From contig JBGAFV010000001.1 in NCBI GenBank assembly GCA_044227095.1, positions 3,236,296-3,268,295 of the forward strand: a DNA stretch of 32,000 nt, read 5' to 3'. The position numbers and the translations under genes are program-made. Origin of the DNA: Chitinophagaceae bacterium (GTDB taxonomy: Bacteria > Bacteroidota > Bacteroidia > Chitinophagales > Chitinophagaceae). Numbering within the stretch: position 1 is the first letter of the stretch; each line of letters begins with the position of its first letter. The notes under the pieces are model-generated. The model was not told the origin of the DNA. It made no database searches and was given only the letters and a program-made list of their open reading frames with translations. This document shows positions 1 to 32,000 of this stretch, piece after piece.

Positions 1-31
1 GCAAGCTGATCTAAATTATATCCGTGTATCT

Positions 32-913
32 ATGAAAATGACCAATCGCTCTCCATTGTGGAGAATTGCTGCAGCCTTTGCAACTTTTTATATCATTACA
101 GCAAGTTGCGAATACCCGTCTACCGCTTCGGCTGCCGAGAAAAATGTTCCATTAAAAACAAGTACCTCAACTTTAGCAAAAGATGCTCCATTAACTGTTG
201 CAAAAGAACCTGCAAGTGCCAGTATTGTACTGACCAGGAAACAGGTGCCTATTTTATGTTACCATCAAATCAGAAACTGGAAGGCAACAGATTCTAAACA
301 AGCTAAAGATTATATTGTACCTGTAGATGCTTTTGAAGCGCAGATAAAAATGCTGGCAGACAGTGGCTATCATACCATTTCTGCAGATCAATTGTATGAT
401 TATCTTAACCACGGTACCGAATTGCCGTCAAAACCTGTAATGCTAACTTTCGATGATACAGATTTGCCGCAATACACCATTGCAAAACCTGTAATGGAAA
501 AGTATGGGTTTAAAGGAATGTTTTTTATAATGACTGTTTCTTTAGGCCGGCCCAATTACATGAGCAAGGAACAAGTAAAACAGTTATCTGATGCGGGCAA
601 TGAAATAGGCTCTCATACATGGGATCATAAATGCGTGAAAAAATTTACAGACGCAGACTGGGCTATACAGATAGACAAACCAACCAAAACGCTTGAAGGC
701 ATTACGGGCAAACCGGTAAAATATTTCGCTTATCCTTTTGGAATTATGAACAGTGCGGTTATACCTGGTTTAAAAAAACACGGATTTACTGCGGCCTTTC
801 AATTGTCTGCAAAACGTGATGAAGCTGATCCGCTTTACAGCATACGCAGAATGATTGTACCAGGTGCATGGACACCCGCTGCGCTCAATGCTTACATGAA
901 GCATACATTTTAA
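32..913 (+). CDS. Polysaccharide deacetylase family protein (NodB homology domain, CE4-like), secreted
   Basis: 293-aa ORF with a hydrophobic N-terminal signal-like segment. NodB-type motifs LTFDDT and HTWDH are present. A hairpin terminator follows. Confidence 0.85.
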   Translation: MKMTNRSPLWRIAAAFATFYIITASCEYPSTASAAEKNVPLKTSTSTLAKDAPLTVAKEPASASIVLTRKQVPILCYHQIRNWKATDSKQAKDYIVPVDAFEAQIKMLADSGYHTISADQLYDYLNHGTELPSKPVMLTFDDTDLPQYTIAKPVMEKYGFKGMFFIMTVSLGRPNYMSKEQVKQLSDAGNEIGSHTWDHKCVKKFTDADWAIQIDKPTKTLEGITGKPVKYFAYPFGIMNSAVIPGLKKHGFTAAFQLSAKRDEADPLYSIRRMIVPGAWTPAALNAYMKHTF

Positions 914-956
914 TGCAGTATAGATTTTAATCCCAGGATTGCTTGCCATAAAAAAA

Positions 957-974
957 GGCCACCGCAAGGTGGCC
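957..974. terminator. Bidirectional intrinsic terminator hairpin between convergent genes
   Basis: GGCCACC-GCAA-GGTGGCC perfect 7-bp stem. It is preceded by AAAAAA on the + strand, which reads as a T-run after the hairpin for the minus-strand csp gene. On the + strand it is followed by TTGT. Confidence 0.6.
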
Positions 975-1000
975 TTGTAAACTTGTTTAAATAAAGGGAG

Positions 1001-1201
1001 TTAGATCTTTTTAACGTTCACCGCGTTCATTCCTTTCTTTCCTTCTTGTAAATCAAATTCTACTTTATCACCTTCAGTGATCTGATCGATAAGACCGCTG
1101 GCGTGAACAAAGGTTTCCTTGTTGGAATCATCGTGTTTAATAAAACCGAATCCTTTTTCACCATTGAAAAATTTTACGGTTCCTTTTGTTTTTGTACTCA
1201 T
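1001..1201 (-). CDS. Cold-shock protein, CspA family
   Basis: 66-aa product starting at the internal ATG (1199..1201): MSTKTKGTVKFFNGEKGFGFIKHDD...ETFVHAS, with RNP1-like KGFGFI and RNP2-like FVH motifs. The 37-aa N-terminal extension in the ORF track has no cold-shock homology. Confidence 0.9.
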   Translation of the reverse strand: MSTKTKGTVKFFNGEKGFGFIKHDDSNKETFVHASGLIDQITEGDKVEFDLQEGKKGMNAVNVKKI

Positions 1202-1232
1202 TGTAATGTGTGTTGATAATATAATTAGTGGA

Positions 1233-1264
1233 CAAATATACGGTTGATTTCTTAGATAAAGCAA
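1233..1264 (-). promoter_or_regulatory. Candidate Bacteroidota-type promoter for the csp gene (-33 TTG, -7 TAnnTTTG)
   Basis: The minus strand reads TTG-N21-TATATTTG, and the -7 box ends 32 nt upstream of the csp ATG. This matches the Bacteroidetes sigma-A consensus TTG/TAnnTTTG. Confidence 0.35.
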
Positions 1265-1317
1265 AAACCACCCCATCAAATAGCCGCCCGGTGCCAGTTT
1301 TAACCTAAACACAGGGT

Positions 1318-2103
1318 CTAAGCGGTTCCCATAACACCTTCTTTTTTTAATTCACCCATTAGTTTTTCATTGATTAGCAGCCTTCCATCTTCAAAACCAT
1401 GTGCAGGTATCCATGTGTTAATGATAACAGAGTAATTGTCTGCATCCAGTTTTGAAACGCCAATCCGTAATGCCGGTTCTTTAAGAATATTGGTAAGCGA
1501 AGAAAATACCCTTGTTATAATCTCTTTAATTTTTTCGTACTCATTGCTGTATTTAAATTTCAACTCAATGTCTACACGACGTTTACCCTGCCGGCTAAGG
1601 TTAAGAATAACTTCGTTAGACAATTTGCTGTTTGGTACAATTACAGTTTTATTGTCGAAAGTTAAAATAACGGTATAAAACAGTTGTATAGACGAAACTG
1701 TTCCTTCCTGGCTTTGGGTAATAATATTGTCACCTACTTTATAAGGGCGTAGCAATAATATAAGCACACCGCTTGCAAAGTTTTGTAATGTTCCTGAAAG
1801 TGCAAGTCCTGCTGCTACACTAAACCCTGCAATCAATGTTGCAAATAATGTCATGCCTATGCCAAGTACCTGCATCAGTAACATGATTAATAATACTTGC
1901 AGGATAACTGCCATCAGGTTTGCAAGAAATGTTTTAACAGATGCATTGATGTTTCTTGTATCAAGCACTTTTTTTAACCAACGGTTAATCAGCTTCAGTA
2001 CCCATTGCCCTATAATTAGTATGATGATTGCTACCAAAAGCCTGGGCCCAAATGTAATAAGCCAATGAAAAGCCTGGTCGTAAAACTTCTGTAAATAACT
2101 CAT
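1318..2103 (-). CDS. Mechanosensitive ion channel family protein (MscS-like)
   Basis: 261 aa. Three N-terminal TM helices are followed by the MscS beta-domain signature ...YKVGDNIITQSQEGTVSSIQLFYTVILTFDNKTVIVPNSKLSNEVILNLS. Confidence 0.85.
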   Translation of the reverse strand: MSYLQKFYDQAFHWLITFGPRLLVAIIILIIGQWVLKLINRWLKKVLDTRNINASVKTFLANLMAVILQVLLIMLLMQVLGIGMTLFATLIAGFSVAAGLALSGTLQNFASGVLILLLRPYKVGDNIITQSQEGTVSSIQLFYTVILTFDNKTVIVPNSKLSNEVILNLSRQGKRRVDIELKFKYSNEYEKIKEIITRVFSSLTNILKEPALRIGVSKLDADNYSVIINTWIPAHGFEDGRLLINEKLMGELKKEGVMGTA

Positions 2104-2113
2104 GTATTAACTA

Positions 2114-2596
2114 TTAATCTCTTTGGCTGTAATTATTATTTTCCTCATCTTCTTCGCCAGTGTCTTCATCTTCATCATCAAGTTCTGAGCCTGGAACATC
2201 AAGATCTTCACCAAATTTATCGGTGCTTATGCTTTTTTCATTTAGCAGATCTCCATCATTGTCTCGTTCATCAAGTGCCATTCTTTTCATATCATTACTT
2301 TCTTCGCTTGGCTGGTGGCCTGCACTTTTTTTCAGTAATTTTTTTTCTATTGAAGAGACATTGGAATTATTATCCGATACGCCATCATTATCATTATTTA
2401 AATCATCCAGTATGCCTTCGCCTTCTTCATCTGCAGATGAGATGGTGGTATCTTCCATTTCTTTCATGCGCGGAGGTGTTATATTTTCCTGGCCGGGTAT
2501 ATCTTTTACTTCGGGCATATTTATAATAATACTTTCAGGCTGCAATTTTTCTTCATCTTTCAAATTATCCTGTGCCCATTTGTTGCTCTTTTTCAT
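2114..2596 (-). CDS. Hypothetical highly acidic, low-complexity (probably disordered) protein
   Basis: 160-aa ORF rich in D, E, N and S with no hydrophobic core. It ends 10 nt upstream of the MscS gene on the same strand. Coding is supported only by ORF length and operon position. Confidence 0.5.
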   Translation of the reverse strand: MKKSNKWAQDNLKDEEKLQPESIIINMPEVKDIPGQENITPPRMKEMEDTTISSADEEGEGILDDLNNDNDGVSDNNSNVSSIEKKLLKKSAGHQPSEESNDMKRMALDERDNDGDLLNEKSISTDKFGEDLDVPGSELDDEDEDTGEEDEENNNYSQRD

Positions 2597-2935
2597 AATT
2601 TATATTTTAATAGATAATACAATCACAGGTTTAAAAATTATGCCAGAGAAAATTTGCAAGAAATTATATGTTTCATTCATAATTAAATGCGGTTTGCCAC
2701 AGAAGCACACTTAAAAATGATTGTTTCCTGCCAAAAAGCAAATTAATGATGATGAGTGCGCAGCAAACATCGTGGAAATAAATCCTCATGGTAGCATATC
2801 GCCACAATAATTACCATGCTTTTCTATTGCCAGGAAGTAGTCTCAAATCAATTGTTTGTACAATTATATTATGTAATTTCCGTTGTACTTTTAAACGAAA
2901 AACAGCTTCAGTCCGATAACAAAGTTTTTACAATC

Positions 2936-4936
2936 ATGGAAAAACCCTCTTGGCCCTTTGCCTGCTTATTTCTCAACCCCACATTTTCTTTTTTTAAAAA
3001 ACACCTTCCTGGCAACTGTTTACTGTTGGTTATCCTCCTTTTTTCTTACTGTGCAAATGCGCAGGTGAGGGTAAATGATGAAGACGCAGCAAATGCTGCT
3101 TCTATGGCCAGGAAATACCAGGCTGATGATGTAATGTGTACTTCGTCCCATCATTATTTCAGTTTTGACAAAGGAAAAAATGCCCTAAACGATAAAGTAG
3201 TTGTAATTGATGAGGAAGCAGAACTGGAGTTTATTTCCCTGAAAAAATTTGCTTCTGTAACCTACCCGGAGTTTTACAACAAATTCATAGAAATAAAAAG
3301 CTTTAAGAAAGCACTTAAAGTGGGTAACAAATATGCTGTTTCAAGAATGCCTCCGATGGACAGGTCTGTTACCAGCGATGGTATTTTTTTTGATGACAGT
3401 CGTGTACAGTATTATCCTATCCGCTTTTCTGAAAAAGGAAGCATGGCAAGGATTAATGTAAAAAAAGAATATACAGACGGGCGCAACCTTACCCGTTTAT
3501 TTTTTGCTGAACCATATCCTGTAAAAGAGCAGGTATACGAATTTAAAGTGCCGGAGTGGCTTACAGTAGATTTTAAACCAATCAACTTTGAAGGGTATAA
3601 AATTGACAAAGAGGAAAACAAAAAAGGTGGTTATGTTACGTATGTTTTTACAATGCGTGATATACCAGCTACCCGCCAGGAATATAGAAGCATTGGGCAT
3701 GCCTATACCGATCCGCATATTATTATCCAGATAAAATCTTTTGAAAGTAAAGGAGAAACTTTAAAAGGGTTTGACAAGACAGATGATATTTATGCATGGA
3801 ATAACCGTTTGTATGGAATGGCGGGTAATAAAAAAGAATCTTTGCAACCCGCACTTGCAAAAATTACACAAGGCAAAACAACAGATCTCGATAAAATAAA
3901 AGCTATTTATTATTGGGTGCAGGATAATATAAGGTACATAGCCTATGAAGATGGCTATTCTGGGTATATACCTGCTGCTGCACAAGATGTACTTGCAAAA
4001 AAGTTTGGCGATTGTAAAGGCATGGCCAACCTGCTTACAGAATTTCTTACAATGGCTGGTTACGATGCTCATTTTACATGGATAGGTACACGTTCAATAC
4101 CATACAAACAATCTATGCCTGCACTTTGCGTAAACAATCACGCTATTACCACACTTTATTTCCAGGGTAAAGAATATTTCCTTGATGGCACTGAGAATTA
4201 TGCACCATTTGGAGAAAATGCATATCGCATACAGGGCAAAGAAGCCATGATTGCCAAAGGCGATAAATATGATATTAAAACAGTACCGCTTACTACTGGC
4301 AACGATCATAAAATATTTTCAAAAGCAGATTTTGTTTTAACCAACGATGTGTTATCGGGTAAAATAAAAGTGGTGTTAACTGGAAATGAAAGAAAAGATT
4401 TTCACCAGGAATACCAGGATTTACCCATCAGTTCACAAAAAGAATACCTGAACGATTACCTGGAATTTGGAAATGATAATATGCAGGCTACTAATGTAAA
4501 GACAAGTGATTTAAAGAACCGGGAAATACCTGTAACAATAGAAGGTGATGTGGATTTAAGCAATTATGTAAATAATATTTCCGGCGATAAATATGTGAGC
4601 ATAGACTTTTTTCCGAAGACACTGGAAAAATTTATGCCAGATGAAAAACGGGTTGGCGGTTACGATTTTGATGATGTTATGACTTTTGAAGACGAAATAT
4701 CGCTTACTATTCCTGCAGGTTCAAAGTTTGTGGATATACCAGAAAAAACAGCATTAAATTATGAAGGATATGAGTTTAGCGGAGAATATACTGTTGCAGG
4801 GAATAAACTAACACTCCACAAAAAAATCGTTATAAAAAATAACATGATTAAGAAGAGTGATTTTGAAAACTGGAAAAAATTTCTTGGTACTATTAAAGAA
4901 TTCAGCGGGTATTTATTAAGCGTTACAAAAAAATAA
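2936..4936 (+). CDS. Secreted DUF3857-like plus transglutaminase-like (Cys-His-Asp core) domain protein
   Basis: Start chosen at ATG 2936, so the hydrophobic signal LLLVILLFSYCANA-Q lies near the N-terminus. Transglutaminase core motifs are FGDCKGMANLLTEFLTMAGYDA (Cys), NNHAIT (His) and YFLDGTE (Asp). Confidence 0.8.
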   Translation: MEKPSWPFACLFLNPTFSFFKKHLPGNCLLLVILLFSYCANAQVRVNDEDAANAASMARKYQADDVMCTSSHHYFSFDKGKNALNDKVVVIDEEAELEFISLKKFASVTYPEFYNKFIEIKSFKKALKVGNKYAVSRMPPMDRSVTSDGIFFDDSRVQYYPIRFSEKGSMARINVKKEYTDGRNLTRLFFAEPYPVKEQVYEFKVPEWLTVDFKPINFEGYKIDKEENKKGGYVTYVFTMRDIPATRQEYRSIGHAYTDPHIIIQIKSFESKGETLKGFDKTDDIYAWNNRLYGMAGNKKESLQPALAKITQGKTTDLDKIKAIYYWVQDNIRYIAYEDGYSGYIPAAAQDVLAKKFGDCKGMANLLTEFLTMAGYDAHFTWIGTRSIPYKQSMPALCVNNHAITTLYFQGKEYFLDGTENYAPFGENAYRIQGKEAMIAKGDKYDIKTVPLTTGNDHKIFSKADFVLTNDVLSGKIKVVLTGNERKDFHQEYQDLPISSQKEYLNDYLEFGNDNMQATNVKTSDLKNREIPVTIEGDVDLSNYVNNISGDKYVSIDFFPKTLEKFMPDEKRVGGYDFDDVMTFEDEISLTIPAGSKFVDIPEKTALNYEGYEFSGEYTVAGNKLTLHKKIVIKNNMIKKSDFENWKKFLGTIKEFSGYLLSVTKK

Positions 4937-4944
4937 TTAGGGGC

Positions 4945-7161
4945 ATGAAAAAATATTTTCAGCAGGTTTTAATGTGTATATGTATTTGTGCAGCATGCAT
5001 GGTGCCTGTTGCTTTAAATGCACAGGATTTTATTGATGAAGATTTTCTTGATAATATTGAAGCAAACGCAAAATTTATGTGGGCCGAACCTGCGGCTGCG
5101 TTTGCAGTTACAACTACCCCGGCAAAATGGAATGATCAATCAGCCGTGGTAATAGGATATAAGCGCAGCATCATGTTCGATAAGAAAAACAGCGGAGGTT
5201 TTTTTAGCGCAAGACAGAAAAATGTGTTCTTCTTTGAAAAAGTAAGGTTTAAAATACAACTGCACGATAAAAATGCTGTTCAGGCTTTTTCTGAAATTTA
5301 TTTCCGTTACAGTGCAAAAGAAGATGGGTTTACTGCAAGAATTATAAAACCGGGAGGGGAAACAAATGCAGTTGATCTGAAAGAAGCAATAGAACTGGAA
5401 CGTGCAAGCGATATCCCTGAATTTTTTAAAAGTTTTTTTGATCAGACTTCAGGCGCACAATCTCGTTATTACAAAGTAGCAATACCCAATCTTGAACCGG
5501 GCGATATTCTTGAATACGCATCTTATACAAAAAGCAAGCTGGATGTACGTGGTTCAGGGTTTGTTGAGTTTGATCCGCAATATGAAATTTGCAGCAAGGG
5601 TTATCCGCTTATGTATAATGAGATTGATATTGAAACAGACGAAAAATCTTTTTTCAAATCATTGTCATTAAACGGTGCGCCAGAGTTTAAAAAAGAAAAT
5701 GGCGATGATAAGGATTTCTATCGTTATGTTTTTACAGACAGGGACAGGGATGTAGAAAAAGATGTAAACTTTGTAAGTAAGCTGTTGGTTTATCCCGTTG
5801 TAAAATTCCAGGTAATTTATGCCAATAGCGAAAACGTAAAAGGTTTGCTAATAGGCGGCAAGGGGGAATTGAAAAATGGGTTTAATAAGGAAGAACTTGC
5901 TTTACGTGCTTATGAAACTTATGCTGATGCAGGCGCCAATTGGTCAGATCCTAATGGGGCATATGCGCTTTATTATTCCTGCTCAGAAGAATTGAAAAAG
6001 CTTGGCGCAAAAGACTGGCAGGAACAGGAATTTATAAAACGGGCCTATTACATGATTAGGGATAAAGTTGTTTTTCGCAGCACTTATTTGCCTGACAGGT
6101 GGTTTGCCTTCGCATTCTCATTATTGCTTACACGGCACGATATAAAAAATGAACTGGTTATAAGCAGTACTAATACGGTTGGTAAATTAAAAGACATTTT
6201 ATTTGATGATGAGATAAGGTATGCGGTTAAAGTGAATGATAAGCTTTATTTCAATTGTACGGATCATTCATTGCCGGGAGAGTTGATACAATCCTTATTG
6301 GGCAATGATGCATATATTGTAAGCGAGCCTGATAAAAAGAAACGTACACAAACGATAACTGATTTTAAACTGCCAAATGCTACAGCAGCAGATAATACGG
6401 TTAACTATACCATTAATTCCTCTTTGAGCGCAGATTATAATAATGTAGTAGTTGCAAGAACCAGCAATTATACCGGGTTGCTAAAAACCAGTTATATAAG
6501 CAATGCAATGCGGCTTACAACTTATATGGTTGATGATTATAAAAGTTATGGTGGCAACCCGCCAACTGAAAAAATGAAGGCACGGGAGCAGGAAGAATAT
6601 GAGAAATCTGTAAAAGCCATCAAAGAAGAATTTAAAAAAGCAAAACCTGATTTTGTGAAAGGGGAACTTGAAAAAGAGTTTCATCAAAAAGTAAAATTTA
6701 CCGATTTTAAAATTATCAGCGATGGGCGTACTGATAAAAAGAAAGATCTTATTTACACCGAAGAATTTGAACTGCCCGGACAGGTACGAAAAGCCGGGAA
6801 AAAATACCTGGTAAACCTAACTGGGTTAATGGGCCCTCAATTGCAGGTAAAGAAAGATGAACGGGAAAGGAAATACGATATTAATGTAGGTTATCCCAGA
6901 ACTATAAGCTGGACAATTAATTTTAAAGTTCCGGATGGCTATACAGCTTCTGGCATTACAGAATTAAATACCAATGTAGAAAATGAAACGGGCAAGTATA
7001 GTTGTGAAGCAAGTCAGGATGCAAACGGCGTTGTGTTGAAAATTACAAAAGTGTACAAGAATGCAAACATTTCAAAAGACAAATGGAAAGACATGCTTGC
7101 TTTTATAGATGCAGCTTACAATAATTCTTACAAATACATTTTATTAAAACCAAAAGGGTAA
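4945..7161 (+). CDS. Secreted DUF3857/DUF3858-like protein, partner of the upstream transglutaminase-like protein
   Basis: 738-aa ORF starting 8 nt after the upstream gene. Signal peptide is ...CMVPVALNA-QD. Size and architecture resemble the neighbour, but no catalytic Cys is seen at the aligned position (PDRWFAFAFSLLLT). Confidence 0.65.
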   Translation: MKKYFQQVLMCICICAACMVPVALNAQDFIDEDFLDNIEANAKFMWAEPAAAFAVTTTPAKWNDQSAVVIGYKRSIMFDKKNSGGFFSARQKNVFFFEKVRFKIQLHDKNAVQAFSEIYFRYSAKEDGFTARIIKPGGETNAVDLKEAIELERASDIPEFFKSFFDQTSGAQSRYYKVAIPNLEPGDILEYASYTKSKLDVRGSGFVEFDPQYEICSKGYPLMYNEIDIETDEKSFFKSLSLNGAPEFKKENGDDKDFYRYVFTDRDRDVEKDVNFVSKLLVYPVVKFQVIYANSENVKGLLIGGKGELKNGFNKEELALRAYETYADAGANWSDPNGAYALYYSCSEELKKLGAKDWQEQEFIKRAYYMIRDKVVFRSTYLPDRWFAFAFSLLLTRHDIKNELVISSTNTVGKLKDILFDDEIRYAVKVNDKLYFNCTDHSLPGELIQSLLGNDAYIVSEPDKKKRTQTITDFKLPNATAADNTVNYTINSSLSADYNNVVVARTSNYTGLLKTSYISNAMRLTTYMVDDYKSYGGNPPTEKMKAREQEEYEKSVKAIKEEFKKAKPDFVKGELEKEFHQKVKFTDFKIISDGRTDKKKDLIYTEEFELPGQVRKAGKKYLVNLTGLMGPQLQVKKDERERKYDINVGYPRTISWTINFKVPDGYTASGITELNTNVENETGKYSCEASQDANGVVLKITKVYKNANISKDKWKDMLAFIDAAYNNSYKYILLKPKG

Positions 7162-7209
7162 GGCGGGGAATTGCTGATTTTGACATTTTTTAGTTTATGC
7201 AACTAAAAT

Positions 7210-7244
7210 AAAAACGTCACTGAAATTATCTCAGTGACGTTTTT
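7210..7244. terminator. Bidirectional intrinsic terminator between convergent genes
   Basis: AAAAACGTCACTGA-aattatc-TCAGTGACGTTTTT: a 14-bp perfect stem flanked by an A-run and a T-run, so it can work on both strands. Confidence 0.7.
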
Positions 7245-7277
7245 ATTTTGAATGATTTTTTAAATCAATTCTATGGC

Positions 7278-10142
7278 TTAACTCATATAACTTTCTACAG
7301 GCTCGCAGGTGCAAATAAGATTTCTGTCGCCGTGTGTATTATTAATTCTTGCAACGCTTGGCCAGAATTTATTTTTTACAACATAGGCTAATGGAAAAGC
7401 AGCATCTTCTCTTGAGTAAGGATGGTTCCATTCTGTACTGCAAATGGTCCATTGCGTATGCGGGGCATTCTTTAAAACGTTGTTTGTTTTATCTGCCTTA
7501 CCGCTTTCAATAGCTTTTATTTCTTCGTATATGCTAATCATGGCATCACAAAAACGATCCAGCTCAGCTTTGTCTTCGCTTTCTGTTGGTTCAATCATTA
7601 TAGTGCCGGGAACCGGAAAACTCATTGTTGGTGCATGAAAGCCGTAATCAATTAAACGTTTGGCCACATCTTCTGCTTCAATGCCTGCGCTGGTTTTAAA
7701 CGGACGAAGGTCTACAATAAACTCGTGTGCGCAAGTACCACCTTTGCCAAGGTATAGGATTGGATAATATTTTTCCAGCCTTGCACGCATATAGTTTGCA
7801 TTAAGGATTGCATATTCTGTAGAACGCTTCATGCCTTCTGCGCCAAGCATTTTTATGTATGCATAACTAATAAGAAGGATAGAAGCAGAACCATAATTAG
7901 CTGCGGATACTGCACCTGTTTCATTAACTGATACATGGCCGGGCAGGTAAGGTTTTAATTTATCATTTACGCAAATAGGGCCCATGCCGGGGCCACCGCC
8001 GCCATGTGGTATTGCAAATGTTTTGTGCAGGTTAAGGTGACAAACATCTGCGCCAATCATACCGGGAGATGTAAGTCCAACCTGCGCATTCATATTAGCA
8101 CCGTCCATGTAAACCAATCCTCCGTTAGCATGAACTGTTTCGCAAATTTCAATAATGCTTTCTTCAAATACGCCGTGTGTAGAAGGATAAGTAACCATTA
8201 AAGAAGAAAGGCTGTCTTTATACTGAACAGCTTTTGCTTTAAGATCTGTTACATCAATGTGGCCTTCATCATCACTTTTTACAACTACTACTTTCATGCC
8301 TGCCATTACAGCACTTGCAGGATTGGTACCATGCGCAGAAATAGGAATAAGCACAACATTACGGTGTACATTTCCATTAGCAATATGGTAATTGCGGATA
8401 GCTAGCAAACCTGCATATTCTCCCTGCGCACCACTATTGGGTTGAAGGCTGCAGGCAGTAAAACCGGTTATCTTACATAAATAATCGCTTAGTTCATCTG
8501 TAATCTGTTTGTAACCCAGCGCCTGGTTTGCAGGCACAAATGGATGAAGTCCGCCAAACTCTGGCCAGCTTACAGGAATGAGTTCTGTAGCAGCATTTAA
8601 TTTCATGGTGCAACTGCCCAATGAAATCATAGAAGTATTAAGCGATAAATCTTTGTTTTCTAAAAATTTAAGGTAACGCATCATCTGGCTTTCGCTATGG
8701 TGCGTATTAAAAACGGCCTGCATTAAAAATGGAGTAGTTCTTTTTAATGTTGCAGGAATTGATGAATGCGCATCATCATTATTGAAACTGATAGCTGCAA
8801 TATGTTTGCCGCTGGCAGTTTCAAATACAGAAACTATTTGCAGCAAATCTTTTTGCATGGTAGTTTCATCAATGCTGATGCCAATATAGTTGTCATCAAA
8901 ATAACGGAAATTGATTTGATGCAATTCCGCTACTTCCTTAATTTTTGCTGTATCGGTACATTTTATTTTAAGTGTGTCAAAGTAACTGCTATTTATATTT
9001 TCATAGCCCAGCTCTTTCAATTCGGCTGCCAGTGTGTTTGCGAGCAAAGTAACTCTCTGAGCAATTTTTTTCAATCCTTCTGCGCCATGAAACACGGCGT
9101 ACATTGCCGCCATGTTGGCCAGCAAAGCCTGTGCTGTACAAATATTTGAAGTAGCTTTTTCTCTTTTTATATGCTGTTCTCTTGTTTGCAAGGCCATACG
9201 TAAAGCACGGTTGCCTTTTGCATCTATGCTTACGCCAATTAAGCGGCCGGGAATAGAACGTTTAAAATCATCTTTTGTAGAAAAGAAAGCTGCATGCGGG
9301 CCGCCATAACCCATTGGAACGCCAAAACGTTGTGCAGAACCTACTGCGGCATCTGCGCCTAATTCTCCAGGGGGAGTTAGCAATGTAAGCGCAAGAAGAT
9401 CTGTTGCCATTACCACGTATCCACCCGAGGTATGAATTTTATCAATGAATGAACGATAGTCTTCAACAGAACCATTGTCGTTTGGATATTGAAGCAATGC
9501 GCCGAAAAAAGTATTGTCTATTGCCGCAGTCTTATAATCGCCATAAACTATTTGTATGCCAATTGGTGTGGCCCTTGTAAGCAACACATCTTTTGTTTGC
9601 GGAAATGTTGCGTCGTCTACAAAAAATTTGGGTTGTTTTATTTCATCTGTTTTGTTTACATGATGAAAGAACATTGACATTGCTTCTGCTGCTGCTGTGC
9701 CTTCATCAAGCAAAGAAGCATTTGCTATTGGCAATGCAGTTAAATCTGTTACCAGTGTTTGATAATTGAGCAGGCTTTCAAGACGCCCTTGAGATATCTC
9801 TGCCTGGTAAGGTGTGTATTGTGTATACCAACCCGGATTTTCAAAAATATTGCGAAGTATAACACTAGGTGTAATGGTGCCATAGTAACCCTGACCGATA
9901 TAATTTTTAAAGACTTTGTTTTTTGCTGCTATTGTTTTCAGTTCCTGCAGGTATTCAAACTCACTTTGAGGTGTTGGCCTATCTAATGGTTTTTTAAGGC
10001 GTATAGAAGCAGGAATGGTTTTGCCAATCAGCTCTTCAATATCCTTTACACCTATAACGGGTAACATTTCGCGGGTAGCGGCTTCGTTTACTCCAATATG
10101 TCTTGCCTGAAATTCTGTGGATTGCTGCTCAAAAAGATTCAT
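7278..10142 (-). CDS. gcvP: Glycine dehydrogenase (aminomethyl-transferring/decarboxylating), glycine cleavage system P protein
   Basis: 954-aa single-chain P protein. N-terminus is FxxRHIG (FQARHIGVNE). Motifs YTPYQAEISQGRLE and NLHKTFAIPHGGGGPG (PLP-lysine region) are diagnostic. Confidence 0.97.
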   Translation of the reverse strand: MNLFEQQSTEFQARHIGVNEAATREMLPVIGVKDIEELIGKTIPASIRLKKPLDRPTPQSEFEYLQELKTIAAKNKVFKNYIGQGYYGTITPSVILRNIFENPGWYTQYTPYQAEISQGRLESLLNYQTLVTDLTALPIANASLLDEGTAAAEAMSMFFHHVNKTDEIKQPKFFVDDATFPQTKDVLLTRATPIGIQIVYGDYKTAAIDNTFFGALLQYPNDNGSVEDYRSFIDKIHTSGGYVVMATDLLALTLLTPPGELGADAAVGSAQRFGVPMGYGGPHAAFFSTKDDFKRSIPGRLIGVSIDAKGNRALRMALQTREQHIKREKATSNICTAQALLANMAAMYAVFHGAEGLKKIAQRVTLLANTLAAELKELGYENINSSYFDTLKIKCTDTAKIKEVAELHQINFRYFDDNYIGISIDETTMQKDLLQIVSVFETASGKHIAAISFNNDDAHSSIPATLKRTTPFLMQAVFNTHHSESQMMRYLKFLENKDLSLNTSMISLGSCTMKLNAATELIPVSWPEFGGLHPFVPANQALGYKQITDELSDYLCKITGFTACSLQPNSGAQGEYAGLLAIRNYHIANGNVHRNVVLIPISAHGTNPASAVMAGMKVVVVKSDDEGHIDVTDLKAKAVQYKDSLSSLMVTYPSTHGVFEESIIEICETVHANGGLVYMDGANMNAQVGLTSPGMIGADVCHLNLHKTFAIPHGGGGPGMGPICVNDKLKPYLPGHVSVNETGAVSAANYGSASILLISYAYIKMLGAEGMKRSTEYAILNANYMRARLEKYYPILYLGKGGTCAHEFIVDLRPFKTSAGIEAEDVAKRLIDYGFHAPTMSFPVPGTIMIEPTESEDKAELDRFCDAMISIYEEIKAIESGKADKTNNVLKNAPHTQWTICSTEWNHPYSREDAAFPLAYVVKNKFWPSVARINNTHGDRNLICTCEPVESYMS

Positions 10143-10308
10143 AATTATGTAGTGGGTTGACCTTTAAAGAAGTTGCAAAGTTAATGTTTTGAATGGCAGA
10201 AAGCACCGTTATAAGCAAGCAGTGCATAGCTTGGGGAAATCTCTGATAACCAGCACTGGTGGCGGGTTTGCATATAGTCAAATCTGTTATTAAGACCCGC
10301 AACAATAA

Positions 10309-10423
10309 CCTCTGCCTTTAGTCTGGGGTTTTATAATGTAAGCGACTCACGGCTTTAGCCAAATTATTCGGCTAAAGCCAATTAAAAGAACCGCTACAAA
10401 CCCTGGCCTAAAGGCGCAGGGTT
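10309..10423. repeat. Nested inverted-repeat (MITE-like or structured RNA-like) element
   Basis: Outer arms CCTCTGCCTTTAGTCTGGGGTTTT (10309..10332) and AAACCCTGGCCTAAAGGCGCAGGGTT (10398..10423) are imperfect reverse complements. They enclose a perfect 10-bp hairpin GGCTTTAGCC-aaattattc-GGCTAAAGCC (10351..10379). Confidence 0.5.
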
Positions 10424-10580
10424 AACAAGAAACACAATTGGCAGGTTTTGAATATTGTATAAGCAGATCCTTAAAGCTATGCAAGTTGAACTGAGCGTAG
10501 CAAGGATGCTTCATCTGTGTTACTTCTGCTGGTTACACAAAAGATTTTGTAACTAAACAACAGTGAATAATGAGAATTGT

Positions 10581-11543
10581 TTACGATTGTTTTTGAATGA
10601 TTACAGGCGATGCTGTTTGAGTGGATGTTGTATTGATGTTTGTAGTTTCAAGTTGTTCTTCTTCACGCATTTGATCGCTTGTTTTCCTGCTGCCATCGTG
10701 GCTCCAGCCGGGCGGGCCGAACAGATAACCGAGTTTTTCTTTTATGCCGATGTCTTTGCGGCGCAGATCTTCTCCAATGCTGTTGAACTCGTGAAAAATT
10801 ATATTGACTGGCGATTGGTTATCCAGGTTTTTAGTGAGGCCGTATTTTACATGCTGATAATTTTCTTCTGGCAGTTCTGCCTGGAAGGTGCCAAATATTT
10901 TGTCCCAGATAATAAGGAACATACCCATGTTTTTATCGAGGTATTTTGGATTTGATGCATGGTGCACACGATGATGCGATGGTGTAACGAGAATATACTC
11001 CAGCCAGCCAAGTTTATTTATTTTTTCTGTATGTACAAGTATGCCCCAGATTTGCGTGGCAGCATAAACAAAAGCAATATCCAGGGGTTTAAAACCAAGC
11101 AATGCAATTGGAATAAAATAAATAAACCTGTACAAAGGTTCCATTACAGAAGAGCGAAAACCAACAGTAAAATTAAATTGCGCCGAAGAGTGATGCGTTA
11201 CATGCGTAGCCCAGAACAATCTTATGTGATGATCTGCACGGTGCAGCCAGTAGTACATAAAATCTTCTGCTATAAACAAAATCACCCAATAGCGCCACCC
11301 GCTTTCCATTTCTCCGAAACGATGATTATAGAAAAAGGTAAGTATAATGCCAATGTAAATACCCCTGAATAAAACATCTATAGCAGCATTAATAAGCATG
11401 AGGTAAACATTCTGAACGGTATCTTTCAGTGTATAAGTTGCCTGTCGCTGTATATTGCTCAGCAAAATTTCTACTCCTATCACCACAATGTACAATGGTG
11501 TGCTAATGAGGATTAACCAGGTTTCTTTTAATGTTGTATCCAT
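10581..11543 (-). CDS. Sterol desaturase family protein (fatty acid hydroxylase superfamily, di-iron membrane enzyme)
   Basis: Histidine boxes HRADHH, HVTHH and HHRVHH in a polytopic membrane protein. Start set at ATG 11543 (MDTTLKE...). The ORF-track GTG extension runs into the repeat array. Confidence 0.85.
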   Translation of the reverse strand: MDTTLKETWLILISTPLYIVVIGVEILLSNIQRQATYTLKDTVQNVYLMLINAAIDVLFRGIYIGIILTFFYNHRFGEMESGWRYWVILFIAEDFMYYWLHRADHHIRLFWATHVTHHSSAQFNFTVGFRSSVMEPLYRFIYFIPIALLGFKPLDIAFVYAATQIWGILVHTEKINKLGWLEYILVTPSHHRVHHASNPKYLDKNMGMFLIIWDKIFGTFQAELPEENYQHVKYGLTKNLDNQSPVNIIFHEFNSIGEDLRRKDIGIKEKLGYLFGPPGWSHDGSRKTSDQMREEEQLETTNINTTSTQTASPVIIQKQS

Positions 11544-11582
11544 TGCGCTGCAAAAGTACTGAATCTGTTGGATCGGGTATAA

Positions 11583-12398
11583 TAGCACTGGGCTATACCC
11601 AGTGCTAAATATACAACGCTCTTTCAGAGCTTGTTTAATCTATCCTCGCATTGTAGCACTGGGCTATACCCAGTGCTTTGTATGCACCGCTCTTACAGAG
11701 CTGTATGGTATTTAAAAAATCAGACCCCTGAAATGGCGATGTATGCAAGCGAATGGCGCAGCCCTTCGCAAAAACAAATCTTTGGAAAACATTTCACATA
11801 ATAGCACTGGGCTATACCCAGTGCTTTGTATGCACCGCTCTTACAGAGCTATGTGGTATTTAAAAATGAAATCCCTGAAATGGCGATGTATGCAAGCGAG
11901 GGGCGGAGTCCATCGCAAAAACAAATCTTTGCAAAACATTTCACATAATAGCACTGGGCTATACCCAGTGCTTTGTATGCACCGCTCTTTCAGAGCTATG
12001 TGGTATTTAAAAAATCAAAGCCCTGAAAGGGCGATGTATGCAAGCGAATGGCGCAGCCCTTCGCAAAAACAAACCTTTGCAAAACATTTCACATAATAGC
12101 ACTGGGCTACACCTAGCGCTAAATATACACAGCTCTTTCAGAGCTATGTGGTATTTAAAAAATGAAATCCCTGAAATGGCGATGTATGCAAGCGAGGGGC
12201 GGAGTCCATCGCAAAAACAAATCTTTGCAAAACATTTCACATAATAGCACTGGGCTATACCCAGTGCTTTGTATACACCGCTCTTTCAGAGCTATGTGGT
12301 ATTTAAAAAATCAAAGCCCTGAAAGGGCGATGTATGCAAGCGAATGGCGCAACCCTTCGCAAAAACAAACCTCACACACAAAACAGTCTCACACATAA
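11583..12398 (+). repeat. Head-to-tail tandem array of a ~148-nt multi-hairpin repeat (one 71-nt partial unit plus five full units)
   Basis: Unit starts (TAGCACTGGG) are at 11583, 11654, 11802, 11949, 12097 and 12245, giving periods of 71, 148, 147, 148 and 148. Each full unit carries AGCACTGGG-ctata-CCCAGTGCT, GCTCT-ttc-AGAGC, a CCCTGAAAGGG-type motif and a 21-nt tail hairpin GCGAATGGCGCAGCCCTTCGC. Confidence 0.92.
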
Positions 12399-12482
12399 CA
12401 AAATAATTTATTTATCTCATCGCGATTATACTCTCAATCAAAGGAATATTTTTATGATGAAGTATAAATTAAACCTTGTCAA

Positions 12483-12935
12483 ATGGGACAATCGCTGGTA
12501 AAAAATTATGTGCACATAATTTTTAGCACAAAACACAGGGAGAGGTTTATTAAAGAAGAAATTGAAGATAAGCTATATGACTATATTGGCAGTGTTTGCG
12601 TTGCATTAGGTTGCCAACCGTTGAAAATTGGAGGGTATGATGATCATGTACATATCTTGTGTATGCTTTCAAAAACAATTACACTTTCCAGTTTATTGGA
12701 AAAAATAAAATCACACTCTTCTAAATGGTTTAAAACAATTGATAAAAGCCTGGAAAGATTCTATTGGCAGAATGGTTATGGTGCATTCTCTGTTAACCCC
12801 TCTCAGGTAAATACTGTTATCAAATATATTTCAAATCAAAGGGCATACCACAATCATATTTCTTTCCAGGATGAGTTCAGGACCTTTCTGAAAAAATACG
12901 AAGTAGAATATAATGAAATTTATGTGTGGGATTAA
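12483..12935 (+). CDS. IS200/IS605-family Y1 (HUH) transposase-like protein, RAYT-like
   Basis: 150 aa. HUH motif H55-V56-H57 (DDHVHIL, nt 12645..12653). WQNGYGAFSV is present, and the catalytic-Tyr helix is VIKYISNQRAYH (Y115). Size and motif order match Y1_Tnp (PF01797/COG1943). Confidence 0.85.
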   Translation: MGQSLVKNYVHIIFSTKHRERFIKEEIEDKLYDYIGSVCVALGCQPLKIGGYDDHVHILCMLSKTITLSSLLEKIKSHSSKWFKTIDKSLERFYWQNGYGAFSVNPSQVNTVIKYISNQRAYHNHISFQDEFRTFLKKYEVEYNEIYVWD

Positions 12936-12977
12936 TGACTCGTTGGTATATAAAACCATATGAAATGAATAATTTTG

Positions 12978-13030
12978 CCCAGCACTGCAAGGGCGGCTTA
13001 TATAAGCGAAGGGTGAAGCCCTTTGCAAAC
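12978..13030 (+). repeat. Partial, diverged copy of the 148-nt repeat (tail portion) downstream of the Y1 gene
   Basis: CCCAGCACTGCAAGGGCGGCTTATATAAGCGAAGGGTGAAGCCCTTTGCAAAC parallels the unit tail CTGAAAGGGCGATGTATGCAAGCGAATGGCGCAGCCCTTCGCAAAAAC. The tail hairpin is fully paired here. Confidence 0.6.
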
Positions 13031-13034
13031 TACA

Positions 13035-13532
13035 ATGATTAAAAACATGCAAAAAGAATTACCAGCCAATTGGCAAAAAAGATCGGAAGAACACCAAAAA
13101 AAATACAAACAGTTTTTGCAAAGGCCCGACAGGAAAAAAGTATTAAAACTTTTGCCGGATTTGAATGAAGAAGCATTTGAAAAAACAGATTGCCTGCAAT
13201 GCGGTGCCTGTTGCAAAAATTATTCGCCGAGGTTTAAAACACCAGATATAAAAAGAATAGCGAAGCAATTAAAAATGAAAGAGGGTGCGTTTATAGAAAC
13301 CTATTTACGACTTGATAAGGAGGGTGATTATGTTACACGATCATCTCCCTGTCCTTTTTTGGGTGCAGATAATTATTGCAGCATTTATGAAGACCGGCCA
13401 TCAGATTGTCATCGTTTTCCATATACGGATGAAGATGTTCTCATTGATCGGCCTTCAATTACGCTAAAGAATGTAAGTTTTTGTCCGATTACTTTTTATG
13501 TAATGGAGAAACTGCTGGTGATGGCGAAATAA
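13035..13532 (+). CDS. YkgJ-family cysteine cluster protein (UPF0153, putative Fe-S/Zn binding)
   Basis: CLQCGACCKN (CxxCxxCC), then CPFL...NYCSIYEDRPSDCHRFP. The first ATG (13035) is preferred over the TTG at 13023, which lies inside the repeat fragment. Confidence 0.75.
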   Translation: MIKNMQKELPANWQKRSEEHQKKYKQFLQRPDRKKVLKLLPDLNEEAFEKTDCLQCGACCKNYSPRFKTPDIKRIAKQLKMKEGAFIETYLRLDKEGDYVTRSSPCPFLGADNYCSIYEDRPSDCHRFPYTDEDVLIDRPSITLKNVSFCPITFYVMEKLLVMAK

Positions 13533-13536
13533 AAAA

Positions 13537-14439
13537 TTAACCTGTTGTTGTTAACTCTTCATATGCAGCGGTAAGTGGTCTTTGTATACCATCGCCTTTC
13601 CATTCTGGTGAGCCAGGAATTTCAGTAGCTTTTAAAATATCTTCTTTTGATTTTCCCGCTTTTATCTGACTGCTGGTATAATCAAGCAAATTAGAGAGAT
13701 AAGTTTGAAATGCTTTTACATCATCTCTTGTGCCCGTAACGTTATACCCATCTGCTGCATGACCAAAAACATAAGTTGTTTTCTTGCCAAATTTTTTCAT
13801 GCCCTGCTCAAGTACATTTATCCAGCTTTTGATATTGGCACCGGCAGAACGATCGATAAACGGGTGACGGCGATTAAAAACTAGATCGCCCATATGCACG
13901 ATGTCTTGTTTTTCAAAATGAACAAGGCTGTCGCCATTTGTATGCCCTGCGCCATAATAATACAATCCATATTTTACGCCTGCTTCTTTTACGTTCCATA
14001 CAGAGCCAAAGGTTTCGTTAGGATATAATTGTTTGTCTTCTGTTTTTTGTGCAATGGCAACTGTCTTCTGGTTTTTTAAAGAGTTTTCATGCGCCAGCAC
14101 ATTTTCTACAATGCCTTTATATGCAATATTGCCCGAAGTGTGATCTCCGTGATGGTGTGTATTGATCAATAGCTTAAACGGTTTGTCGCTTTTCTTTTTT
14201 AGTTCATCAATAAGATGCTGCGATTGTTCGGGAAACTGAGAATCTACAGTAATGATTCCTTCTTTACCAAGCGCAAAAAGAATGGTTCCACCTTTTTCTG
14301 TAAATATGCCAGCATCATCTGTAAGCATGGTTATTTTAAAACCAGGTTGCTGCCATAGTGCAGCCAGCATTTCTTTTTGTGCAAGTAATACACCTGCTGC
14401 AGTAAATGCAGTATTACGAAGAAAAATACGGCGTTGCAT
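13537..14439 (-). CDS. MBL-fold metallo-hydrolase with Tat-type signal
   Basis: HHHGDH zinc-binding motif plus downstream conserved His/Asp residues (GAGHTNGD, HMGD, FGH). The N-terminus MQRRIFLRNTAFTAAGVLLA fits a twin-arginine signal. Confidence 0.85.
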   Translation of the reverse strand: MQRRIFLRNTAFTAAGVLLAQKEMLAALWQQPGFKITMLTDDAGIFTEKGGTILFALGKEGIITVDSQFPEQSQHLIDELKKKSDKPFKLLINTHHHGDHTSGNIAYKGIVENVLAHENSLKNQKTVAIAQKTEDKQLYPNETFGSVWNVKEAGVKYGLYYYGAGHTNGDSLVHFEKQDIVHMGDLVFNRRHPFIDRSAGANIKSWINVLEQGMKKFGKKTTYVFGHAADGYNVTGTRDDVKAFQTYLSNLLDYTSSQIKAGKSKEDILKATEIPGSPEWKGDGIQRPLTAAYEELTTTG

Positions 14440-14463
14440 ATTGATTGTTTTATGATTTATAAA

Positions 14464-15711
14464 TTAGTATTCCAGTTTTCTTATAGCCGGAGCTTTAAAA
14501 GTAGTAATGATTACTACCAGCAAAGTCATGCAGCCTCCAAAAACAACAGACGGTACATTGCCCATCATTTTTGCAGTAACGCCGCTTTCAAATTGCCCCA
14601 GTTCATTACTGGAGTTGATGAACATAGAGTTTACACTCATTACCCGCCCACGCATATTGTCTGGTGTTTTTAATTGCATAATGGTGCCTCTTACCACAAC
14701 GCTTACGCCATCAAGCATTCCACTAATCATTAATGCTGTAAAAGAAAGCCAGAACACTTTTGATAAAGCGAAAGTGATAATGCAAATGCCAAACCCAGCT
14801 ACAGCAAATAGTAATTTTTTACCCTGCTGTTTCTGCATCGGGAACAGGGTTAATAAAATAACAATACAAATAGAGCCAATATCAGATGCGGCATTTAAAA
14901 AACCATAACCGCGTGGTCCTATTTTTAAAATATCCCTTGCAAAAACAGGCACTAAAGCTACAGCACCACCAAACAATACAGCAAAAAGATCAAGCGATAA
15001 AGCCCCCAATACTTCTTTAGTATTGAGTACAAAACGCAAACCGTCTTTTACACTGTCCCAAGTTTTTTTCTCACCTCTTTCATTTAACGGAGGTTTTGGT
15101 TTTAACTGAAACATGTTAATAAGCGCAATAAATATAAGCGATGCAATGCAGGTAAGCGTTCCGGTAGTACCAAGTCCGGCAATTAAAAAACCACCTGCAG
15201 CATGTCCGCAAACAGAAGCAGTTAACCATGTGCCCTGGTTCCAGGTGGTAGCATTTTGTAAATGTTTTTTAGGTACTATAGCAGCAAGAATAACATTAAA
15301 TGTAGGGCCAACAAAAGAGCGGATAATGCCTGTGCCGAAGATAGTAGCGTAAATACAAATGGCAATCCAGTGATTGGTTAAATGCTGTGCAGTAAACTTA
15401 GTAGAAATCGTAAGCAATATTAACGCAGCAAGTAAATACAATGCTACGCCGCGTAAGATCAGTTTTCTTTTTTCACTTAGATCTATAGTATGGCCTGCAT
15501 ACAGTGCCATAGAAAAAGCAGGTAAAAATTCTGCAAGGCCTATAAGTCCGATAGCAAGTGGTGCATTAGTAAGATTGTACATCCACCAGCCTACTAGGGT
15601 GCTCATCATGCGTAAGCCCATAATAAAAAGAAACCTGCCTGTAAGAAGTACCCTGAATTCTTTTTGTTTTACTGAAGCAAATGGATCGGCTGACTGCGTA
15701 AGACTAATCAT
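14464..15711 (-). CDS. MFS transporter (EntS/MFS_3-like)
   Basis: 415 aa with about 12 predicted TM helices. It has an N-terminal FRVLLTGRFLF-type motif and a central cytoplasmic loop. Confidence 0.85.
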   Translation of the reverse strand: MISLTQSADPFASVKQKEFRVLLTGRFLFIMGLRMMSTLVGWWMYNLTNAPLAIGLIGLAEFLPAFSMALYAGHTIDLSEKRKLILRGVALYLLAALILLTISTKFTAQHLTNHWIAICIYATIFGTGIIRSFVGPTFNVILAAIVPKKHLQNATTWNQGTWLTASVCGHAAGGFLIAGLGTTGTLTCIASLIFIALINMFQLKPKPPLNERGEKKTWDSVKDGLRFVLNTKEVLGALSLDLFAVLFGGAVALVPVFARDILKIGPRGYGFLNAASDIGSICIVILLTLFPMQKQQGKKLLFAVAGFGICIITFALSKVFWLSFTALMISGMLDGVSVVVRGTIMQLKTPDNMRGRVMSVNSMFINSSNELGQFESGVTAKMMGNVPSVVFGGCMTLLVVIITTFKAPAIRKLEY

Positions 15712-15823
15712 TTATTGGGTTGCCATTATATAAATAAAGATAGGAATTTTTGCAGGAGGAAATATTATTAAGAGATTAAAGGAAGTTTAATAAATCTGCG
15801 CATCTGCGGCTATAAGTTTCACG

Positions 15824-16346
15824 CAAAGAAAAGCTACAAGCTGCAAGCTATTAGCTGCAAGCCTTTAAACAAAACAGAACGCTGATTTTGATGATTCATA
15901 AGATAGCTATGATTTTATACTCTACTCTTCATCAAACCTCAAAAAAATCATCACAATCTGCGTTCAATTCTTCTTCATCGAAGATGCTCCCCGTGTATCG
16001 CCTCAAAAGCTATTGTCTCTGTGGTAAAGAAAGCTACAAGTTGTTAGCTATTAGCTACAAGCTTAGTAGTTTCGAAGAAACACTCCGTGTATTGCCTTAA
16101 TAGTTATCGTCGATAAGTGTTCTGTGTTTCTCTGAGTTATCTGTGTCTCTGTGGTAAAGAAAGCTACAAGTTGTTAACGATTAGCTGCAAGCCTTTAAAC
16201 AAAACAGAACGCTGACTTTTATGATTCATAAGATAGCTATGATTTTATACTCTACTCTTCATCAAACCTCATAAAAATCATCACAATCTGCGTTCAATTC
16301 TTCTGCATCGAAGATGCTTCCCGTGTCTCTGTGGTAAAGAAAGCTA
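15824..16346. repeat. Composite intergenic direct repeat (330-bp period, two ~180-bp copies plus three copies of a CTCTGTGGTAAAGAAAGCTAC module)
   Basis: TTAGCTGCAAGCCTTTAAACAAAACAGAACGCTGA... starts at 15851 and again at 16181, an exact 330-nt offset, and stays near-identical for about 150 nt. GTGGTAAAGAAAGCTAC(AAG) occurs at about 16021, 16151 and 16331, and the last copy abuts the dNK stop codon. Confidence 0.85.
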
Positions 16347-16976
16347 CGGCAATGAAAAATAATGCTGCCCATTCTCCAAATCCATATCAAGTGCATCTGT
16401 TATAACTTTCAAATGCTTTTCATTTCCCAGGAAATCTGCATTGGAGGCGTCTACAAAAATAGTTTTTATGTTGTGTTGCTTTATATAGTTGGTATACGTT
16501 TCCTGCAGGTTAAAAAGATATTCATCCGGAATAGATTGTTCGTAACTGCGGTTGCGTTTTTTTATATTCTGCTGCAATTTGTTTACAGGTGTGTGCAGGT
16601 AAATAAGCACATCGGGCTGAACCAATTGCTGATGAATAATATCAAACAAACGCTGGTATAAATGAAACTCCTGTTCTGGCAGGTTTACTTTTGCAAACAA
16701 CAGGCACTTGGTAAAAAGATAATCAGATACTGTTACACTCTGAAAAAGATCTTTTGTATGAATAAGTTCTTTTAACTGCTTATACCGTTCTGCCATAAAA
16801 AAAAGCTCCAGCGGAAAAGCAAATTGTTTTGGATTGCTGTAAAACTTTGGCAAAAACGGATTGTCTGTAAATTCTTCCAGCACCAGCCGTGCATTATAGT
16901 GCCTTGACAGTATATGCGCAAGAGTAGTTTTTCCGGCCCCTATATTTCCTTCAATAGTAATGAAGTGATGGTTCAT
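16344..16976 (-). CDS. Deoxynucleoside kinase
   Basis: 210 aa. P-loop is IEGNIGAGKTTLA, with ERS/DR-type downstream motifs. Size and layout match the dNK/dAK-dGK family. Confidence 0.85.
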   Translation of the reverse strand: MNHHFITIEGNIGAGKTTLAHILSRHYNARLVLEEFTDNPFLPKFYSNPKQFAFPLELFFMAERYKQLKELIHTKDLFQSVTVSDYLFTKCLLFAKVNLPEQEFHLYQRLFDIIHQQLVQPDVLIYLHTPVNKLQQNIKKRNRSYEQSIPDEYLFNLQETYTNYIKQHNIKTIFVDASNADFLGNEKHLKVITDALDMDLENGQHYFSLP

Positions 16977-17028
16977 ACTTGGTGTGCTAAAAACGCTGGT
17001 TTCTTTGCAATAGTAAGGCCTTAATTAA

Positions 17029-17517
17029 TTAAACTGCAGAAAACTTTTTCACAGGCAAAGGATCTGTGCAGGCTTTCAATAATTGTGCAATGGTTTTCTT
17101 AAGAACAGGATGCTGATAAGCGGGCGCAATTTCATTCAATGGTTCAAGCACAAACCTCCGGTTGGCCATTTGGGCATGTGGTATGGTAACCAGTTTTGTG
17201 TGTATAATTTCTTTATTAAACAACAGGATATCAATATCTATGGTTCTGGCTCCATATTTTTCGGCCCGCTTTCGGCCCAGTTCTTCTTCTATGGCAAGCA
17301 ATGCTTTCATCAATTCATCGGCAGAAAGCTGCGTGGATAGTTGCAATGCCTGGTTTAAAAATGCAGCCTGGTCTGTTTTTCCCCATGCCGCTGTTTCATA
17401 TAACGCAGAGCGTTGATTGATTTTTCCACATGCAGCTTCAACAAGGCGGGCAGAATCCTGCAAATATTGCTGCCGATTGCCTACATTGCCGCCTGTCAGT
17501 AAATAAACTGTATTCAT
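17029..17517 (-). CDS. folK: 2-amino-4-hydroxy-6-hydroxymethyldihydropteridine diphosphokinase (HPPK)
   Basis: MNTVYLLTGGNVGNR..., SALYETAAWG, RTIDIDILLF and IPHAQMANRRFVLEPL are canonical HPPK motifs. The ATG at 17517 is preferred over the TTG extension. Confidence 0.9.
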   Translation of the reverse strand: MNTVYLLTGGNVGNRQQYLQDSARLVEAACGKINQRSALYETAAWGKTDQAAFLNQALQLSTQLSADELMKALLAIEEELGRKRAEKYGARTIDIDILLFNKEIIHTKLVTIPHAQMANRRFVLEPLNEIAPAYQHPVLKKTIAQLLKACTDPLPVKKFSAV

Positions 17518-17584
17518 ACTTTGTAACAAAATGCCGTTTTCAAATATCTTTATTTTTAACGGCTTACTAAAATAGTATTATACC

Positions 17585-19357
17585 ATGCGGCAATTCTTTA
17601 AAATGTTTTTTGCATCACTGCTTGCAATATTCGTGGTGTCATTTATAGGGCTTCTTCTTATCATTGGCTGGATAGCTGCTATTTCCAACAGCCTGTCTTC
17701 AGATAAACCTGTTGTTGCTGCCAAAAGTGTTTTGTATATAGATCTGGGACAATCTATCAACGAGCAGGCTAAAGACAATCCATTGTCAGGATTCAATGGT
17801 AACGATCAGTTTGATTCACCTGGCTTGTTTGATATGGTAAGACTGATTAAATATGCAAAAGCAGATACAACAATAAAAGGTATTTATATTAAATGCGCAG
17901 ACAATGCAAACGGATTTGCTACATCTGATGAACTGCGCAATGCATTGCTTGATTTTAAAACCAGCCATAAGTTCATTTACGCCTATGCAGATGTTATTTC
18001 GCAAAGGGCTTATTATGTAGCAAATGTTGCGGATAAAATATACTGTAATCCTAAAGGTGGATTAGAATGGAAAGGCTTTGCATTGCAATATATGTTTTTT
18101 AAGCAGGCACTGGATAAACTTGGTATTGAACCACAGATTTTTTACGCAGGTAAGTTTAAAAGCGCAACAGAGCCATTCAGGACAGATAAAATGACCGATG
18201 CCAATAAACTTCAGTCTTCTGTTTTCCTCAATGATTTGTACAATCGTTTTTTAATTGAAACTTCCGAAGCAAGAAATATTGATACCGCTTTGTTGCACCA
18301 GTATGCAAATACAATGGCCATTCAAACAACAGATGATGCGGTAAAATATAAATTGATTGATGGCGCCATGTACGATGATGAAGTAAAAGATGCGCTGAAA
18401 GAAAAACTTGGACTTGGAAAAGAGAGCATCAGCAAAATCAATTTTATTGAAGCAGGCAAATACGCAAAAGCGGTTAGCTATAAAAACAGTTCGGGTACAG
18501 ATAAGATTGCATTAATTTTTGCGCAGGGAGATATTGTAGATGGCAAAGGCGATAAAGGACAGATTGGAGGAGACACTTACCGCACACTTATCCGCAATGC
18601 AAGAATGGATGAATCAATAAAAGCAATTGTGGTGAGGGTAAACAGTGGTGGTGGCAGCGCTATGGCCAGCGAAAATATGTGGCGTGAGCTGGAACTGGCA
18701 AAAAAACAAAAACCTGTTGTATTAAGTTTTGGTGATTATGCTGCGTCTGGCGGATACTATATGTCTTGCGGAGCTGACAGCATTTTTACACAAGCCAATA
18801 CGCTTACAGGTTCAATTGGTGTATTTAGTATTGTGCCCAACCTTCAAAAACTTTTCAATGATAAGCTAGGTATTACTTTTGATGGCGTTAAAACAAGTCA
18901 GTATGCTGATGCGCCAACGGCCAGCCGTCCACTAAGCGATGCGGAGAAAAAATTTTTACAAAATGATGTAGATAGTATCTACAATACTTTCTTACACCGC
19001 GTTTCTGCAGGAAGAAAAATTAATGTAGCGCTGGTAGACAGTATCGGACAGGGAAGGGTTTGGACAGGTACAAAAGGAATTGATATTGGCCTTGCCGATA
19101 AAATTGGCGGCCTGCAGGATGCGATTGATTGTGCAGCAAGAATGGCTAAAACTTCATCGTACAAAATAAAAGAATACCCCGAACCATTAAGCTGGTTGGA
19201 AACACTCTTTGGGGGCTACAAAAAAAGCCTGCAATCAAAAGCAATGAAAGAAGAACTGGGAGAGGAGGGAGCAAACATTTTCAATTCTATTAAGCGTATA
19301 AAGCAGTCGGTTGGCAGTGCACAGGCACGGTTACCATTTGATGTAGATATTCATTAG
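17585..19357 (+). CDS. sppA: Signal peptide peptidase SppA, 67K type
   Basis: 590 aa with an N-terminal TM anchor and two S49 peptidase repeats. Motifs include VRVNSGGGSAMASE and GDYAASGGYYMSC. Confidence 0.9.
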   Translation: MRQFFKMFFASLLAIFVVSFIGLLLIIGWIAAISNSLSSDKPVVAAKSVLYIDLGQSINEQAKDNPLSGFNGNDQFDSPGLFDMVRLIKYAKADTTIKGIYIKCADNANGFATSDELRNALLDFKTSHKFIYAYADVISQRAYYVANVADKIYCNPKGGLEWKGFALQYMFFKQALDKLGIEPQIFYAGKFKSATEPFRTDKMTDANKLQSSVFLNDLYNRFLIETSEARNIDTALLHQYANTMAIQTTDDAVKYKLIDGAMYDDEVKDALKEKLGLGKESISKINFIEAGKYAKAVSYKNSSGTDKIALIFAQGDIVDGKGDKGQIGGDTYRTLIRNARMDESIKAIVVRVNSGGGSAMASENMWRELELAKKQKPVVLSFGDYAASGGYYMSCGADSIFTQANTLTGSIGVFSIVPNLQKLFNDKLGITFDGVKTSQYADAPTASRPLSDAEKKFLQNDVDSIYNTFLHRVSAGRKINVALVDSIGQGRVWTGTKGIDIGLADKIGGLQDAIDCAARMAKTSSYKIKEYPEPLSWLETLFGGYKKSLQSKAMKEELGEEGANIFNSIKRIKQSVGSAQARLPFDVDIH

Positions 19358-19410
19358 TCCGAAGTCATTAGTCGGTAGTCAATACTTGTTGCGCAGTTAA
19401 CAAATGATTT

Positions 19411-19440
19411 TTGCTGCAAAAATTTTTATAAGATAGTTTT
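19411..19440 (+). promoter_or_regulatory. Candidate Bacteroidota-type promoter (-33 TTG, -7 TAGTTTTG) for the ABC-2 permease gene
   Basis: TTG (19411..19413)-N19-TAGTTTTG (19433..19440). The -7 box ends 20 nt upstream of the ATG at 19461. Confidence 0.35.
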
Positions 19441-19460
19441 GTTCGAAATAACAAACCTGC

Positions 19461-20558
19461 ATGGATAAGCCGTATAATCAATGGAAAGGAATGCTGGCAA
19501 TAACAAGGGCGTCTTTAAAGGCAACCTTCAGAAGCCCGCAGGCAGTATTTTTCAGTTTATTTTTCCCTGTTGTATTAATAGTAATTTTTGGTGCATTAAG
19601 CGGGGGTAGCGGCATTTCGTTTGACGTTGCATTTGATCGTAATGCTGATACGACAAATTTTGTTTATAAAGCTATTAACGGCAACAATGCATTTACAGTA
19701 AAAAAAGGTACAGAGGCCGACCTGGAGGATAGGTTGAAAAAAGGCAGGATTACGGCCATCATCAACATCAAAAAAAGTACTGACGCAAAATCTGGTTACG
19801 AAATTCATTTGAAAAGTACTACCGCCAGCATGCGTGACCTGCCAGTGTTGAAGACTGTATTGAACCAGATGATCACCCAAATTAACAACAGGAACCAGCA
19901 GGAAACTTATACCTACGCAAAAGTTACAGAAGATGTAGAAACTGTACGCTCGTATAAAGCCATTGATTTTTATTTGCCAGGTATGCTTGGGTTTTCATTG
20001 ATAGGTGCATCTGTTTTTGGTGTAGCGTTTGTTTTCTTTTCGCTTCGCGAAACACTTGTACTTAAACGCATGTATGCTACACCTATCCGCCGGGGGTATA
20101 TTGTATTGGGAGAAGGGATAGGCCGTATTGTTTTTCAGTTAACAACTGCTGTTGTACTCATTTTATTTGGCAAATATTTCTATGGGTTTACGCTTGCAAA
20201 CGGGTGGGTAACTTTTTTTGAATTGATGCTACTGAGTTTTCTCGGTCTTGTTGTATTTATGGGTTTTGGCTTTATTATAAGCAGTATTGCAAAAAACCAG
20301 AACGTTATTCCCATCTATGCCAACCTGTTTATGTTTCCGCAGTATTTTTTATCGGGCACATTTTTTTCACGGAATGCATTGCCGCAGGGTATACAGCCAA
20401 TATTAAAATATCTTCCGCTTACTGCACTGAATGATTCAATGAGAAAAGTATCTTTTGAAGGCATGCATGTGTGGCAAACGCCTTCCGAAGTATTTATACT
20501 TCTTGGATGGTGCATTGTTATATACACAATAGCGATAAAAGTTTTTAAATGGGATTAG
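19461..20558 (+). CDS. ABC-2 type transporter permease
   Basis: 365 aa. One N-terminal TM helix and a ~120-aa extracytoplasmic loop are followed by five clustered C-terminal TM helices, the typical ABC2_membrane topology. Confidence 0.7.
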   Translation: MDKPYNQWKGMLAITRASLKATFRSPQAVFFSLFFPVVLIVIFGALSGGSGISFDVAFDRNADTTNFVYKAINGNNAFTVKKGTEADLEDRLKKGRITAIINIKKSTDAKSGYEIHLKSTTASMRDLPVLKTVLNQMITQINNRNQQETYTYAKVTEDVETVRSYKAIDFYLPGMLGFSLIGASVFGVAFVFFSLRETLVLKRMYATPIRRGYIVLGEGIGRIVFQLTTAVVLILFGKYFYGFTLANGWVTFFELMLLSFLGLVVFMGFGFIISSIAKNQNVIPIYANLFMFPQYFLSGTFFSRNALPQGIQPILKYLPLTALNDSMRKVSFEGMHVWQTPSEVFILLGWCIVIYTIAIKVFKWD

Positions 20559-20586
20559 TGCTGTTTTTGGTTACTAAAAAAATAAT

Positions 20587-21084
20587 ATGCGGTTTATAAA
20601 ACTTGCCCTCATCAGTGCAGTAATTTTATTTGGCATCATCTGGCTTATTTCTTTGCTGCTGCCTTCGCATGTTCGCATATCGAGGGCAGTTGATATTAAT
20701 GCGCCGGTGGAAAAGATCCGTCCTATGCTGGCGGATATACAACAGTGGGAAAAATGGAATGACTATATTAAAGTGTACCACAACAAGATTGCTGAAACTG
20801 ATATGCTGAAGGCAGACGAGATTGCTATTTTTATTACAGCTAAAACAGATACACTGGTAACAGCAGACTGGCAACAACCTTCCGGCAATAAATTTGGCAG
20901 TGGTTTTGCAATAATCAGTAATGGCAACCAAAAGGGGCATACCACCGTACAATGGTATTTTGATTTTCATGTGAAGTGGTATCCCTGGGAAAAATTTCAA
21001 AGCATTGTATATGATCAGCAATTAGGACCGATCATGGAAAAATCACTGGCTGAGTTAAAGAAAGATGCCGAAACCGCGAACTAA
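20587..21084 (+). CDS. SRPBCC (START/polyketide cyclase-like) family protein with N-terminal membrane anchor
   Basis: 165 aa. A TM anchor is followed by ISRAVDINAPVEKIRPMLADIQQWEKWN, the usual opening of SRPBCC-fold proteins. Confidence 0.55.
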   Translation: MRFIKLALISAVILFGIIWLISLLLPSHVRISRAVDINAPVEKIRPMLADIQQWEKWNDYIKVYHNKIAETDMLKADEIAIFITAKTDTLVTADWQQPSGNKFGSGFAIISNGNQKGHTTVQWYFDFHVKWYPWEKFQSIVYDQQLGPIMEKSLAELKKDAETAN

Positions 21085-21160
21085 TTTTAGGTTCAACCGT
21101 AGAGTAAAAGCCGTTCAGGATATTTTAAAACGTATTTTTTAAAATCAAACAATAAAAACC

Positions 21161-21670
21161 ATGAAATCGTTTTTGATTGCAGCCGCAATAAGCCTGGTTT
21201 CTTTAAGTGCCGGTGCACAGAAAGTAAATACGCAGAGCCCGATTGCTGAAGTAAAAGGGTCTACTGCCAGTGGTACTACTATTTATGTTAGGTACAACCA
21301 ACCTTCAGTAAGAGGGCGTACAATTGGAAAAGATCTTGAACCATTGCCTGGAAAAGTATGGCGCACAGGTGCAGACTCTGCCACTGTTTTTGAAGTAAAC
21401 AAAGATGTGAAAGTGGAAGGAAAAACGCTTAAAGCCGGACGCTATGCGCTTTTTACCATTGCCAACGGTGATGACTGGACGATTATTTTCAATACTGATG
21501 TTCATAAGTGGGGAGCGTTTAGCTACAAAGAATCTGCAGATGTACTTAGGGTAAATGTAAAAGCAGGAAAGGCCACTCCTTTTGCTGAGAAGTTTACCAT
21601 TACTATTTCCAAAGCCGGCAAAGTAGATTTGCTTTGGGGCAACAGCGATGTAAGTTTTAAAGTAGAGTAA
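21161..21670 (+). CDS. DUF2911 domain-containing secreted protein
   Basis: Signal peptide is ...SLSAGA-QK. The block VWRTGADSATVFEVNKDVKVEGKTLKAGRYALFTI...WTIIFN matches my recollection of the DUF2911 family. Confidence 0.7.
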   Translation: MKSFLIAAAISLVSLSAGAQKVNTQSPIAEVKGSTASGTTIYVRYNQPSVRGRTIGKDLEPLPGKVWRTGADSATVFEVNKDVKVEGKTLKAGRYALFTIANGDDWTIIFNTDVHKWGAFSYKESADVLRVNVKAGKATPFAEKFTITISKAGKVDLLWGNSDVSFKVE

Positions 21671-21691
21671 GGGTTACTCAAATAATATTGT

Positions 21692-21715
21692 AAAACGCAC
21701 CATCCGGTGCGTTTT
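21692..21715 (+). terminator. Intrinsic terminator
   Basis: AAAACGCACC-atcc-GGTGCGTTTT followed by TATTTT, located 21 nt after the stop codon. Confidence 0.7.
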
Positions 21716-21734
21716 TATTTTATACTAATGCTTC

Positions 21735-21816
21735 ACCACATAGGCTCAATAGAAACAATAGAAGCACAATAGATTTGATGCTTATGTGAACCTATGTTTC
21801 TATGATTCTATGTGGT
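21735..21816. repeat. Long imperfect palindrome built from CATAG/CTATG-type subrepeats
   Basis: The left arm ACCACATAGGCTCAATAGAAACAATAGAAGC faces the right arm ...CCTATGTTTCTATGATTCTATGTGGT. The terminal 9 bp ACCACATAG/CTATGTGGT are perfectly complementary. Confidence 0.45.
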
Positions 21817-21945
21817 TAAAAAATCTGGCCCTGTAATAATTCTGGGTACTCAAACTACACGGGATGCTTGCCGCATGACAGTGAAGTGGCTTATTGCTTG
21901 CTAACTTTCATTGTCAATAAGAATCTGCGCATCTGCGGCTTATGA

Positions 21946-23250
21946 TCAAACCTCAGCAATAACCTCAATGATTGTGGCGTAAGTTTTTTGAAGTTCTTCT
22001 TTTGTAATGCAATAAGGAGGCATAATATATACTGTATTGCCAAGTGGCCGTATATAAACACCTTTTTGTAAAGCATTTTTTGTAATGGTTGCAGCAATAT
22101 TATTGAGGTAGCCATCTTTCCCCTGTTCAATTTCAAATGCAATGATGGTGCCTAGCTGCCGGATGTTTTTTATAGGGAGATTGTTTTCTTTTTTAAGCTG
22201 ATTAACAAATGAAGTGTTTAATGCAACAATTTGCTGAATACTTTCAATGCAGGTTTCTTTCTCAATAAGATCCATGCTTGCAAGTGCGGCGGTGCATGCC
22301 AGTGGATTAGCAGTAAATGAATGGCCGTGAAAAAATGTTTTTAATTTGTCTTCGCTGGTAAAAGCATCCACAATATGTTGTGCAGCCGCAGTTACGCCAA
22401 GCGCCATGGTTCCTCCCGTAAGTCCTTTGGACAAACAAATAATATCTGGTTTCTCATTGCAATACCCGCATGCAAAAAGTTTTCCTGTTCTGCCAAAGCC
22501 AGTCATTACCTCGTCTGCAATACAAACTATGTTATGTTCTTTTACTTTGTGCAATAGTTCATCCATTAGCCCTGCTTCATACATTTTCATACCGCCTGCT
22601 CCTTGCAGCAGCGGTTCGTAAATAAATGCTGCAATTGAATTGCCTTCTTTTGCAATTAATGCTTTTAGAGTATCTATATTTTCTGTTGATGGGGTATCTA
22701 TAAAAATTACTTCAAACAATTTATCATGAAATGCGAGTGTAAAAACGCTTCTGTCGCTCATGCTCATAGCGCCAAATGTATCTCCATGATAGCTGTTATT
22801 GAAAGCAAGCACTTTTTTCCTTGAATTTTCTTTGCTCTTTGCTAGCGACTCATTGTTAGCAGCTTCTTTATTCCACCAATATTGCAAAGCCATTTTAATA
22901 GCCACTTCTGTTGCAGTAGAGCCATTATCAGAATAAAATATTTTTGAAAACTGCCCCGGTAGTTTTGGCAGAAGGCGTTCAGCAAGTTCAATAGCAGGTT
23001 TGTGTGTAAAGCCGGCAAAGATTACCTGTTCAAGAGTTTTGGCTTGTTCGTAAATTTTTTCAGCAATATATGGGTGCGCATGTCCGTGAATGGTTACCCA
23101 CCAACTGCTAATAGCATCAATATAATGGTTGCCGTGTTCATCAATTAAATAAACACCTTCTGCTTTAATAACAGGTATTGGATCGGTAGCATTTTTTAAT
23201 GAAGTAAAAGGGTGCCAGATAACGGCTTTATCGCGTTGCTGTAAGTTCAT
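21946..23250 (-). CDS. bioA: Adenosylmethionine-8-amino-7-oxononanoate aminotransferase
   Basis: MNLQQRDKAVIWHPFT..., SSWWVxxHGH, ADEVMTGFGRTGKLFA and the PLP-Lys region CLSKGLTGG are diagnostic of BioA. ATG 23250 is preferred over the TTG at 23256. Confidence 0.92.
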   Translation of the reverse strand: MNLQQRDKAVIWHPFTSLKNATDPIPVIKAEGVYLIDEHGNHYIDAISSWWVTIHGHAHPYIAEKIYEQAKTLEQVIFAGFTHKPAIELAERLLPKLPGQFSKIFYSDNGSTATEVAIKMALQYWWNKEAANNESLAKSKENSRKKVLAFNNSYHGDTFGAMSMSDRSVFTLAFHDKLFEVIFIDTPSTENIDTLKALIAKEGNSIAAFIYEPLLQGAGGMKMYEAGLMDELLHKVKEHNIVCIADEVMTGFGRTGKLFACGYCNEKPDIICLSKGLTGGTMALGVTAAAQHIVDAFTSEDKLKTFFHGHSFTANPLACTAALASMDLIEKETCIESIQQIVALNTSFVNQLKKENNLPIKNIRQLGTIIAFEIEQGKDGYLNNIAATITKNALQKGVYIRPLGNTVYIMPPYCITKEELQKTYATIIEVIAEV

Positions 23251-23279
23251 GCGCAAATGTAGTTTTTATAGTCTTTAGT

Positions 23280-23572
23280 TAGCACCGGGCCACACCAGTG
23301 CTTAATTATGCATCGCTCTTTCAGAGTTATGTGAAAAAAATGGCAGAGCCCTGAAAGGGCGATGTATAAAAGCGAATGGCGCAGATCTTCGCAAAAAAAT
23401 AAAACTTTCGCACAACACTTTGCATTGTAGCACTGGGCTATACCCAGTGCTGAACTATACACCGATCTTTCAGAGCTATACGGTAATAAAAAAATGGCAG
23501 AGCCCTGGAAGGGCGATGTATAAAAGCGAATGGTGCAGCCCTTCGCAAAAAAGAACCTTTCGCAAAATTGCC
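23280..23572 (+). repeat. Two tandem diverged copies of the same ~148-nt multi-hairpin repeat family
   Basis: Units start at 23280 (TAGCACCGGGCC..., degenerate head hairpin) and 23427 (GTAGCACTGGGCTATACCCAGTGCT), a period of 147. They share the CTCTTTCAGAG, GCCCTGAAAGGGCGATGTATAAAAGCGAATGG and CTTCGCAAAAAA blocks with the 11.6-kb array, in the same orientation. Confidence 0.88.
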
Positions 23573-23723
23573 GCTCAATGTTATACTGTACAAGTGTGCG
23601 ACGCAACGATATTGCCATGAAAACCAATGCTTGGCTCCCCCAAAAGACATTTAATAGCAGGTTGATAATAATCTTAAGCTGGTGCAACGCTTAAACTATA
23701 TTGTTTGTCAAAGTGCAGAACGG

Positions 23724-24287
23724 ATGACAGACAACAACAAATTAATCAGGGATTGCCTGCGTGGTGAGCCTGCTGCCCAGCGTATGCTGTATGAGCAGTA
23801 TGCCTCTTCCATGCTAGGTGTCTGTTACCGTTATACAAAGAGCATGAACGATGCTGAAGACGTATTACAGGAAGCGTTTGTAAAAGTTTTCAGGCATTTG
23901 CACCAGTTTGAAGGAAAGGGCGAACTGGGTGCATGGATAAGAAGAATTATGGTGACTACTGCTATTAATTACCTGAAACGCCATAGCCGCTACCAGGCTG
24001 ATTTGTCGTTTAACAATATTGAACTTCACCCGGTGTCTGCAGATAATCCAGTTGTTACAGCAGATGCAAAAGATTTGGCTGATTTAATACGGCAATTGCC
24101 ACCCGGTTATCAGGCTATCTTCAACTTGCATGCGGTAGAAGGGTATACACACGTTGAAATTGGAAAGATCCTGGGAATTAATGAAGGCACATCCCGATCT
24201 CAATATGCAAGGGCAAGGGCGTTGTTGATTAGCTGGCTGGATAAACAGTCGGGTTCACAAAAAAAAACTAGTTATGCCAGGAAATGA
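23724..24287 (+). CDS. RNA polymerase ECF-type sigma-70 family factor
   Basis: Region 2 is DAEDVLQEAFVKVF...WIRRIMVTTAINYLKR. Region 4 is LPPGYQAIFNLHAVEGYTHVEIGKILGINEGTSRSQYARAR. ATG 23724 is preferred over the GTG extension. Confidence 0.9.
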   Translation: MTDNNKLIRDCLRGEPAAQRMLYEQYASSMLGVCYRYTKSMNDAEDVLQEAFVKVFRHLHQFEGKGELGAWIRRIMVTTAINYLKRHSRYQADLSFNNIELHPVSADNPVVTADAKDLADLIRQLPPGYQAIFNLHAVEGYTHVEIGKILGINEGTSRSQYARARALLISWLDKQSGSQKKTSYARK

Positions 24288-25791
24288 TTTTGAAAAACAG
24301 GTGCAGCAAAAGATGGACGAATTGAATTTCGTTCCATCGGAAGCCGTATGGCCTGAAGTGGAAAAACAAATTGCTGAACGCAAAAAGCGCAGGGTTATAT
24401 TTATCTGGCTACCTATGTTGCTTTTATTATTAGGTGGCAGCGCCTTATTCTATTTCTCCGGAAGGAAGAACACCCAAACAACAAAAGAAGAGATCAATTC
24501 AAAATCAATTGCTTCACAAAAAAATAATCAAAAAGAAAAAGATAACAGCAATTCATCAGTAAAACAACCACAAACAGCTCAAGTCATTTCAAAAGACAGT
24601 ATTGCCAACCTGCATACTGCTGTATCTGCAGAAGTAAACAAACAACAGGAAAGTGAAACAGCCAATAACAATACGGCAGGTAAAACAAAAGAAAAGGTTG
24701 AGCACAGGATTAAATTGAATCATGCAGCAGGTAAAGTGTATGTAGCAACTGGTATTGATAAGAATAATATTGTTGCCAGCAAATCGTATTCTGAAAAAAA
24801 GGAAAACAAGAATAAAGTCATTAAAGTAAGGAGTGAAGAACCTGGTGCCGATGAATTGGCAATTGCTGCAAAAGAACCAGTTTTAAAAAATAAGGTTGAT
24901 GACCATGCAAAAGAAGCTTTAGATAATAATAAGGATATAGCAACCAGTCCTGCACAGAATGTTATTGCAGTGGACAGTTCTTTGGCAACAACTAATACAA
25001 ATATTATTGATAGCACCAATGCTGTGGTTAAAGCGGATAGCAGTAAGGCGGCAACTAAAAACAAAAACACCGCTACTGCAAAAATGAAAATGCAATGGGG
25101 CGTTAATGCAAGATTGGGAGCATCTTCTGTCTCGGATGGTTTTTCAGGATTGTTTGATAAAAGCTTAGTGAATAGCAACCAAAATGCATCAACTACACCT
25201 GGCAATAATAACAATAGTGGCATTTTTAATGGCGGAAGTTTTGCTGCACCTTCTTCACTAAGGTCGGGGTTTTCTTTTGGCCTTGGCGTATTCATCAGCA
25301 AACCGCTGGGCAAAAATTTTAGTTTACAAACAGGGCTGAATTATAATTATTACAGTACACAAATGGATGTTGGTGCGAAAATAGACAGTAACAATACTCC
25401 AATGCTTCAATACCGTACTGGCGCCTCCTCCTCTTATACCAACAAATTTCATTTTATTGAGCTGCCGGTATTAATAGAAAAGCAATTTGGGAAAACAAGT
25501 CGTTTTGCTATTAATGGAGGTTTTTCATTTTCATTGCTTGCCGGCATCAGTGTATTAATGTACGATGCGCAAAAGAGTATTTACATTTCGGATAAAGATT
25601 TGATCAATAAATTTCAGGTCAATTTTATTGCGGGTGCAGGTTATCGGTTGTTTCCAAAGTTATTTCCAATTGAGGTTGGCCCGCAGATTAGTTATGGGCT
25701 AAGCAATATTTTTGATAAAGATTTGTATGGAAGCAAGCATTTATTTTTTGGCGGCATCCGTGCAAAATTATACCTGCATAAAAATAAATAA
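24274..25791 (+). CDS. Membrane-anchored protein with a long low-complexity linker and a C-terminal outer-membrane beta-barrel (PorT/OMP_b-brl_2-like) domain; possible anti-sigma partner
   Basis: The start overlaps the sigma gene stop by 14 nt. A ~40-aa N-terminal segment is followed by a KKRR-anchored TM helix (VIFIWLPMLLLLLGGSALFYF). Next comes ~250 aa of K/N/S/T/A-rich linker, then alternating-hydrophobic beta-strand repeats that end near the C-terminus (GGIRAKLYL). Confidence 0.6.
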   Translation: MPGNDFEKQVQQKMDELNFVPSEAVWPEVEKQIAERKKRRVIFIWLPMLLLLLGGSALFYFSGRKNTQTTKEEINSKSIASQKNNQKEKDNSNSSVKQPQTAQVISKDSIANLHTAVSAEVNKQQESETANNNTAGKTKEKVEHRIKLNHAAGKVYVATGIDKNNIVASKSYSEKKENKNKVIKVRSEEPGADELAIAAKEPVLKNKVDDHAKEALDNNKDIATSPAQNVIAVDSSLATTNTNIIDSTNAVVKADSSKAATKNKNTATAKMKMQWGVNARLGASSVSDGFSGLFDKSLVNSNQNASTTPGNNNNSGIFNGGSFAAPSSLRSGFSFGLGVFISKPLGKNFSLQTGLNYNYYSTQMDVGAKIDSNNTPMLQYRTGASSSYTNKFHFIELPVLIEKQFGKTSRFAINGGFSFSLLAGISVLMYDAQKSIYISDKDLINKFQVNFIAGAGYRLFPKLFPIEVGPQISYGLSNIFDKDLYGSKHLFFGGIRAKLYLHKNK

Positions 25792-25843
25792 TAGTGCAAC
25801 GGTTGTTTTATTACTGCTGTCAGGGTTTGAAACAATGCTTATA

Positions 25844-27088
25844 ATGAAAAAGAATATAACTGCTGTAGCAGCCAACGCAATCCTGGTTTCAAGTGTATTT
25901 CTTTTTTCTTCCTGCTTTAAAGACAAATGCACCCGCAATTTTACGATTACTACGCCTGTTTATACAAAGCTGACTGATTTGCGTGCAGCCGTAAAAAGCG
26001 AAGCTGCTGCGCCCCTCGTGAATGCCGGCAAACTATATGTGTACAACAACTGGATTTTTTTGAACGAATTGAATAAGGGCATACACGTGATAGACAATAG
26101 CAATCCCGCAAAACCAGTAAAAGTTTCTTTTATTAACATACCCGGCAATGTGGATATGCATGTAAAAGGCAGTACACTGTATGCCGATTTATATTGCGAT
26201 TTGCTGGCTGTAAACATACAAGACCCCAAAAATATTTCTGTAGCAAAATACCTCACCAATACATTTCCTGATAAAGCAAGTTATACAGACAGTACAGATG
26301 TTAATTCAATACGAGTAATTACAAGTTATACACAAAGGGATACTGCAGTAGATTGCGAATCTATTTCTTTAATGAACGATTGTATTAGCTGCAGCGCTCT
26401 GCCTGCAACAGCGCAATTTTATGCTGCTGCTACTAAATCCACTTCCGGAATGGCGGGCTCTATGGCACGTTTTGCTTCTGTAAGCAACTATATGTATGCA
26501 GTAACTACTCATGATTTAAACGTGATAGACATCAGCAATGCGCCAAATCCATTGTTTGTAAAAAAGAAAAATATAGGTTGGGATGTTGAAACCATTTTTC
26601 CTTTTGACAATAAACTCTATATAGGTGCGGGCAGCAGCATGAGTGTGTATGATGTGCAAGACCCGGTAAACCCGCAACAACTATCCTGGAGCGGCCATTG
26701 GTGCAGTATGGATCCTGTTGTTGCAGATGGAAAGTATGCTTATGTAACATTGCACGAAGCCAATATTTGCGGCAATAAAACGAACCAGCTTGAAGTGTAC
26801 GATCTCTCAACGCCCAATACACCAAACCTGGTTAAAACTTATCAGCTTACTCGTCCGCAGGGTTTGTCAAAAGATGGTAACCTGCTTTTTATTTGCGATG
26901 ATGGCCTGAAGATTTACGATGCTTCTAATGTGTCAGATCTTAAACTTATAAAGCAATTGCCTGCTACAGATACTTATGATGTTATTGCAGGCAATGGAAT
27001 TGCTTACGTTGTATCAAAAGATGGTTTATCTCAGTATGACTACAGCGATAGAACGAATATTCATCTTATAAGCAGGTTGCTTAAGTAA
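25844..27088 (+). CDS. LVIVD-repeat beta-propeller protein, probable lipoprotein
   Basis: MKKNITAVAANAILVSSVFLFSSC is lipobox-like. Repeated motifs are GIHVIDNSNPAKP, LNVIDISNAPNP, MSVYDVQDPVNP, LEVYDLSTPNTP and LKIYDASNVSD (LVIVD repeats). The upstream part of the ORF-track ORF overlaps the preceding gene. Confidence 0.75.
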   Translation: MKKNITAVAANAILVSSVFLFSSCFKDKCTRNFTITTPVYTKLTDLRAAVKSEAAAPLVNAGKLYVYNNWIFLNELNKGIHVIDNSNPAKPVKVSFINIPGNVDMHVKGSTLYADLYCDLLAVNIQDPKNISVAKYLTNTFPDKASYTDSTDVNSIRVITSYTQRDTAVDCESISLMNDCISCSALPATAQFYAAATKSTSGMAGSMARFASVSNYMYAVTTHDLNVIDISNAPNPLFVKKKNIGWDVETIFPFDNKLYIGAGSSMSVYDVQDPVNPQQLSWSGHWCSMDPVVADGKYAYVTLHEANICGNKTNQLEVYDLSTPNTPNLVKTYQLTRPQGLSKDGNLLFICDDGLKIYDASNVSDLKLIKQLPATDTYDVIAGNGIAYVVSKDGLSQYDYSDRTNIHLISRLLK

Positions 27089-27126
27089 GAAGCGGTTATT
27101 TAATTCTTAGTTAATTATTAAAGTGC

Positions 27127-27681
27127 ATGCGGATTTTTTTATTTTTTATAGTGATGGGCATAGTTTGTCATGCAAATGCACAAACCAGCAAGGCAAAGTT
27201 TCATTCAATCAATCAAGTTGGATTGCTGAACGGTTCCAAGGGAACTGCATCTCACCTGCAATCTGTTAATGGGTTTCAGTACAAAAATTTTTTTGGTGGC
27301 ATAGGAGTAGGGTTAGATTATTACCGTTATCGTTCTATACCCCTTTTTGCTGAAGCAAGAAAGTATTTTGGCAATGCAAAAAACAAACTGTTTGTATATG
27401 CTGACGGTGGTGTACATTTTGTATGGGAAAAAATAGAGAACTTTAGCGGTGCTTCAGTTAAACAATACCCGCAATTTTATAGTAATGCCGGTATTGGCTA
27501 TCAACTGGCCATGGATAAGAACGTAGGTTTAACTTTTAATATCGGCTATAGCTACAAACGAGTAAAATACAAGCAGGATATATATAATTTTTGCCCGTTA
27601 GTTGGATTGTGTTACGAAAATTCAACTACCTATATTTACGATTTTAACCGCCTCGTTATACAAATAGGCCTTGTGTTTTAA
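27127..27681 (+). CDS. Small predicted outer-membrane beta-barrel protein (hypothetical)
   Basis: Signal peptide is ...VCHANA-QT. Aromatic-rich alternating beta-strand segments are present, and the C-terminus ends in F (IQIGLVF). Confidence 0.5.
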   Translation: MRIFLFFIVMGIVCHANAQTSKAKFHSINQVGLLNGSKGTASHLQSVNGFQYKNFFGGIGVGLDYYRYRSIPLFAEARKYFGNAKNKLFVYADGGVHFVWEKIENFSGASVKQYPQFYSNAGIGYQLAMDKNVGLTFNIGYSYKRVKYKQDIYNFCPLVGLCYENSTTYIYDFNRLVIQIGLVF

Positions 27682-27692
27682 AGACAGGTAAT

Positions 27693-28535
27693 TTAAGGTG
27701 ATATAAATTTCAGGTTGCGTTTAATGCCCGCAAATTTGCTTCTCTTCAATGGAGAATGGCGGAATATATTTTTGAATGATTCTTCAGTTAGGTCATTCCA
27801 GTCTTTTAAAGAAAAATTGAGTATTTCTGTAATTGGGTTTAGCTGGGGTTCATTGTTGGCCTGGCTAAACCTGTTCCATGGACATACATCCTGGCAAACA
27901 TCGCAACCAAACATCCAGTTATTGAATTTGCCTTTCATTTTTTCCGGAATCAGTTGATCTTTTAATTCAATGGTGAAATACGAAATGCATTTGCTGCCAT
28001 CAATAACCTTGTTGTCTAAGATAGCCTCAGTAGGACATTCATCTATGCATTTTGTACAAGTGCCGCAATAATCCTTTGCAAAAGGATCGTCATATTGCAA
28101 TTCAAGATCTGTAATAAGTGTGGCAATAAAAAAGAAAGAGCCCTTTTGTTTGTTGATGAGGTTGCCGTTTTTGCCAATCCATCCTAGTCCGCTTCTTTGT
28201 GCCCAGCTTCTTTCCAATACTGGTGCACTGTCAACAAATCCCCTGCCGTTGATTTCTCCTATATTTAATTTAATTGATTGTACCAGGCTGTTTAACTTCC
28301 CTCTTATTATTTCGTGGTAATCTTTGCCATAAGCATATTTGGCTATTTTAGGTGAATCGATTTGTTGCTTTTGCTGCGGATAATAATTCAGTAATAAAGT
28401 AATAACAGATTTGGCGCCGGGCACCAGACGGCTGGGGTCTGTGCGCAGATCAAAATAATTCTCCATGTAATGCATGGTTCCATGGTAGCCATCGTTCAGC
28501 CATTTTTCCAAACGCCGGGCATCATCGTCCAGCAT
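27693..28535 (-). CDS. queG: tRNA epoxyqueuosine(34) reductase
   Basis: WLxxGYHGxMxYM, the ferredoxin-type motif [13 protein letters not shown] and the second cluster [11 protein letters not shown] are canonical QueG features. The homologous reading frame continues upstream to 28631 without a canonical start codon (see findings). Confidence 0.85.
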
Positions 28536-28747
28536 TTGCGCTTTAGCAATGCCACAATAATCAAACCCAAGTTCCGTTGCAGATTGTTTTATAAAGCCTG
28601 TATATTGATCTGTGTTCAGAAATGTTGTTTTTTATTGGCAATGTAAGGGAAATGCAATTATTTAGCGAATTTAAAGCGTAGTTCCTTACTTCGTATTTAC
28701 ATTATTTCGTTGTGAATTTAATTTTTAAAAGGCTATCTGAAACTTAC

Positions 28748-30775
28748 ATGAAATTAATTATAGTAACTCTGCTAATGTTTTACCTGTTTTGTTTTGCAGT
28801 CTCTGCTCAAAAAACACCCATAAATTTTGGAAATGTAGTAGCCGCAGATTTTGTACTGCCTGTCAATACCATTATAGACAGCAATGCCAGTGCAGTAATA
28901 ATTGCCGATGTTGGCAATACAAGTTTTAAGGGAAATGAAAAAGGATGGGTGAGTTATATTTTTAAACGTAAGAAGAGAATTAAAATTCTCAATAAAAAAG
29001 CATTTGATCTGGCTACCGTTAAAATAGATTTGTACGTGGATGGTGATTACAAAGAAAGAGTAGAAGATATTTCTGCAGTTACTTATAATCTTGAAAATGG
29101 AAATGTGGTTTCTTCAAAAATGGTAAAAAAAGATGTATTCACTGATAAAGTGGATAAAAACCATATTGAACAAAAATTTACGCTTCCGGCAGTAAAAGAA
29201 AACGCTATCATAGAATACAGCTATACTGTTTATTCTGATTTCTATAACCACCTACCCGGATGGACTTTTCAGAGTATTGATTATCCAACTTTGTGGAGTG
29301 AATATGAAACTACTATCCCCATTCTTGTAACTTATATTTTTGGCAAAAAAGGTATACACCCATTTTATATTGATAAAGGAAGTAATGGGGACGCAGATTA
29401 CCTTATAAAATCACGCAAGGTTGGTGGTACGGTAGACGATTTTACGAGCCTGAGTGCAAATACAATAAAACACCGTTGGGTAATGAAAGATGTTCCTTCT
29501 TTCTATGTTGAAAATTATTTGTATTCACCGGAGAATTATATTGATGAAATCAATTTTCAGCTCTCAAAAACTTATAATGGCAAAACTGAGGAGCCTGTGA
29601 ATAATTCATGGTCAAAAGTGACGGAAGATTTATTGAATGATAAGGATTTTGCAGCTTTTGTTAGTGCAGAAGACGATAACAGTTGGATTTACGAACATTT
29701 AGGGACAATGGTTAAAAAAGATACTGGCCAGCTACAGCAGGCAAAAGATATCTATTATTACCTGTCTGAAAATTTTACTTGTACAAGCCATCATGCTAAA
29801 TATATTGAAACAAACCTGCAGGATGTTTTCAAAAACAAGAAGGGAAGTGTTGCGGAATTGAACTTATTGCTTACAAATATTTTATTAAGGGATGGCATTA
29901 CTGCTGCGCCGGTATTACTTAGTACGAGGGAATATGGTTATAACTTTGAATCTTATCCTTTTTTGGATAAACTCGATTATGTTATCTGCAAAGCTACCAT
30001 TAATAATAAGGCCTATTATCTTGATGCCTCACATCTTTATCTTGCTTTTGGGCAATTGCCGATGAATTGCTACAATGGTCATGCTAGGGTAATCAGTAAA
30101 ACAGATTCTGGTTCCGTTTATTTTTTAGCAGATTCTATAAAAGACCGTCAAACAACGTTTGTGCATCTTATAAACGATACTACAGGTAAAATTGGGCTAA
30201 TTGGAACATATGAAAACTCAATGGGTAATATGAGCTCTTATGAACTGCGTAAATTGGTTAACAAAACAGGCGAAAAGCAATATTTTGATGCCTTTGCAGC
30301 CGCATCTTCAAATGAAATAGAATTAACGCAAACAGGAATTGACTCATTGAAAAAGATTGAGTATCCGTTAAAGGTGAAAGTGAAGTTCAAAATAAATGAA
30401 ATGGCGAAAAATGATGTTATTTACCTAAACCCTTTGCTTTGGAACGGATATAAAACCAATCCATTCAGTGATGCTGTACGCAAATACCCAATTGAAATGC
30501 CGGCCCCGGCAGATCAATCCTACGGTTTTATTATGGAGATTCCGCAGGGTTTTAAGGTTGATGAAGTGCCAAAATCTGTACGGATTTCATTCAATGATAA
30601 TCAGGGCTATTTTGAATATTTGGTACAGAAAAATGAAAATAGTGTCCAGGTAAGAAGTACAATGGTTTTAAGAAAAGCATATTTTGATGCAGAAGATTAT
30701 AACTCCCTAAGAGAATTTTTTGGAGTTATAGTAAAAAAGCAGGCCGAACAAATAGTATTTAAAAAAGTGCATTAA
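28748..30775 (+). CDS. Secreted DUF3857-like protein with a degenerate (catalytically inactive) transglutaminase-like core
   Basis: Signal is MKLIIVTLLMFYLFCFAVSA-QK. The core-equivalent segment KKGSVAELNLLLTNILLRDGITAAPV aligns to FGDCKGMANLLTEFLTMAGYDA of the 2936..4936 protein, with Cys replaced by Val and His by Tyr (DYVICKAT). The Asp is kept (YYLDAS). Confidence 0.7.
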   Translation: MKLIIVTLLMFYLFCFAVSAQKTPINFGNVVAADFVLPVNTIIDSNASAVIIADVGNTSFKGNEKGWVSYIFKRKKRIKILNKKAFDLATVKIDLYVDGDYKERVEDISAVTYNLENGNVVSSKMVKKDVFTDKVDKNHIEQKFTLPAVKENAIIEYSYTVYSDFYNHLPGWTFQSIDYPTLWSEYETTIPILVTYIFGKKGIHPFYIDKGSNGDADYLIKSRKVGGTVDDFTSLSANTIKHRWVMKDVPSFYVENYLYSPENYIDEINFQLSKTYNGKTEEPVNNSWSKVTEDLLNDKDFAAFVSAEDDNSWIYEHLGTMVKKDTGQLQQAKDIYYYLSENFTCTSHHAKYIETNLQDVFKNKKGSVAELNLLLTNILLRDGITAAPVLLSTREYGYNFESYPFLDKLDYVICKATINNKAYYLDASHLYLAFGQLPMNCYNGHARVISKTDSGSVYFLADSIKDRQTTFVHLINDTTGKIGLIGTYENSMGNMSSYELRKLVNKTGEKQYFDAFAAASSNEIELTQTGIDSLKKIEYPLKVKVKFKINEMAKNDVIYLNPLLWNGYKTNPFSDAVRKYPIEMPAPADQSYGFIMEIPQGFKVDEVPKSVRISFNDNQGYFEYLVQKNENSVQVRSTMVLRKAYFDAEDYNSLREFFGVIVKKQAEQIVFKKVH

Positions 30776-30959
30776 AGGGTCATTAAATTCACTTTTTTAA
30801 GTGCTTCTCTGTATAACACTTAGGTATTTGGCTGCTTATTTTGGCAATGTTGCACAAATTCAATTATTTAGCAACCTAAATACCTTAATTCAAGGCTTTG
30901 CGTTTTATTAAAAAGGCAAAAGCAACCCATTTTTGTTGAAACACCTCTAAACTCATAAT

Positions 30960-32000
30960 ATGAAACCCATCACCTCAGCGCTGCTGATGCTATTCTTTTT
31001 TTGTTCAACTGCCTTAGCTCAAAAAACACCTGTAGATTTTGGTAAAGTAAATGCCGGGGATTTTGTCCTGCCTGCCAATAATATCATAGACAAGAATGCT
31101 GGTGCCGTAATTATTGCAGACCTTGGCAATACCACTTTTAAAGGCGATAATGAAGGTTGGATTGGCACTATATTTAAAAGAAAAACAAGGATTAAAATTC
31201 TTGATAAAAAAGCCTTTGAGTTAGCTACTGTGCAGATACCGCTGTATGTTGATGGTGATATTAAGGAGAAGTTAGAAAATTTTACCGCTGTAACCTACAA
31301 TCTGGAGAATGGAAATGTAGTGGCAACAAAAATGGAAAAGAAGGATTTGTTTACAACTAAGGTCGATAAAAACCGTATTCTGCAAAAGTTTACACTTCCT
31401 GCCGTAAAAGAGAATTCTATCATAGAATACAGCTATACTGTTTTTTCTAATTTCGATTTTAATTTGCCAGAATGGGAGTTTCAGAATGCAGATTATCCAT
31501 GTCTTTGGAGCGAGTATGCCGTTACAATTCCCAATCTTGTAAACTATATTTTTCAAAAAAGCGGGGTGCATTCTTTTTATGTGGATAAGCCAGATGAAGG
31601 ACGTGAAACTTATCTCATCAAAAAAGTTAGTGAAAATGCAATTGCTACCGCAGGAAATGACATGCTTACTGTGGGCGTAAACACAGTTATGCACCGCTGG
31701 GTAATGAAAGACGTTCCTGCATTTTATGTAGAAAACTATCTTTTTTCTCCTAAGAACTATATAGATAAAATTGAGTTTCAATTATCGGCACGGACTTATG
31801 ATGGAGTAACATTTCATCCTGTAAAAAATACCTGGACTAAGGCAACCGACGATTTTCTTAAAACCCCATATTTTGCTTCGTTTATTACAAATACAGATGG
31901 TAACGAATGGCTCGATAAATACCTAAAGACAATTGTAAAACCAAATACAACCGAATTACAACAGGCGAAAGATATTTTTTATTATGTGTCTGATAATTTT
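30960..32000 (+). CDS. Tandem paralog of the 28748..30775 protein (5' partial, runs off the window end)
   Basis: It is not in the ORF track because no stop is reached. ATG 30960 opens a 347-codon frame to the window edge: MKPITSALLMLFFFCSTALA-QKTPVDFGKVNAGDFVLPANNIID.... This is collinear with, and highly similar to, the upstream gene (shared blocks FTLPAVKEN.IIEYSYTV, HRWVMKDVP.FYVENYL). Confidence 0.75.
   Translation, partial: MKPITSALLMLFFFCSTALAQKTPVDFGKVNAGDFVLPANNIIDKNAGAVIIADLGNTTFKGDNEGWIGTIFKRKTRIKILDKKAFELATVQIPLYVDGDIKEKLENFTAVTYNLENGNVVATKMEKKDLFTTKVDKNRILQKFTLPAVKENSIIEYSYTVFSNFDFNLPEWEFQNADYPCLWSEYAVTIPNLVNYIFQKSGVHSFYVDKPDEGRETYLIKKVSENAIATAGNDMLTVGVNTVMHRWVMKDVPAFYVENYLFSPKNYIDKIEFQLSARTYDGVTFHPVKNTWTKATDDFLKTPYFASFITNTDGNEWLDKYLKTIVKPNTTELQQAKDIFYYVSDNF

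Follow-up and report, generated by a model that had tools for sequence, protein, structure and literature searches.

A Y1 (HUH) gene of the IS200-like type embedded in arrays of a two-hairpin repeat: a probable REPtron-like locus in a Chitinophagaceae bacterium

In the REPtron/BIME systems of Escherichia coli and the REPIN-RAYT systems of Pseudomonas, a HUH/Y1 gene present in single copy stands between hairpin repeats of its own, which are typically inverted and of which further copies are present elsewhere in intergenic DNA. The REP is a single palindrome with GT[AG]G at its 5' foot, Y and Z REPs alternate in orientation within BIMEs, REPINs are inverted doublets able to form one long hairpin, and the enzyme TnpA-REP belongs to class 2 (Y...NP). 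Insertion sequences (IS) of the IS200/IS605 type have one LE and one RE, with hairpins that are direct and lie on one strand, and the enzymes of IS200, IS608 and ISDra2 depend on hairpins near these ends. Subclass 1.2 of TnpA-Y1 was described as being of low copy number (1.7), with copies only 36% identical, and was reported without REPs or IS ends (Quentin et al., 2018, PMC6006769), so that its function was left open in 2018. Acido-Lenti-1 (Rfam RF01687) is an sRNA candidate of Acidobacteria and Lentisphaerae, without a stated transposase link, which was rated as probably RNA from its covariation (Weinberg et al., 2010, PMC2864571). The window considered here, that is, the whole stretch of DNA that was analysed, comprises 32,000 nucleotides from a Chitinophagaceae bacterium (GenBank assembly GCA_044227095.1, contig JBGAFV010000001.1, positions 3,236,296 to 3,268,295 of the forward strand). 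It probably contains a REPtron-like locus, in which a locus-stable Y1 gene of subclass 1.2 is embedded in arrays of a cognate 52-nt repeat.

Tandem Repeats Finder detected in the window an array with a period of 148 nt at positions 11654-12369 (4.8 copies, 90% matches, no indels, score 1187), with a partial unit of 71 nt (11583-11653) directly 5' of it. Array and partial unit lie upstream of the HUH/Y1 gene (12483-12935), where the first-pass annotation had placed tandem units of about this size. The head hairpin of the unit, AGCACTGGG-CTATA-CCCAGTGCT, was exact in six of the eight window copies. Folding of a single unit was clearly better than that of shuffled sequences (z = -5.8 for DNA and -7.9 for RNA; 0 of 200 shuffles were as good), and in the folded unit its two modules were paired with each other. 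The 148-nt unit is an inverted doublet of a 52-nt two-hairpin module, one on each strand, and consists in order of a 53-nt module (-), a gap of 21 nt, a 52-nt module (+) and a gap of 22 nt. What had been taken for an atypical four-hairpin unit unlike REPINs is thus an organisation of the REPIN/BIME type. Since each unit has one module per strand, the statement that all copies are on the coding strand is correct for the 148-nt unit and incorrect for its functional parts.

The consensus of the module (52 nt) reads A-GCCC(Y)GAA(R)GGGC, a 12-nt spacer with ATA, C-NNN-GGG-YRNAG-CCC-NNN-G and an A-run, and forms two GNA-triloop hairpins. The small hairpin, GCCC(Y)-GAA-(R)GGGC, has 5 bp and is nearly invariant, with co-varying loop positions 6 and 10 (T..A or C..G); hairpin 2 has 7-8 bp, and its three outer base pairs are variable and strongly covarying, with switches between GC/AU, AU/CG/UA and AU/UA. 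In the alignment of the modules, which had been fitted to the model, 92% of cells were paired vs. 80% in shuffles, and two-sided changes occurred in 10 of the 12 pairs, which points to selection on the structure. On one strand only, G.T exceeded A.C, both in the small hairpin (69 vs. 13) and in hairpin 2 (196 vs. 36), the excess in the latter being found mostly at the loop-closing pair (147 vs. 2, as compared to 49 vs. 34 in the seven stem pairs). This asymmetry indicated that one strand is the structured strand. Two classes of hairpin 2, defined post hoc, followed the strand of the gene: class U (C-GAW-GGG) occurred mostly on the Y1 coding strand and class D (C-AYA/ACT-GGG) mostly on the other (104/35 vs. 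27/96, odds ratio 10.6, p = 6e-18; 52 concordant and 19 discordant when counted by locus). Each 148-nt unit joins one D and one U module head to head, and is therefore able to fold as one long REPIN-like hairpin. A reading of the hairpins as intrinsic terminators or promoters was rejected: promoter-like sites showed no excess in the region, terminator-like sites (4 vs. 1.7 expected) were all short stems of 5 bp, of which two lay on the opposite strand, and an A-run instead of a T-run stands 3' of hairpin 2 on the module strand.

The covariance model R1 found 16 modules in the window, alternating in strand. Eleven of them make up the array at 11579..12366 (strands - - + - + - + - + - +, from Tandem Repeats Finder, R1 matches and gaps). 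Class D modules (GCACTGGG..CCCAGTGC) on the - strand were located at 11579..11631 (61.9 bits with R1, within the partial unit), 11650..11702 (50.7 bits), 11798..11850 (51.9 bits), 11945..11997 (58.5 bits) and 12241..12293 (62.2 bits), and a variant of this class (GCGCTAGG..CCCAGTGC) at 12093..12145 (54.6 bits). On the + strand, class U modules were located at 11724..11775 (CGAATGG..CCCTTCG; 56.7 bits), 12019..12070 (70.4 bits, the best copy) and 12315..12366 (66.3 bits), the last one before the gene and 116 nt 5' of its ATG, together with class U variants at 11871..11922 (CGAGGGG..TCCATCG; 57.2 bits) and 12167..12218 (57.2 bits). The partial copy noted downstream of the gene proved to be a further class U module (CGAAGGG..CCCTTTG) at 12981..13032 (+, 45.1 bits), 45 nt 3' of the stop codon and overlapping the annotated TTG start of the next ORF. 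Two more units form a dispersed cluster 10 kb away (23276-23552), with a degenerate class D module at 23276..23328 (-, 24.7 bits, assigned also from its sequence), class U at 23347..23398 (+, 53.0 bits), class D at 23424..23477 (-, 45.5 bits) and class U at 23501..23552 (+, 66.5 bits). The units of the array are mosaics with a higher-order repeat of 296 nt, which points to recombination between units; nothing supported the suggestion that CACATAA at the end of each unit recreates an insertion target. A GTAG foot was present, as described before, in only two of the eight window copies (at about 11652 and 23426), the remaining ones having ATAG. Its proposed role as a conserved signal did not hold across the family, where neither TAG nor GT[AG]G formed part of the module consensus and the positions 3' of hairpin 2 were merely A-rich.

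The ORF at 12483-12935 (+) encodes a protein of 150 aa in which D-H55-V-H57, W95-Q96, Y115-ISNQ and Q119 are intact. The HUH motif, the catalytic Tyr and the Gln four residues on (Y...Q) were invariant across the family alignment. The identification as a HUH/Y1 protein made from the motifs agreed with Pfam Y1_Tnp (PF01797; E = 1.8e-24, 86.6 bits vs. a cut-off of 23) and with NCBIfam transpos_IS200 (66 bits, cut-off 55). When the profile was compared with the PDB, IS608 TnpA (2a6m) was the best match (E = 5e-12), ISDra2 TnpA was also among the best solved relatives, and no match to TnpA-REP was obtained by sequence. The top 29 Foldseek matches were all IS608, ISDra2 or Sulfolobus TnpA, at TM values of only 0.42-0.50 for a model with pLDDT 73, and the TnpA-REP structure 4er8 came in rank 45 by fold (E = 0.079). 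The consensus of the family (DHVH, WQ and YIxNQxEHH in 150 aa) corresponds to the signature of subclass 1.2, by comparison with the motifs in PMC6006769; the window protein reads YISNQRAYH, Tyr replacing the first His of the HH pair. The window enzyme is IS200-like, of class 1, and matches the TnpA-Y1 subclass 1.2 type. A class-2 RAYT identity (Y...NP), as implied by the RAYT-type enzyme of the first-pass annotation, was discarded, since the motif is of the IS200 type (Y-ISN-Q), the best relatives are the TnpA of IS608 and ISDra2, and TnpA-REP was not matched by sequence. The family is very large: clustering at 90% identity gives at least 7,982 clusters, and those named members that were seen belong mostly to Bacteroidota and Ignavibacteria. 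The neighbours of the Y1 gene encode a fatty-acid hydroxylase, a CxxCxxCC protein and a metallo-beta-lactamase-fold protein, and no tnpB was found at the window locus, in line with the earlier reading; tRNA genes as possible integration sites were not found in the window. The GC skew of the window was mostly positive on the + strand, and it is confounded by gene orientation, so that no conclusion on the replication strand can be drawn from it.

Across 85 non-redundant loci encoding relatives of the protein, R1 matched 422 modules, and in all of them (85/85) a module was located at 300 nt or less from the ORF, which bears out the proposal that repeats and Y1 gene belong together. Module density was 1.97 per kb up to 1.5 kb from the gene and 0.034 per kb beyond, a 58-fold drop, and no R1 module was found in 140 kb of unrelated control loci. 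Because the far flanks (>1.5 kb from the gene) contained only 11 matches in 326 kb, the modules may have a far more local distribution than classical REPs. Modules occurred in arrays of up to 18 per locus and were also located in divergent promoter regions. A scan of species-representative contigs, which do not include the source genome, with GGGCGATGTATRMAAGCGA gave 18 single matches, approximately the number expected by chance, and none with the unit. The repeats of class 3 Y1 genes in Solibacter (Table S1, PMC6006769) were considered as a counterpart of the module and rejected, their sequence being different. The view that the arrangement is undescribed in Bacteroidota was correct in part: the protein subclass (1.2) is known from PMC6006769 and Rfam has an entry related to the module (RF01687), and no description of the association between gene and module, including REP/RAYT in Bacteroidota, was found in the literature searched, the coverage of which leaves out most subscription journals.

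Many loci had a common architecture, full(+) half(+) ATG..Y1..stop half(-) full(-), the ORF being bracketed by inverted AGCCCTGAAAGGGCGWAATA. In many of them the start and stop codons directly adjoin a 20-bp inverted repeat that contains the small hairpin, and half-modules stood at fixed distances from these codons in many unrelated genomes. Head-to-head doublets with gaps of 9-28 nt were common in other loci (26 of 38). The window gene departs from this canonical architecture, as it has no inner half-modules and is followed downstream by a module of the same strand. In three congeners (the window, L114 and L022) the Y1 gene was found between the same two genes, in inverted orientation in L022, where a module is also present downstream of gcvP; the window has none at that position. 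Within one genus, Y1 proteins were 69-72% identical as compared to 79-93% for the neighbours, and this higher divergence could reflect gene replacement and not simple vertical descent. P0035 was found on 24 contigs in one genomic context only, which, together with the stability of the locus in congeners, agrees with the earlier opinion that the gene is not a multicopy IS. Some loci differed in content: L026 and L027 were distinguished by an indel of ~310 nt at whose borders the small hairpin lies, the flanking cassette of L113 (the only locus found on viral contigs) encloses 19 nt instead of the ORF, L099 has the gene plus module in three tandem copies, and the locus takes up ~700 bp between neighbouring genes in L029.

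Compared with REPtrons and REPIN-RAYT systems, the window has likewise a single HUH/Y1 gene surrounded by hairpin repeats of its own, and modules also occur at a distance from it (23276-23552, and the 11 far-flank matches among relatives). The two module classes alternate as Y and Z REPs do, and the 148-nt unit resembles a REPIN in being an inverted doublet able to form one long hairpin. In contrast, the module has 52 nt and two hairpins, where the REP is a single palindrome, and is without the 5' GT[AG]G foot; the enzyme is of class 1, IS200-like (Y...Q), and not of class 2 as TnpA-REP; and the copies observed to date cluster strongly near the gene, unlike the repeats of these systems. With IS200, IS608 and ISDra2 the window enzyme shares the fold and the catalytic residues, the small size of the element (as in L029) is common to both, and the dependence on hairpins near the ends may be counted as a likeness. 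Conversely, the window locus has no tnpB, the gene is apparently not multicopy, the flanking modules are inverted whereas IS200/IS605 hairpins are direct, and the flanks are module arrays in place of one LE and one RE. The window family has in common with subclass 1.2 the motifs DH[IV]H, WQ and YIxNQxEHH, a length of about 148-150 aa, a conserved C-terminal tail, the low copy number and a host range that includes Bacteroidetes; the subclass was reported as REP-free, whereas here a module was present at every locus examined.

If it acts as IS608 TnpA and E. coli TnpA-REP do, a dimer of the Y1 protein would bind the module hairpins when the DNA is single-stranded, and would cut and rejoin beside them, thus seeding and moving modules and doublets. 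The array itself grows and shrinks via unequal recombination between units, as is evident from the mosaic units, the 296-nt repeat and the indels of relatives that end in the small hairpin.

Several features of these loci would also be expected from an ordinary selfish IS200-type IS without any domestication, in which the modules represent the ends, and repeated insertion has left the arrays and ORF-less cassettes behind as debris or as MITE/PATE-like derivatives. The NCBIfam IS200 equivalog model accepts the protein, the 20-bp inverted repeat abuts start and stop codons in many loci as IS ends would, the same ends are kept in L113 around the 19 nt that replace the ORF, gene and module are tandemly triplicated in L099, and within a genus the divergence of Y1 far exceeds that of its neighbours, the gene being inverted in L022. 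This explanation is nevertheless unlikely, given that P0035 remains in its single context on 24 contigs, that three congeners have the gene at the same locus despite about 30% protein divergence, and that copies within the subclass are few and only distantly similar (Quentin et al., PMC6006769); moreover, the ends would be inverted and not direct as in IS200/IS605, and ORF and active-site residues are intact in the window copy despite the loss of its inner ends. At odds with the behaviour of a mobile cassette that merely targets host repeats, with a function of their own such as protein binding or DNA architecture, and has no share in their spread, are the constant spacing of half-modules from the start and stop codons across many unrelated genomes and the dependence of the hairpin-2 class on gene strand. 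Repeated capture at a repeat-rich hot spot would fit an inverted, strongly diverged gene at a conserved locus, and insertion into REPs is known for other IS families. The 58-fold fall in density beyond 1.5 kb, however, suggests that the repeats depend on the gene, rather than the gene on the repeats, and we consider this possibility very unlikely.

A structured RNA, either the Acido-Lenti-1 sRNA or a cis-acting element, placed near Y1 by regulation or coincidence, has also to be considered. At the gathering threshold Rfam gave no match in the window, where the best RF01687 score was 25.4 bits vs. a gathering score of 37 (module 12019..12070, opposite strand), whereas modules of L084, L107 and L065 passed it (37.6-46.8 bits). 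Acido-Lenti-1 has, like the module, an 8-bp hairpin, a 12-nt linker with UAU, a 5-bp triloop hairpin and one conserved base after it, and it is likewise multicopy and often clustered or tandem in the seed genomes. The covariation behind its grading as probably RNA (Weinberg et al., 2010, PMC2864571) speaks in the same direction, and an excess of G.T over A.C, with one structured strand, would fit RNA as well. This wobble asymmetry favours, however, the strand opposite to Rfam's orientation, and the modules alternate regularly between both strands, occupy divergent promoter regions and amount to as many as 18 per locus. Absence of promoter-like excess, an A-run after hairpin 2 and terminator-like sites that are just short stems also argue against RNA. 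Both loops are GNA triloops, which are typical of very stable mini-hairpins of single-stranded DNA. An sRNA would not readily account for the tight tie to a HUH enzyme of single-stranded DNA in 85/85 loci, and RNA is, in our opinion, a quite improbable identity for the modules. A search for the end of the Y1 gene (...W-D-stop, in six spellings) in the Acido-Lenti-1 flanks printed by Weinberg et al. gave no match, the power of this search being low.

A REPtron-like locus remaining the probable explanation in the window, a broader proposal is advanced tentatively and at slightly less than an even chance: subclass 1.2 may comprise the enzymes of an independent REP/RAYT-like system, derived from IS200 instead of class-2 RAYTs, and Acido-Lenti-1 and its Bacteroidota relatives may be their single-stranded DNA substrates, in two classes on opposite strands, and not sRNAs. 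The conserved, covarying module present at every locus examined constitutes a concrete candidate substrate for this subclass. If the proposal is true, the Y1 superfamily gave rise to the REP/RAYT lifestyle on at least two occasions, and an Rfam motif without function since 2010 would find an explanation.

The three Logan contigs that encode the window protein are short and end within the array. Such arrays break short-read assemblies, a practical point for assembly.

Short copies of one 52-nt module were present in all the flanks of relatives of the Y1 gene in other genomes. The module starts with a small hairpin (GCCCTGAAAGGGC), continues through a middle part of ~12 nt with a conserved ATA, and ends in a second hairpin (hairpin 2), whose stem has an inner GGG/CCC part and whose loop is, for instance, TGCAG, followed by an A-rich tail; it accounted for the odd fold of the 148-nt unit repeated in the window. 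Throughout the family, the Y1 gene goes with the module. R1, a covariance model with 52 positions and 12 pairs, located 422 modules in 80 metagenome loci encoding relatives plus five genome loci, and with a sequence-only profile a module was found at 300 nt or less from the ORF in 85/85 non-redundant loci. The core claim of the first-pass annotation, a Y1 enzyme with cognate repeats in a REP/RAYT-like relationship, holds. Module density was 1.97/kb within 1.5 kb of the Y1 gene and 0.034/kb further out, and none occurred across 140 kb of control DNA from unrelated loci.

Many loci shared a common architecture, consisting of a full module (+), a half module (+), the gene from ATG to stop, a half module (-) and a full module (-). 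The ORF thus lay between inverted copies of AGCCCTGAAAGGGCGWAATA, which abutted its start codon on one side and its stop codon on the other. Frequent arrangements also included head-to-head doublets, their two modules 9-28 nt apart, as well as direct tandems and long arrays (loci L065, L074, L040, and L072); the array of the window is a large example of this common theme, its Y1 gene having lost the inner half-modules. At locus L023 (10453-10580) a run of ~40 G, probably a sequencing or assembly artefact, interrupted the module downstream of the Y1 gene, the same region being intact in L024.

The two-hairpin structure of the module is conserved, and one of its strands is preferred. Among 136 distinct modules, paired cells amounted to 92%, as against 80% after shuffling and 19-48% after sliding of the partner, and changes on both sides occurred in 10 of the 12 pairs, although these counts lean towards the model as the alignment had been fitted to it. 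The three outer pairs of hairpin 2 switched freely (GC 79 / AU 49; AU 73 / CG 40 / UA 16; AU 56 / UA 55); the inner GGG/CCC of this hairpin and the small hairpin were nearly invariant. The loop ends of the small hairpin co-varied (T..A in 78% or C..G in 20%), leaving a GAA triloop, and hairpin 2 presented a G-N-A triloop with T.G or C-G as closing pair. GNA triloops are a typical feature of mini-hairpins that are very stable as single-stranded DNA, and their presence hints, as a lead, at such hairpins in the module. In hits found without the structure term, G.T exceeded A.C in the small hairpin (69 to 13) and in hairpin 2 (196 to 36), where the excess came mostly from the loop-closing pair (147 to 2, as compared to 49 to 34 for the seven stem pairs). 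This indicated that the structured strand is the one reading the small hairpin first.

Two classes of hairpin 2 were maintained on opposite strands. Class U (C-GAW-GGG) appeared mainly on the strand coding for the Y1 protein and class D (C-AYA-GGG or C-ACT-GGG) mainly on the opposite one (104/35 against 27/96, odds ratio 10.6, p = 6e-18, for classes defined after inspection of the data); the rule was valid on both sides of the gene and, by locus, 52 cases were concordant and 19 discordant (p = 1e-4). The window conformed to it, with 8 U on the + strand and 6 D on the - strand, including the cluster 10 kb away, and in L022, a locus with the gene inverted, the pattern was reversed. These classes recall the Y and Z REPs of E. 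coli BIMEs.

The tandem array beside the Y1 gene is real. In the window, Tandem Repeats Finder detected a single array at 11654-12369 (period 148, 4.8 copies, 90% matches, no indels), preceded by a 71-nt partial unit; half a unit lay downstream of the Y1 gene and two more units at 23276-23552. One unit folded far more stably than shuffled sequence (z = -5.8 under DNA and -7.9 under RNA parameters). The description of the unit as four small hairpins was contradicted by the minimum-energy fold, which consisted of the head hairpin, a long hairpin pairing 'hairpin 2' with 'hairpin 3' of the unit, and the last hairpin. The first half of the unit, when reverse-complemented, showed the layout of the second half. 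Since R1 placed 16 modules on alternating strands (12 at 11579-13032 and 4 at 23276-23552), the unit combines a (-) and a (+) module in head-to-head orientation (53 + 21 + 52 + 22 nt) and constitutes an inverted doublet of the bipartite module, of the REPIN/BIME kind. Neither a GTAG foot at the head hairpin nor an insertion target recreated by the end of the unit, both put forward previously, found support. Two types of first half and two of second half were mixed among the units, and a 296-nt block recurred at 99% identity; this mosaic points to unequal recombination rather than unit-by-unit insertion. ORFs of 117 and 146 aa crossing the repeat arrays (11743-12096 (+) and 23247-23687 (-), respectively) are almost certainly not genes. 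Three Logan short-read contigs of the same locus (L001-L003), with the exact window protein, all began within the repeat array, indicating that it breaks short-read assemblies.

The ORF at 12483-12935 (+) encoded 150 aa with H55-V-H57 and Y115-ISNQ, and was recognised by the Pfam Y1_Tnp model (E = 1.8e-24) as well as by NCBIfam's IS200 model, where it scored 66 bits (cut-off 55). tnpB was absent at this locus, the neighbours being gcvP and genes for a fatty-acid hydroxylase, a CxxCxxCC protein and a metallo-beta-lactamase-fold protein. Thousands of relatives had exactly 150 aa and 63-73% identity, the family reaching at least 7,982 clusters at E <= 1e-20 in one search; those named came from Chitinophagaceae, Cytophagales, Sphingobacteriales, Ignavibacteria, and others. 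The family consensus (DHVH, WQ, YIxNQxEHH, and a conserved C-terminal tail) is the signature given for TnpA-Y1 subclass 1.2, described as near IS200, ~148 aa long, low-copy and found in Cyanobacteria and Bacteroidetes, and rated 'REP: no' and 'does not share IS properties' (Quentin et al. 2018); in the table of manually found repeats of that work, subclass 1.2 has no entry and the module motif is absent. The nearest solved structures by sequence profile were those of IS608 TnpA (5e-12) and ISDra2 TnpA, with no match to E. coli TnpA-REP in this search. The predicted structure (pLDDT 73) ranked them likewise and placed 4er8 only 45th. Hence the enzyme is of IS200 type and not a class-2 RAYT, its subclass being 1.2. 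At residue 122 the window protein carried Tyr in place of the first His of YIxNQxEHH, a residue shared by at least 90% of the family; every invariant family residue was retained.

The Y1 gene was low-copy and locus-stable, and the module arrays were dynamic. One relative protein (P0035) appeared on 24 contigs from many samples in one context throughout. In the window and in loci L114 and L022 the Y1 gene lay between the hydroxylase and CxxCxxCC genes, with neighbour proteins 79-93% identical, whereas the Y1 proteins shared just 69-72% identity, a divergence that fits either fast change at the ~46% unconstrained positions or cassette replacement. Module content varied among these three loci; downstream of gcvP there was a module in L022 and an unrelated palindrome in the window. 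Two loci with identical Y1 proteins (L026 and L027) differed by an indel of ~310 nt with both ends within the small hairpin. An IMG/VR contig (L113:3313-3510; IMGVR_UViG_3300015615_001136) carried a full(+) half(+) .. half(-) full(-) cassette in which 19 nt replaced the ORF, with no Y1 gene within 4 kb, and looks like a non-autonomous derivative. At L099:554-3019 the Y1 gene and one module occurred in three tandem copies (period 955 nt), the middle gene being frameshifted.

Relative to the window gene (12483-12935), the Y1 gene of L022 (1757-2209) was inverted between collinear flanking genes (79-93% identical). The hairpin-2 classes of the flanking modules were oriented as before with respect to the neighbouring genes, but not with respect to the Y1 gene, suggesting that the segment with the gene was inverted between modules in inverted orientation. 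The window also contained a 22-bp inverted repeat at 7205-7249 (AAAATAAAAACGTCACTGAAAT / ATCTCAGTGACGTTTTTATTTT; 95% complementary) between the convergent genes at 4945-7161 (+) and gcvP (7278-10142, -), which resembles a terminator acting in both directions; in L022 the orthologous spacer was three times longer and had a Y1-type module instead.

By analogy with IS608 TnpA and E. coli TnpA-REP acting on their own hairpins, the Y1 enzyme would bind and cut the module hairpins as single-stranded DNA, and this cutting may spread the modules. As a rival explanation, the locus would be an ordinary IS with modules as its ends. Modules could alternatively be host repeats merely targeted by the Y1 gene, or a true RNA element. 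Rfam already contains a relative of the module, interpreted differently. This entry, Acido-Lenti-1 (RF01687), was presented as a probable sRNA occurring in Acidobacteria and Lentisphaerae, with 89 members, many of them clustered or tandem, the only remark on it being that it is sometimes near group II introns (Weinberg et al. 2010). At a relaxed threshold the window modules matched the whole model on the opposite strand (25.4 bits; gathering score 37), and Y1-adjacent modules in loci L084, L107, and L065 exceeded the gathering score (37.6-46.8 bits); the L084 protein was 84% identical to a protein of Dawidia soli (Cytophagales). No statement tying Acido-Lenti-1 to a Y1 gene was found in the searchable literature, where the link of the subclass 1.2 Y1 family with an Rfam-related module appears to be undescribed.

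An unrelated intergenic repeat family occupied 15814-16347, between an MFS gene (14464-15711, -) and a deoxynucleoside kinase gene (16344-16976, -), with 170-nt copies 94% identical (15830-15999 and 16160-16329), three copies of GTGTCTCTGTGGTAAAGAAAGCTAC (16013, 16143, and 16323) and a short AAGCTACAAGCTGC tandem (15831). Pairs of stretches ~2.2 kb apart and 72-75% identical (28748-29047 / 30960-31259 and 29451-29559 / 31672-31780), the first copy of each lying within the ORF at 28712-30775, are probably paralogous coding segments.
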